Virus record (IMG/VR): IMGVR_UViG_3300045988_128501
Reading direction: 5' to 3' (one strand)
Source of the DNA: a virus
DNA: 41,541 nt
Part shown: piece by piece, positions 1 to 41,541 of the stretch
Numbering within the stretch: the stretch's first letter is position 1
How the letters are laid out: the number at the start of each line of letters is the position of its first letter
Program-made: the position numbers and the translations under genes
Notes under the pieces: generated by a model
The model's database searches: none
Seen by the model: only the letters and a program-made list of their open reading frames with translations
Told to the model about the DNA's origin: nothing

Positions 1-55
1 AAAAATGCCATGCCGAATTGCCAGAAAAAGCGAAGTACTGCCCTCAGTGCGGGGC
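1..55. repeat. Terminal direct repeat, copy 1 (identical to 41487-41541)
   Basis: aaaaatgccatgccgaattgccagaaaaagcgaagtactgccctcagtgcggggc is present at both window ends. Confidence 0.95.
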
Positions 56-1109
56 AAAGATCACCTCTGGCCAGGCCACGAAATCCCGCGGAAACGGCAC
101 CGGCACAGTCTACCGCCGAGGAAAAACGTGGACAGCCGCCAAGACGCTCGGCTACTACGTTTCGGAGGACAAGCTGCACCGGGAAGTGCGGACCAAGGGC
201 GGCTTCAAAACCAAGCGGGAGGCATTGGAGTATCTATCCATCCTCGGGCGAGAGCCAGCAACGAAGGCCCGCACGTTCCAGCAGGTGTACGATCTGTGGT
301 CCCCTACCCACCAAGCAAGTGCGTCCACGATGGGCTGCTACCAGGCGGCAATGAAATGGTTTAAGCCGGTTTGGGGGTATAAACTGGACTACATCACCAT
401 AGAGGATTTACAGGATTGCATGGACGATTGTCCAAAAGGGAAGCGGACGCAGCAGAATATGAAGGCCGTCTGTGGGCTGATCTACAAGTACGCTATCCCA
501 CGTGGCCTTGCGCGGCTCAACCTGGGCGAGTACTTGCGTGTAGGGGGTACGGATACCGGCCCGAGGGAAGGCCTGCCTGAGAGCGCTGTAGAGGCCTTAG
601 AGAGGGCACAAGATACCGTACCTGGTGCAGACTACGTTTTGTGTCAATGCTATCTGGGATATCGCCCGTCCGAATTGCTCACCCTAGATGCCTCGCAATA
701 CGACCGAAAGGAAAAGGTGTTCCGGTGGGGAATGAAAACCTCCGCCGGGAAAAACAGGGTTGTAACCATCTCCCCGAAAATCCAGCCAATTATTGACCGC
801 CTCACCGACAACAAAATTGGAGGGCCGATCTTCTGCCGCCAGGATGGAGGCGAGATGCCGATCGCAGAATATCGCGAGTTGTTCTACTCCGTCCTGGATG
901 CAATCGGAATGGAAAATCCAGTGAATGAATTTGGGTATCACCGGTACACTCCGCACTCCTGCCGCCACACATTTGCTACCCTGCTAAAGCGGGTGAAGGG
1001 CGCAGATAAGGACAAACTGGAACTGATCGGGCACACATCGGAGGGGATGCTGCGGCACTACCAAGACGTTGATTTGGAGGATCTCCGCAAAATAACCGAC
1101 GCCCTTTGA
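3..1109 (+). CDS. int: Tyrosine recombinase / phage integrase (5' end lies across the circular junction at 41477)
   Basis: Catalytic-type motifs YRPSELLTL, HSCRHTFAT and IGHTSEGMLRHY. The frame is open to base 3 and continues from GTG at 41477, which is preceded by AGGAGG. Confidence 0.9.
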   Translation, partial: KCHAELPEKAKYCPQCGAKITSGQATKSRGNGTGTVYRRGKTWTAAKTLGYYVSEDKLHREVRTKGGFKTKREALEYLSILGREPATKARTFQQVYDLWSPTHQASASTMGCYQAAMKWFKPVWGYKLDYITIEDLQDCMDDCPKGKRTQQNMKAVCGLIYKYAIPRGLARLNLGEYLRVGGTDTGPREGLPESAVEALERAQDTVPGADYVLCQCYLGYRPSELLTLDASQYDRKEKVFRWGMKTSAGKNRVVTISPKIQPIIDRLTDNKIGGPIFCRQDGGEMPIAEYRELFYSVLDAIGMENPVNEFGYHRYTPHSCRHTFATLLKRVKGADKDKLELIGHTSEGMLRHYQDVDLEDLRKITDAL

Positions 1110-1117
1110 ATTTGTCC

Positions 1118-1137
1118 TACTGCATACAAATTGCACA
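1118..1137. promoter_or_regulatory. Putative integrase arm-type sites (two degenerate tandem copies of tATTGCATAC)
   Basis: tactgcatac + aaattgcacac lie left of the tRNA-like core and resemble the perfect tandem pair at 1311-1331. Confidence 0.45.
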
Positions 1138-1197
1138 CAATAGAGCCGCAAACTATTGAGGCTCAAGGGGTTTGGTGTGAATGGGGTTCAAGAGGCC

Positions 1198-1225
1198 TTG
1201 AGTTCGAATCTCAACACTCGGACCA
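1198..1225 (+). other. tRNA 3'-end-like segment (T arm + acceptor strand + ACCA); probable attP core
   Basis: TTGAG-TTCGAAT-CTCAA, then CACTCGG-A-CCA. No matching 5' acceptor strand lies upstream, so this is a fragment rather than a gene. It sits directly downstream of int. Confidence 0.55.
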
Positions 1226-1310
1226 AAAGTTCCGAAAACTAACCTAAACAGGTGGTTTTTGGAACTTTTTTGTTGCTCTCTTTTTCAAATTGATTTTCGA
1301 AAAATTTGGT

Positions 1311-1331
1311 TATTGCATACCTATTGCATAC
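1311..1331. promoter_or_regulatory. Putative integrase arm-type sites (tandem TATTGCATAC x2)
   Basis: tattgcatac c tattgcatac lies right of the tRNA-like core. Confidence 0.45.
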
Positions 1332-1335
1332 ACGG

Positions 1336-1361
1336 AAAAGAGGCCCTCTGGGGCCTCTTTT
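1336..1361. terminator. Bidirectional intrinsic terminator
   Basis: AAAAGAGGCCC-tctg-GGGCCTCTTTT perfect hairpin with A/T runs on both sides. It overlaps the stop codon of the XRE gene. Confidence 0.8.
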
Positions 1362-1566
1362 ACTCTTTGTCCGGTTTGTCAAGCAGAGAACGCGGATCCA
1401 CGCCTAACACATCCGCGATAGCCAGCAGGTTTCTTGCGCTCATGTTGCCGGCATCGCTCGTTCCGAGCTCAACTCTGCGTATCTGCCGAATATTCACCCC
1501 GGAGAGATCGGCTAGCTTCATCTGGGTTAGTCCCCGCTCGATACGAGCTTCCTTCAAGGTGATCAT
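1360..1566 (-). CDS. XRE-family helix-turn-helix regulator (68 aa), last gene of cargo operon
   Basis: LTQMKLADLSGVNIRQIRRVELG is a classic HTH_3 pattern. ATGA overlap with the upstream ORF. Confidence 0.85.
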   Translation of the reverse strand: MITLKEARIERGLTQMKLADLSGVNIRQIRRVELGTSDAGNMSARNLLAIADVLGVDPRSLLDKPDKE

Positions 1567-1802
1567 TCGTAATCACCTTCCACGATGATCTCGTTGTCCC
1601 CGGAAAGTCGGAAAATTGCTATGAGGCTTCCTTTTCTGCCGACCACGACGAAGTCATCCAAGTACGGATCGTACTGGGCACCATCCTCCAGGGCCACCCC
1701 CTCGAACTCTCCGCCGGGGGCGAATTCCTCCGGATTGTTGGCGATCCATTCGTCGATCAGCATCTCCACGAGTCCCTGTCTGGGGTTGTAGTTGTCATTC
1801 AT
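1563..1802 (-). CDS. Hypothetical small, highly acidic protein (79 aa)
   Basis: AAGGAGGtaacctATG RBS. Overlaps both neighbours. D/E-rich. Confidence 0.7.
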   Translation of the reverse strand: MNDNYNPRQGLVEMLIDEWIANNPEEFAPGGEFEGVALEDGAQYDPYLDDFVVVGRKGSLIAIFRLSGDNEIIVEGDYE

Positions 1803-2163
1803 AGGTTACCTCCTTGTTTGCGTAGTCCCAATCCTGCGTCAGCGTATATGCGGGGAAATCCACCCCCTGGCAGATTACGATGCGCCCAAACATGGTGCGT
1901 CCCACGGTGGCCTCCATGATCTCCGCCTGCTCCCTTGTGATAGATCGCAGCCAGTGGAGTTTGGCCATCCGGTGAAGGTAAGACCAAAGTTCATCAGCTG
2001 CCTGCTCTTCCGTTAGAGGCTGCCCGGTGAGGATGTTTTTCGCTCCGCGCGCCAATTCAGCCTCATAGAACTGCTCTACCTTCATCCAGTCTGCCTTTAG
2101 GGCGTCAAGTACGTCAAGAATTTGGATTGTGTGCTTCCTACCCATTATCTCATGGATTCCCAT
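1795..2163 (-). CDS. Hypothetical protein (122 aa)
   Basis: GAAGGAGagagtaacATG RBS. Coupled to the downstream ORF. Confidence 0.7.
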   Translation of the reverse strand: MGIHEIMGRKHTIQILDVLDALKADWMKVEQFYEAELARGAKNILTGQPLTEEQAADELWSYLHRMAKLHWLRSITREQAEIMEATVGRTMFGRIVICQGVDFPAYTLTQDWDYANKEVTYE

Positions 2164-2182
2164 GTTACTCTCTCCTTCCCCT

Positions 2183-2482
2183 TCAAGCGGCGACGAACTC
2201 GCCGGTCATGTTGTCAACGTACCCGATCTTCTCGGTGCGCTTGCGGCTCCAAGCGTTGGTGTAGACGGCGACCTCAACATAGGTGCGGCTCTTGCCGGCC
2301 TTGTTCCAGTCATTCACGCGGACCTTGGTGTTCCAGTCGATGCCAGCGGCGACATCTTCGGCGGTGTTGACGGCCTTGGCCAGGGCCCAGGCGGCGCGCA
2401 GCGCGGTGCTCATGCTGACGTTGTTGGCGCGGCGGATGTTCCAGGCGTTGGTCATAATCTCGTGCATGTTGTACTTCTTCAT
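2183..2482 (-). CDS. Hypothetical protein (99 aa), first gene of cargo operon
   Basis: cAGGAGGaaagcgcaATG RBS, downstream of a consensus promoter. Confidence 0.7.
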   Translation of the reverse strand: MKKYNMHEIMTNAWNIRRANNVSMSTALRAAWALAKAVNTAEDVAAGIDWNTKVRVNDWNKAGKSRTYVEVAVYTNAWSRKRTEKIGYVDNMTGEFVAA

Positions 2483-2523
2483 TGCGCTTTCCTCCTGGGG
2501 TTCTCCCCCTTGATCTTGTCTAT

Positions 2524-2552
2524 ATTATAGGCTAATTTTAGCCTATTTTCAA
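2524..2552 (-). promoter_or_regulatory. SigmaA-type promoter of cargo operon (TTGAAA-17-TATAAT)
   Basis: On the minus strand TTGAAA lies at 2552-2547 and TATAAT at 2529-2524. The spacer is filled by a palindromic operator. Confidence 0.7.
2530..2543. promoter_or_regulatory. Operator-like palindrome GGCTAA-tt-TTAGCC, copy 1 (inside promoter spacer)
   Basis: 14-bp sequence ggctaattttagcc, repeated exactly at 2577-2590. Confidence 0.6.
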
Positions 2553-2576
2553 TTCGCAAAGTGCCCAAAAATAATG

Positions 2577-2590
2577 GGCTAATTTTAGCC
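2577..2590. promoter_or_regulatory. Operator-like palindrome GGCTAA-tt-TTAGCC, copy 2
   Basis: Exact second copy, 47 bp from copy 1. Confidence 0.6.
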
Positions 2591-2599
2591 CACTTGCAC

Positions 2600-2640
2600 A
2601 AAAAGAAAACCCCCGATCTGAGTGATATCTCAGTCGGGGG
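2600..2640 (-). terminator. Intrinsic terminator ending the late (lysis) operon
   Basis: On the minus strand CCCCCGACTGAG-atatca-CTCAGaTCGGGGG is followed by TTTTCTTTTT. Confidence 0.8.
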
Positions 2641-2647
2641 CTTTGTG

Positions 2648-2911
2648 TCAGGTTGTGTGTTTTACGCGGTCCTCCACCTCTGCCCGCTTGGCATCGTTGA
2701 ACCGGCCCAGGTCTCCTACCAAGTAACCGGTGATTCGGCGGATGCGCTGGAAAGGTACTCTCTCGAATACGGGTGTGATGCCGTACTCATCGGGGGTGCC
2801 TGTACTGCGGATGGAGATTTCCACGACCTTGCGGCCTTCTTCCTGCTCCATCATGGCGATGGCTGCCCGAACGATTTCCTCCGGGATGTTGTCCGGATTG
2901 TGGATGATCAT
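2648..2911 (-). CDS. Stand-alone NrdD-type glycyl-radical domain protein (87 aa)
   Basis: The C-terminus RIRRITGYLVGDLGRFNDAKRAEVEDRVKH matches the class III RNR pattern RxxGYLG..FNxGKxxExxxRVKH. The start ATG overlaps the endolysin stop (ATGA). Confidence 0.75.
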   Translation of the reverse strand: MIIHNPDNIPEEIVRAAIAMMEQEEGRKVVEISIRSTGTPDEYGITPVFERVPFQRIRRITGYLVGDLGRFNDAKRAEVEDRVKHTT

Positions 2912-3687
2912 TTGAGTAACCCCAGTCTGCCGAGAATAGCCATAACCTCGTTGCGCTTCATGTGGCGTACGGGGGAAGTGCCATCGGAGACGCCGGCCTC
3001 TTGGGCCTTCTCCCACCAACCTTCCTCCTTGGACCAGTCATCATCCGGCAGGGTCGCAGCATGGATCTCGGCCTTCTTTACCAGCTCGTAGGCCTGTTCG
3101 TTGGTCATCTCTGCCAGCAGTTTGTTGATATCCATATCCTCATCTTCTCCTTTCAGGCGAGCGTTCACGCGCTCTGCGATTTCACCATATTTCCCGAATA
3201 AGTAGTTCCCCGGACAACTTTTTCCCTTGTCCGTGGTGTACCGGTGGGGCACCATATTGCACACCGCCCAGTTTCCCGTGAAAGCCGGGCAATACTGCTT
3301 GCCTTCCTTCCAGATCAATTTCTTGATGCCATTTCGCTGGCAGATGTCCACGCAGAGGTCGATCAGGCTCTCAAAGGCGGCAGCCGTACACTCGTAGGGC
3401 TCTTTGTAGGCCTGGATACTGGATACCTCGATGGTGACCACCTCGTGGTCCACCCTGTGGGAGCAACACCAGGCACGGTTCTCTTCCAGGACATACTGCC
3501 CAATCCGTCCGTCGGGGCCGATGCCGTAATGACTGGAGGCTTCGGAGGTTTGGAATACCTGCCCACATCCCTCCACACTGCCAGGCCCGGCCATAGTGTG
3601 GATAGAGATGCCCTTGATCTTATCCTGTCTGGGCTTCGTGCAGTGGGGGGACAATTTCGTGTATGCAACTAGCTTACTATTACTCAC
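2908..3687 (-). CDS. N-acetylmuramoyl-L-alanine amidase endolysin (Amidase_2/PGRP type) with a C-terminal SLH-like putative wall-binding segment
   Basis: GISIHTMAG, HYGIGPDGRIGQYV and ENRAWC motifs. GTG start with AGGAGG. Directly follows the holin. Confidence 0.85.
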   Translation of the reverse strand: MSNSKLVAYTKLSPHCTKPRQDKIKGISIHTMAGPGSVEGCGQVFQTSEASSHYGIGPDGRIGQYVLEENRAWCCSHRVDHEVVTIEVSSIQAYKEPYECTAAAFESLIDLCVDICQRNGIKKLIWKEGKQYCPAFTGNWAVCNMVPHRYTTDKGKSCPGNYLFGKYGEIAERVNARLKGEDEDMDINKLLAEMTNEQAYELVKKAEIHAATLPDDDWSKEEGWWEKAQEAGVSDGTSPVRHMKRNEVMAILGRLGLLK

Positions 3688-3898
3688 CAGTACTCACCTC
3701 CTGTTTCACCTCCGGCAGCCCTGCCACGGATGTTAACAGCGACAGCACGCCAGCCAGCACAGCGGTAGAAACCACGGTAATCCAGTTGACATCCGACAGT
3801 ACCGCAGACGCCCCGATTGCCGCCACCGCAGCCTGTGCGCAGGTTTTGATGGCTCGGACACCTGCAGCGCGCCACCATGTTTTCCACTTTTCGCTCAT
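3680..3898 (-). CDS. Holin (phage r1t-like holin family)
   Basis: RAIKTCAQAAVAAIGA...VNW...LLTSVAGLPE resembles r1t-type holins. Two hydrophobic segments. Located upstream of the amidase. Confidence 0.8.
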   Translation of the reverse strand: MSEKWKTWWRAAGVRAIKTCAQAAVAAIGASAVLSDVNWITVVSTAVLAGVLSLLTSVAGLPEVKQEVSTGE

Positions 3899-4227
3899 TT
3901 CTTCACTTCCTCTCCGTGCATTGGGAGCCGGTCTATCTCCTCCATAACGGTTTTGAGATGCCCGTTCCCCCCAAGATTTTTGTACGCTTGGTACATTTCA
4001 ACCAAATTTTCCTTCTCGTCCAGAGTGATGTGCCCTCGGATGATGTAGCACTCGCCGAGATACCGCACCCGATCAATCATGAGCACTTTTTGCGCCTCCA
4101 GAAGGGCATCCAATTTTGTGCTTGTCCCCTTCTTCACGGCCCACCTGTGGTTCAGGATTGCCACAATAATGGCGGATAGGCCGGAGCTGCCAAACACAAT
4201 GCCGAGTAGATACATGATGTGGTCCAT
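3895..4227 (-). CDS. Membrane-anchored lysis-cassette protein (N-terminal TM helix), function unknown
   Basis: N-terminal LLGIVFGSSGLSAIIVAIL hydrophobic helix. Coupled to the holin. Confidence 0.65.
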   Translation of the reverse strand: MDHIMYLLGIVFGSSGLSAIIVAILNHRWAVKKGTSTKLDALLEAQKVLMIDRVRYLGECYIIRGHITLDEKENLVEMYQAYKNLGGNGHLKTVMEEIDRLPMHGEEVKK

Positions 4228-4238
4228 GGGGTGTTAAA

Positions 4239-4565
4239 TCAGGTAGGCCCGCTTATGGCTCCGTTACCATAAACGTAAATTAGGTACTGTGTATAGGCAT
4301 CAATATAAGCTTCAGTGCCTTGTATTACAGACAATCCGCCGCTCAAATAGTCTTGATACATATCAAAAGGCGCAACAGGTAAAACAAAGGAACCGTTTTT
4401 AACCTGTATCGAAAAAGGGGCGGTTGTAAAATCTTTAAAGGATGAAGTGCCATCCGGAGAGATGTAATAAATACCATACTTAGGGGTTGAGGTCCTGTTT
4501 ACATCCACCTGTATCGTTGCTGTTTCCACACTCCCGCTCCCCACAACACTAGGATTCTGAATCAT
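4239..4565 (-). CDS. Small tail-fibre-adjacent protein; paralog of 26622-26908 and 26936-27238
   Basis: Starts MIQNPSVVGSGSVETATIQV and ends YVYGNGAISG, compared with MINNPVV..GGGGVATIAY and FVYGNVDITG in the distal copy. AT-richer than its flanks. Confidence 0.7.
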   Translation of the reverse strand: MIQNPSVVGSGSVETATIQVDVNRTSTPKYGIYYISPDGTSSFKDFTTAPFSIQVKNGSFVLPVAPFDMYQDYLSGGLSVIQGTEAYIDAYTQYLIYVYGNGAISGPT

Positions 4566-4576
4566 AACGCACCTCC

Positions 4577-5581
4577 TTAACTCAGCGGTTGTATAACGAC
4601 ATACACGGTCAGATTACTTGTAGGCACAGTCTGACAGGTAAATGTCAAACTGTTTGCAGCCTGCCCAGTACACATGATCCCGGCCTCATAATACGCAGAC
4701 TGAGATGCAATAGCGGGTGTTGGCGTAATGAGTTGGGCGGTCTCAGACGCAACCACACCGGAGACTGTGACGGTCTGGGTGTTGGAGGACCAGCCGGAAG
4801 TGGTGAGGGTGACGGTGACGGAGGTGGGGGCCTTGGAATCGACGTAGGCTTTGTTGGCGGCGTCGGCATTGTAAACGGGATCTAAAAGTCCGGATATCAT
4901 AACAAAATCATCATTTTCGACATCATAGAAGCTTACTGTTGCGTACCCTGCATCATATTCCACGTTTTCTTTGACAACTTTCCCATTACCAGTTTCAAAA
5001 TTTAAATATGGGGATCTGTTGACATCTGAGACAGCCCCAGTCGAGTGTGTATTTTTCAGCGTTAATGCTGTCGAAGGCGCATCGACTTCTATCGTCCCCC
5101 CCGTCAACTGCAAATACCTTTCATCCGCTTGCTCTTGGGTGAGGCCGGGCGTAACGCTAATGGTGCCATCCTCGGCTACTTCCACACCCTCTCCGATTTT
5201 GACACCGCCGATTTTGGTGATGGTTGCGGGAGGGAGGATGATTGGTGTGGCGCCGGAGATGATACCATCTACCTCGTCAGATACGGTTTTAAGGTCGGAC
5301 TGGCGCACGGCGTCGGTCGGCTGGGTGGGCGCACTGACATTGGTAATACGGTGACCACCCATGTTGAGGTCGCCGGTCATGGGGACGGAGCCGTCCGCCT
5401 TAACATCGCCTGTCTCGGGCGGAGTCTGGGCAACGGCATTGCCCTCTTCGTCGAACCCCACCACTTGCCCGGACTGACCGGTCAGTTTGTCCTGCTTTCC
5501 GTCCCATGTGGATTCTTTGTTCTGTACGGCCCCGACGGCTGCGTCAACCTGAGGGCCGGTATATGCACTGTTATATGCCAT
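4577..5581 (-). CDS. Tail fibre protein
   Basis: MTGDLNMGGHRITNVSAPTQPTDAVRQSDL is a common tail-fibre motif. Confidence 0.8.
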   Translation of the reverse strand: MAYNSAYTGPQVDAAVGAVQNKESTWDGKQDKLTGQSGQVVGFDEEGNAVAQTPPETGDVKADGSVPMTGDLNMGGHRITNVSAPTQPTDAVRQSDLKTVSDEVDGIISGATPIILPPATITKIGGVKIGEGVEVAEDGTISVTPGLTQEQADERYLQLTGGTIEVDAPSTALTLKNTHSTGAVSDVNRSPYLNFETGNGKVVKENVEYDAGYATVSFYDVENDDFVMISGLLDPVYNADAANKAYVDSKAPTSVTVTLTTSGWSSNTQTVTVSGVVASETAQLITPTPAIASQSAYYEAGIMCTGQAANSLTFTCQTVPTSNLTVYVVIQPLS

Positions 5582-5585
5582 GTAA

Positions 5586-5960
5586 TCACCTCATTACGAG
5601 ATATTCCAGCCCATCGGCTGTCAGCATTGTGTCTGTCTGTCCGCTCGGAATGAATCCCCAGTTGTCATTCCAACTGCCGTCCATTCCCTGTGCGTAGAGG
5701 GAGATGCGATAGTCTCCGTCTCCATTAACGAGGTCTGCATCGTAAACCTCAAACGTCCGGGACGTCCCCGCCGGGGTCTGGGAGAAGGACGCCACAAGGA
5801 CGCCCTTTCCCAGACCCCAATCCTCTCCGAGCTTGGTCGCACGGCACTCAAATGCCTGGTACGGCGCGTCAGCGGAGAAGGTGACGGAGATGTAGTTGAA
5901 CCCGGACTCATCCGAGATTTGTGTCCCGGAAACGGAGAAGTCCAGATTCGGGGCGGACAT
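5586..5960 (-). CDS. Hypothetical tail-fibre-region protein (124 aa)
   Basis: Coupled ORF inside the tail-fibre cluster. Confidence 0.65.
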   Translation of the reverse strand: MSAPNLDFSVSGTQISDESGFNYISVTFSADAPYQAFECRATKLGEDWGLGKGVLVASFSQTPAGTSRTFEVYDADLVNGDGDYRISLYAQGMDGSWNDNWGFIPSGQTDTMLTADGLEYLVMR

Positions 5961-6622
5961 CAGGCCACGCTCCAGGTACCGGCGGCGTTGCGGACGAAGA
6001 CCTTAACGATCTTGACGCCATCGCCGGAGGAAGCAGTCTCCAGATCGGTGCCCTTGATGGTAACCTGGATGTTGGTGTCGGCCTCATAGCCACCCTCAGA
6101 CCCGCTGGTGTTGGTGGACCCGGCGGTGGTGGGGATGACAGTGCCGTCGGCCTGGGTGGCAGAGGAGGAAGCGACAACGCATACCTTGTACTCCTCGAAG
6201 GCCACGTCGGACATGAAGTTGATGATTGCGGTGTCGAAGCCTTTAACCTCGGAAATGACGGACTTGTCGGGGCCGGTGACAGAGACGGTGGGCACGGAGG
6301 TGTCCAGAGTGATGGTGTCAGAGGCAGCGGTGGTTTCGTTGCCAACAGCATCGCGAACCTTGACATAGACCGTCTTGAGGCCATCACCAGTGGGCAGGGT
6401 AATGGAGCTGGACTTCTGATAGGTCTCCCAAGTGGCGGCATTTTCTTCGGCGACGCCTGCGGTGCCCCAAACTTTCATCTGGTAGCCGTTGGTATCTTCG
6501 TCGCTCAGAGATACGGCCAGGGTGACGGCAGTGGTGGTGGTGTAAATGTCGCTGTCATTCAGAGTGATGGACAGGCCAGAAGGGGCGGTGGTGTCCAGGG
6601 TAAGGTTGAAATAAGATGCCAT
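5960..6622 (-). CDS. Ig-like (bacterial Ig fold) domain tail-associated protein
   Basis: LDTTAPSGLSITL and TLDTSVPTVSVTGP repeat starts are typical of Big-like domains. Confidence 0.65.
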   Translation of the reverse strand: MASYFNLTLDTTAPSGLSITLNDSDIYTTTTAVTLAVSLSDEDTNGYQMKVWGTAGVAEENAATWETYQKSSSITLPTGDGLKTVYVKVRDAVGNETTAASDTITLDTSVPTVSVTGPDKSVISEVKGFDTAIINFMSDVAFEEYKVCVVASSSATQADGTVIPTTAGSTNTSGSEGGYEADTNIQVTIKGTDLETASSGDGVKIVKVFVRNAAGTWSVA

Positions 6623-6627
6623 GTTAC

Positions 6628-6777
6628 TCAGTCTTCTTTGTTCTTTGATTTTTCGAGTTTGATGTATACGTAGCTTCCGGGGCGGTTGTAGATGGTCGTG
6701 CTGCCGACCTTTGCGGTCTTGATTCCCATCTGCCCGACCATGAGGGAGGTGATCGGATCCTTGCCATTGTAGACCAC
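6628..6777 (-). CDS. Small hypothetical protein (49 aa; below the ORF-track cutoff)
   Basis: GTG start preceded by GGGGGTGAGG. Translates VVYNGKDPITSLMVGQMGIKTAKVGSTTIYNRPGSYVYIKLEKSKNKED. Fills an otherwise empty gap. Confidence 0.45.
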   Translation of the reverse strand: MVYNGKDPITSLMVGQMGIKTAKVGSTTIYNRPGSYVYIKLEKSKNKED

Positions 6778-6782
6778 CTACC

Positions 6783-7139
6783 TCACCCCCTCAGCAGATA
6801 CAACGTGTTTTCGTCCGGATTATCCAGATCTGCATAGTCTGCTTGGTCCATGACACGGATGGTCGAGATTTCGGGGGACGATACGTTACCGGTCCCTCCG
6901 CCTCCACCCGAAAGCAGAGTCAACGTCCCGGATGTGTCCGAAATCATATAAGCGGAGGCACTCCCGTTCTCGACCACGCCGATGATTTGTGAAACATACG
7001 CAAGCGGACTTGTTCGGGCATAAGCTTGTGCCGCCTCGAACGAGTCAAACTTGGAGTATCGGTCGAGAGGAAATCCATCCTGCCTGGAAATGCTGAGAGG
7101 GAACTCCATAAATGGGAAGCTGTCAAGATTTACTGCCAT
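6783..7139 (-). CDS. Hypothetical tail-region protein (118 aa)
   Basis: ORF in the same-strand structural cluster. Confidence 0.65.
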   Translation of the reverse strand: MAVNLDSFPFMEFPLSISRQDGFPLDRYSKFDSFEAAQAYARTSPLAYVSQIIGVVENGSASAYMISDTSGTLTLLSGGGGGTGNVSSPEISTIRVMDQADYADLDNPDENTLYLLRG

Positions 7140-7151
7140 GATCTACCCTCC

Positions 7152-7982
7152 TCAACCAAGCGTTACTTTTAGGACCGCCGCGCTTTCATACGGAACGGCA
7201 GGCTCAAAGACCCAGACATTGTAATCTATCGCGGTATATCCGCCTGCGCCATCAACCTGGATCGTGCTCTTGATGAATGTGCTGGTCACGTCTGCGTTGA
7301 GGGCCGTCTCGTTGATAACACGGGTCACGCCGGCGGCTGTAGCAACGCAAGCGATGGCGACTCTTTGCACTCCGGCGGGGACGTTTATCGTGATCGCTCC
7401 AGCTTGGTATGCCCTGTTGCTCTTGGTGAGGCCGCGAATGTATGCGCTGTCCAAGGTGGGCTTGTTCTGGGTTGCGCCGTAGAAATAGTTGCGATACGGG
7501 GAGTAGGCAGACGTCTGCTTGGACTTCGTCCCAGCCTGTATTGCGACTGGCGGGTTGCTGTCTCCACCGAGGTTATCGTGTGCGGTAACACCAGCTGTAT
7601 GATCGGCAGTTACCTGGTAGCGCAGAGAAGATACCACGCCATCCCCTCCGACGTCGCCGATAACGAATCCGTTTCCGTCGTTGTTGTCGGATCCCGCCGG
7701 AAGCTGCTGGGTCTGCACACTCACTACTTGCGTGTTGCCCAGGTTGGTCACTCTGGTTAACGTCCAGGATGTAACACTAACGCCGGTCTCGGGACCGTAC
7801 TGATAACTACCTGGACTGAGCGATGCGGCTGTGTAGCTCACGGACGGCAATCTTGTGCCCGCCTCAACGGCCCCGGCGCCGGTCAGCGCAAGCCCAGAGA
7901 TTGATGGCTGCGCGGTGATCGTCGGTTGGAGAGTAGCTGTAAGCATGTCTTTCAACACGGCAGTGAGGGTCATTCCCTTCAC
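7152..7982 (-). CDS. Hypothetical tail-region structural protein (276 aa)
   Basis: ORF in the same-strand structural cluster. Confidence 0.65.
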   Translation of the reverse strand: MKGMTLTAVLKDMLTATLQPTITAQPSISGLALTGAGAVEAGTRLPSVSYTAASLSPGSYQYGPETGVSVTSWTLTRVTNLGNTQVVSVQTQQLPAGSDNNDGNGFVIGDVGGDGVVSSLRYQVTADHTAGVTAHDNLGGDSNPPVAIQAGTKSKQTSAYSPYRNYFYGATQNKPTLDSAYIRGLTKSNRAYQAGAITINVPAGVQRVAIACVATAAGVTRVINETALNADVTSTFIKSTIQVDGAGGYTAIDYNVWVFEPAVPYESAAVLKVTLG

Positions 7983-7988
7983 AGCTTT

Positions 7989-8906
7989 TTACGCCGTCCC
8001 GTTCTGGGCCTTCGTCCAGTTGCCGACCTGCGTATAGTTCCCTGCCAGAGTTATATCCTCTGCCATAGTGACGTCATCCGTGGTGATCTCGCTAGGTGCT
8101 CCGCCACCGTCAACCCATACAGCAACCCCGCCAAGTGCCCCAAGTACCTTCCCGTTGTCCTGATCGGTTATCTCGGGGATCCCCTCGCCGGGTTCTCCCT
8201 TAATGTTGACCGGATCCGGATTTGGGAGTCCGCCATCGTTCGTCCAGCTCAGGTCTCCATCCGTGGAAACAGACGGGGTAAATGTCGCCCCATTCTCTCC
8301 GGGCGTGCCGTCCTTCCCGGGCGGCCCTTGAATATTGGAGCTCGGGACCTGCGGCATATCGCTTTCGCTGGGCGTCCAGGTCAGGGCCCCGGATGCGTCC
8401 ACGCTTGGCGTGTAGTATCCGCCGTCTTTTCCGGGGGCACCGCCTCCGCCGCCTCCAGTCGCATATACCTCGTTGATAGCTGCAACCAGTGACGCCTTAG
8501 TCTGTGTGTCTAATTCATCGAGATTGCCGATATCGGCAAGCAACTGCTCATAGACAGACGGAGTGGGAGGTTGGGCGCTCTCTCCAGGCTCCGTGCCCTG
8601 ATAGATTTGCCCAAGATTTGCGGACATGGTCGGAAGGACAATCTCTCCGTCTTTCGTCCCGTATACTCCGGCATAGAGGTACCGCCCTTTGGTCTGCATG
8701 ACCTCCCACGGGATAGTACACATGCCTGTGCTGTCCAGCAGAACGGAGACACGATAGTTACCAGCCCAAAACACGGCAGTCCGTTGCAGGCCGTTCCACT
8801 CGCTGTCAAAGACAAACTGGACGGGATAGACATTGACAGACCCGGAGGTTACCAACTCTTTCTGGAGGATTTCCAGGACATTTTTCTTCGCGAACAATTT
8901 GAACAT
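7989..8906 (-). CDS. Tail fibre/baseplate-associated protein with a short collagen-like stretch
   Basis: GPPGKDGTPGENG G-X-Y run. Overlapping stop/start with the upstream fibre gene. Confidence 0.7.
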   Translation of the reverse strand: MFKLFAKKNVLEILQKELVTSGSVNVYPVQFVFDSEWNGLQRTAVFWAGNYRVSVLLDSTGMCTIPWEVMQTKGRYLYAGVYGTKDGEIVLPTMSANLGQIYQGTEPGESAQPPTPSVYEQLLADIGNLDELDTQTKASLVAAINEVYATGGGGGGAPGKDGGYYTPSVDASGALTWTPSESDMPQVPSSNIQGPPGKDGTPGENGATFTPSVSTDGDLSWTNDGGLPNPDPVNIKGEPGEGIPEITDQDNGKVLGALGGVAVWVDGGGAPSEITTDDVTMAEDITLAGNYTQVGNWTKAQNGTA

Positions 8907-10159
8907 TAGGTAGAGCCTCCCTCGCTTTGGACAATGAATAGATTCATCGCCATGATTTCTGCCTTGAGTTCCGCTATTTCCGCTCGCATCTGCGATACCG
9001 TGACGGCATCCGTATCAGCTGTGCCGTCGGCAAGCCCCGTAATTCGGTTGCTCCCCATCTGTAGGTTCCCGGTCATCGGGACGATACCGGACGCCATGAA
9101 ATCGCCTGTACCTGTCCCGTTCTGGCCGTTATAGACCTGGAATGTGCCGCCGGTCTGCCCGTCGGTGAGGTATACGGTATAGGTATCCGTGGTGCCAGGT
9201 GCGCCGGTGCCGGACGTGCGCTCGATACGGTCCACACTCGCGCCGGTGGGGCCAACCTCACCCTGGATGCCCTGGGGGCCAATGACAGACCCAGCGTTGA
9301 TGGGATCCCCGGCAGAGAGGGTGATAACCAGGTCGCCGTCCTCGTTTACGGTTGCGTTGGTGACGCTCACACCCTGGGGTCCTGTTGCGCCAGTTTCACC
9401 GGTGTCGCCCTTGTCGCCCTGGATCCCCTGAGGTACTCCAATCACAAACAGCAAGTTCCCCTCGGGAGAGGTGGTTTTGGTCACGGTAACGGAGGACCCC
9501 GCCGGGAGCGTCTCCCCTTCCATGTCCATATTTTCGATGTAGGTCTTCGCCTGCTCTGCCTCTGCGGCCGCGCTCTCGGCATCGGAGGCGGAATTCGCAG
9601 CGGAGGACGCGGATGTCTCCGCCTCATTGCGGGCGGTCTCGGCATCTGTCTTTGCGTCGCCTGCCTGGGTCGCAGCTGTTTGTGCAGCAGTAGCACTCCC
9701 AGCGGCCTGGGTGGCTGCTGTTTTAGCCTGTCCGCTGGCTGTTTCGGCTGCCGTTTTCGCGGTCTCTGCGGCGGTCTGGGCAGCAACAGCGGCATCTTTA
9801 GCACTGGATGCCTGCCCCGCCGCTGTCTGCGCCTGCTCCACAGAGTCGCCGATGGTGCCGGCGGCGGCAACGGATTGGTCCCTCGCCGTTTCCGCTGCGT
9901 CCTGTGCATTTTCCGCCGCGGTTTGTGCCGCCGCTGCGCCCTGTCTGGCTGCCTCCGCCTGGGTGGCGGATTGGCTGGCCTGGGTTGCTGCGGTCTGGGC
10001 TGCTGTTACCTGAGACGCAACTGCATTTTGGGCGTACCCCTTGATAAGCCCCCCTTTGATGCTGGATGTGGTTGCATTTTGGGAGACAACGAGCAGATCA
10101 TCGTCCCCCATAGCAGAGGCTACCGGCAGATCGGTAATCGCCTTCGGTACATTAGCCAT
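8906..10159 (-). CDS. Tail fibre protein (Ala-rich coiled-coil repeats + collagen-like G-X-Y repeats)
   Basis: Long AAQTAA/AETA pseudo-repeats, GIQGDKGDTGETGATGPQG, and MTGNLQMGSNRITGLADGTADTDAVTVSQM. Confidence 0.8.
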   Translation of the reverse strand: MANVPKAITDLPVASAMGDDDLLVVSQNATTSSIKGGLIKGYAQNAVASQVTAAQTAATQASQSATQAEAARQGAAAAQTAAENAQDAAETARDQSVAAAGTIGDSVEQAQTAAGQASSAKDAAVAAQTAAETAKTAAETASGQAKTAATQAAGSATAAQTAATQAGDAKTDAETARNEAETSASSAANSASDAESAAAEAEQAKTYIENMDMEGETLPAGSSVTVTKTTSPEGNLLFVIGVPQGIQGDKGDTGETGATGPQGVSVTNATVNEDGDLVITLSAGDPINAGSVIGPQGIQGEVGPTGASVDRIERTSGTGAPGTTDTYTVYLTDGQTGGTFQVYNGQNGTGTGDFMASGIVPMTGNLQMGSNRITGLADGTADTDAVTVSQMRAEIAELKAEIMAMNLFIVQSEGGST

Positions 10160-10313
10160 CCTGTTTCACCTCCGCTGCGTCCTTCCCAGCCTCAGCATAG
10201 GCCATCCGGAGCAATTCCCTAGCTCGCGCCATGATCTCCACCTGTTCCCCAGATACGGGAATGGCGGAGATGTATTTAAACGCCTGGTCTAAATATTCCT
10301 GCACCTTCGTCAT
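10152..10313 (-). CDS. Small hypothetical protein (53 aa; below the ORF-track cutoff)
   Basis: ATG lies 2 nt after the upstream stop. Translates MTKVQEYLDQAFKYISAIPVSGEQVEIMARARELLRMAYAEAGKDAAEVKQDG. Its end overlaps the next start. Confidence 0.5.
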   Translation of the reverse strand: MTKVQEYLDQAFKYISAIPVSGEQVEIMARARELLRMAYAEAGKDAAEVKQDG

Positions 10314-10315
10314 AG

Positions 10316-11878
10316 TCAAGAAATCACTCCTTTGTCCTTTAGGGCTTCCTTTATTTTTTGTACCTGGTAGATCAGCAAAGGGATAAATTCTCCGTAGCGG
10401 ATTGCGTAGCGATATCCACTCTCTTTGGTTTCTTCATCGATTCCCCAGGATTTAATAAACGCCGCGAAGTCCCTCGTTGGGATGTTCAGTGATGCCAGCG
10501 TTTCTTCCAGGTCTTGCGCAATAATACCCATGTGGGTACGGTCGCTTTGCCCGTCGATGAATTTGAACGAAACCGGGCGCAGCGCGTCGAACACAGGAAG
10601 GAATCTTTCCAGCCCATATTCCACATCCTTTTTGAAATTTGCGTCAGATGTGTTTATGGTGGCGTTTTGGGAGTACACATCGCCCCACCGAATGGTGCTG
10701 CGACCGAGGGTTACAGACCCATCGGAACTGGGCGTCGGGGAGTTACTGAACGAAAAACGGCCAGTGGACGTTGTGCCAAACGAGCAGTTTGTGGTATCCA
10801 CCCACCAGTTACCGGCAGATGTCATGCGCATACCGCCACGGTTCGTAACGAATTCCAGACCGACGCCGGTGGTCGTGGATGTGATTTCGATGGAGCCCAC
10901 CGTGCTCCCTCCCGACGCCAACAGTTCCACCGTACCGCCGCGCAGTATGGATGCCTCCACGGTGCCGGTTTGGATTTTTGAGCCGTCAATGTATGTGGTG
11001 CCCCGGTAGCTCCAAGCCTCTACTTTTTCCTCTGCGTTATTGGCAGTGTTATTTGCTGCGTTGGCCAAGCTGTACGCGCTGTTTGCCGTGCTCTGCGCGT
11101 CGTTGATATCCCCTTGAACAGAGCTAGACAAGTCGGAAAATGTAATGGCCCCCGTGAGATTCAGGCGGTCCGCGTCAATCTGTCCAGTTTTGATACAGGC
11201 CCCATTGATGGTAGTTGTACCGGAGGACAAGCCGGTAAATGTAACGAGGCCGTCCATCTGAATGGTTTTGCTGGAAATGGTCACGTTTCCGGCCTTGAGA
11301 GATATCGTGGAAGACGTAGGACCGTTGGATACATCTAGGGTTATTGAGTCTACCTTGACGGAGATGCTGGATATCTGTCCCTCCAAATCCTCTGCGATAC
11401 CCTCTACTTGTAGGAGGATTTCGCTGGCGGACTTGGATATCATGGACCGAGTTCTGGCCAACTCCCGGTCGTACTGCCGACGCTCCAAGGATTCATAGGG
11501 ATACTCGTCGTCCACCTCATCCAGGTCAGGCGCGGATATCTCGGAATTGTACAGGCGAGAAAACGACATGTTTTCGTTAGCGACAACGGAATAGATCCCG
11601 CCAACGACAACGCCGTCCCCGATCTCCGCCGCCGGGTCCATCAGGGCCTCCCCCGCGGTGTATGGCTGGTACTCCACATTCTGCACAGCGGAAAGAATGG
11701 AGTTTGCCATAGCCTGGGACGCCCAGGCGCAGGTGACCTCCAGCGTTCTCCCCGTGTCATTCCCTGCGGTGTAATAGGTTTCGCTGTCTACACTGAGATT
11801 CACGCGAGAGATGTTGGACGGGATGTCCCCGATATCCAGGCTTCCCGCTCGTGACCCCAGAAAAATAGAATCAGACAA
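10316..11878 (-). CDS. Tail tip / receptor-binding protein with C-terminal intramolecular chaperone (peptidase S74-like) domain
   Basis: C-terminal TSDANFKKDV...HMGIIAQDLEE...YAIRYGEFIPLLIYQVQ is typical of the auto-cleaving tail-fibre chaperone domain. Confidence 0.8.
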   Translation of the reverse strand: MSDSIFLGSRAGSLDIGDIPSNISRVNLSVDSETYYTAGNDTGRTLEVTCAWASQAMANSILSAVQNVEYQPYTAGEALMDPAAEIGDGVVVGGIYSVVANENMSFSRLYNSEISAPDLDEVDDEYPYESLERRQYDRELARTRSMISKSASEILLQVEGIAEDLEGQISSISVKVDSITLDVSNGPTSSTISLKAGNVTISSKTIQMDGLVTFTGLSSGTTTINGACIKTGQIDADRLNLTGAITFSDLSSSVQGDINDAQSTANSAYSLANAANNTANNAEEKVEAWSYRGTTYIDGSKIQTGTVEASILRGGTVELLASGGSTVGSIEITSTTTGVGLEFVTNRGGMRMTSAGNWWVDTTNCSFGTTSTGRFSFSNSPTPSSDGSVTLGRSTIRWGDVYSQNATINTSDANFKKDVEYGLERFLPVFDALRPVSFKFIDGQSDRTHMGIIAQDLEETLASLNIPTRDFAAFIKSWGIDEETKESGYRYAIRYGEFIPLLIYQVQKIKEALKDKGVIS

Positions 11879-12572
11879 GGATCAACACCTCCCCCGCAAA
11901 CTGGATGGGCTGGCCATACTCCGTCACCAGGTACCCCGCTTGTTCCGGGATATCTCCAAACCGGATCAATCGCAGCTTTCCTTCGTCGGTGATGATCCAG
12001 TTGCCCGCGTCGGAAACGGCGATGAAGGACAGCGCCTCCCGCATGGTGAGGTCCCCTTCTTCGTCCACAGGATACTCAACGGGGAAATCGTCGGAGAGAA
12101 CCGTGCGGGGATCCACAGAAACACCCATGCGTTGGGCAATGTCCGCCACAGCGGTTTCCTGGGGCATGGGCCAGTTATCATACACATAATCCTCGTTGAG
12201 CCAGACGTTTTCTGCCTTGAGCATAGCGTCGTAGCCAGTTACCGTTAGGATGCCGGATACCTTATCCAGTTCCCGCGTGGAGAAAAAGAACACGCCCTTT
12301 GGGATCCATTCGCTGGCCCGCTCACCGACGCACACCCGGACGAAAACCTGAATTTGCGCTTGCCTCGGAATGGTTCCGATTGGAACGATCTCCATGTCGA
12401 TCTGCCGGGCGTTTACGTTCCCAATCCCTGGGGTGTCGAACAGCCCGCCGGAGATGGACAGGGAGACAATGTTTTGCTGGGTATACTCCTGCCCGGCGAT
12501 GTCCAATTTCAGCTCTGTCCAGTGACCTGGATCGGAAAAAATCTGGTTGTAAAGGTCGCTGGTCGTGTGCAT
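11871..12572 (-). CDS. Tail tip/baseplate protein (Dit/Tal-region)
   Basis: Position after the tape measure. Overlaps the downstream tail-tip gene. Confidence 0.65.
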   Translation of the reverse strand: MHTTSDLYNQIFSDPGHWTELKLDIAGQEYTQQNIVSLSISGGLFDTPGIGNVNARQIDMEIVPIGTIPRQAQIQVFVRVCVGERASEWIPKGVFFFSTRELDKVSGILTVTGYDAMLKAENVWLNEDYVYDNWPMPQETAVADIAQRMGVSVDPRTVLSDDFPVEYPVDEEGDLTMREALSFIAVSDAGNWIITDEGKLRLIRFGDIPEQAGYLVTEYGQPIQFAGEVLILV

Positions 12573-12576
12573 GGTA

Positions 12577-12933
12577 TCACCTCTCTACCAGAGTCATGGA
12601 ACCGCCCTCCACCCAGGTGATCCCAGATTCCACCTTCTCCTGGGTCATCTCCGGTCCCTCCACCCAGAACACTTTGGTTTTTTCTGTGCCGTCCAAGTCC
12701 AGGTAGGTCACCGTGGATGGCTGGGTAATAAGGTCGGCGATAGCATAGGCGTTTTCCGCCCGCATCCGGGCGAACTCCACGTCGAGCTGCACTTTTCGGA
12801 TGTTACTACGGTGCTCGATGCCATCCATGGTGACCACGCTGCTCTCCTGCCGGTAGATGGGAGATTGCGCGATTCCGCTCTCCGCCAGATAGCCGGAGAT
12901 GTCGGTGCCGTTAAGCACAAGTTTTGCTTTCAT
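12577..12933 (-). CDS. Small tail protein immediately downstream of the tape measure
   Basis: Position and coupling only. Confidence 0.6.
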   Translation of the reverse strand: MKAKLVLNGTDISGYLAESGIAQSPIYRQESSVVTMDGIEHRSNIRKVQLDVEFARMRAENAYAIADLITQPSTVTYLDLDGTEKTKVFWVEGPEMTQEKVESGITWVEGGSMTLVER

Positions 12934-12946
12934 GCACGCACCCCCC

Positions 12947-15900
12947 TTAGATCAGAGACGATTTCGCGGTCCGGCGGGCGTTTCCGTTCAGTGCCGCTCG
13001 CAGGTCGTTGAATGTAGCGCGGTAGAGTTCCTTGCCATTGATGACCAGCGGGATCTCCACCTGGTAAACCTCGCGGGTTGCAACCCCTCTAGGCACCGCC
13101 GCTGTCGCTGCTTGAAGCAGGGCGGATGGGGTGTTGGGGGAGGGGCGAGTGACGAGGGATGCACCGTACTCAAATTGAGACTGTACTTTCTTGATTGTCG
13201 CTGCGTTTGCAACAGAACGAGCCATGTTTTTAACAGACTTAACGGCATCATTTGCCGTGGAGTCAACGCCAACCACAACACCCTCCGTAATAGGTTTGCC
13301 GACTTTGTCTCTGAACTCTTTAGATGGAGAGTTAATACGGAGCTCGCTTCTTGCTGCCGCAAGCGCGTTGCGTGCCATTCGGCGAAGCTTATCATCTAAC
13401 GCATATACATTGATTGCTCCAGCGATTGCGTCGTTAATGGCGTAACCTATAACAGTGAAATCTCGAACCATTTGATATCCGATGCTTCTGGCGGTGTTTA
13501 TCATTTCGATCAATGCGTTATTCACGACATCGACAGTGGAATCTACGCCGCTCGCAACTTCGTTAGTTCCCTCAGCCCCTACGCCAGGGAAGTCGGCTGA
13601 CCCGACCGCAGAGTAAGCAGCGCTTTTTCCACCGAAGATAAGGTTTACCCAAGATTTCTCTACCGTTGGTTGAGAGGCATCGAGTCCACTTGCGTAACCA
13701 TATCCGGAATCCTGTCCAGGGTCAGGGAAACCGGCACTGGAAACCGCAGAATCCATTGTTGCTTTCCCCCCGTTAACGATTCCGGCAGCCTTTTCGTTGA
13801 CGTATGGAGCAGTACTGCCGAGACCATCTCCGAAGCCGGTTCCGCCAATTACACCAGATTGAGTGGTTTCCCCATCACTAATTTCCATCTGCATGGCGGC
13901 TTCCGCTCCGTCCGCCACAGCTGCGGCCGCCATGTTAACTTGACCGGAACTCGAAATCAGGCCATTTGAAAGCATGAAATCCCACGCATCACCGATCTGA
14001 GTAACATCGACACCAGGCATGAGTTCTTGCATCAACTGAAGGTATAGTTGCTGGGTTGCGCCAGTCAGTTGATATGCTCCTTCGTTCATGCCCACCCCCA
14101 TTTCTGCCGGAATTTGAATTCCGGATTCCCGGGCGATGTTCACTTGTTCGTCCAGCAGGCCCCTTTGTTGGTCAATTGCGTTGAGTATCCCCTGCCGCTG
14201 GGTTTCAGACATGGAGTCCCAACTTTCGGCGGCTAACGTGACCATATACTGATAATCAGACTGAATCTTAGCGATATTATCAAGTATAGCTTGGCTGTTA
14301 TCCCCGGTGGACTGTACCAAAGTATCAGACGTTATTGCGAGCGCATGATTTAATTTATCAGTTTCCCCAATGGTTGCGGACGCTGCTTCGTTGTACGCCT
14401 CCATGACATTATTTTGGTCTTTCCATGTACTCTCCGCAGTTCGAAGCGTTTCGGATGTCTGATTTAAAGCGTCCTTTGCCTCCATCAGTTCATGGTTGAC
14501 CCTGGAATAATCTGTCGCACTTGTGGTTTGATTCAAAACCTCTTGGAGCTTGTTCACTCTCTCCTGTGCAACGTTGTGATCACGCATAGCCTGAGTATAG
14601 TCCGTAAGCGCTTGCCGCTGATTTAACAAGGCTTCTTCATATGCAGGTTGCAGGGCGTTTAGGGTTGCCTCTTTTTGCCTTTGCCAGATCAATTCTTCAA
14701 TGGCATCCGAGACTTTGTAGACTGCGTCCGCCTCTTCCCCGGATGCCTCTACCGCCCCAGGGACCTTGCTATTGATGTAATCAGCGAGGTATGCGGCTCG
14801 CTCTTCGTACCCTTCCTTGACTTTCCCGTTGGCATCTGTTATTTTTTCGAGCTCAGTAACATACTGCTCAACAAGGCCCATTTCTGTCTGCATCGTCTCA
14901 ATGGACGCTCCGGCAGATTCTAACAGATTGTCGTATGCGTCCGCATGAGCGTTCACCTGATCTGTCGTTTCCTGGATTCTGGTTGCAAACTGTTCGGAAT
15001 AGTCTACATATTCTCCCTCACTGTTACAGAGTGTAACAATCGCCGCCGCAACACCGGCTGCCGCCGCACCCAGCAGAACAAACGGATTCGTAAGCGTCGC
15101 GAGAAGGCCCAGACTGGAAACCAGTTGTCCAATTTTGGACACAACCGAGGCAGCAGCAAGAACGCCGATTGCGGTAGCAACACCCGTAATGGCAGGGATA
15201 GCGATATCACTGCTCTCTGCAACATCCAGGAAACCGTTTACCAAGTTGGCCGCAAATTCTTTCACCTTTGCCACCATAGGAGACAGGGCATCTCCCGCTC
15301 GGGCCAGAGCATCATTTAAATCGCTAGACGCTTTGTTGGTTTCTACGATTGCAGAATTGGTGTTCCTCCATTCCTCCGCTGCCGAAACAAGACCTTGACG
15401 TGACAACTCCTTTAAGACCAGATTGGCTCTCTCTGTTTCGCTATTTGCGCTCTCTAGTGCAGCGTTAAACTCATCCTCGCTGGTACCCGCCCAATTGAGC
15501 ACGTCGGAAAATGTCCCGGTTGCCTTTGACACCCTAATTGTCTCATTTACGGATTCAGCTAAGGAATCGATTGGAATAGAATCCCCATAAGTCGCCCAAG
15601 CACCAATAGTCCCGTCTATCATTTTTGTCAAGTCCTCTTGTGAAAGACCTAACGCCTGTAGGTTAGACAGGGCCGTTGCGCTGGACTGCTCATCGCCAAG
15701 AACAGAGTAAAACTGCTGGTAGCTCTGCGCTGTCTGTTCGGCAGTGTAGCCAGCTTTCTGGCTAGACACTTCCAGAGATGCCATAATCCGGCGATACTCA
15801 GAGGTAGACTCCACAAGGTCTGCAATGCCGCTAACGACGGACTGAATCCCGTCGGAGAGCATATCCGCAGAGAACACATCTCCGAAAGCGCTGCTGGCCT

Positions 15901-16609
15901 CTTTGGCTTCATTCCCAGCATCATCCAGAGACCGGTCCAACTTGTCCGCCGCGTCAGCGGCGTCCTGCATGGCGCTCCGACTCTGTTTCAGTTCCGTGGA
16001 CAGCCTTTCGATCTGCGAAGCAAATTGTTTCGCCTCGGACGATCCGTCGCCAAACTCTAATACGGCATTGCTATATGCCTGTTTTAACCCCTTGAGGTCG
16101 CCCTCCTGCTGAGAGATCTTTTGACTCAGCCGGTCAAAGGCACTTACGGCCTGGGTAGTCTCCGTAGAAACGCCACCCATTTCAGCCTGGAGCCGGTTGA
16201 TTTCTGCGGTTGTATTGTTGATCTGGGTACCCAAATCATTGACAACCTTGTTTTGGCGGTTATAGGCATTGTTTGCCTTTGTCACCGCCATCACCATTTC
16301 GTCCTGGCTGGAATACTGCGCGTTTGCAGCATCTTCCGCCGCCTGAGCCAGCTCTTTTAATTTCGCGGACTGCCGGTCATACTGGCCATTCAATACAGAT
16401 AGCTTTTGTTTCTGTGCCTCCAGGGACCGGCCCAAAATATCAGACTGCTTTGCCGCCCGGGTTTCAGCGCTGTCCAGCCCAGACATAGAGGTGACGGCGG
16501 ACTTCATCTCACTTCTCAGGTTTTTGATCTGAGAATCTATCGCTTTCAGCGCGGACGAAAACTCTTTTTCTCCGTCAACGCCTACTCGGATAGATGCATC
16601 TGTTGCCAT
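12947..16609 (-). CDS. Tail tape measure protein (1220 aa)
   Basis: Size, coiled-coil-rich sequence, central hydrophobic segment, and position after the G/GT chaperones. Confidence 0.9.
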   Translation of the reverse strand: MATDASIRVGVDGEKEFSSALKAIDSQIKNLRSEMKSAVTSMSGLDSAETRAAKQSDILGRSLEAQKQKLSVLNGQYDRQSAKLKELAQAAEDAANAQYSSQDEMVMAVTKANNAYNRQNKVVNDLGTQINNTTAEINRLQAEMGGVSTETTQAVSAFDRLSQKISQQEGDLKGLKQAYSNAVLEFGDGSSEAKQFASQIERLSTELKQSRSAMQDAADAADKLDRSLDDAGNEAKEASSAFGDVFSADMLSDGIQSVVSGIADLVESTSEYRRIMASLEVSSQKAGYTAEQTAQSYQQFYSVLGDEQSSATALSNLQALGLSQEDLTKMIDGTIGAWATYGDSIPIDSLAESVNETIRVSKATGTFSDVLNWAGTSEDEFNAALESANSETERANLVLKELSRQGLVSAAEEWRNTNSAIVETNKASSDLNDALARAGDALSPMVAKVKEFAANLVNGFLDVAESSDIAIPAITGVATAIGVLAAASVVSKIGQLVSSLGLLATLTNPFVLLGAAAAGVAAAIVTLCNSEGEYVDYSEQFATRIQETTDQVNAHADAYDNLLESAGASIETMQTEMGLVEQYVTELEKITDANGKVKEGYEERAAYLADYINSKVPGAVEASGEEADAVYKVSDAIEELIWQRQKEATLNALQPAYEEALLNQRQALTDYTQAMRDHNVAQERVNKLQEVLNQTTSATDYSRVNHELMEAKDALNQTSETLRTAESTWKDQNNVMEAYNEAASATIGETDKLNHALAITSDTLVQSTGDNSQAILDNIAKIQSDYQYMVTLAAESWDSMSETQRQGILNAIDQQRGLLDEQVNIARESGIQIPAEMGVGMNEGAYQLTGATQQLYLQLMQELMPGVDVTQIGDAWDFMLSNGLISSSGQVNMAAAAVADGAEAAMQMEISDGETTQSGVIGGTGFGDGLGSTAPYVNEKAAGIVNGGKATMDSAVSSAGFPDPGQDSGYGYASGLDASQPTVEKSWVNLIFGGKSAAYSAVGSADFPGVGAEGTNEVASGVDSTVDVVNNALIEMINTARSIGYQMVRDFTVIGYAINDAIAGAINVYALDDKLRRMARNALAAARSELRINSPSKEFRDKVGKPITEGVVVGVDSTANDAVKSVKNMARSVANAATIKKVQSQFEYGASLVTRPSPNTPSALLQAATAAVPRGVATREVYQVEIPLVINGKELYRATFNDLRAALNGNARRTAKSSLI

Positions 16610-16620
16610 AAAATCACCTC

Positions 16621-17171
16621 CTACTTGAAACTTAACAGGCGCATAAACTCGTTTTCGTTGTCTTCAATCGTTAGTTTTCGTTTCGCTCCCTCGCTCTTTA
16701 TCTGCTGAATGGCAATGAAATCAAGCAATTCGCCAAAAGGCAAAACAAGTGTCTCACGCCTGGATAGCCCTGTTTTCATTCCATACCATAAAAGCCAGGC
16801 AGAGGTCAGCTTTCCTCCTGCCTGGCCTCTACGTTTTTTTCGGGCTCGACCTCTACCGTGGTCTTGCTCCCCTCCGTCACAACGGAGGAAAGGTCATCGA
16901 AAATTTGTTTGAAGTCATCAACCCCGATGCAAGAAAGGACTTCCTTCTCGGTAACGCGAGGCGGAACCTCCATACCGTTGTATTCGGCGTAGTCACTCCC
17001 GGCATTCATAACCTGAGTGAGAAACCACATAGCGTCAGCAGTTTTCCCGCTTAATACCTGCTGGAGCCCCTTGTCTGCATCACCGTACTTTTCCTCCAGG
17101 GCCACAACGACCCCGGAGGAAAAGCAAGCAAGGTGCTCTTTGCCTCGAAAGTTAACTTTAATCGTACGCAT
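16621..17171 (-). CDS. Tail assembly chaperone frameshift product (gpGT-like, -1 PRF at 16833-16839)
   Basis: The -1 frame is open from the slippery site to TAG at 16621-16623, which lies just before the tape measure RBS. The extension reads KKRRGQAGGKLTSAWLLWYGMKTGLSRRETLVLPFGELLDFIAIQQIK... Confidence 0.7.
16806..17171 (-). CDS. Tail assembly chaperone (gpG-like)
   Basis: Lies between the major tail and tape measure genes. Carries the slippery site A_AAA_AAC near its 3' end. Confidence 0.8.
   Translation of the reverse strand: MRTIKVNFRGKEHLACFSSGVVVALEEKYGDADKGLQQVLSGKTADAMWFLTQVMNAGSDYAEYNGMEVPPRVTEKEVLSCIGVDDFKQIFDDLSSVVTEGSKTTVEVEPEKNVEARQEES
16833..16839 (-). promoter_or_regulatory. 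Programmed -1 ribosomal frameshift heptamer A_AAA_AAC
   Basis: On the minus strand CCC GAA AAA AAC is in the zero frame of the gpG-like ORF. Confidence 0.7.
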
Positions 17172-17183
17172 AAAGCATCCTCC

Positions 17184-18134
17184 TTACCCGTCTACGCCAA
17201 CTTGCGCCTCACCAATTTCACCTTCGCCAACGACTCCGGTCTTTTCTGCTGCTACGCTTGCTGTCACCGTCGCCTTACCAGCCTTAACCGCCTTATTGGA
17301 GGCATCAGCTTCCACCACGCCGATCTCCTGACCGGTGGTCGCCTGGATGGCAGACATCCCGTTCCAGGGCGTCCAGCTAGACACGTCCTCGCCGTATTCT
17401 GCCGGGAGGGTAACGTCCGTGTTCACCTGGTACACATAGTGGTTCCCGTATGTAATGGGAGGCGCTACGGTAATTTCGGTTTCCCCAGACTCAGACCCTG
17501 CGGCGCTGGAAACCGTCAGTGTGCCCAGGGTCGGGTTAGGGTTTGTGATGTTCAGCGCATCCTTAATGGCTGCCTCCGCGTCGGCCTCGGTGTCCATGGG
17601 GGTGGACTGCATCTGCCAGCCGTGCTTGACGCTGTCATCTCGCATAACGGTAGCAGTCAACTCCTTGGCCTGCCACTCGATGGTCTCGCCCTGAGTGACA
17701 GCGGAAATGCCAGGGTTCGCAAACTGGATCTTGTTGAACACCACTGCAATCCACTTGGTCTGGCCGTTCTGCTTGGCCTTGATGATGCCGCCGAAACCAA
17801 CGTAAGGAATCGCCTGATCATCGTCGTAGACAATCCACTGGGGGCTAGAAGTGGTCACACCGTCCACATCCATGGCCTGCTGCTTGAGGCCAAGAATGGC
17901 CAGCATGGGCGTGGGGCGCAGATCGTCCGTGGACAGGGTGATGGTGCCGCCGGAAAACTGGTTGTCCGTTTCTGCCACGGCGTTGTCGGCGTAGAAGTTA
18001 TTGCTGTCCCCCTCTTCCAGTTCGAGGGTCAACTCGGTTGCCTTGCCGATCAGGCCGCCGTTGGAGTAGGTAACGGTGTTGCCATCGTTGCTGTAGATGG
18101 CGTAATAGGGTTTGGATAAACCGATGGTTGCCAT
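17184..18134 (-). CDS. Major tail protein (phi13-like) with C-terminal extension
   Basis: MATIGLSKPYYAIYSNDG... N-terminus typical of this family. Position. Confidence 0.8.
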   Translation of the reverse strand: MATIGLSKPYYAIYSNDGNTVTYSNGGLIGKATELTLELEEGDSNNFYADNAVAETDNQFSGGTITLSTDDLRPTPMLAILGLKQQAMDVDGVTTSSPQWIVYDDDQAIPYVGFGGIIKAKQNGQTKWIAVVFNKIQFANPGISAVTQGETIEWQAKELTATVMRDDSVKHGWQMQSTPMDTEADAEAAIKDALNITNPNPTLGTLTVSSAAGSESGETEITVAPPITYGNHYVYQVNTDVTLPAEYGEDVSSWTPWNGMSAIQATTGQEIGVVEADASNKAVKAGKATVTASVAAEKTGVVGEGEIGEAQVGVDG

Positions 18135-18140
18135 ATGCGA

Positions 18141-18599
18141 TCATCCTTTCACAATTTTTTCAAACTCTTGTTCTACGTATTCCGCCATTCTTTTTCTTGC
18201 TTGGGGACGACTAGCACGAAGTGCACGTTCAAAAAATGGTTGCTTGCTAGAAAAAGATGTGCCGCTATTAAAGGCATTTGCGACTTTCCTGTTCGCCTGC
18301 CCTCTTTTGTTGTATCCGGCAAACCCAACGCCGCCCTCAGTCCTGCCACCAACATTTGTGATTTCAAATGTTGTCAACCCATTTCGCAATCCGTCTTTTT
18401 GGAGTTCTCGACGCTTGGTCTCCCACGGGTCTTTTCCGTTTGTGCGAATGGTATTTATGTTTTTTCGTACAGCATCCGCAATGATTCCAGCTCCCTCATA
18501 CACTGCCTCTCCTGCGATATCATCAACATTTTCCCCCAGATCTCGAAGCATCGAAATGTAGGAATCAATAGCATTAGTCGTTACCTTAGCCTTCGGCAT
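18141..18599 (-). CDS. HK97 gp10-family tail-completion/neck protein
   Basis: Position and family-like sequence (GGVGFAGYNKRGQANRKVANAFNSG). Confidence 0.7.
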   Translation of the reverse strand: MPKAKVTTNAIDSYISMLRDLGENVDDIAGEAVYEGAGIIADAVRKNINTIRTNGKDPWETKRRELQKDGLRNGLTTFEITNVGGRTEGGVGFAGYNKRGQANRKVANAFNSGTSFSSKQPFFERALRASRPQARKRMAEYVEQEFEKIVKG

Positions 18600-18918
18600 C
18601 GTCTGTCACCTCCCAATACCATTCGTAATGGGTGAATCCCGTTTCCTCTTCGTACTGCGTGGAGTTCAGGACCCAGGCGATCCCGGCGGCGTCAAACGCT
18701 TCCTCTATCTGTTCCTTCCACGGGTCAAACTCCTGTTTGGTGTACAGATCTGTGTATCCGGTAACAGCCTTTTCCGCGTGAAGGTTACCCGCTTCCAGAT
18801 CGTTGGCTCCGGTTTCACCCCAAACGAAATACCGATCAGAGTGCAGTTTTTCGTTGTGGCTGACAGAATCCGTCACCGACGTGTGTGCAGAAATGATTGT
18901 TTCGTACCACCTCATCAT
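18586..18918 (-). CDS. Hypothetical neck/head-tail joining protein
   Basis: Position between the head-closure and gp10-like genes. Confidence 0.6.
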   Translation of the reverse strand: MMRWYETIISAHTSVTDSVSHNEKLHSDRYFVWGETGANDLEAGNLHAEKAVTGYTDLYTKQEFDPWKEQIEEAFDAAGIAWVLNSTQYEEETGFTHYEWYWEVTDDAEG

Positions 18919-19298
18919 GGCACCTCGAATTCTTGTTCTATTTTGGCGAGGGTGATGTCAACGGATTCCGGCCATACATCCATCACGGACTGCACTAGAT
19001 CAACGCGGTACTGACGTCCATCCTCTGTGATCGCGACATTTTGGTTGTTCACATTTCCGACGCGCTGCGTCCTGATTACCCGCTCAATGTCCACCTGGTT
19101 TTGCCGGCCGCTATAGTAGCGTTGGATTCCCAAACGCTGCTCTTCGTAGCGAAGGGAAACCTTTTTCGTCAGCTTAGGTTCTGGCTGATATCCAGGACGC
19201 GCAGCATCCTCCACAGAATAGATGGTCACAACCCCGTCGTTGTAACTCTGGGTGACCTGGTTACTGGGACGATACGGTGCCTTCCACGGCTGGGACAT
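18915..19298 (-). CDS. Head closure / head-tail adaptor protein (SPP1 gp16-like)
   Basis: Position and size. VTIYSVEDAARPGY...RYEEQRLG pattern. Confidence 0.7.
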   Translation of the reverse strand: MSQPWKAPYRPSNQVTQSYNDGVVTIYSVEDAARPGYQPEPKLTKKVSLRYEEQRLGIQRYYSGRQNQVDIERVIRTQRVGNVNNQNVAITEDGRQYRVDLVQSVMDVWPESVDITLAKIEQEFEVP

Positions 19299-19587
19299 AC
19301 TCGCTCACCGCCTTTTGGTTCTGCATCCCGATGACAAGGGGCTGATAGTTGTTTTCAAACACATCGAGCGCTCCGTCTCTTGCGTACCGCACATATTCCA
19401 TCAAGAGAGTGCGCGGAAGCCCGTCCTCCATGTAGTCTGCCTCCCCGCCATATTTCAGATCCAGGTACACAGACCCCGCGGCGATGAGGCCGGACATTTT
19501 CGCGTCCGTTGCCTCATCGTCCCAGGTGATGTTCAGGTAGTTCTTTACATCGGCCAGCAACGTTTCAGGAATGTTTTCCCGTTGCAT
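19261..19587 (-). CDS. gp6-like head-tail connector protein
   Basis: LLADVKNYLNITWDDEATDAKMSGLIAAGSVYL is typical of the gp6-like DNA-packaging/connector family. Confidence 0.75.
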   Translation of the reverse strand: MQRENIPETLLADVKNYLNITWDDEATDAKMSGLIAAGSVYLDLKYGGEADYMEDGLPRTLLMEYVRYARDGALDVFENNYQPLVIGMQNQKAVSEYVPAVEGTVSSQ

Positions 19588-19598
19588 ACCATCACCCC

Positions 19599-20066
19599 TT
19601 AAGAGCTTGCCAGGATCCCAGCTGCACGAAGAGAAGCCAGCAGGCCGTTAAACTCTTCCATAGTAGGAGCTGCGGCTGCGTCTGCAACGGCAGCGGCCAT
19701 CTTCACGCCGCCCAGCGCGCTAGTGGTGGCAGCAGGAAGCGTATAAGAGGTGCCGGCAGGGCCCTGGGCCCCAGTATCGCCCTTGTCACCCTTAGCACCC
19801 TTCAAGTTTTTGAACGCGAACGCGAACACCTTCGCAGTGTCAGGGCCGGATGCAGACACGGTCACAGACGGAGTGCCAGTATTAGCGTCTACGGTAGCGG
19901 TAGGCGTTCCAAATCCAGCGGAAACACCGGCAGGGCCAGTTGCACCAGCAGCCCCGGCGGGTCCCTGTGGGCCGACCTGCTCATTCTGAACACCCTGTTC
20001 GAGCTTATTCATCTTCTCGGCGGTGATAAGATCACCATCGGTCCAAGTCGTGGGTGTATATGCCAT
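19599..20066 (-). CDS. Collagen-like repeat protein (putative capsid fibre/decoration)
   Basis: GPQGPAGAAGATGPAG and GAKGDKGDTGAQGPAG G-X-Y runs. Lies immediately after the major capsid gene. Confidence 0.7.
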   Translation of the reverse strand: MAYTPTTWTDGDLITAEKMNKLEQGVQNEQVGPQGPAGAAGATGPAGVSAGFGTPTATVDANTGTPSVTVSASGPDTAKVFAFAFKNLKGAKGDKGDTGAQGPAGTSYTLPAATTSALGGVKMAAAVADAAAAPTMEEFNGLLASLRAAGILASS

Positions 20067-20154
20067 CTGAAATCATCCTCTCTGGTTCAAGTCGTTCCAA
20101 TCCGTGCTCTTCCAATCTCCCCCGAGCCAACGAGCCCGGTATCAGCCGGGGGTG

Positions 20155-21654
20155 TTAACCCCCCGACTTGGTCACCGTAACAGTGTAAGATTTGTTCGCG
20201 GTACCATTCGCTGCGGTCACCTTCACGATCAGGGTGTTTGCGCCTTCCTTCCAGGTAACTGCTCGGCCATTCACGACGGGAGCGGCTGCATCGTCGCTGG
20301 GCCCCTGGTTCGTGATTTCGATGGTCGCATTTGCGTCTGCCGGGATTGCCATGACCGTGTTGGTAGCGTTGGTGGTAGACGCGGTATAGGTAGTAGTACC
20401 GGCCGCAAATGCGGGAGACAGGGTCAGACCGCCAATGCGGAGGTCTGCCAGAGTTGCAACATCGGATGCATCAGGGGCGTCTACCTGCTGCACCTTCCAC
20501 ACAGCGGGCTGAATGGCGGAAATATCCAAGACGAAGAAAGCGTTGTTGTCCATGGGGAAGCCGTTTGCGTAGCCCTTGATCAGGTATACACGCTCATCCT
20601 CCAGGAACCGGTAGTGGTCGGAGTACTCAATCCGGCCGTCTCGGGCGGAGCCGATAGCAGCAAAGTACTTGTACCCCAAGCCCATGATCGCCTGTCCCTG
20701 CTCCACGGCGGGAGACTGGATTACAGTCATGGGATAAGGCATCACATCGTTGGCGTAAGTACCGTTGGGGGTCATCATAGTGGTAGCGGGCATGATCTTC
20801 TGGAAATAGTCCACAGGATTGACCACCAGGATCACGTCACGCACATTTCTGGCCTTGCCATTAGGATCCACTGCCATCAGGGAGAGCAGATTACCCACAG
20901 TAGCAGGGGACAAGTCGGACACGGCCACAGGAGCCTTGACAGGGTACACGCCGCCGGTCACAGTCACGTTGTCGCCGACCTGGCGATTCATGCCGATGGG
21001 CATCTCGTTGCCGTCGCCAGCCACAATACCGGCCTCCAGACCGTTGGCATATGCCTCGTACAAAACCTGCCGCACAAAGCTATCCAGCCATTCAGGGCCC
21101 AGATCCAGCATGGCCTTGCAGACCGGCATAAAGGCGGACAGCTTGAGCAGGCCGGTGTCCACTTCCTTAAATCCGGATGTCAGTTCCCGGACGATCTCAT
21201 CACACAGCTGGCCCCAGGCAGCTTCCTGGTAGCCGTTGGTGTTCATCATCATCCGGATCGCGCCCCGGGTGTTGGTGAACTGGATATGGGACAGCAGAGG
21301 ATGGGAAGTCTGGAGTTCATCGAACACTGCGTCGATGACGGTCTCAGGCATCACCACATCCAGGTTATTCAGAGCCTGGCGGGGATCCTTTTCCTTCATA
21401 GCGCCGATGAGCTTCTGATAGAAAACCTTCTCCTTACTGGTGAGCTGGCGCACACCCCGGGCGGTCAGGACGGAGGTGTCAAGCCCCTGCTTCATCTCCT
21501 CCACCTGCTCGGCAGCTCTCTGCTGCACATCGTCGCCGATGTTCTGAATCATCTCGTCAAAGGCGACCGAGAATTCATCGGTGTTGCCATCTTTGATGGC
21601 CTGCTGAATTTTGGCCCGGATCTCGTCCCGGGTCAGAGCGTCGTTGTTTCTCAT
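20155..21654 (-). CDS. HK97-fold major capsid protein with N-terminal delta/scaffold domain and C-terminal cadherin-like beta-sandwich domain
   Basis: Follows the ClpP-like protease with no separate scaffold gene. The C-terminal LADLRIGGLTLSPAFAAGTTTYTASTTNATNTV...YTVTVTK matches the cadherin-like/Ig-like pattern. Confidence 0.85.
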   Translation of the reverse strand: MRNNDALTRDEIRAKIQQAIKDGNTDEFSVAFDEMIQNIGDDVQQRAAEQVEEMKQGLDTSVLTARGVRQLTSKEKVFYQKLIGAMKEKDPRQALNNLDVVMPETVIDAVFDELQTSHPLLSHIQFTNTRGAIRMMMNTNGYQEAAWGQLCDEIVRELTSGFKEVDTGLLKLSAFMPVCKAMLDLGPEWLDSFVRQVLYEAYANGLEAGIVAGDGNEMPIGMNRQVGDNVTVTGGVYPVKAPVAVSDLSPATVGNLLSLMAVDPNGKARNVRDVILVVNPVDYFQKIMPATTMMTPNGTYANDVMPYPMTVIQSPAVEQGQAIMGLGYKYFAAIGSARDGRIEYSDHYRFLEDERVYLIKGYANGFPMDNNAFFVLDISAIQPAVWKVQQVDAPDASDVATLADLRIGGLTLSPAFAAGTTTYTASTTNATNTVMAIPADANATIEITNQGPSDDAAAPVVNGRAVTWKEGANTLIVKVTAANGTANKSYTVTVTKSGG

Positions 21655-21660
21655 CTCGAA

Positions 21661-22356
21661 TCAATTCTCCTTTCTGTTGTCGAAAAGTTTCATGACGGGG
21701 TTGATAGGAACGGGCGTTTCTTTCCCGGGTTCCCCTTGGGGTTTCTCCTGCGCGGGTGCCTCAGAAAACACTCGCTGGATAATGTCTCGCTTGGCTGTCT
21801 GGGCTACAGGAACTGATGGGTCTGCGGTAATGGCCGTAGCAAGGCCGTACTCCAGCGCCTGCGCAGGCGTCAACCATGTCTCCGCCTCCATCAGCCGGCG
21901 GACGGTATCAGCATCCATACCGGCCCGCTCGACGAATGCATTGATTCCAACGTCGGTCATGAAATCCGCCTCATCCGCCGCAGCACGCAGGTCTTTGGCG
22001 TAGCCCTCGGCACTCATCATCACCTGGTGGAGGTAGTAGGCGGACAGGTTGGACGCAATCCTCTCATCGCCAGCCAGGAACGGATAGAGGGCCGCGCTGG
22101 CAACAAATCCGTCCCCATATGTCACAACCTTTGCCTGGTGTTGCCGGAGCGCGTTGTAAATAGCCCAGCCTTCCGATACGGATCCGCCATAGCTGTCGAT
22201 GTGAACGCGGATTTCGTCAACCTCGAGCAATTCAATTTCGTTCCGGATCCCATTTGCGGATACATCGCCATCAAAAAACTCGAATGGTACGATGTCGCCG
22301 AAAATGTAGATATCCGCCGCTCTATCGGCTTGCTGGATTGCATAGTAATTTCTCAC
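21661..22356 (-). CDS. ClpP-family head maturation protease
   Basis: IDSYGGSVSEGWAIYNAL and GFVASAA motifs (S14 family). Confidence 0.85.
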   Translation of the reverse strand: MRNYYAIQQADRAADIYIFGDIVPFEFFDGDVSANGIRNEIELLEVDEIRVHIDSYGGSVSEGWAIYNALRQHQAKVVTYGDGFVASAALYPFLAGDERIASNLSAYYLHQVMMSAEGYAKDLRAAADEADFMTDVGINAFVERAGMDADTVRRLMEAETWLTPAQALEYGLATAITADPSVPVAQTAKRDIIQRVFSEAPAQEKPQGEPGKETPVPINPVMKLFDNRKEN

Positions 22357-22362
22357 GTTGTA

Positions 22363-23538
22363 TCACTCCTTCCCCGTGCTTAGGTTTCGGGTAGCTTGTC
22401 CCATAGTGGAGATGTTCAGGGTCATAAAGTGCTCATTGCCCCACGGCTCTACAATCGGGGGCTGGTTTGCCGCCCGCAGCACGTCATTGATGGTGAATGC
22501 GCCGGACCCAACCAACTTTTCCACGTTGGCCGCGTTGGCGAAAATATCGAAGTGAATGATGCTGGAGGTATCAATCCGCAGGAAGTTCCCGCGGCTCCAA
22601 CCTTCATACCCGTACCGCTTCCGGTTGATTTCCTCTTGGAGTTGGTCCGCGAGAGGGTCGATGCAGTTTGTGAGGAAGCGTGTGTTGGCATCCGCTGTTC
22701 CCTCGACAGAGCCGTTGACCAACACGGACGGGATCAGGAACCCCCTTGCGGTAAAGTCGAAGATGTCCTCTATCATGGCTCTGATATCCCTTGTGTCCCT
22801 GCTGGCACCATAAGCCCCGCTGACGTTCTCGTAGGTGTATCCGTCGAACTCTGGCAGGATGGCTCCGTCGCTTTCCAAAAACGGCTTAACCTGGGCGGCG
22901 ATCATCTCCTGAAACTTCTCCGCCCACCCTTTGTCGCCCTGAGCGATTTGGTTCACATGAACCTTCCAGTGCTGGCCGTTCCCCCAGGTATACGCCTTCA
23001 TCGCCGCGGACACCATCCGCCAATAGGACTGGTACAAACCATCCAGGATCGGCTTCATGTTTGTTTGGTTCAGCTTCAAGTGGATGACGCTGTTTTCATA
23101 GAACGGATACTGAAATTGGTACTCATCCACTGTGACGCCGCTATACTCGTTTTGCCGGGATGGCCACAGTACCGGAGGTTCCCAGGTGTCCGCCACCACA
23201 AGCGAATCAAGGTCTCCGCGCTTCATCGTGTCTACCACCAGGGCTTCGTTATTCTGGTACAACCGGGCGACCAACTTGTGCAGGAACGCGCTGGAGTTTT
23301 GGTTCGTGTTCGGGGATACGTTCCACAGGTAGTACTCCCTCCCCTTTACCTCCTCGTTGGCTTGGAAGGTACGGAACTCGCACCGACCCAACGCATTGGC
23401 AACCATGTTCACGCAAACCCAGAAGGACAATTCGCGCACTTGGTATTCTTGCGCGGCTTCAAACAGTTCGCGGCAGGTCACCTCCACAGGGTCGGACTGA
23501 CTTCGTTCCCGAAGCCATCGAAAGAAATTGATTCCCAC
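22363..23538 (-). CDS. Portal protein (HK97 family)
   Basis: Size and position. GTG start with AGGAGG. Confidence 0.85.
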   Translation of the reverse strand: MGINFFRWLRERSQSDPVEVTCRELFEAAQEYQVRELSFWVCVNMVANALGRCEFRTFQANEEVKGREYYLWNVSPNTNQNSSAFLHKLVARLYQNNEALVVDTMKRGDLDSLVVADTWEPPVLWPSRQNEYSGVTVDEYQFQYPFYENSVIHLKLNQTNMKPILDGLYQSYWRMVSAAMKAYTWGNGQHWKVHVNQIAQGDKGWAEKFQEMIAAQVKPFLESDGAILPEFDGYTYENVSGAYGASRDTRDIRAMIEDIFDFTARGFLIPSVLVNGSVEGTADANTRFLTNCIDPLADQLQEEINRKRYGYEGWSRGNFLRIDTSSIIHFDIFANAANVEKLVGSGAFTINDVLRAANQPPIVEPWGNEHFMTLNISTMGQATRNLSTGKE

Positions 23539-23564
23539 CGGTTCGCCTCCTTTCGGTTTTACTT

Positions 23565-23605
23565 AAAAGAAAAGAGCCAACCGCCGATTGCTCGGTAGTT
23601 GGCTC
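23565..23605 (-). terminator. Intrinsic terminator-like hairpin between the Zn-ribbon gene and portal
   Basis: On the minus strand GAGCCAAC-16nt-GTTGGCTC is followed by TTTTCTTTT. Confidence 0.55.
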
Positions 23606-23846
23606 AATGGCTCAATGCTTTTTGATTGATACGCATCCGGTATTCGTTCACGGAGATAGTTCCCCGCTCCACATCACCCCAATCCGGGTCCCACAAAACC
23701 TCACCAGACCAGTCGCACTTCCGACCGTCAGGCAGTTTTCCCCGGCATCTGGTTAAGACCCCCCTGGCTCCCCGCTTCACTGGGTGCAGTTTCTTCCCAC
23801 ACCCCGGACAGCAGAACCAGGTCTGGCCATCAATTTCTTTTATCAT
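23604..23846 (-). CDS. Cysteine-rich zinc-ribbon protein (KTR-like)
   Basis: FCCPGCGKKLHPV...TRCRGKLPDGRKCDW. Confidence 0.7.
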   Translation of the reverse strand: MIKEIDGQTWFCCPGCGKKLHPVKRGARGVLTRCRGKLPDGRKCDWSGEVLWDPDWGDVERGTISVNEYRMRINQKALSH

Positions 23847-24136
23847 GGCGATGTCTCCTCAAAACACCCCATTTGGTTTACCTCAAAGCTGGCAGCATGA
23901 CGAATGTCCACTGTAAGATGGCACTCCGGATTGCATCTTTCACGAGCCCTCCGGTCACACTGATACAGGACAACTTGATCCGCTGAGGCGCTAACCGACG
24001 CTTCCAGCTCTGCAATCCGCGCCTCCCTGGATTTTACCGCTGACACCAGGAACGGGATACATCTCGAAAAGTCTTGTTTGGGACCTTCACACCACCCCGA
24101 ATAGCTTGGGCACTCGTTTTTGAATTGGCAGCTCAT
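23843..24136 (-). CDS. Cysteine-rich hypothetical protein (97 aa)
   Basis: Coupled by ATGA overlaps to TerL and to the Zn-ribbon gene. Confidence 0.65.
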   Translation of the reverse strand: MSCQFKNECPSYSGWCEGPKQDFSRCIPFLVSAVKSREARIAELEASVSASADQVVLYQCDRRARERCNPECHLTVDIRHAASFEVNQMGCFEETSP

Positions 24137-25860
24137 AGTTTGATCGCCCCCACTGGCGGCATTTCCACCGGCATCCCGTCCCCCAACGCTGGCTCAACAA
24201 CCATGCTGGCCACTAACGCCATAAACGGGTCTGTCTTTCGACTTCTTGCTTCAATTTTGGCGTAAATGAAATTTCCTGTATCCACGCCAAGCTTTCGGCT
24301 GCTTGCCACCCGCTTTGTGTTGTTTACCGCCCACCGAAGGCACGGGTTGTCCCCCCAGTGGAACAGACCACGGTCAAAGCACTCTTGAATGACTGGTTCC
24401 ACCTGCATGATGTCAGACGGACGAATCATCTTGACCCGGGTCTTGTCCGCTGCGTCGAAGCCGATCTTCCGCAGACTCTCCGAAACCAACGTCCACCTGT
24501 AGTGGTCCATAGCAAGCATCTTCAAGTTATATTTCTCCGCCGCCTTGGCGATGTATTGGGCCAGCAAATCCGGATGAATGGACACATCGTCTACCGCCGT
24601 AACAAACCCGCGTTCAGCCCATTCCCTCCACGGAGCCTTCACACGGCTCAGCATTCTGGACTGTAAACACATCCAGGCGTGGTTGATGTCGTATCGCTCT
24701 GCCCCTCTGCGAAAGTGCAGATTCACCGCCGCCCAGTCGGACAGCTCGGCATAGTCTATCCCGACGGTGCAGGACCATCCCTGAAGATCTGGGACCGTTT
24801 GGTTTGTGGCCTTGACCTTCTCATAATCGGTCACCGCAATCTCCTTAAACCCCGCTCGGATCCCCATTCGCTTGGTAATGAAGTCTCCGTTCTGCTCCGG
24901 GTGGTCTTTCCAATCCCGGTACTCGTCCGCGATCTCTTGCTGGAGGTGCGGCATGTAGTACAACGACGGATTTGCCATGAACCAGTTTTCTGGATCGTGA
25001 ACTTGGTCCTTAGACTCCAGGCAGCAGATGAAGGGAAGAAACCCATTGTCCTCCTCTCCTTCAAACAGGATCCTTCGTCCTCTGGCCAGATAATCGTCCA
25101 GCGGTCCATCCGAAACTTCCCCGTTGGAGGTGAAGATTCCGACGCGCGGCTGGGCCACCTTCCCTTGGCCGGTGATAAACACCTTGATATTGTCGTAGTT
25201 CTCGAAGGCGTGGACCTCATTGAACACAACTTTGCCAGAGCGCATACCATCCCGGCCTTTCGGATTATTGGTCCGTCCCTTCATAACCCCTTTGTTCTTT
25301 CGACCTTGGATCAGTTCCTTGGTATGGTAGTAGTGCTTTCTCAGCTTGCTTTCCCACTTCGGCGTCTCCAAAACCTCTGCCAGATCCTTGACGGGCGTGA
25401 CGGCCTGTTCCTCGTTGTTGGCGCAGATGTCAACATTGTAGTGGGCGACCGGATTGTACGGAGAGATGGAACACGCGGAATCGAACGCAATGAATCCGTC
25501 CTTCCCTGCGCCACGGCCCACCATACAGAGAACCGTTTTCCATCGCGGCGTCCCATCCGCTTTGTAGGTGCAGTCCCAAAGCGTGAGAAGGAACTCCTCC
25601 CAGGGGAAGAGCCGGTCATAGGGGAAGTACTTGACCAGCCCAAGGTAACGCCCTAGCTGCTCACGATCCACATAAACGTCCTCCTGAGCAAACACACGCC
25701 GAACATAAGCCGCCAACGCATGCTGCTCCCGGCAGGCCCGCGGGCAATCCTGCTCCACACTCTCTAAATACCCAAGGACCTCTTTGGGGATCTCACAGGG
25801 CATCGTCATCACCACCGGATGGTTTTGCGTTGAGCGCCTGATCCTGGAATCCGAGGGCAC
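24133..25860 (-). CDS. terL: Terminase large subunit (start may be ATG at 25809 or 25803 rather than GTG at 25860)
   Basis: Walker A-like MVGRGAGKD. Size and position after TerS. Confidence 0.85.
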   Translation of the reverse strand: MPSDSRIRRSTQNHPVVMTMPCEIPKEVLGYLESVEQDCPRACREQHALAAYVRRVFAQEDVYVDREQLGRYLGLVKYFPYDRLFPWEEFLLTLWDCTYKADGTPRWKTVLCMVGRGAGKDGFIAFDSACSISPYNPVAHYNVDICANNEEQAVTPVKDLAEVLETPKWESKLRKHYYHTKELIQGRKNKGVMKGRTNNPKGRDGMRSGKVVFNEVHAFENYDNIKVFITGQGKVAQPRVGIFTSNGEVSDGPLDDYLARGRRILFEGEEDNGFLPFICCLESKDQVHDPENWFMANPSLYYMPHLQQEIADEYRDWKDHPEQNGDFITKRMGIRAGFKEIAVTDYEKVKATNQTVPDLQGWSCTVGIDYAELSDWAAVNLHFRRGAERYDINHAWMCLQSRMLSRVKAPWREWAERGFVTAVDDVSIHPDLLAQYIAKAAEKYNLKMLAMDHYRWTLVSESLRKIGFDAADKTRVKMIRPSDIMQVEPVIQECFDRGLFHWGDNPCLRWAVNNTKRVASSRKLGVDTGNFIYAKIEARSRKTDPFMALVASMVVEPALGDGMPVEMPPVGAIKL

Positions 25861-26155
25861 GCCAGATGTTTAACATCTGGGAAGAGATTCGAGCGATCTT
25901 CTCCACGCTCTTATTGTCTGTGGTTCCCTTCTGGTTGGCGCCGTTCTGGTACTCCACATACACCCCGCGTTCCGCGATGTCTTCAGCCAGCATTTTTTCC
26001 AGACACCACAGACTCATGTACTCGTTGACCTTATCCACATAAGGCCGGCTCACCAGCCCGCGAGCTTGAAGATCCTCCAGCAGATCCTCGCGAAGCTGCT
26101 TGTAGTCCGAAGTCTTTTCGTAAACCGCGCACAGACCGGATGCTTTTTTCGGCAT
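25793..26155 (-). CDS. terS: Terminase small subunit (P27 family)
   Basis: Family-like sequence (VDKVNEYMSLWCL...YQNGANQKGTTDNKS). Position between HNH and TerL. Confidence 0.8.
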   Translation of the reverse strand: MPKKASGLCAVYEKTSDYKQLREDLLEDLQARGLVSRPYVDKVNEYMSLWCLEKMLAEDIAERGVYVEYQNGANQKGTTDNKSVEKIARISSQMLNIWRALGFQDQALNAKPSGGDDDAL

Positions 26156-26250
26156 GTTATCACCTCACCTATACGCATAGTATAAAATATACAGAAAGGA
26201 CTGCACCCTTGACGACCGGCCATTTTCAACCTCGACTCGTTTTTTTGAGA

Positions 26251-26258
26251 GGGGGGGG
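26251..26258. repeat. G8 homopolymer in the HNH-terS intergenic region
   Basis: gagaGGGGGGGGtgc. Confidence 0.9.
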
Positions 26259-26270
26259 TGCAAAATTTTT

Positions 26271-26612
26271 TCAATCCCATCGCTCCTCCGTCAGCCACAC
26301 TTTTCGCGAAGGAAATTTTTTCTGCGATTCAGGATGCAAAGCCTCATGGCATTTTTTACAAACGCATTCGAGGTTCCTCTTTCCATTCTCATCGAACACA
26401 CTCAACGCAAGGTCAGGCCTGTCCTTGAGATGGTTTATATGGTGTACGATATACCCTTTAGTATATCTACCTTTCTTCCTGCACTCTTGACATTCGAAAT
26501 GATCGAGCTTGAGCACTTCAGCTTTCAACCTCCTCCACTCCGGCCAGGAGTAGAAGGCATCCGCGTTGTCTGCAGCAACCATCCCGGAGAGTTCTTGTAG
26601 GGTGTGAGGCAT
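26271..26612 (-). CDS. HNH endonuclease (terminase-associated type)
   Basis: CQECRKKG...VHHINHL...CKKCHEALH. Adjacent to terS/terL, as in HK97-like cos phages. Confidence 0.85.
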   Translation of the reverse strand: MPHTLQELSGMVAADNADAFYSWPEWRRLKAEVLKLDHFECQECRKKGRYTKGYIVHHINHLKDRPDLALSVFDENGKRNLECVCKKCHEALHPESQKKFPSRKVWLTEERWD

Positions 26613-26621
26613 AATATCATT

Positions 26622-26908
26622 TCACATTCCAGTAATATCTACGTTCCCATAAACGAACATGGCAAAGTCCGCTAATTCATTGCCGCAAACAAAAGTATAT
26701 TCTCCGCCAGCAGAAAAGTTCCCCTTTGCTGTTCCAGAAACTCTAACAATGGAGTTTTTAGGAACCTGCACTGTATAGTCCTGCGTTGTCGTCAGCTCTC
26801 CGTTTTTGTTTACAAACGTGGTTTCAGGGGAGTCTATCCCTGCCCCATACGCGATCGTGGCCACTCCGCCCCCCCCACAGCCGAACTCACAACAGGGTTG
26901 TTTATCAT
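26622..26908 (-). CDS. Small protein of the MIxNPxVV family, interrupted by a G8 tract (needs G9 or a -1 slip to join the RBS-proximal ATG to the long ORF)
   Basis: AAGGAGGaaccaacATG at 26908 gives MINNPVVSSAVGG and then stops after 24 codons. The long ORF (26622..26939 in the track) is in the -1 frame downstream of the tract and has no RBS at its own TTG. Confidence 0.6.
26869..26876. repeat. Homopolymer tract (G8 on the coding strand) inside the MIxNPxVV-family gene
   Basis: On the minus strand GCT GTG GGG GGG GCG. Confidence 0.9.
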
Positions 26909-26935
26909 GTTGGTTCCTCCTTATATATAGTTTAA

Positions 26936-27238
26936 TCAACCGTTAAAATTGTATGTACGACCATCAATTATTACGTCATCTACGCCGAAGCCATCCGGAT
27001 ACGCATAAAACGGCATGCCCTCTTCATAATAATAAACATTTCCGTTTATATGCAAAACTCCCGCCACATTTATTTTCTCAACGTAATCTCTCCACGTCAT
27101 TCCGATAACAAATGGAATATCATATTTATTAAATGCATTACTAAAATATAACGATAGCGGGCTGCCATTGGCTTCTAGTCTAAAAGTTCCAAACTTAATA
27201 CTTCCTCCGTCCCCATACACAACCGGATTAACAATCAT
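26936..27238 (-). CDS. Small protein of the MIxNPxVV family (100 aa)
   Basis: GGAGGTGacagctATG RBS. Starts MIVNPVVYGDGGS. AT-richer than its surroundings. Confidence 0.7.
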   Translation of the reverse strand: MIVNPVVYGDGGSIKFGTFRLEANGSPLSLYFSNAFNKYDIPFVIGMTWRDYVEKINVAGVLHINGNVYYYEEGMPFYAYPDGFGVDDVIIDGRTYNFNG

Positions 27239-27286
27239 AGCTGTCACCTCCGGCTCGGGCAATCTGACGAAGGGTTAGGTTATTTG

Positions 27287-27295
27287 CCCCCCCCC
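27287..27295. repeat. Homopolymer tract (G9 on minus strand) in the leader of the small-gene pair
   Basis: ccagcGGGGGGGGGcaaat lies between the putative promoter and the RBS. Confidence 0.9.
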
Positions 27296-27311
27296 GCTGG
27301 AAATAACTGGA

Positions 27312-27341
27312 ATTGTACATAGTGCACACCCTCCAAGTAAA
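27312..27341 (-). promoter_or_regulatory. Putative promoter TTTACT-18-TACAAT for the small-gene pair
   Basis: On the minus strand TTTACTtggagggtgtgcactatgTACAAT lies directly after the RNA-locus terminator. Confidence 0.45.
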
Positions 27342-27343
27342 TT

Positions 27344-27384
27344 ACAAGAAAAGAGCGGCTGAAACTCCATTAAACTCCCGCTCT
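27344..27384 (-). terminator. Intrinsic terminator ending the RNA locus
   Basis: On the minus strand AGAGCGG-19nt-CCGCTCT is followed by TTTTCTTGT. Confidence 0.6.
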
Positions 27385-27478
27385 GTCGCTCTCCTAAGCC
27401 ACAGCGGAGGCGAAGTTGTTTTGCAGGCCGTTGGATGGTGGCTGCGATCATCCTGATAGCAATCCTGCTCTGAAGGTC

Positions 27479-27554
27479 TGGTGGTTCCCCCTGGCCTCGA
27501 ACCAGGATATGCCCGGTTATGAGCCGGGATCTCTGCCTCTTGAGATAAGGAACC
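27479..27554 (-). tRNA. tRNA-Met (anticodon CAT; could equally be a lysidine-type tRNA-Ile2), CCA encoded
   Basis: Manual fold of GGTTCCT-TA-TCTC-AAGAGGCA-GAGA-T-CCCGG-CTCATAA-CCGGG-CATAT-CCTGG-TTCGAGG-CCAGG-GGGAACC-A-CCA. 76 nt with all four arms canonical. Confidence 0.88.
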
Positions 27555-27619
27555 GTATAGGCGGATTCTGTCTCTACAGGCCCCGCCGTGCCCAGCCGTT
27601 TTCTCACGCGTCGGCACGC

Positions 27620-27684
27620 TACCCCCGTCTGGACTCGAACCAGAATCCTGCAAAAAGCGCTTTTACCGTCAAAGCTACAGGGGC
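27620..27684 (-). ncRNA. tRNA-like element lacking an anticodon arm (65 nt)
   Basis: Acceptor GCCCCTG/CGGGGGT, D arm GCTT-TGACGGTAA-AAGC, T arm TCTGG-TTCGAGT-CCAGA. Only 14 nt (GCTTTTTGCAGGAT) sit where the anticodon arm and variable loop belong. No CCA. Confidence 0.45.
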
Positions 27685-27689
27685 AAATG

Positions 27690-28168
27690 GGGAGAACCCG
27701 TATGGCAACCGGGTCCACCCGCTCTCCGTCTTTCCGGAGCGTCATGCAAGAAAAATCCGCCATAAATTTTCCACGCACTGCCGAACGTCAGGCGCGACCT
27801 GACACCCTCGGATAGTGAGGGCCTTTCTGGGGTTCGGCATGTATGGCCCTAAATCCTCGGGCCATGTCGCGGGTTTTGTCCGGCTTTGCCCGCGAGCCGG
27901 AAGCTCCAATGTGGAGTTGGCCGTCCGTACCTGAGTTGCACAGGCATTCGCACTGGCCGGACGATGTGGGCGGCGGCATGGTTGGGGGAATCAGAAAAGA
28001 GGTCTATAAAAAACCCGAGAAAGAAGGAGCGATTCTGCCGCCGCCCGTAAAGGAGGACCCGATACTACCGCTTCGGAGTCGAGCGGGGAAAGACGGTACA
28101 GACGCAATTTACATATAAGAGAAAAATGAATAAATTCATTTTTCTCTATATGTAAATTGCTATTCTGT
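27690..28168 (-). ncRNA. Candidate large structured non-coding RNA (about 480 nt, GC-rich, at least 12 helices)
   Basis: No credible ORF or RBS. Lies between a consensus promoter and the tRNAs. Includes an 11-bp long-range helix (28036-28046 with 27968-27978), a three-way junction (27781-27838) and interleaved helices (27867-27900). G-U pairs form only on the minus-strand reading. Confidence 0.5.
28104..28160. repeat. Long AT-rich inverted repeat (27-bp stem, one bulge, 2-nt loop)
   Basis: gcaatttacatataagagaaaaatgaat-aa-attcatttttctctatatgtaaattgc. Confidence 0.9.
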
Positions 28169-28174
28169 AATTAA

Positions 28175-28204
28175 ATTGTACTACTTGTCAAGAGCAAAAG
28201 TCAA
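28175..28204 (-). promoter_or_regulatory. SigmaA-type promoter TTGACT-18-TACAAT driving the RNA locus
   Basis: On the minus strand TTGACTtttgctcttgacaagtagTACAAT lies downstream of the HNH_3 gene stop. Confidence 0.55.
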
Positions 28205-28239
28205 CCGTTTTGATGAAATGGACATCTGTAAGGTACTCA

Positions 28240-28743
28240 CTACTCGTCAAATTCAAACAAAATCCCTTGTATGATTCTACCATTTATTATCCGTTTTCTG
28301 AGGCCAGACAATGTTATGTGGTTTTGTTCTGCTGCTTGTTTTATGGATGAGTAATATACGATGTCTCCACCTACAGAAATTCGCTTTACTGGCCTTCTCC
28401 CTCCATGATTTTGTCTGACTACTCTTGACTTTTTGGCGTATTCCAGGTTTGACAATCGAACATTCCGCCAATCCCCGTCTTTATGGTGCACTACGTATCC
28501 ATCTAACTTACCGCGCATCCAAACGTCCCTCATCAAGGATCTAACTGTAACCTTTTTCCTTGACTCTCTTCTGCCTAATCCGACAGTTAAACTTCCCGCT
28601 TTATGACTTTCTGATGGCGTTAACATTCTCGGCTTTTTGGCGGGAATTGTCCCGATTGGCATCCAGCTGCGGACACGACCTTCTGTAGATATTTCGTACA
28701 ATCCATCAAACCCCGGAATGCGTCTCCATCGTTCCGCTGGCAC
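28240..28743 (-). CDS. HNH_3-family homing endonuclease with NUMOD4 motif
   Basis: WRRIPGFDGLYEISTEGRVRS (NUMOD4), VHHKDGDWRNVRLSNLE (HNH_3), and a C-terminal HTH-like segment. AT-richer than its flanks. Confidence 0.8.
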   Translation of the reverse strand: MPAERWRRIPGFDGLYEISTEGRVRSWMPIGTIPAKKPRMLTPSESHKAGSLTVGLGRRESRKKVTVRSLMRDVWMRGKLDGYVVHHKDGDWRNVRLSNLEYAKKSRVVRQNHGGRRPVKRISVGGDIVYYSSIKQAAEQNHITLSGLRKRIINGRIIQGILFEFDE

Positions 28744-29209
28744 CGTTACTCATCTCCGTTTCTATGTATGCAAGACCGGCAGCGTAGGCTGCCCACATGT
28801 CGGCTCGAAAGCCGAAAAAGAAATCCGGGTGCTTCTTGCTTCCCTTTCCGTTGGTGCGGTCGTGGGTGGCGAACCGGTCGATCAGGGCCCGGCGTATGCT
28901 GGCGTCGTTACCACGAGGGCTGTTGCAGATGTGAAGGACAACTTCCTTCCGGTAGATGTACCCCACAGGGGCGGTGGCAGCTTGGGTATACCGGCCCACC
29001 CACTCGCAGGTCTCCAGTACCTCCCGCCCCACGGGCATCCCGTAGCTTGCCACACGCTCAATGACCAGGAAATCGTAGCGTTCCACCTGGACCATGAGCA
29101 GGCACGTAGCGTTGAGCTCCTTCCCCACTCGGATGGGGCGGAGGGTTTCACTATCCAGGACACAGAAGCCGGACTGGATGTCTCCGGGGTCAAGGGCTAG
29201 TATCTTCAC
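28706..29209 (-). CDS. RuvC-like Holliday junction resolvase
   Basis: MKILALDPG and LVIERV acidic catalytic motifs. Confidence 0.75.
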   Translation of the reverse strand: MKILALDPGDIQSGFCVLDSETLRPIRVGKELNATCLLMVQVERYDFLVIERVASYGMPVGREVLETCEWVGRYTQAATAPVGYIYRKEVVLHICNSPRGNDASIRRALIDRFATHDRTNGKGSKKHPDFFFGFRADMWAAYAAGLAYIETEMSNGASGTMETHSGV

Positions 29210-29648
29210 TTGCTCCCTCCTTCATTTTTGGCCGTTTGAGATAGTCCAATATCCTTTCGTCTGCTGGGCCATTTAGCCATGCCGCTATCCCCTTGTGACA
29301 ATCCTCGTCGCAGTAATGGTTTTGGTCACACAGAGGCGGGCAACAATGTATGCGAATCTCTTCAATGAGTTCTAAAAGCTCATCGTCGCTCATGTTCCGA
29401 ACGAGGTCAGAGACGGTCCTTCTCTCCCGGTCCGCCTGTACCAGTTCGCGCAGCCGATCCAGGTCGTACTCTTCGCCCAGGATGTCCTCGATGGCGGCGA
29501 GGCGGTCAAACGCTACTGCTATGGGACAATCTTTGCATCCCTTGTCACCTTGCCTCTGACATACCTCCCGGCACTCCAAATTATCAGCACCCTTTACTTG
29601 CCAACAATGGTTTCCACCAATAGAAAAATCATAGGTTAACCGTTCCAT
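29190..29648 (-). CDS. Cys-rich hypothetical protein (152 aa)
   Basis: Coupled ORF with an AGGAGG-embedded upstream stop. Confidence 0.65.
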   Translation of the reverse strand: MERLTYDFSIGGNHCWQVKGADNLECREVCQRQGDKGCKDCPIAVAFDRLAAIEDILGEEYDLDRLRELVQADRERRTVSDLVRNMSDDELLELIEEIRIHCCPPLCDQNHYCDEDCHKGIAAWLNGPADERILDYLKRPKMKEGASEDTSP

Positions 29649-30017
29649 TCAGTCCTCCTTCTGCGGGCCGCGCCACTTAAAATGTTTACAGCGATAATGT
29701 TCGCCTTCTTCGTAGCAGAGGCTACCTGCATTAGCACAATATCCTTCACACAGTTCTGCGAAAGCATTATCGGCGTCGGCGTTATCAACATCGTATTCGC
29801 ATCTAATTTCCTCGATATCTCCTATTATTTCAAACAGGTCTTTAATTGCTGCATCCCGCTCACACTTGACAGAATCCAGTTCGGCCCGCAGTTTCTCGTT
29901 TTCTGCCTGGAGCGTGGAGAGGGCGTCAGCCGCATCGGCTAAAAGGGTTGCGTCCGGATCCTCAAGATCATGCCACGACGGCATTCTAAGATTGTCGATC
30001 AGTTCATTTACGTCCAT
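29649..30017 (-). CDS. Hypothetical coiled-coil/Cys-rich protein (122 aa)
   Basis: TGATG overlap with the upstream ORF. Confidence 0.65.
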   Translation of the reverse strand: MDVNELIDNLRMPSWHDLEDPDATLLADAADALSTLQAENEKLRAELDSVKCERDAAIKDLFEIIGDIEEIRCEYDVDNADADNAFAELCEGYCANAGSLCYEEGEHYRCKHFKWRGPQKED

Positions 30018-30304
30018 CAGGTATCCTCCTCTTCTGCTGGCTGCTGGAGCCAGTCCTTCATTCCGGTGTGTCCAGCGTAGCAGTATCGCTCAGCCTTGCA
30101 TCCGCTGCATGGGTACCCGTCTGAACCACAGGATCGGAATTCACAGAGGAACTTCGATAGCTCCTCATTGCTCATGGAGCGGATGCGGTCGGCGTGAGTG
30201 GCCTGCATATAGTCTTTGCATTCCCTGTCCAAATCAGGGTCAGGGCTGTCTATTTTATGTGCGCACCAGTCTTTATAAAGGTGTCTGCAATTCCTGCACT
30301 TCAT
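30017..30304 (-). CDS. Cys-rich hypothetical protein (95 aa)
   Basis: MKCRNCRHL...CSGCKAERYC. ATGA overlap. Confidence 0.65.
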   Translation of the reverse strand: MKCRNCRHLYKDWCAHKIDSPDPDLDRECKDYMQATHADRIRSMSNEELSKFLCEFRSCGSDGYPCSGCKAERYCYAGHTGMKDWLQQPAEEEDT

Positions 30305-30633
30305 GTGTCCTCCTCTCCCTCCGGCGGGCGGCTATATGCAAGCCATTTCCCATAATCATCCGGATCATAATATTCCGGGGGTGCCTCACATGAGTATGCA
30401 AGTCCGTCTTTCCAATAACACCACTCACTACGGTTAAATGATGTATCTATAACCCATATAGGTACATTGTTCATATCTAGAAGTTGTTCCAGCGTCAGGA
30501 GTTCGTTTGGCGTGGATTTCTCCAACATGGAGGCAAACATGGCGTGATATTCCGACGCCTCTCCATCTCGAAGAGTGCATCTGTGACCCTGTGCCCATTC
30601 TCTAGCAAGGGAAAGCGCACGTTTTTTATTCAT
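30301..30633 (-). CDS. Hypothetical protein (110 aa)
   Basis: AAGGAG RBS. ATGA-type overlaps. Confidence 0.65.
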   Translation of the reverse strand: MNKKRALSLAREWAQGHRCTLRDGEASEYHAMFASMLEKSTPNELLTLEQLLDMNNVPIWVIDTSFNRSEWCYWKDGLAYSCEAPPEYYDPDDYGKWLAYSRPPEGEEDT

Positions 30634-30970
30634 GGCTGTTCTCCTTTTCGGGCGGTGCGGGTCGTTTCATCCAGTGTGTAACCGTCCATGGGCTAATCCT
30701 GTTAAGCCATCTCCATCTCCGTACTGTTTTCCCGCGAATAGTGGCAACCTCCCATTCAAGTGGAAGGACGCCGCCACCTTTCCCTGTTGCGTTGGTCATG
30801 CAGAAAAACTCTAATCCATCATCATCGTCTGATGGAATCTCATCCTCCACCGATATCCACTCGTTCTGTGGGGTGAGGGTGGGCAAATTGTCGATATCCA
30901 CCTTGTAGGCTATTTCGAAGCCATAATAGTCATCGAAAAACTCAATTTTATCTGCGTCAATAGGTCTCAC
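30626..30970 (-). CDS. Hypothetical protein (about 114 aa; start placed at GTG 30970)
   Basis: The track ORF extends to 31102 but overlaps the upstream gene by 146 nt. GTG at 30970 follows AGGAGG by 9 nt. Confidence 0.55.
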   Translation of the reverse strand: MRPIDADKIEFFDDYYGFEIAYKVDIDNLPTLTPQNEWISVEDEIPSDDDDGLEFFCMTNATGKGGGVLPLEWEVATIRGKTVRRWRWLNRISPWTVTHWMKRPAPPEKENSHE

Positions 30971-31220
30971 CGTCCACCGCCTCCTTTTCGTATTCGGGTC
31001 TGCCGTCCACATAACAGCAGAGCACAGGATATATCCAGCCGCCGGGGTCGTCGCCCTTCTTTTTCGTACTCGCCCACAAAGAAACCAATTCACGTTCTCC
31101 AATCTCTATGTGTTTTTTGCGGTCAAAGTTTTTGCATAACACCCTGCCGTTAAACGCACTACGTACTTCTAACGGCGAACAAAAATTTATATTTGCCTCT
31201 AACAGTTCATTGAGTTTCAT
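30957..31220 (-). CDS. Hypothetical protein (87 aa)
   Basis: ATG at 31220 overlaps the end of the upstream ORF. Confidence 0.6.
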   Translation of the reverse strand: MKLNELLEANINFCSPLEVRSAFNGRVLCKNFDRKKHIEIGERELVSLWASTKKKGDDPGGWIYPVLCCYVDGRPEYEKEAVDGETY

Positions 31221-31530
31221 TGTCAAGCGCCTCCAATCTCTCCATCACCATCTGCACGGCCTCGTCCGTCATTGGAACACCGCAGTTTGCGCAAAACTTA
31301 TCAGCGCCCCACCATCCTGATATGGGGAAACCACATTTAGAGCATTTTTTTATGAACTCAGAGTGTTTCCTTTCCTGGATAATCCACTCACCCCTCCACA
31401 CCTTCTCGATCCGTTCCCGGCTAACGGGGCGGAGGACTTTCGCCGCCATCCTGTACATCTCCCAGGCGGCTGGGCCAGGCGGGTGCATGGTCTCAAACCA
31501 TGTTGCAGCCTGTTCTCTGGTGATGCTCAT
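31207..31530 (-). CDS. Zinc-ribbon protein (107 aa)
   Basis: CSKCGFPISGWWGADKFCANCG. ATGA overlap with the upstream gene. Confidence 0.65.
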   Translation of the reverse strand: MSITREQAATWFETMHPPGPAAWEMYRMAAKVLRPVSRERIEKVWRGEWIIQERKHSEFIKKCSKCGFPISGWWGADKFCANCGVPMTDEAVQMVMERLEALDNETQ

Positions 31531-31910
31531 GGGTTTGCCTCCTTAAGGACAAATTGTCGGATCGCAAGAAGATTCTTTGACGCGTAATAACTCCAGTTCT
31601 CAAGATATTCACTCAAGTTTTCCATTTCGATATGAGACGCGATCTCGGCGACGTTTATGTCGGAAATCAAATTTTGAAGGTTTCCAAAACTTTTTTGTAT
31701 GCCATCGTCATTGACCTTCTCACCTTTCTCTTGTATCTTATTCCGCACCCACTCACAGTACATGAGCGCGTCAACGAGCTCCTCCTCAATATAGCGGATA
31801 CGGGTGTCGATGCTGGCGGGGTTGTCCTCCAGGGGCAGTCCGTATTTTTTCAGGCCCTTTTCCCGCTGGTGGTGGTAGATGGCTGTAATGCGATCCCAGT
31901 ATTTATCCAC
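31527..31910 (-). CDS. Putative all-alpha NTP pyrophosphohydrolase (MazG-like), 127 aa from GTG 31910
   Basis: REKGLKKYG...IEEELVDALMY pattern. GTG preceded by GGGAGGAG at 7 nt. The track ORF extends to 32030 through a remnant segment. Confidence 0.45.
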   Translation of the reverse strand: MDKYWDRITAIYHHQREKGLKKYGLPLEDNPASIDTRIRYIEEELVDALMYCEWVRNKIQEKGEKVNDDGIQKSFGNLQNLISDINVAEIASHIEMENLSEYLENWSYYASKNLLAIRQFVLKEANP

Positions 31911-32030
31911 GACGCATCTCCTCCCAAATCTTGCTGGACACAATCTCCCGGCTGCCCTGGTATTTGCCGCGGAGCCGGGAGGATGCATTTTCTCAAACCA
32001 TTCAGCGGATTGTTCGGTAGCGATCTTCAT
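31911..32030 (-). pseudogene. Mosaic remnant: 5' end of a 31207-31530-like gene joined to a copy of the dcd 3' end
   Basis: MKIATEQSAEWFEKMHPPGSAA compares with MSITREQAATWFETMHPPGPAA. The next 60 nt or so match the dcd 3' end (32383-32445) at roughly three quarters of positions, in a shifted frame (KYQGSREIVSSKIWEEM vs KYQDSREVVSSQIWREM). Confidence 0.5.
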
Positions 32031-32386
32031 TTTTCTCCCACCTCATCACTTTCTGGGAACATTTTCTCCCGCAGCTCTTCATATTTTTGGTATATTCTAT
32101 AGAACACCTCTAGCCATTCTTCCCCATGTTCAGCTTCAATGCCAGCCACAACATGAGCCAACTGATATGCGAATACTTCTATCTGGACCTCAACAGGTTT
32201 ATTCGTGCTTAATTCAATCAAAAAAGGTTCCCCATCTTCAAATGAAGTTCGCCCGAATCCGTCATCTATATCCGGGTTCCAAATTGCCCGAAAGCCTCCT
32301 GCCTTTTCTGGATAAAGTTCCTTGAATGCCTCGAGCAGCAGGCAAAATGGATCATTCTCGAAGGGGCTCTGCATTAACTTTCTCAT
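32027..32386 (-). CDS. Hypothetical protein (119 aa)
   Basis: GGAGGGAGatgcaATG RBS embedded in the dcd 3' end. ATGA overlap. Confidence 0.65.
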   Translation of the reverse strand: MRKLMQSPFENDPFCLLLEAFKELYPEKAGGFRAIWNPDIDDGFGRTSFEDGEPFLIELSTNKPVEVQIEVFAYQLAHVVAGIEAEHGEEWLEVFYRIYQKYEELREKMFPESDEVGEK

Positions 32387-32904
32387 TGCATCTCCCTCCA
32401 AATCTGGGAGGATACAACCTCCCGGGAGTCCTGGTATTTACCCTGATACTGGTTTACCACCTCGCCGCACACGGGGTGATAGGATAGCTGCCCGATCTGC
32501 ATATTGGGATAGATGCGGATGGGCTCCACTGCTACGATTTCCAGGGTCCAGTAACCACGGAAGCCTACATCCCCGTAACCAGCAGTTACGTGGATGAAAA
32601 GCCCCAGGCGACCGATGGAAGAACGACCCTCCAGCTTGGGCACCAGGCCGTAGGTCTCCGTCCACTCGTTGGTGCGTCCCAGGTAGAGCTTCCCGGGGGT
32701 GAGCACCAGCCCCTCCTCCGGGATGGGGACGGTCCGTGTCCGGTTGTCCTGCCGGGGATCCAGACAGGCCTCGGTATAGACCATCAACTCCGGGGCCAGG
32801 GAGACGTTGTAGCTGTTGGGGTTTACCCTGGCATCGTCCCAGGGTTCTATCACGATGGATCCAGCCTCATGCTGGAGTTTGATTTCGTTACCGCTTAAAA
32901 TCAT
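32383..32904 (-). CDS. dcd: dCTP deaminase (173 aa; start ATG 32904)
   Basis: KLEGRSSIGRLGLFIHVTAGYGDVGFRGYWTLEI and C-terminal GKYQ. TAGGAGGcagcaaATG RBS. Confidence 0.85.
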   Translation of the reverse strand: MILSGNEIKLQHEAGSIVIEPWDDARVNPNSYNVSLAPELMVYTEACLDPRQDNRTRTVPIPEEGLVLTPGKLYLGRTNEWTETYGLVPKLEGRSSIGRLGLFIHVTAGYGDVGFRGYWTLEIVAVEPIRIYPNMQIGQLSYHPVCGEVVNQYQGKYQDSREVVSSQIWREMQ

Positions 32905-33068
32905 TTGCTGCCTCCTATCTGCATCTGCTCCGGGGTACCTGTCTCCCGGATTTCCACGTATTGCACATGACCGTACTTCTCTAGGTCCATGGCAATCCCT
33001 TCCCGGCTTCCCCGGGGGTTCCGGGCGCTTGAGGGAATTGGACGGAGTTTCACGGTGATCTCCCACAT
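32901..33068 (-). CDS. Small hypothetical protein (55 aa; below the ORF-track cutoff)
   Basis: ATG lies 7 nt after the MazF-like stop (TGAGGTGcttATG). ATGA overlap with the dcd start. Confidence 0.4.
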   Translation of the reverse strand: MWEITVKLRPIPSSARNPRGSREGIAMDLEKYGHVQYVEIRETGTPEQMQIGGSK

Positions 33069-33075
33069 AAGCACC

Positions 33076-33396
33076 TCACAGTTCCATGAGGCGGCACAGC
33101 GCCGCCTCCACCGCTGCCATCTCGGTATACGGCAATGACCCGAGGCCGTGCCGCAGAATGTGCTCCGGCGCATTGCGCATCCTGTCTAGGCAGACATGGT
33201 GCACATGCCCGCGAAACTGCACATCCGGGCGAGTAATGCTCCCGTCAAACAATTTCGCCCGCCCCTGAACGATAGGGGCTACCACGATGTGGCCGGTCTC
33301 CCGGTTGGCCTGTTCCCCGGAGAGAACCAGGACGGTCATGCCGTTGCCGGGGTCGCCGTGCTGGCGAAGCTTGTAAACGTTTCCTTTTCGAATCAT
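33076..33396 (-). CDS. MazF/PemK-like (CcdB/MazF fold) protein, no cognate upstream antitoxin
   Basis: GNVYKL...VLVLSGEQANRETGHIVVAPIV...CLDRMRNAPEHILRHGLGSLPYTEMAAVEAALCRL follows the PemK/MazF layout. ATGA overlap with the helicase-loader gene. Confidence 0.6.
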   Translation of the reverse strand: MIRKGNVYKLRQHGDPGNGMTVLVLSGEQANRETGHIVVAPIVQGRAKLFDGSITRPDVQFRGHVHHVCLDRMRNAPEHILRHGLGSLPYTEMAAVEAALCRLMEL

Positions 33397-33947
33397 TCAA
33401 AAACCCTTTCATCGGGCAACGCAAATTGTTCCGCGAGACCACGGGAGAGTGCTTTCACGTCCTCAGGGAGGGCCTCAAAGTCCCGGGCCTGTTGTGCCCT
33501 GGCGCGGTAGCTGCGCTGCACGTTGGAGGCTACCACGCTTTGTACTGTGGCCTCGTCCATCATGGCCCATTCTCGGAGTTGCCGTGGGTCGTGGACTACG
33601 GACTGGAGGACGGGCGGGAGTTTTCGGAACTCCTCCTCGGAGCCGTACAGGCTATTTCGCAGGGCCTTGGAGATGTGCGCCCATGCCTCCTGCTCGGTCA
33701 TTTCCCGGGGCTGTGTAATGCGCCGGACGTGCTCCTTGACCTCCCCGATGGTAGGGGGGTATCCGGTGGTTTTTGTGGCGATGAGGGCCTTCACGGCCCC
33801 GGCCACCACGTTGGCTGCATCGTCCTGGAACATGTCATTCCAGAGGCTTACGATGCCCTCCAACTCTTTCCGTTCCATACCCTTGTAAAAGCTGGGAAAG
33901 GCGGCCCGGAGGACGGCCAGGATGGAAACGGTCTCTTGTCTGGTCAT
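33393..33947 (-). CDS. Replicative helicase loader/inhibitor (SPP1 G39P-like)
   Basis: VSILAVLRAAFPSFYKG...LWNDMFQDD...GYPPTIGEVKEH pattern. Confidence 0.7.
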   Translation of the reverse strand: MTRQETVSILAVLRAAFPSFYKGMERKELEGIVSLWNDMFQDDAANVVAGAVKALIATKTTGYPPTIGEVKEHVRRITQPREMTEQEAWAHISKALRNSLYGSEEEFRKLPPVLQSVVHDPRQLREWAMMDEATVQSVVASNVQRSYRARAQQARDFEALPEDVKALSRGLAEQFALPDERVFE

Positions 33948-34603
33948 AATCCTGCCTCCTCCATCATGTCCAGGAACGGGTTGGAATTGCTTGGCTGGCG
34001 CTTTTTCTCTTCTTCTAGGCGGTCCTCCACCCAGGAGAGAATGGCCCGATAATCGCTCTTGTACTTCTTGCCGGAACTCCCCTTGTAGTTGTCCAGAATT
34101 TCTATCAGCCTAGCGGTGTCGACTGGTCCATGAGTGTCAAGCAGTTTTTGGTGCTCGGCATTGGTCATGGAGACGTACTCAGCCCATTGGACCTTCGGCT
34201 CGGTAGGGGGGACATGGGGGGTAATATTGTCTTTGTCTTCTTCTTTTTCTTCGTCTTTGTCTTTGTCTTCTTCTTCGTCTTTGCCATGTTTGCCATTTTC
34301 ATCATGGCAAATATGGCATTTGCTATTTTTGCCATCCTTTGCTTGGCCTTGCCATCTGGACGAGGCCCCTTTTTTTCCCGCATTAGACCGGGATGAGACG
34401 GTCTCTCGATACTTCTCGTTGTCGCGGTCAATCTGCGCTTTACAGGTATGGAACAGGAAGCGCTCGTTCCCGGGAAGGACCGGGTACTGGCCCGTGCGCT
34501 GATACTCCAGCAGCGCACGGACCAAGCGACCCACCTCCTCATCGCTCAACAGGGACCATGTTTCCAGAGCGTCGGTAAACACCTTGATGTATGCGATTTC
34601 CAT
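33944..34603 (-). CDS. Replication organizer (DnaD-like C-terminal region) with acidic/lysine low-complexity linker
   Basis: N-terminal LSDEEVGRLVRALLEYQRTG, KDEEEDKDKDEEKEEDKD linker, C-terminal YKSDYRAILSWV. Confidence 0.6.
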   Translation of the reverse strand: MEIAYIKVFTDALETWSLLSDEEVGRLVRALLEYQRTGQYPVLPGNERFLFHTCKAQIDRDNEKYRETVSSRSNAGKKGASSRWQGQAKDGKNSKCHICHDENGKHGKDEEEDKDKDEEKEEDKDNITPHVPPTEPKVQWAEYVSMTNAEHQKLLDTHGPVDTARLIEILDNYKGSSGKKYKSDYRAILSWVEDRLEEEKKRQPSNSNPFLDMMEEAGL

Positions 34604-34607
34604 TTGG

Positions 34608-34784
34608 TCACCATATCCGCCCTTCCTTTGTAACGAACGACTTCAATTCATCTGGGGAGTAATACACCCTGGCACCGATGTTGACGGCGCGGAGTTTGCC
34701 GCTGTTCCGCAGTTCGTCCAGGGTGTCTACGGAGATATTGAGGGCCTGGGCGGCCTCCTTGCGGGTGAAAAGCAGTTTTTCCAT
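34608..34784 (-). CDS. HTH_17/excisionase-family DNA-binding protein
   Basis: LLFTRKEAAQALNISVDTLDELRNSGKLRAVNIGARVYYSPDEL. Confidence 0.7.
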   Translation of the reverse strand: MEKLLFTRKEAAQALNISVDTLDELRNSGKLRAVNIGARVYYSPDELKSFVTKEGRIW

Positions 34785-34798
34785 AGCAGTTCCCTTTC

Positions 34799-35353
34799 TC
34801 AATTCCATCCAAACGGGATATCATCGTCCTGCTCGTTGGACAGGTCGGTGAATCCAGAGGCGTTTTCTCCGCCGTAGGCTCGTGCGCCGTTTTTGAGGGT
34901 TTTCAACTCAGGGATCTTAAAGTCCCCGTTGCGGATAGAATCCACGCTGCGGGTCTGGCGGACGGTGGGACGGGTTTTCACGGTGCCATCCTTGGCAATG
35001 TACTCTTCCATTCCGATGACCACGCCGATATATTTCCGGCGCATATCCTGGAGGTTATCCTCCCGGAAGGTATAACCGGGGTTGGATTTTTCCAAGGCGG
35101 TCTTGAATGCCTTGAAGAATCCAAGGGCAGACTCTTTGTAACTGCGGGGGAACCGCATGGGCCAGTATCCTCGGTCCTTGTGCGTCTGGGTGTTACGGCC
35201 TCGATAGGGCTGTTCGACAAAGTCCCAACAAACCATGAGAAACTCGTCTGACTCATGGTCCTCCACCTCTGTGATGGCGGCCACATAACCGCCGGGGGCG
35301 ACGGGGGTGAAGTCACCCATTTCCTGGACGTTGTTCCAATCAATTTTCCTCAT
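34799..35353 (-). CDS. DUF669-like ssDNA-binding-type protein with SSB-like acidic tip
   Basis: AAGGAGGaagacaagaATG RBS. C-terminal EQDDDIPFGWN. Pairs with the Sak4-like ATPase. Confidence 0.65.
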   Translation of the reverse strand: MRKIDWNNVQEMGDFTPVAPGGYVAAITEVEDHESDEFLMVCWDFVEQPYRGRNTQTHKDRGYWPMRFPRSYKESALGFFKAFKTALEKSNPGYTFREDNLQDMRRKYIGVVIGMEEYIAKDGTVKTRPTVRQTRSVDSIRNGDFKIPELKTLKNGARAYGGENASGFTDLSNEQDDDIPFGWN

Positions 35354-35588
35354 TCTTGTCTTCCTCCTTGTCAGATGAATGGAAAGTGAGGGGGCAGTGG
35401 CTCCCAATGTATCTTTCCGGGTACTCGCAGATTTTATCATTAAGCCCGCAGTGTCGGATAGTGTAGCGGAAGTATGGGCACTGGGAGCAGGAAACGTCTG
35501 CCCGGTCGTGGAAGTCCACAGGAAAGGAAACTTCTACGATGGCACTGGCTCGGATATATTCCTTTACGCCACTCGAAAACTCAGGCAT
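35340..35588 (-). CDS. Cys-rich hypothetical protein (82 aa)
   Basis: GGAGGTGcgccagATG RBS. CSQCPYF...HCGLNDKIC...HCP. Confidence 0.6.
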   Translation of the reverse strand: MPEFSSGVKEYIRASAIVEVSFPVDFHDRADVSCSQCPYFRYTIRHCGLNDKICEYPERYIGSHCPLTFHSSDKEEDKNEEN

Positions 35589-36237
35589 CTGGCGCACCTC
35601 CCGTCAGGGGAGACAGGCCCCAGTATTCCCGGATGCGGGTATCTACGGCCTTTAGGTCATTCTCGATCTCCAGGCTATCGAAGAGCCCTTCCGGGCTCTT
35701 GCTGATGTCCATGCCGGAGGATTGCGTTCTGAAATAGTGCCGGTCCCCCTCCACCATGCAGCGCAAGGCGATAGATACCATACCCTCCACGCACACCTTC
35801 TCGTCTAACAGCTTCCCAATGGTCCGGAGTTTGGTTTCTCCGTAGTCGCTGGTTGCCTCGTGCATGAGGATGTAGACAATCACGTCCTCGGGGAGGTCGT
35901 TTTGGATGAACCGTAGGAGACCCCAGAACGAATCCGCAATGTCGTTGTAGAGGTCAAAGCTGCTACTTCCGCTTTTGGGGGCGGAGTGCCCCCGCATGAA
36001 TGTATTGGTGAGCAGGTACCCGGCATCATCAATCACGGCGGCCTTGGTGGGCATGGTTTTCAGGCCCTTCTGGATGGTTCCGTAACTGTCGGTCTTTACG
36101 GTATATTTGAATCGGCCAGGGAACGGCAGAGGTTTCCCGATCACATTTACCAGGAAGATCTCATCCTCAGTGAAGTTCTTGAGGCTGCGGCTCTTACCGG
36201 ATCCAGAGCGGCCGTAGATCAGGACGCTGACCCCCAT
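35581..36237 (-). CDS. Sak4-like RecA-family AAA ATPase
   Basis: Walker A IYGRSGSGKS, Walker B-like AAVIDDAGY. Confidence 0.75.
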   Translation of the reverse strand: MGVSVLIYGRSGSGKSRSLKNFTEDEIFLVNVIGKPLPFPGRFKYTVKTDSYGTIQKGLKTMPTKAAVIDDAGYLLTNTFMRGHSAPKSGSSSFDLYNDIADSFWGLLRFIQNDLPEDVIVYILMHEATSDYGETKLRTIGKLLDEKVCVEGMVSIALRCMVEGDRHYFRTQSSGMDISKSPEGLFDSLEIENDLKAVDTRIREYWGLSPLTGGAPDA

Positions 36238-36434
36238 TACTGCGCACCTCCCCCGGAGAGGATCCAGTCCTCGAAGAGTTCCTGCCGTTCGGTCAAATAA
36301 CTGGACAGGACACAGGGGTTGGCTACGGTGAGGTAGTCGAGGAAGTCCTGGAGGGCGTCGTCTTTGATAAATTTCTGAACCAGTTGAGCAGTAACCTCTA
36401 GCTGGACGCTGCGGGGAAAGGGGTTGTATTCCAT
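36237..36434 (-). CDS. Hypothetical protein (65 aa from ATG 36434)
   Basis: AGGAGGatttgaaATG RBS. Confidence 0.55.
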   Translation of the reverse strand: MEYNPFPRSVQLEVTAQLVQKFIKDDALQDFLDYLTVANPCVLSSYLTERQELFEDWILSGGGAQ

Positions 36435-36463
36435 TTCAAATCCTCCTTCTTTCTTATCACACT

Positions 36464-36652
36464 TCATTTTTGGGGACGGCCCTTTTTCCCATTTGGAGGG
36501 AGATTATTTTTTTGGCGCCATCGTAGGACCATTCCGCGACTAACATCACACGCCTGTGCAATAACAGGGTCACTATGTCCACTGTCATACAGCTTTTTCA
36601 TGGTGTCCTCTGTGGCGCTGAGGGGCCAAACTTTCTTCCTGGGCCCATCCAT
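36464..36652 (-). CDS. Small HTH DNA-binding protein
   Basis: SDPVIAQACDVSRGMVLRWRQKNNL. Confidence 0.6.
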   Translation of the reverse strand: MDGPRKKVWPLSATEDTMKKLYDSGHSDPVIAQACDVSRGMVLRWRQKNNLPPNGKKGRPQK

Positions 36653-36804
36653 CTCTTTCTTTACCGTACATTCATCCCCGGGTTTACACGGCCGTTTCCT
36701 TTTTTTCTATTGCCATGTACTCACAGGACCCCTGAATGAAATATACACACGGTACAGGCAACCGACAGTTGCGAGTCATTCTTTTTTGCGTTCTAGCATA
36801 TACA

Positions 36805-36921
36805 TCATTCACGGCGTTCACGCTTCCTTTCGCATCTTGGGCAAATGTATATCTTGTCGCCCGGATCAATCGCGGACACATTCCACCGCAAACCACACAC
36901 GCGGCAAATACGATACTTCAT
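36805..36921 (-). CDS. Micro zinc-ribbon protein (38 aa; below the ORF-track cutoff)
   Basis: ATGA overlap with the upstream stop. Translates MKYRICRVCGLRWNVSAIDPGDKIYICPRCERKRERRE. Confidence 0.55.
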   Translation of the reverse strand: MKYRICRVCGLRWNVSAIDPGDKIYICPRCERKRERRE

Positions 36922-37085
36922 CGAACCACCCGCAAGGGAATCCCAACTTTCTTAAGGGCCAGGTTGACACGGATAATTCGATCCGCCTTTCGGCGATCCT
37001 CAGCCCGCTTGCGCATGGCCGGGGCAATCGCCCGAATCATGGTGTCCTCAGCCAGAGCGGCCTTTCTTTCTAACAATGCGTTCAT
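36918..37085 (-). CDS. Small hypothetical protein (55 aa)
   Basis: AGGAGGaaacacaATGA overlap start. The track ORF 36918..37229 is an upstream-extended version. Confidence 0.55.
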   Translation of the reverse strand: MNALLERKAALAEDTMIRAIAPAMRKRAEDRRKADRIIRVNLALKKVGIPLRVVR

Positions 37086-37300
37086 TGTGTTTCCTCCTCT
37101 TTCTTTCCCTCCGCCCAGGTGATAAACCCGAGACGGGGGATCTTCATACGGTTTCCGATAAACATGAACCGGAATGGGATGGATTCCGGGATTTGCTTCG
37201 CCTGAATCCGGATTTTCTGCGGATCGCACCCGAGCACCGGGGCGATGTCGGCAGGGGTCAGCACGTCTTTGGTGCTGCTCAGGATTTCTTGATAAGTCAC
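37082..37300 (-). CDS. HTH_17/excisionase-family DNA-binding protein
   Basis: LTPADIAPVLGCDPQKIRIQAK...NRMKIPRLGFITWAEG. Confidence 0.7.
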   Translation of the reverse strand: MTYQEILSSTKDVLTPADIAPVLGCDPQKIRIQAKQIPESIPFRFMFIGNRMKIPRLGFITWAEGKKEEETQ

Positions 37301-37377
37301 GACTGGCCTCCCTTCGTGATCGCTACCGCCGCCAAAACAACAGCCCAGGCGAGGATGGCGAGGCGTAATGGTTTCAT
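37297..37377 (-). CDS. Micro-ORF encoding a 26-aa hydrophobic peptide
   Basis: ATGA overlap upstream and GTGA overlap downstream. Translates MKPLRLAILAWAVVLAAVAITKGGQS. Confidence 0.4.
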   Translation of the reverse strand: MKPLRLAILAWAVVLAAVAITKGGQS

Positions 37378-37589
37378 GGTTTTTCCGCCTGGTCCTTATC
37401 TTTTTCGCCGGTTACTTTCGAGTCTAAAAACGCAGAAAAAAATGCATTAACAATTCCGAGCGCCTCACCAGTAGAAGCGCCTGCATCCACCGCAGAGCGA
37501 TACATAGTAAAGCACAGGCTCGCAACCATACCAACAGAATCATTCAGCTTATCGAGATCGATTTCATTTTCCAAGATTTTTTCCTCCAT
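37374..37589 (-). CDS. Hypothetical protein (71 aa)
   Basis: ORF in the early leftward operon. Confidence 0.55.
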   Translation of the reverse strand: MEEKILENEIDLDKLNDSVGMVASLCFTMYRSAVDAGASTGEALGIVNAFFSAFLDSKVTGEKDKDQAEKP

Positions 37590-37649
37590 TGTTTATAAAC
37601 TTATCACAATGCGATTCAAGACATTTCCACATCCAAGCATAATGGGCAA

Positions 37650-37841
37650 TCACTCTCGTTCATCTTCGAATTCTTCTTTAATCCGCAGAAGCCTCGGATC
37701 ATTCACAAAGTCTTTTATGATCCTTTTTCCGTCGATTTCTAGCGGAACTTCAACCTTGTACGTCCCGCCAGATCGCCGCCCTTCCATCTCCAGCAGGAAG
37801 GCGGCGATTTCTTTGGGGTCGCCATCAATAAGAATGGTCAC
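37650..37841 (-). CDS. Hypothetical protein (63 aa from GTG 37841)
   Basis: GAGAGGTGatcactGTG. The RBS is part of copy 1 of the 26-bp repeat. Confidence 0.55.
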   Translation of the reverse strand: MTILIDGDPKEIAAFLLEMEGRRSGGTYKVEVPLEIDGKRIIKDFVNDPRLLRIKEEFEDERE

Positions 37842-37847
37842 AGTGAT

Positions 37848-37873
37848 CACCTCTCTTCTGCGTTTTCTTGCGG
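37848..37873. repeat. 26-bp direct repeat, copy 1 (CACCTCTCTTCTGCGTTTTCTTGCGG)
   Basis: Near-identical copies lie at 38301-38326 and 38842-38867. On the minus strand it ends in the RBS of the next ORF. Confidence 0.85.
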
Positions 37874-37894
37874 ATACATAAGTATGCCCCTCTA

Positions 37895-37923
37895 TTTACC
37901 TTCGTTCCTGCCTGTGATACAAT
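37895..37923 (+). promoter_or_regulatory. Rightward promoter TTTACC-17-TACAAT (TG-extended)
   Basis: TTTACCttcgttcctgcctgtgaTACAAT lies upstream of 37946. Confidence 0.5.
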
Positions 37924-37945
37924 GGCGCGGAAAGGAGGTGATTTT

Positions 37946-38131
37946 GTGGATCGTGAAAAGTTGGCTCATAACATCGCGACTGCCTTTGCCGCATCAGAAA
38001 ACGCCAAGATGTCGTTCGAAGAGTCTCAGTCTAAAATCGAACAGTTTTTGGAAGACTACTGCGCAGCCTATGGCTTTGTAATGAGCCGCAACGAATCTTT
38101 CATTCAAGAGTTAATCCAGCGTGGAGAGTAG
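37946..38131 (+). CDS. Hypothetical protein (61 aa), rightward gene embedded in the leftward early region
   Basis: AGGAGGtgattttGTG RBS. The 3' end overlaps the convergent ORF 38100-38294. Confidence 0.6.
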   Translation: MDREKLAHNIATAFAASENAKMSFEESQSKIEQFLEDYCAAYGFVMSRNESFIQELIQRGE

Positions 38132-38294
38132 TCTCCATCCCACGGGACCTTGCGATTTCAAAGACACACTCCAAATCGCCAACGGTCAATCCTTCGTCCT
38201 TGCACTGTTGCAGCAGTGCGAGGGCGATTTTTTTGCAGGCCTTTCGCTTTGTGTCTCTGGCCCGTAGATTCTCGAGTAGGGTTTCGTCGTTCAC
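38100..38294 (-). CDS. Hypothetical protein (64 aa from GTG 38294)
   Basis: GAGAGGTGaaaaagGTG. The RBS is part of copy 2 of the 26-bp repeat. Confidence 0.5.
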   Translation of the reverse strand: MNDETLLENLRARDTKRKACKKIALALLQQCKDEGLTVGDLECVFEIARSRGMETTLHAGLTLE

Positions 38295-38300
38295 CTTTTT

Positions 38301-38326
38301 CACCTCTCTTCTGTGTTTTCTTGTGG
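38301..38326. repeat. 26-bp direct repeat, copy 2 (CACCTCTCTTCTGTGTTTTCTTGTGG)
   Basis: Differs from copy 1 at two C/T positions. Confidence 0.85.
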
Positions 38327-38372
38327 TAACGCGAGTACTGTCGAAGTTGTTGTGTGTGCGAGCCTTTCTTCC

Positions 38373-38401
38373 TTGTCTCCCCTTTTTGTAGGTGGTATAC
38401 T
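38373..38401 (+). promoter_or_regulatory. Rightward promoter TTGTCT-17-TATACT
   Basis: TTGTCTcccctttttgtaggtggTATACT lies upstream of 38425. Confidence 0.5.
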
Positions 38402-38424
38402 GACAAAAAAGGAGGGGAGGCGCA

Positions 38425-38781
38425 ATGTTGGTTGACAAACAAACCAGAGATGCTTTAGACAAGATACTGTCATCCAAACCGGACAGCCCCAGAAAGTCCT
38501 ATTCTTACCGACACCTATGCGAGGTACTGGATCTCGATGAAGACGACATGTTTCCGGTTATCAAGAACCTTGTGGAAAAGGGTCTTGCCGAATACGCCTA
38601 CGCCGTTAGTGGTCAAAAGCGACGGGATGTCGGGATTGCGCTGAAGCAGGGCGGCTTAAAGTACAAGGAGCTGTGCCGGCTAGAACGAGTACAGCGTTGG
38701 AAGGAACGGTTCGTCGGCGCCGGAGTGACCATACTCGTTTGGCTCTTGCAGGAATTGCTTAAATACTTAACAGCAATTTAA
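38425..38781 (+). CDS. Winged-helix-like protein with C-terminal transmembrane helix (118 aa), rightward
   Basis: AAAGGAGGggaggcgcaATG RBS. VIKNLVEKGLAEYAY wHTH-like segment. C-terminal FVGAGVTILVWLLQELL hydrophobic helix. Confidence 0.65.
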   Translation: MLVDKQTRDALDKILSSKPDSPRKSYSYRHLCEVLDLDEDDMFPVIKNLVEKGLAEYAYAVSGQKRRDVGIALKQGGLKYKELCRLERVQRWKERFVGAGVTILVWLLQELLKYLTAI

Positions 38782-38833
38782 TGAGCAAGATGCAGATTAC
38801 GCCAAAAACCACTCCCTCAAGGTAGTAGCGCAT
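38759..38833 (-). CDS. Possible micro-ORF (24-aa hydrophobic peptide)
   Basis: GGGGTGtaaaacctATG follows repeat copy 3. Translates MRYYLEGVVFGVICILLIKLLLSI. Overlaps the end of 38425-38781. Confidence 0.3.
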   Translation of the reverse strand: MRYYLEGVVFGVICILLIKLLLSI

Positions 38834-38841
38834 AGGTTTTA

Positions 38842-38867
38842 CACCCCATTCTGTGTTTTCTTGCGGG
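38842..38867. repeat. 26-bp direct repeat, copy 3 (CACCCCATTCTGTGTTTTCTTGCGG)
   Basis: Shares the 18-nt core TTCTGYGTTTTCTTGYGG. Confidence 0.8.
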
Positions 38868-38880
38868 GACTTACACGAAC

Positions 38881-38897
38881 GTAACTTTTAAAGTTAC
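38881..38897. promoter_or_regulatory. Operator O1: GTAACTT-tta-AAGTTAC
   Basis: 17-bp palindrome overlapping the cro-like stop codon. Confidence 0.6.
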
Positions 38898-39094
38898 TCC
38901 CTGGCAAAAAAAATTGCAACGGGGTCGTCGATTTTGAGCAGCCGGATCATTGCTTCGATTTCGTCGCTCCCAAAAACTCCGCGGTTCATCTTTTCGTAGA
39001 ACGTTTTCGGAGTAATTCCAAGTACTTCTGCCACTTTTGCTTGGGAGAGGTTATTCTTCGCGATAATCCCGCGGAGCTCATCCGTCTTTATCAT
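38894..39094 (-). CDS. Cro-like XRE-family HTH regulator (66 aa)
   Basis: LSQAKVAEVLGITPKTFYEKMNRG. GGAGGTGataccgATG RBS. Divergent from the CI-like gene. Confidence 0.8.
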   Translation of the reverse strand: MIKTDELRGIIAKNNLSQAKVAEVLGITPKTFYEKMNRGVFGSDEIEAMIRLLKIDDPVAIFFARE

Positions 39095-39107
39095 CGGTAT
39101 CACCTCC

Positions 39108-39124
39108 GTAACTTTTTAAGTTAC
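39108..39124. promoter_or_regulatory. Operator O2: GTAACTT-ttt-AAGTTAC
   Basis: Palindrome between the cro-like -10 element and RBS. Confidence 0.6.
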
Positions 39125-39128
39125 TTAC

Positions 39129-39156
39129 AGTATACCACGTTTCCGTAACTTGTCAA
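39129..39156 (-). promoter_or_regulatory. Leftward early promoter TTGACA-16-TATACT (TG-extended)
   Basis: On the minus strand TTGACAagttacggaaacgtggTATACT. Confidence 0.65.
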
Positions 39157-39161
39157 GTCAT
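39145..39161. promoter_or_regulatory. Operator O3 (imperfect): GTAACTT-gtc-AAGTCAT
   Basis: Overlaps the -35 element of the leftward promoter. Confidence 0.5.
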
Positions 39162-39168
39162 TTTTCGG

Positions 39169-39196
39169 TTGACTTGAGGAAAATTTGTGATATAAT
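39169..39196 (+). promoter_or_regulatory. Rightward repressor promoter TTGACT-16-TATAAT
   Basis: TTGACTtgaggaaaatttgtgaTATAAT lies about 30 nt upstream of the CI-like ATG. Confidence 0.7.
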
Positions 39197-39226
39197 GAGG
39201 ATACTACAGAAAGCGAGGTTATTCCA

Positions 39227-39850
39227 ATGGAGAAGGGTGAAAGGATCAGATCAAGGCGAGAAGCATTGGGGATGACACAAACCGAGCTTGCGGATGCATT
39301 ATCCACGACAAAACAAAACATCTACAAATATGAAAACGGGATAATCTCAAATATTCCTTCCGACAAGATTGAAGCAATGGCTGAAATCCTAAAGACAACA
39401 CCAGCTTATCTTATGGGGTGGGAGGAAGAAACGGTACTACCACCCAATATAGAACCACTTGGATCCATGCAAAAAATCCCCCTTGTTGGTCAGATTGCCT
39501 GCGGAACCCCCATCTTAGCCGAACAAAATATAGAGGATTACGTTGACCTTCCGGGCCATATCAGGGCGGATTTCGCGTTGACCTGTAAAGGCGAGAGCAT
39601 GATTGGTGCAGGAATCCGCTCGGGAGATATTGTCTACATCCGAAAACAGGAGGAGGTGGAAAATGGACAGATCGCCGCTGTCATGGTAGGAGGTGACGAG
39701 GCAACACTAAAACGAGTCTATACCAAACCAGGGGTTGTCCAGCTGGTGGCGGAAAATCCAAATATAGCCCCAGCGGTTTTTATAGGCAAAGAGGCTGAAC
39801 AAATTCATATCATTGGACTGGCCGTAGCGTATACACATGTACTAGATTGA
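39227..39850 (+). CDS. CI/LexA-like repressor (XRE HTH + S24 autopeptidase domain)
   Basis: MTQTELADALSTTKQNIYKYENG, then GESMIGAGI (Ser) and ATLKRV (Lys). Confidence 0.88.
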   Translation: MEKGERIRSRREALGMTQTELADALSTTKQNIYKYENGIISNIPSDKIEAMAEILKTTPAYLMGWEEETVLPPNIEPLGSMQKIPLVGQIACGTPILAEQNIEDYVDLPGHIRADFALTCKGESMIGAGIRSGDIVYIRKQEEVENGQIAAVMVGGDEATLKRVYTKPGVVQLVAENPNIAPAVFIGKEAEQIHIIGLAVAYTHVLD

Positions 39851-39864
39851 TTGGAGGAACAACA

Positions 39865-40791
39865 ATGAAGAAAGAGAGAGCGATTCCCCTGATCCTTAGT
39901 GTCGCACTTGCGTTGTGTTTGGTTGGGTGTGGAGAGGATGATGGGTCGAACGAAGAAGTTGGGCAGGAAGAACCTCAGCAATCCAGTGTGGAGACCGAGC
40001 AAGCAAAAACGAACGACTTTCAGACCGGTACAACAGAGTATTATATTGATTCACTGTTTTTTGATGTTCCGACAACATGGACATTCAGGAACGCCTCCAA
40101 CGGATCTGCTTCTTATTTTTACCCGCCATCTGGAGATGGGCTCGATCTGATGATGGTGTCCACGGTTAATACAACTGGATCAATTTTAGATGATACAATC
40201 TTTTCTGAGTTTTTATCTGGCGTTGAGAGCGGTTCGGATTCGTATCAACTTATTACCAAGCAATATGGAACAAACGCACAAGGAAAAGATTTTGCATTCG
40301 TGTCATATCTATCACTGATCGAAGGATACAACATGCAATCGTATATATGCGGATTTGACTGTAGCTCTGGATATACGCTGTTTTCCTTTGCCGTCCGAAC
40401 TGACTCTCCATATGATTACTCTAATGATATATCCGCTATCTACGACTCTGTCCGTGAAGCGTCTAATTATAGCGATACCGCAGAAAGCAAAGAACCGGCT
40501 GCTTCCATGGGAGAACTCAACGCCTTAGAAAAGGCATTAAGCTACCTTGACTACACCGCCTTCTCTAGATCCGGGTTAATCGAGCAGCTTGAGTTTGAGG
40601 GGTTCTCTGCTGAGGAAGCCACTTATGGTGTGGACAACTGCGGTGCAGACTGGAACGAACAAGCCGCTAAAAAAGCGCAAAGCTACCTTGATTATTCGTC
40701 CTTTTCCAGACAGGGGCTAATTGACCAGCTCGTTTTCGAGGGATTCACCCAGGAACAGGCAGAATACGGTGTGTCTGCTGTCGGGTACTAA
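39865..40791 (+). CDS. ltp: Ltp-family surface lipoprotein (two C-terminal Ltp repeats); putative superinfection exclusion
   Basis: Lipobox LALCLVGC. Tandem repeats ALSYLDYTAFSRSGLIEQLEFEGFSAEEATYGV and AQSYLDYSSFSRQGLIDQLVFEGFTQEQAEYGV. Confidence 0.75.
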   Translation: MKKERAIPLILSVALALCLVGCGEDDGSNEEVGQEEPQQSSVETEQAKTNDFQTGTTEYYIDSLFFDVPTTWTFRNASNGSASYFYPPSGDGLDLMMVSTVNTTGSILDDTIFSEFLSGVESGSDSYQLITKQYGTNAQGKDFAFVSYLSLIEGYNMQSYICGFDCSSGYTLFSFAVRTDSPYDYSNDISAIYDSVREASNYSDTAESKEPAASMGELNALEKALSYLDYTAFSRSGLIEQLEFEGFSAEEATYGVDNCGADWNEQAAKKAQSYLDYSSFSRQGLIDQLVFEGFTQEQAEYGVSAVGY

Positions 40792-40845
40792 CTTCATTCC
40801 CCCGCCGCCGAGGGCGGCCAAAAATAAAAAACGGAGGAAAACAAA

Positions 40846-41361
40846 ATGAAAAAGAGAGTAGCAATCATCCTGTTTGGGTCCCTGTTGGCCCTGAGCCTGT
40901 GCGCCTGTGGTGGTGATGATACAGCGTCTACCACCCAGGGCGAGACTGCGGATACCACCAAGACCGAGGAAACCCAGGAGCCGGCGGACACATCCAGCGC
41001 AATCGTTGGGGATTATGAGGTTTCTATTGGGGACGCAAGTATGATCTCCGATGATTACACCGGGGAGGAAGCGTTCCTTGTAAATCTCACATTTACAAAC
41101 AATGGAGAGGAAACAACCTCCCCGATGTTGGCCCTAATGGTTGAGGCATACCAGGACGGCGTGCAGCTTGAGAGAGCCATCATTGGGTCCGAGGATTTCG
41201 ATGCTGGTTCAGAATCCTTGAACGTACAACCTGGCGGAAGCAATGAATTCCAGCTGGCGTTCACTCTAACGAGCGAATCCCCTGTGCAGGTAATCGCCCA
41301 GGAATTCCTCGGCGACGGAACTCAGGCCACCAAGACCTTCGATCTGGCCACTCTCGCATAA
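40846..41361 (+). CDS. Secreted lipoprotein (DUF4352/DUF5067-like beta-sandwich)
   Basis: Signal peptide with LSLCAC lipobox. Thr/Glu-rich linker. Confidence 0.7.
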   Translation: MKKRVAIILFGSLLALSLCACGGDDTASTTQGETADTTKTEETQEPADTSSAIVGDYEVSIGDASMISDDYTGEEAFLVNLTFTNNGEETTSPMLALMVEAYQDGVQLERAIIGSEDFDAGSESLNVQPGGSNEFQLAFTLTSESPVQVIAQEFLGDGTQATKTFDLATLA

Positions 41362-41412
41362 AAGCGCATAAAACAACCGCCCCCGGCGCTACCAACACCG
41401 AGGACGGCTATA

Positions 41413-41452
41413 GGGCAGTAACTTTTCCACAAGCACACTGCCCTCTTATTTT
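41413..41452 (+). terminator. Intrinsic terminator after the repressor-lipoprotein operon
   Basis: GGGCAGT-17nt-ACTGCCC followed by TCTTATTTT. Confidence 0.55.
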
Positions 41453-41476
41453 AACCAAAGATAGGAGGAATTGCAA

Positions 41477-41541
41477 GTGAAATGCAAAAAATGCCATGCC
41501 GAATTGCCAGAAAAAGCGAAGTACTGCCCTCAGTGCGGGGC
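41477..41541 (+). CDS. int: Integrase N-terminus (partial; continues at base 3 after circularisation), CxxC-x11-CxxC zinc ribbon
   Basis: ataGGAGGaattgcaaGTG, then KCKKCHAELPEKAKYCPQCG, in frame with ORF 18..1109. Confidence 0.8.
   Translation, partial: MKCKKCHAELPEKAKYCPQCG
41487..41541. repeat. Terminal direct repeat, copy 2 (identical to 1-55)
   Basis: Exact 55-nt match to the window start. It lies inside the integrase reading frame. Confidence 0.95.

Follow-up and report, generated by a model that had tools for sequence, protein, structure and literature searches.

A stand-alone NrdD-type glycyl-radical protein encoded at the end of a phage lysis operon, and its family in Clostridia and their phages

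Our results suggest that the gene behind the endolysin gene of this phage encodes an autonomous NrdD-type glycyl-radical module, which would be activated by the NrdG of the host and would insert in trans into the host NrdD; with due reserve, we regard this as the probable reading. The identity of the gene, its conservation, the selection that acts on it and the genomic linkage of its family to nrdD, nrdG and oxidative-stress genes are established here. The gene, which we call mini-NrdD, lies in a 41.5-kb stretch of DNA (41,541 nucleotides in all, hereafter the window), and its product of 87 residues is MIIHNPDNIPEEIVRAAIAMMEQEEGRKVVEISIRSTGTPDEYGITPVFERVPFQRIRRITGYLVGDLGRFNDAKRAEVEDRVKHTT. The sequence confirms what an earlier note had described, an 87-residue ORF joined to the endolysin gene by an ATGA, except that the product, whose C-terminal end reads ...RVKHTT, runs two residues past the end quoted there. 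The choice of the start codon is supported by the 120 best database homologues, all of which (120 of 120) measure 87-90 residues. The gene, its neighbours and the other phage genes that are relevant here are the following:

18-1109, integrase.
2596-2644, minus strand, intrinsic terminator, with the stem at 2606-2644, 11-nt inverted arms and a U-tract.
2648-2911, minus strand, mini-NrdD gene, with the ATG at 2911-2909, 87 codons and the TGA stop at 2650-2648.
2908-2911, minus strand, ATGA overlap of the endolysin stop and the mini-NrdD start (TCAT in the letters of the window), a translational coupling.
2908-3687, minus strand, Amidase_2 endolysin of 259 residues (PF01510, 9e-17; phrog_7698 endolysin, 6e-37).
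3680-3898, minus strand, r1t-type holin of 72 residues (Pfam and PHROG matches), which opens the lysis cassette whose last gene is mini-NrdD.
33066 to 32383, minus strand, DCD/dUTPase-like nucleotide gene.
39227-39850, LexA-like S24/HTH repressor.

By its gene content the window is a complete-looking temperate siphophage, with further genes for an Ltp-type lipoprotein, a G39P-type helicase loader, an HNH endonuclease, TerL, portal and capsid, and its late genes run from the tail genes to the holin, the amidase and mini-NrdD. A prophage of Evtepia sp. (Oscillospiraceae; for example genome GCA_046886125) carries a mini-NrdD that is 92% identical to that of the window, in the same order (holin, amidase, mini-NrdD) and with the same 4-nt overlap, a context which indicates that the phage infects strict anaerobes. 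Pfam scans of 23 of the larger ORFs of the window, including the genes of the replication module, found no nrdD and no NrdG-type radical-SAM gene. Note that we counted in favour of the radical-module reading that the phage has neither nrdD nor nrdG yet carries a DCD/dUTPase-like gene, and that relatives are found in the strict anaerobe Evtepia.

Directly 3' of the mini-NrdD stop stands the terminator hairpin (-29.4 kcal/mol, z = -5.2), and none of 200 shuffled sequences reached an equal stability. As had been claimed, mini-NrdD is thus the final gene of the late/lysis transcription unit. The ATGA overlap is kept in 12 orthologous loci as well as in the Evtepia prophage, and promoter prediction gave no sigma-70-like promoter immediately 5' of the gene. 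Since it is coupled to the lysin and has no predicted promoter of its own, mini-NrdD is probably made late in infection. This timing is the main weakness of the radical-module reading, as it is not an obvious moment for boosting the dNTP supply or for helping a lysogen.

The protein consists of two parts, the second of which contains the glycine loop:

2762-2911, minus strand, N-terminal domain (residues 1-50), specific to the mini-NrdD family, predicted beta-alpha-beta-beta.
2651-2761, minus strand, NrdD-type glycyl-radical segment (residues 51-87), corresponding to the part of NrdD after the last Zn-ribbon cysteine.
2714-2746, minus strand, glycine loop R56-IRRITGYLV-G66, placed by its invariance in the family and by the alignment to Prevotella copri NrdD.

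The C-terminal signature of NrdD that had been read from the letters is borne out by profile searches. Residues 54-85 match positions 533-562 of the 562 positions of the Pfam NRDD profile (E 5.6e-7), with a score of 29 bits that lies above the Pfam gathering score of 26.2, and this is the family-level search that had been proposed as a check. Residues 47-86 match PRK07111 of NCBIfam (E 3.7e-11), and residues 707-738 of P. copri NrdD are matched in PDB 8P23 (E 6e-4). The scores against the NCBIfam equivalogs are 29-42 bits, the cut-offs being 326-764. Moreover, when its last 38 residues are set against the C-termini of full-length Clostridial NrdDs, 28-30 are identical in four of them (74-79%) and 25 in a fifth, the NrdD of locus L150. 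This similarity is well beyond chance. The copied segment starts exactly past the last Zn-ribbon cysteine of NrdD, as compared with five full-length Clostridial NrdDs, and in the full-length relatives ...DRDPVCG..(8)..CPxCGR immediately precedes it.

Present in mini-NrdD are therefore the C-terminal glycyl radical motif R-x-x-G-Y and the helix that follows it (N..K..E..R..H), in the form RIRRITGYLVG...FNDAKRAEVEDRVKH. The ten-stranded alpha/beta barrel and the Cys finger loop, which take about 550-750 residues in NrdD, are absent from a protein of only 87 residues, and a protein with zero cysteines has no Cys4 Zn site; the earlier note was right on both. The PFL-type Gly_radical domain PF01228 gave no match in mini-NrdD at E<=1, and NrdD is the sole glycyl radical enzyme that it resembles.

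In the alignment to P. copri NrdD, the predicted radical glycine G62 (codon GGT at 2728-2726) corresponds to Gly711, Y63 (codon at 2725-2723) to Tyr712 and R70 to Arg719, and the helix at 72-82 to residues 723-730. In the P. copri enzyme, Gly711 is the radical site, Tyr712 makes a hydrogen bond to Glu581 and bridges the substrate and the NxN flap, Arg719 makes a hydrogen bond to the flap, and the glycyl radical domain is a mobile unit able to leave the barrel (PMC11226230). The mini-NrdD family shares the motif ...PF(E/Q)RIRRITGYLVG(T/D)xxR(F/W)N(D/N)(A/G)KxxExxDRVKH. Among 95 diverse members, otherwise about 40-50% identical, R56, R58, R59, T61, G62, Y63, G66, N72, K75, E78, R82 and H85 are invariant, and in a family alignment R70 is at least 90% conserved. 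The P. copri equivalents of the conserved Y63 and R70 contact the substrate/flap network, and such a role is sensible only inside an NrdD barrel.

The N-domain was predicted by AF2 from an 81-sequence MSA with a pLDDT of 72-82, its elements being strands at 2-4, 29-36 and 43-49 and a helix at 11-25. The glycine-loop part, taken in isolation, has a pLDDT of 48-55 and a helix at 72-82, a low confidence which would be expected for a loop that becomes ordered only within the barrel of a partner. From the single sequence the model was poor (pLDDT 62). For the N-domain, Foldseek found no neighbour in the PDB (best E 0.41) and Pfam gave only TonB_C (E 0.15). We can reject that this domain derives from NrdD, because an HMM built on it matches no full-length NrdD, even at E<=10 and with the filters off. 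The N-domain of the window's protein aligns over its whole length with the 'type B' N-domains that chromosomal members carry.

Oxygen destroys glycyl radical enzymes by cleaving the chain at the radical glycine. In the mechanism that we propose, the module would be made of a small beta-alpha-beta-beta handle (residues 1-50), the glycine loop with G62 and the C-terminal NrdD helix. The activase NrdG of the host would recognise the invariant RIRRITGYLVG as it does in NrdD and would abstract the C-alpha hydrogen of G62, and the radical-bearing loop would enter, in trans, the barrel of a host NrdD that is missing its own loop, whether this was lost by oxygen cleavage, never activated or, as in a naturally split enzyme, never encoded. 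Inside the barrel, G62 would exchange the radical with the finger-loop cysteine, and Y63 and R70 would make the flap and substrate contacts made by Tyr712 and Arg719 in P. copri NrdD. The phage would in this way supply the consumable, oxygen-suicidal part of the enzyme with which a strict anaerobe makes its dNTPs, in analogy to what YfiD/GrcA and T4 Y06I do for pyruvate formate-lyase (PFL). From the features described here we infer activation by NrdG, docking onto NrdD and rescue of activity. Note that the Zn-ribbon stub left on an oxygen-cleaved NrdD might hinder docking, and this we counted against the module reading.

GrcA/YfiD of E. coli has been proposed to replace the oxygen-cleaved loop of PFL in trans (PMC8683613, PMC13450708). 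The only validated spare parts are YfiD and T4 Y06I, both for PFL (PMC8683613), and the existence of spare parts for other glycyl radical enzymes was called unknown by a 2021 JBC study and by a June 2026 review. As summarised in PMC8683613 after Wagner et al. 2001, Y06I is a spare glycyl-radical protein of the phage which, with the activase of the host, rescues the host enzyme. Like GrcA/YfiD, mini-NrdD is small and stand-alone and copies the glycine-loop end of an enzyme without its catalytic part. The family duplicates the glycine-loop end of its cognate glycyl radical enzyme, here as a conserved separate ORF of 87 residues and in L150 beside an intact NrdD. GrcA depends on the activase of its parent enzyme, and mini-NrdD would have the same dependence. 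Chromosomal, monocistronic genes and a link to oxygen stress are found for GrcA and for the mini-NrdD family alike. The two differ in that mini-NrdD is homologous to NrdD and not to PFL, that its target would be ribonucleotide reduction, and also in their domain order, since in YfiD the N-half is disordered and the C-half structured, while the model gives mini-NrdD a folded N-domain and then a floppy glycine-loop part.

T4 Y06I is a direct precedent for a phage that carries such a part, although Y06I is of the PFL type and belongs to a virulent phage of a facultative anaerobe, whereas mini-NrdD is of the NrdD type and closes the lysis operon of a temperate siphophage that infects strict anaerobes. 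With the glycyl radical domain of NrdD itself (P. copri NrdD 676-739, PDB 8P23; T4 NrdD, 1H79), mini-NrdD shares the glycine loop and the following helix, but the Zn ribbon, which makes up the first half of that domain in NrdD, is replaced in mini-NrdD by an unrelated beta-alpha-beta-beta domain, and the protein is not covalently attached to a barrel. In the full-text, open-access literature we found no description of an autonomous glycyl radical protein of the NrdD type or of a split NrdD. The concept is already known; the enzyme class, the domain architecture and the connection to split enzymes are, as far as that literature goes, new.

The family to which mini-NrdD belongs is very large. 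A search of a database clustered at 90% identity gave at least 7989 matches at E<=0.001 (7989 of the 8000 scored candidates), the best 120 of which are all 87-90 residues long and 86-97% identical. An exhaustive search of the representatives at 50% identity gave 1836 proteins at E<=1e-3; among the best 150 of these, nearly all measure 49-140 residues (median 95) and none is a full-length NrdD. Three architectures were seen in 146 members: a minimal form with 25 or fewer residues before the motif (18/146), a form with one small N-domain (104/146), which includes the 'type A' of the window and the commoner 'type B', and a longer form (24/146). Pfam, NCBIfam and PHROG hold no dedicated curated family for these proteins, and NCBI and UniRef label them 'anaerobic ribonucleoside-triphosphate reductase'. 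The family, whose members of 50-140 residues are found in the chromosomes of Clostridia and in their phages, is apparently undescribed.

Pattern scans found at least 486 loci in IMG/VR and at least 598 in the GTDB species representatives. Almost every host belongs to the Clostridia (Oscillospiraceae, Ruminococcus, Christensenellales); the few others are Eggerthella, Mailhella, Erysipelotrichaceae or Selenomonadales. In 164 loci there were 163 ORFs that bear the motif, of which 5 are full-length NrdDs and 1 is an NrdD truncated by the contig end; the others are small. The commonest members, P0350 (2872 index blocks, contigs up to 3.08 Mb) and P0372, are monocistronic genes in conserved, non-prophage chromosomal surroundings of gut Ruminococcus. 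The family is therefore not a phage invention, its most abundant members being chromosomal. INPHARED contained no cultured phage with a mini-NrdD gene and only 10 weak metagenomic matches.

The linkage of the family to nrdD is seen most directly in loci with the order nrdD, mini-NrdD, nrdG. This order is found in four bacterial genomes (L129, L135, L157 and L143, the last a cultured isolate) and in two 60-kb phage contigs (L051 and L062). In all six, nrdD stops shortly past ...CPxCGR, without a glycine loop, and the mini-NrdD ORF is the sole glycine loop of the operon. In a further locus (L029) the small gene lies before a loop-less nrdD. The split operons come from Oscillospiraceae, Selenomonadales, Mailhella, a cultured mouse-gut isolate and the two phage contigs. 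The mini-NrdD of the window has no adjoining loop-less nrdD and no nrdG, whereas these six relatives have both. As in the window, about 140 of 160 loci have neither nrdD nor nrdG within 6 kb, so most members are tied to NrdD by their sequence only.

The extra tails with which the loop-less NrdDs end show conservation at the protein level among divergent loci, and many independent database sequences contain them as well; a search with such a tail gave mostly short partial ORFs. We also considered an intron or another RNA element as the origin of the splits. When seven split loci were scanned with Rfam, a cobalamin riboswitch upstream of one nrdD was the only match, and the conservation of the tails as protein across divergent loci also contradicts such an origin. 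Judged from their sequences, the split loci would encode genuine two-polypeptide enzymes, which implies that a free mini-NrdD can act in trans with an NrdD core.

The split operons also agree with a reading in which the chemistry is that of the reading we prefer and only the partner is in another state, not being an oxygen-cleaved full-length NrdD: mini-NrdD could be an auxiliary or replacement radical subunit for a class III ribonucleotide reductase (RNR) that in the host is naturally made of two parts, the phage copy being an ordinary auxiliary metabolic gene by which more of the limiting subunit is made or its supply is taken over. We consider this possible, though unlikely. Such split operons do exist and NrdD ends of the tail type are common, but the same clades also commonly have full-length NrdDs that carry a loop of their own (L131, L158, L159, L163 and L150). 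Moreover, in 6 genomes the small gene is followed after 20-57 nt by a rubrerythrin gene of the same strand, and in 4 of these 6 a regulator of the Crp/Fnr family is divergently encoded, an association that points to oxygen stress rather than to stoichiometry. SAM synthetase is the downstream neighbour in two cases of the census. In L150, an intact nrdD is followed by a mini-NrdD of 94 residues and by nrdG; the loop and helix of the small protein are identical to those of its own NrdD at 33 of 40 positions, including lineage-specific ones, which makes it a literal spare copy.

The proposed role as a spare part comparable to GrcA draws independent support from the nrdD, mini-NrdD, nrdG operons of the relatives and from the groups of mini-NrdD, rubrerythrin and Crp/Fnr genes. 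We lean, if only slightly, towards the broader view that class III RNR is modular in many gut Clostridia, the free loop polypeptide being a spare part in some settings, the sole radical subunit of a split NrdD in others, and a phage cargo that sustains dNTP synthesis in others still. A split RNR has a precedent in the class II enzyme NrdJa/NrdJb of Pseudomonas aeruginosa, whose C-terminal functional module is made as a polypeptide of its own (PMC4520616; PMC9669993). This arrangement resembles the operons with a loop-less nrdD, although it concerns another RNR class and the separate part comprises Zn-finger/IscU-like reduction modules, not the radical site. We know of no phage-borne free copies of the NrdJ module.

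If true, mini-NrdD would be the first spare part or trans radical subunit outside PFL among the glycyl radical enzymes, and the split loci the first two-polypeptide class III RNR. Together with its family it offers concrete, testable candidates for spare parts of the essential DNA-precursor enzyme of strict anaerobes. Confirmation would account for the recovery of DNA synthesis in oxygen-sensitive gut Clostridia following exposure to oxygen, would reveal a split architecture of class III RNR and a phage auxiliary gene of a new type, whose product is a consumable polypeptide comparable to a cofactor, and would correct thousands of database entries named 'anaerobic ribonucleoside-triphosphate reductase'.

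The same operons bear on the proposal that mini-NrdD is a decoy or inhibitor, which would titrate host NrdG or block NrdD barrels and so throttle the dNTPs of the host, in a late arrest of replication or to exclude competing phages. As its homologues are the only source of a glycine loop in chromosomal nrdD-nrdG operons, where an inhibitor would be lethal, we find this quite improbable. It is true that the protein has a complete activase recognition loop without the catalytic part, and that it is expressed with the lysis genes, when the dNTP supply may matter less. However, the conserved residues go beyond NrdG recognition and include the contacts of the NrdD active site, and monocistronic chromosomal copies are abundant outside prophages.

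The place behind the lysin had been called unexpected for a function in nucleotide metabolism. That place is real, but it is less odd than it seemed, because it is the usual cargo slot and recurs in other phage lineages. In the lineage of the window an Amidase_2 lysin lies directly upstream in 14 loci, and in other lineages, whose mini-NrdDs are 45-78% identical, the gene sits behind non-homologous lysins: a CHAP and PG-binding lysin (L034, L049 and L056), an NlpC/P60 and SH3 lysin (L047) and a C39-like peptidase (L085). In the lineages with the CHAP lysin a gap of about 130 nt precedes the gene. The recurrence beside lysis genes, which the earlier note had wished to see surveyed, is thus found, although lysin-like genes make up only roughly 20 of 147 upstream neighbours; these counts are approximate, since the census of neighbours used a crude greedy ORF caller. 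In other phages the gene lies a gene or two from the terminase genes, beside integrases or inside nrdD-nrdG modules, and TerL is among the -2, +2 and +3 neighbours in 7 cases and TerS in 2. The slot after the lysin is therefore recurrent but not universal, and it is the usual place of cargo (moron) genes, where the late operon ends close to the end of the prophage. The position of the window's gene and the terminator of its own fit such a moron slot at the lysis-att end. Within its phage lineage the gene is conserved rather than variable, and it is ATGA-coupled to the lysin gene, with no predicted promoter of its own.

This coupling to the endolysin, conserved in the lineage, and the recurrence behind non-homologous lysins elsewhere are what could be expected of an accessory of lysis, a regulator or partner of the endolysin that resembles NrdD by descent only. 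We hold this to be very improbable, since the glycine loop, invariant throughout the family, is the most constrained part of the protein, and most members are not beside lysis genes, many of them being chromosomal or in nrdDG operons. Moreover, mini-NrdD has no Pfam or PHROG match to any lysis function.

Finally, it is hardly credible that mini-NrdD has no function and is left over from a captured nrdD whose 3' fragment is decaying, or that the phage carries at attP a duplicate of the 3' end of the host nrdD, by which the gene is restored upon integration, even though the likeness to NrdD is limited to the last 35 residues or so and NCBI pipelines name such ORFs as NrdD. In the Evtepia prophage, a different small cassette lies 3' of mini-NrdD, between it and the prophage end, and is followed by the host genes NUDIX, antiporter and rplS; the insertion site is thus not nrdD, and an attP-borne nrdD end is rejected. 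A pseudogene or recent fragment, which the earlier note had named as the alternative to a conserved small ORF, is ruled out by purifying selection and by the fixed length of 87-90 residues in the 120 closest clusters. Over 13 orthologues, at a dS of 0.69, dN/dS is 0.10 across the whole ORF, with 0.08 in the N-domain and 0.11 in the C-part, so the half of the protein that is unrelated to NrdD is as constrained as the half that resembles it.

Seven of the fetched loci that carry members of the mini-NrdD family (small stand-alone proteins with an NrdD-type glycine loop) are naturally split class III RNR operons:

L129:3631-6671, split class III RNR operon
L135:3588-6713, split class III RNR operon
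L143:3480-6664, split class III RNR operon
L157:3665-6983, split class III RNR operon
L051:4085-6676, split class III RNR operon
L062:4091-6742, split class III RNR operon
L029:884-3161, split class III RNR operon

In these operons, nrdD stops just past the Zn ribbon, with an extra tail of 10-45 aa and without the glycine loop, which is carried on a separate ORF of 58-106 aa that is followed by nrdG. In L129 the motif GEGV is duplicated, and deletion of the stretch between the two copies would regain a canonical NrdD C-terminus. NrdD ends of this tail type were also present in the database entries P0390, P0392, P0394, P0404, P0413 and P0486; no description of a split NrdD was found in the literature searched. 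The extra tails of the L129 and L135 NrdD cores (…EVLKKLKGYSKF… and …SVLKKVQGYSPD…, respectively) contain a K-x-G-Y-S stretch with a loose likeness to a degenerate form of the glycyl-radical motif R-x-x-G-Y, and which may be either a relic loop or a coincidence. Moreover, a cobalamin riboswitch (RF00174, 100.7 bits) at L135:3348-3526, directly upstream of split nrdD in this Mailhella MAG, suggests that the class III RNR operon is repressed B12-dependently. The split operon is therefore a regulated unit.

The mini-NrdD gene was also observed beside an intact nrdD:

L150:2330-5508, operon comprising nrdD (intact, glycine loop included), mini-NrdD (94 aa) and nrdG

Across loop and helix, this mini-NrdD is identical to the adjacent NrdD at 33/40 positions. 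About 1 kb further downstream there is a gene of the Crp family.

In six loci, a rubrerythrin gene, whose product has a rubredoxin-like N-terminus, is located 20-57 nt downstream of a chromosomal mini-NrdD gene:

L090:3382-4176, mini-NrdD and rubrerythrin
L108:6055-6832, mini-NrdD and rubrerythrin
L109:6055-6966, mini-NrdD and rubrerythrin
L110:6049-6828, mini-NrdD and rubrerythrin
L161:6052-6967, mini-NrdD and rubrerythrin
L151:5968-6737, mini-NrdD and rubrerythrin

A Crp/Fnr-family regulator is divergently transcribed at L090, L109, L110 and L161. The arrangement has the appearance of an operon for oxygen or peroxide stress.

At least two cysteines occur in the short tail past RVKH in 18 of the 146 family representatives (e.g. 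P0280, P0302 and P0341), with endings such as ...HSVDCGCSLEEIA, ...HSVCC and ...HDLECSCCDF. The full-length NrdD of L150 likewise has at least two in its tail (...KHFMSECNCD). Such tails recall the redox cysteine pairs found at the C-termini of class I and II RNRs, but are absent from the window protein. Both NCBI and UniRef label P0100, P0287, P0322 and P0350 'anaerobic ribonucleoside-triphosphate reductase', although these are mini-NrdDs of 87-96 aa; this is systematic over-annotation, and in the assembly collection P0350 alone turns up in 2872 index blocks.

Downstream of the mini-NrdD gene, the window contains:

2524-2598, an 18-bp palindrome present twice, as TAGGCTAATTTTAGCCTA (2528-2545) and TGGGCTAATTTTAGCCCA (2576-2593), 47 bp apart
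2552->2524, minus strand, near-consensus promoter TTGAAA-17-TATAAT, bracketed by both palindromes
1360-2482, minus strand, cassette of four genes, with the terminator of the mini-NrdD gene on one side and the convergent integrase on the other

The palindromes look like operator sites for this cassette, which encodes an XRE-type HTH protein of 68 aa along with products of 99, 122 and 79 aa. The three larger genes had no Pfam matches, and the 99-aa protein gave just a weak hint of AcrIIA3-family similarity (E 0.08). Since other genes occupy this slot in the related prophage of Evtepia (encoding a 64-aa protein and HTH proteins of 298 and 66 aa), this is a variable cargo region.

Other window genes were:

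32383-33066, minus strand, dCTP deaminase/dUTPase-like gene (PF22769 DCD, 5e-36)
39847-40791, Ltp-type surface lipoprotein with two PF07553 repeats, adjoining the repressor
20155-21654, major capsid protein

The deaminase gene lies in the replication module and thus provides a second phage route for manipulating nucleotide pools. The lipoprotein is likely a superinfection-exclusion gene, and at the C-terminus of the capsid protein is a decoration domain, a Cadherin-like beta-sandwich.

Follow-up and report, generated by a model that had tools for sequence, protein, structure and literature searches.

A non-coding locus of a human-gut prophage, best read as a shuffled cassette of one tRNA, cut-down tRNA look-alikes and hairpins

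What kind of RNA does a virus make from about 0.8 kb of DNA that holds no credible ORF? The locus in question occupies positions 27,344 to 28,204 of the window, that is, of the whole 41,541-nt stretch analyzed (IMG/VR record IMGVR_UViG_3300045988_128501). The initial annotation had proposed a self-contained, minus-strand RNA locus bounded by a promoter and an intrinsic terminator, in which a large GC-rich RNA, possibly of the GOLLD or ROOL class, precedes a tRNA-like element and a tRNA-Met. Instead of one giant RNA, the best reading is a cassette in which small structured RNAs have been shuffled, carried by a human-gut prophage and made up of a single genuine tRNA, several tRNA look-alikes in cut-down form, and hairpins. 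Read along the minus strand, the features are as follows.

28240 to 28743, minus: free-standing NUMOD4/HNH_3 homing endonuclease gene (Pfam, PHROG), directly upstream of the cassette
28175 to 28204, minus: sigma-70-type promoter TTGACT-18-TACAAT, 10/12 matches
28104 to 28160, minus: AT-rich near-perfect palindrome or hairpin of 57 nt, just past the start site
28047 to 28060, minus: CU-rich motif GGGUCCUCCUUUAC, anti-Shine-Dalgarno-like, kept in all three 5' contexts
27968 to 28046, minus: M2, long hairpin with 11-bp and 5-bp basal helices and a variable CU-rich top (z = -4.1)
27918 to 27963, minus: M3, tRNA minihelix ending in G-CCA, CGTCCG/CGGACG around CCTG/CAGG
27904 to 27916, minus: M4, short hairpin CUCCA-CAU-UGGAG (CCCC-GNRA-GGGG in relatives)
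27868 to 27900, minus: M6, putative H-type pseudoknot CCGGC-U-CGCGGG-CAAA-GCCGG-ACAAAA-CCCGCG, read from the sequence
27843 to 27865, minus: M7, hairpin AUGGCCC-GAGGAUUUA-GGGCCAU, a member of the core
27779 to 27839, minus: M8, three-way junction with an 8-bp closing stem and two hairpins (z = -4.5)
27690 to 27776, minus: M9, three-hairpin unit (z = -2.6)
27620 to 27684, minus: M10, tRNA-like RNA (Rfam tRNA) with acceptor, D, and T arms, the anticodon arm being a 2-bp stub, GC-UUUUU-GC
27555 to 27619, minus: M11, spacer with two hairpins (z = -3.3)
27479 to 27554, minus: tRNA with CAU anticodon and encoded CCA (ARAGORN, Rfam)
27385 to 27478, minus: M13, conserved tail, in some relatives only
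27344 to 27384, minus: weak terminator-like hairpin followed by UUUUCUU (-10.4 kcal/mol, z = -0.8)

The non-coding status of the region was upheld. None of its internal ORFs matched a Pfam family, the homologous 630 to 1000 nt of the relatives were left uncalled by independent gene callers, and related loci differ by 1-nt indels and by gain or loss of whole modules; on these grounds, the region is taken as non-coding. The ORFs that blanket it in a crude ORF-gap scan are spurious and GC-rich, and its GC content is 57 to 61% against 30 to 47% in the flanks. Compared with shuffles, the 416-nt GC-rich part folds better on either strand (minus-strand z = -3.7, plus-strand z = -2.6). Wherever only one side of a helix has changed, the minus strand is left with a G·U pair, whose plus-strand equivalent would be an A·C mismatch, and the RNA is therefore assigned to the minus strand. 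This assignment had been favored on account of one G-U pair and now extends to compensatory or wobble changes in several helices that work on the minus strand only. Apart from the weak terminator, every feature listed in the initial annotation was located on that strand, including all named GC-rich helices (CTCCA/TGGAG, ATGGCCC/GGGCCAT, CTCCG-GAAAGA-CGGAG, and GGACCCG/CGGGTTC among them); the M6 pseudoknot was absent from that list. In homologues, several helices show compensatory or wobble changes, and the pseudoknot and a loop-loop contact show no compensatory change. Because the homologues are at least ~90% identical in the common modules, the power of this covariation is low and phylogenetically shallow.

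In order to compare the modules, 57 related loci were gathered. Across these loci, the ~0.8-kb stretch resolves into independently assorting modules in many combinations of presence and absence, with three different 5' contexts joined to at least six different 3' arrays. The long helix, the minihelix, the three-way junction, M9, and M10 are each missing from some natural variants. Only about 75 nt are common to all 57 loci, namely the CCUCCUU motif, the putative pseudoknot M6, and the hairpin M7. This shared piece is followed by a tRNA or a tRNA-like element, and M7 always lies 3 to 4 nt ahead of the next acceptor-like stem. The single large ornate RNA proposed initially did not hold up in this comparison, as its ~420-nt part splits into modules. 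Within M6 and M7, 9/9 variable positions among 16 protein-anchored loci fall outside the 34 stem nucleotides (p about 1.6e-4, a hypergeometric estimate). For M6 itself, the complementarity is present and the related loci show no compensatory change. The core was not found in a scan of GTDB species genomes. We consider it reasonably likely that the locus is an accessory, horizontally mobile, non-coding polycistronic cassette of a tRNA and tRNA mimics in a temperate human-gut siphovirus, the host probably being a Bacillota (Clostridia-like) bacterium.

Several modules carry the marks of maintained structure. The two basal helices of M2, GGGCGGCGGCA/TGCCGCCGCCC and its extension GAATC/GATTC, were recovered as first described, and changes in M2 from A-U to G·U and from G-C to G·U preserve pairing on the minus strand only. 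At the same position, type-3 loci carry a hairpin of other sequence with one A-U to G-C compensatory change. M3 is built of a 7-bp acceptor-like stem, a 5-bp T-arm-like stem, and a 7-nt loop; over 13 variants, 98% of cells are paired and double changes occur at 5/12 pairs, with 0 in slid controls, and its relatives have canonical T-loops, UUCGAUU or UUCAAUU. A reading of M3 as attP, the 3' fragment of a tRNA, was rejected, since the integrase lies 27 kb off and the element does have a 5' acceptor strand, which covaries. The stem of M4 is swapped for another complementary sequence in relatives, and in one natural variant (L104), half of this hairpin is gone. M8, an optional module, is closed as initially annotated by TGCCGAAC/GTTCGGCA, and in relatives this module shows a C-G to A-U compensatory change and a C-G to U·G wobble. 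Its junction lengths (9/0-1/1) do not fit a hammerhead, for which there was also no model match. In M9, three of the seven pairs of the stem GGACCCG/CGGGUUC are compensatory and both loops are invariant. These loops, UUAUGGCGG (27743-27776) and GUUGCCAUA (27690-27720), are complementary over 6 to 8 nt, are retained on different stems in L090-type loci, and may form a kissing interaction, in which UAUGGC (27756-27761) would pair with GCCAUA (27701-27706).

The tRNA-like element of the initial annotation was confirmed as M10 (39.2 bits against the Rfam tRNA model), in which 8 nt replace the 17-nt anticodon arm; the complete cloverleaf is absent and ARAGORN makes no call. In a variant from another locus (L122), compensatory changes in the acceptor and T stems accompany a CC-UUCG-GG stub, so that this version also lacks an anticodon arm. 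The spacer M11 is variable, at 13/65 columns, with wobble changes on the minus strand. Structure appears to be under selection in the cassette, as seen in M3, the M9 stem, the M10 stems, and the helix swap and compensation in M2, and the position of the variable core sites outside stems was counted in its favor.

These changes bear on an account that we consider unlikely, in which the tRNA-like modules are what is left of an earlier phage tRNA array, pseudogenes in decay that were cut down by internal deletions and shuffled by endonuclease-driven recombination, and only the tRNA(CAU) is functional. Each mimic resembles a tRNA minus one or two arms, natural variants dispense with modules, and the minihelix CCA is not always retained, being CAA in five variants. 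The family is also narrow. The anticodon-armless pattern was scanned against GTDB species genomes as well as IMG/VR; in IMG/VR, this pattern and the minihelix pattern found such elements in this cassette alone, and the remaining pattern matches came from a tRNA gene whose anticodon loop carries a 66-nt insert. However, decay would not be expected to maintain stems by compensatory changes, or to leave two different 2-bp stubs in place of the anticodon arm in M10 variants that are otherwise compensated. M10 is the least variable module, with 1/65 variable columns compared to 22/73 in the neighboring tRNA, and nucleotide diversity (pi) is 0.007 in M10 and 0.009 in M9a compared to 0.084 in the adjacent tRNA and 0.072 in the spacer. 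A roughly tenfold deficit relative to a real tRNA only 65 nt away is expected neither from decay nor from a single recent sweep.

The real tRNA scored 46.8 bits in Rfam against a gathering score of 29, was called tRNA-Met(cat) by ARAGORN, and occurs as 31 variants in 55 copies. Of the canonical tRNA-Met annotated here, the cloverleaf with its CAU anticodon stands and the Met identity is doubtful. Because the same tRNA body carries a UAU (Ile) anticodon arm in four relatives (L078, L080, L106, and L116), this gene, Met by its anticodon, is possibly a lysidine-type tRNA-Ile2; AUA makes up 13% of the Ile codons in the phage. We take the paired G1-C72 to mean that it is not a bacterial initiator.

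Upstream, the product of the endonuclease gene matched Pfam NUMOD4 (8e-9) and HNH_3 (4e-8) and a PHROG of HNH endonucleases. A NUMOD4/HNH gene stands immediately upstream of the cassette in two contexts, type-2 relatives having a different NUMOD4 gene in the same position. The annotated promoter, reading from 28204 to 28175, was verified; it is identical across all type-1 relatives and is overlapped by a second one, TTGACA-18-CAGAAT (28191-28162). The 27-bp AT-rich hairpin that follows was also verified (-29.5 kcal/mol, z = -12.7), is confined to type-1 loci and missing from type-2 and type-3, and could be a 5' stabilizer or an operator. CCTCCTT was present in 49/49 loci examined, and the type-3 version of the CU-rich motif, CUACCUCCUUUC, presumably resembles the 3' end of 16S rRNA; on the basis of its sequence, the motif may have an anti-Shine-Dalgarno-like role. 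At the 3' end, the proposed intrinsic terminator does exist as a hairpin, with a 7-bp stem and a 19-nt loop, but it is weak and was missed by the terminator scan. It is kept only where the tail module is present, many relatives being without it, and the tail shows no stable fold (z = +0.8). The limits of the transcript are therefore uncertain. For the same reason, and because many relatives pass directly from the tRNA to the ribosome-binding site of the following gene, the description of the locus as self-contained is doubtful.

The cassette is present in every protein-anchored locus with at least 97% TerL identity whose stored DNA reaches the site. It is absent, with no tRNA in its place, from about 20 relatives with 48 to 82% TerL identity and 4 to 6 kb of upstream flank, and it also occurs in phages with unrelated TerL. 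Searches of GenBank phages with blastn and megablast found no relative; with blastn at word size 11, the sole match of the 861 nt among 50,697 GenBank phage records was the tRNA-Met of Citrobacter phage Tr1.

The cassette always adjoins the packaging module and lies between TerS and TerL in type-3 loci. Along with the conserved CU-rich motif and the many relatives in which the ribosome-binding site and start of the next gene come within ~15 nt of the tRNA with no terminator, this setting would suit a regulatory 5' leader that acts on downstream packaging or late genes by antitermination, attenuation, or translational control, for example by pairing of CCUCCUU with a GGAGG ribosome-binding site. 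Such a leader is nevertheless rather improbable. Processing of the tRNA would cut it off the mRNA, most of it is optional, and the genes downstream differ between loci. Moreover, neither a terminator/antiterminator alternative nor a match to T-box or other cis-regulatory Rfam models was found.

A third account holds that the locus is one large ornate RNA, a new GOLLD- or ROOL-like class of a single architecture with embedded tRNA-like parts. Its GC-rich multi-helix make-up and its prophage setting beside a tRNA gene are shared with those classes; the fold score of its dense helices (z = -3.7) and the possible pseudoknot and loop-loop contact could fit, as could the variable 5' half known from GOLLD. 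Membership in either class did not bear out, however. The Rfam check was run with cmscan over the whole window at gathering thresholds and gave 0 matches; when 27000-28600 was scanned permissively, to E = 10, tRNA alone came up, apart from chance miRNA-like matches on the AT hairpin, and four longer relatives (L078, L084, L085, and L081) gave the same outcome with no GOLLD or ROOL. Both families are assumed to be in Rfam 15, as in earlier releases. Unlike these classes, the cassette has no conserved large core beyond the ~75 shared nucleotides, and its modules are individually dispensable. The long-range closing helix of the minimum-free-energy fold, CCGUCUUUCC with GGAAAGACGG, was rejected because the modules it connects assort separately from one another; by our estimate, moreover, complementarity over 10 nt is close to the chance level in 800 nt. 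We regard the single-architecture account as quite improbable.

The least probable account is that the inverted repeats are protein-binding sites in DNA (cos/pac, origin, or operator): the locus does lie 1.1 to 2.0 kb from the inferred cos end and has a 57-bp perfect-type palindrome just past the promoter, yet the G·U substitutions are compatible with pairing on just one of the strands, folds of the tRNA and tRNA-like kind are specific to RNA, and cos, as marked by the contig ends, is at another place (about 26203-26213). The AT palindrome alone remains a plausible DNA site.

In the favored reading as a mobile cassette, one promoter would give a polycistronic precursor of independent small RNA modules: the 5' hairpin with the CU-rich single strand, the long hairpin, the CCA-ending minihelix, the pseudoknot-plus-hairpin core, the three-way junction, the three-hairpin unit, the anticodon-armless tRNA-like RNA, and finally the tRNA(CAU), which would decode AUG or, more likely, AUA. 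RNase P would have a site at each acceptor-like stem, as would RNase Z or an exonuclease, so that processing of the precursor would release one working tRNA and several small stable RNAs. A U occupies position -1 before M3 and M10, and the same holds for M8 when its first U-A pair is left out. The tRNA shapes would serve as processing punctuation and as mimics that bind host factors at the acceptor end or elbow and are unable to decode. Shuffling and spread of the modules would be due to the neighboring homing endonuclease and to recombination at hairpins that they have in common.

Among known systems, the cassette comes nearest to the tRNA cluster of T4, in which one ~1.75-kb precursor yields eight tRNAs and the species I and II RNAs and which carries the homing endonuclease SegB, whose target is T-arm sequences (PMC2330249). 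SegB-type genes are enriched beside phage tRNAs and amplify anti-defense tRNA loci (PMC13096335). The layout is the same here, with a co-oriented tRNA and structured RNAs behind one promoter, presumably on a polycistronic precursor, and the attached free-standing endonuclease gene at 28240-28743; as in T4, the locus is accessory and its content varies among related phages. The two differ in that the endonuclease here is NUMOD4/HNH rather than GIY-YIG, only one real tRNA is present, the additional RNAs have overt tRNA shapes in truncated form, and the cassette phage is temperate, its host probably being a Gram-positive-type gut bacterium. No homology to species I or II was found with blastn among the 50,697 GenBank phage records, which are assumed to include T4 and its relatives.

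Non-decoding tRNA-like folds within a longer non-coding transcript are also known from the MHV68 TMERs and the MALAT1 mascRNA, where cleavage by RNase P and RNase Z at the mimic frees the flanking RNAs. Those systems are eukaryotic and share no homology with the cassette, in which such processing is only inferred; a weak match to the mascRNA model (24 bits, E = 1) fell on the 5' tRNA-like element of type-3 loci. The tRNA-like domain of tmRNA and YrlA likewise mimic the acceptor and T arm without an anticodon and have pseudoknots nearby. They differ in that the acceptor strands of the cassette are contiguous, with no tag ORF and no tmRNA or Yrl match in Rfam. Among 28 ORFs of the window that were compared with PHROGs, no candidate protein partner turned up, whether SmpB, Ro, an RNA ligase, or a reverse transcriptase. 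tmRNA, including permuted forms, was rejected on these Rfam results and a negative ARAGORN search. A T-box reading of GGGUGGACC was likewise rejected, as no model matched and the motif lies within a stem. Rfam models of T-boxes, riboswitches, and self-cleaving ribozymes had no match in the window; type-3 relatives carry type II hammerheads and a gut-2 motif elsewhere, outside the shared cassette. A literature search on phage anticodon-less tRNA mimics or gut-2 RNA found nothing relevant.

By analogy, M3 and M10 may be dedicated tRNA mimics in an RNA-based device for counter-defense or host takeover, acting as decoys or inhibitors of factors that recognize the acceptor end or elbow and spread between unrelated gut phages by homing endonucleases, a proposal that we make tentatively and to which we assign a low probability. 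Candidate targets would be toxins that modify the acceptor end, of the CapRel/toxSAS, MenT, or TacT type, as well as RNase P, the CCA-adding enzyme, or a synthetase. The invariant M9 loops, with UGGC facing GCCA, might bind NCCA 3' ends much as a T-box does.

The current view of phage tRNA loci is that they counter host defenses: where PARIS, retron, Septu, or PrrC-type systems cut the tRNAs of the host, the phage supplies replacements. Such clusters also contain "extra" stable RNAs, recognized ever since species I and II of T4, which still await an explanation. In the cassette, compact tRNA shapes have been naturally minimized, one to a 42-nt minihelix that carries CCA and the other to a tRNA that lacks its anticodon arm, and they are kept by selection while the adjoining real tRNA diversifies rapidly. 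If these shapes are decoys or processing signals, they would represent a new use of tRNA mimicry by phages and would provide simple test substrates. If they are relics, the locus still records the shuffling of modules at a tRNA hotspot linked to homing endonucleases in abundant human-gut phages.

The cassette at 27344-28204 is a non-coding, minus-strand, modular locus that carries one tRNA and structurally conserved tRNA mimics and is both accessory and mobile. The surrounding genome is complete and belongs to a temperate siphovirus that also encodes Sak4, a replisome organiser, and a dCTP deaminase; after the resolvase, its minus-strand genes run in the order HNH, TerS, TerL, portal, ClpP-type protease, and capsid. 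Contigs of 612 kb and 826 kb carry a TerL identical to that of the window; hence the phage also occurs in integrated form, as a prophage. The closest TerL of a named phage, a Clostridium scindens phage, shared 41% identity, and all close relatives came from human-gut samples. Many independent contigs from IMG/VR, ENA, and Logan stop 343-356 nt upstream of TerL. This shared end, beside an HK97-type HNH gene, is probably a cos end, which would put 1.1-2.0 kb between the cassette and the right end of the virion DNA. The features are as follows.

18-1109, plus strand: integrase
25793-26155, minus strand: TerS
about 26203-26213: shared contig end, between TerS and HNH
26271-26612, minus strand: HNH gene
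27385-27478, minus strand: tail of the cassette (M13)
27479-27554, minus strand: tRNA(CAU)
27555-27619, minus strand: spacer (M11)
27620-27684, minus strand: anticodon-armless tRNA-like element (M10)
27690-27776, minus strand: three-hairpin unit (M9, including M9a and M9c)
27779-27839, minus strand: three-way junction (M8)
27843-27865, minus strand: hairpin (M7)
27868-27900, minus strand: putative pseudoknot
27904-27916, minus strand: hairpin (M4)
27918-27963, minus strand: minihelix (M3)
27968-28046, minus strand: long hairpin (M2)
28240-28743: NUMOD4/HNH_3 homing-endonuclease gene, adjoining the cassette
28706-29209: RuvC-like resolvase
39227-39850, plus strand: CI-like repressor

The features that the initial annotation had read from the sequence were recovered in place on the minus strand, and its observation is real and non-random. 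The promoter TTGACT-18-TACAAT (28204-28175) scored 10/12 and is overlapped by a second 10/12 site. The AT-rich hairpin (28104-28160) is extremely stable (z = -12.7), and the named helices reappeared when modules were folded singly (z from -1.6 to -4.5); for the 416-nt GC-rich part without the AT hairpin, the minus strand gave z = -3.7 and the plus strand z = -2.6. The tRNA(CAU) was detected by both ARAGORN and Rfam, and the tRNA-like element scored 39.2 bits with the Rfam tRNA model, with 8 nt instead of a 17-nt anticodon arm. The minus-strand assignment, originally argued from one G-U pair, now extends to all one-sided helix changes seen, each of which is G·U on the minus strand and would be A·C on the plus strand. 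At the proposed intrinsic terminator (27344-27384) a hairpin is present but weak (7-bp stem, 19-nt loop, -10.4 kcal/mol, z = -0.8), and a terminator scan missed it. Gene callers used by the source collections called nothing in the homologous 630-1000 nt of eight relatives.

The suggested membership in the GOLLD or ROOL classes was not borne out by Rfam, which returned no match in the whole window at gathering thresholds; membership in tmRNA, T-box, or any ribozyme family was likewise tested and not found. A permissive scan (27000-28600, E = 10) gave only two tRNA matches and chance miRNA-like matches on the AT hairpin, four longer relatives gave no further match within the cassette, and GenBank phages held no relative of either the region or the genome. 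Two type-3 relatives (5′ types are described below) carry a gut-2 RNA motif between cassette and TerL (47 bits, above gathering score; L085 6752-6799, plus, and L078 7807-7854, minus). Elsewhere they show type II hammerhead matches (L085 4241-4305 and 3614-3676, minus, at 47.3 bits, exceeding the gathering score of 37, and 32.3 bits; L078 10715-10777, plus, at 29.4 bits, the latter two below it). Rfam found neither motif in the window.

Relatives of the cassette were gathered in five ways, giving 57 loci: use of TerL and the resolvase as anchors in IMG/VR; a search of IMG/VR for the hairpin ATGGCCCGAGRATTTAGGGCCAT (19 loci); the pseudoknot pattern in metagenomes (29 loci, every one from human gut); the same pattern against GTDB species genomes (none); and use of exact TerL proteins as anchors. 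Identity within shared modules is about 90% or higher, and their combinations vary. Three types of 5′ context occur, each with several 3′ arrays. Type 1, that of the window, has the same promoter and AT palindrome and, in some loci, a 90-nt insert; type 2 has another promoter and an approximately 150-nt leader and lacks the long helix, minihelix, and hairpin M4; type 3 has a different 5′ end, an additional three-way junction with a T-loop, and a long hairpin of other sequence, and lies between TerS and a TerL without detectable similarity to that of the window. In the type-3 flanks of L085 and L104, about 300-420 nt upstream of the pseudoknot, there are two direct repeats of CAGGGGGTACCC, along with C/G-run-rich sequence between TerS and the cassette; this repeat region may be a pac or regulatory site.

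The 3′ arrays comprise M7 followed directly by the tRNA; M8, the M11 spacer, and the tRNA; M8 and M9; M8, M9, M10, and M11; an array with a second kind of anticodon-armless tRNA-like element (locus L122); and M8 with a variant M9 and tRNA-Ser(UGA). In the three loci with the last array (L090, L094, L110), this tRNA-Ser with its long variable arm stands in for the CAU tRNA and M10, so the slot accepts different tRNAs. Only about 75 nt are common to all loci: a CCUCCUU-containing stretch, a pseudoknot-capable motif, and hairpin M7, which always lies 3-4 nt ahead of the next acceptor-like stem. CCUCCUU is present in every 5′ context, and we take the type-3 form of its stretch to be close to the 16S 3′ end. 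The core motif CCGGC-N-CGCGGG-NAAA-GCCGG-N5-7-CCCGCG can form an H-type pseudoknot. The 94-nt tail (27385-27478) is conserved where present and has no stable fold. Such combinatorial assortment does not support the single large ornate RNA first proposed and is hard to reconcile with one large folded RNA, whereas an array of self-contained units fits.

Several of these units are cut-down tRNA shapes. In M3, a 7-bp acceptor-like stem stacks on a T-arm-like stem of 5 bp that closes a 7-nt loop, and G-CCA comes next. The loop in relatives is the canonical UUCGAUU or UUCAAUU. M10 retains acceptor, D, and T arms with the anticodon arm reduced to GC-UUUUU-GC, and L122 holds a compensated variant with the stub CC-UUCG-GG. 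In M8, an 8-bp stem closes a three-way junction, and type-3 loci add an acceptor, hairpin, and T-arm element that is weakly mascRNA-like. A custom scan of all fetched DNA found no truncated acceptor/T-arm element outside the cassette, and the M10 and M3 patterns in IMG/VR and the M10 pattern in GTDB genomes were found in the cassette only. Further loci (L126-L134; for example, L127 1356-1487) carry a tRNA gene with a 66-nt anticodon-loop insert containing a T-arm-like hairpin, near-identical across Fibrobacter, Bacteroidales, and Kiritimatiellia MAGs and two viral contigs.

The substitutions are evidence that RNA structure is under selection. Across 13 variants of M3, 98.1% of cells were paired and 5 of 12 pairs changed on both sides, with a covariation score of 0.375 versus 0.16 for column shuffles and at most 0.09 for slid controls. 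In M9, three of seven pairs of the GGACCCG/CGGGUUC stem are compensatory and the loop is invariant; in M10, the T stem and acceptor pairs 1:72, 5:68, and 6:67 are compensated between its two variants. The 11-bp and 5-bp helices of M2 survive through A-U to G·U and G-C to G·U changes, and the type-3 hairpin at that position shows an A-U to G-C double change. In the unit of pseudoknot and M7, all nine variable positions fall outside the 34 stem nucleotides (16 loci; about 1.6e-4 by a hypergeometric estimate); these loci were found through proteins and are thus unbiased for the pattern, and because no compensatory pair was seen the pseudoknot is only a proposal. The loops of M9a (27743-27776; UUAUGGCGG) and M9c (27690-27720; GUUGCCAUA) are complementary over 6-8 nt, and both are invariant while their stems covary. 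L090-type loci retain both loops on different stems, and UGGC is also complementary to the minihelix GCCA end (27918-27921).

Constraint is unequal along the array. Among 14 loci with the full 3′ array, M10 had 1/65 variable columns (pi 0.007) and M9a 4/62 (0.009), against 13/65 for spacer M11 (0.072) and 22/73 for the tRNA (0.084). Had a recent sweep carried M10, M11 and the tRNA, 65 nt away, would have been swept along with it; the contrast is thus an argument that M10 and M9a are constrained at the sequence level. The 55 tRNA copies fall into 31 variants, with changes mostly in the D-loop, anticodon arm, and variable loop and an invariant T arm. In four loci (L078, L116, L080, L106), the same acceptor, D, and T arms carry a different anticodon arm with UAU (Ile) rather than CAU. 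Together with G1-C72, which presumably rules out a bacterial initiator, this suggests that the CAU tRNA, annotated initially as tRNA-Met, may instead be a lysidine-type tRNA-Ile2 reading AUA. AUA makes up 13% of the phage's Ile codons and is commoner in genes around the cassette.

We consider it reasonably probable that the locus yields a precursor processed into a tRNA and several small RNAs. Minihelices are RNase P substrates, and U occupies position -1 of M3 and M10, and of M8 if its first U-A pair is left out. A single precursor would be cleaved by RNase P at every acceptor-like stem and its 3′ ends trimmed by RNase Z or exonucleases, releasing the tRNA and small RNAs: a 5′ unit with the CU-rich stretch and M7 as its 3′ hairpin, the minihelix, M8-M9, and M10. 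Since the mimics cannot decode, their use would have to lie in recognition of the acceptor end or elbow; they could be processing punctuation, stabilisers, or, which we think unlikely, decoys for host tRNA-binding enzymes or toxins.

That the mimics are instead relics of a decayed tRNA array is equally unlikely, given the compensatory changes and the very low variability of M10. Still less probable is a cis-acting leader for the packaging genes: many relatives lack a terminator and the type-3 cassette sits inside TerS-TerL, but tRNA processing would cut such a leader off, and the greater part of it is optional. A single ornate RNA is very improbable in view of the modularity and the lack of an Rfam match. 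DNA-level sites are scarcely credible, as the wobble changes fit one strand only, although an operator role is still conceivable for the AT palindrome. Protein coding is effectively excluded, the ORFs of the region having no Pfam match.

All protein-anchored loci in which TerL identity is 97% or higher and the stored sequence extends to the site have the cassette, and neither it nor any tRNA was found in 4-6 kb of upstream flank in about 20 relatives with TerL of 48-82% identity. It also occurs in phages with unrelated terminase, has a GC content of 57-61% versus 30-47% in the flanks, and is adjoined in type-2 loci by a different NUMOD4 gene. After the cassette, a short ORF contains a G9 homopolymer (27286-27296, minus strand), with G7-G11 at the homologous site in relatives (L083, L092, L123, L135-L145), and small downstream ORFs (N-termini MI[NV]NP...) are swapped among otherwise near-identical phages; these could reflect phase variation, frameshifting, or assembly noise.

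The T4 tRNA cluster is made as a single precursor of about 1.75 kb with eight tRNAs and the species I and II RNAs, and among its genes is segB, encoding an enzyme that cleaves the DNA of T arms and drives the region's inheritance (PMC2330249). Homologues of SegB are overrepresented beside phage tRNAs and amplify anti-defence tRNA loci (PMC13096335). The cassette resembles the T4 cluster in being accessory, mobile, and adjoined by a homing-endonuclease gene. The locus, whose family is narrow and shallowly diverged, is most likely one of the phage tRNA clusters that combine a homing endonuclease with accessory stable RNAs, set apart among such clusters by explicit, selected, minimal tRNA mimics.
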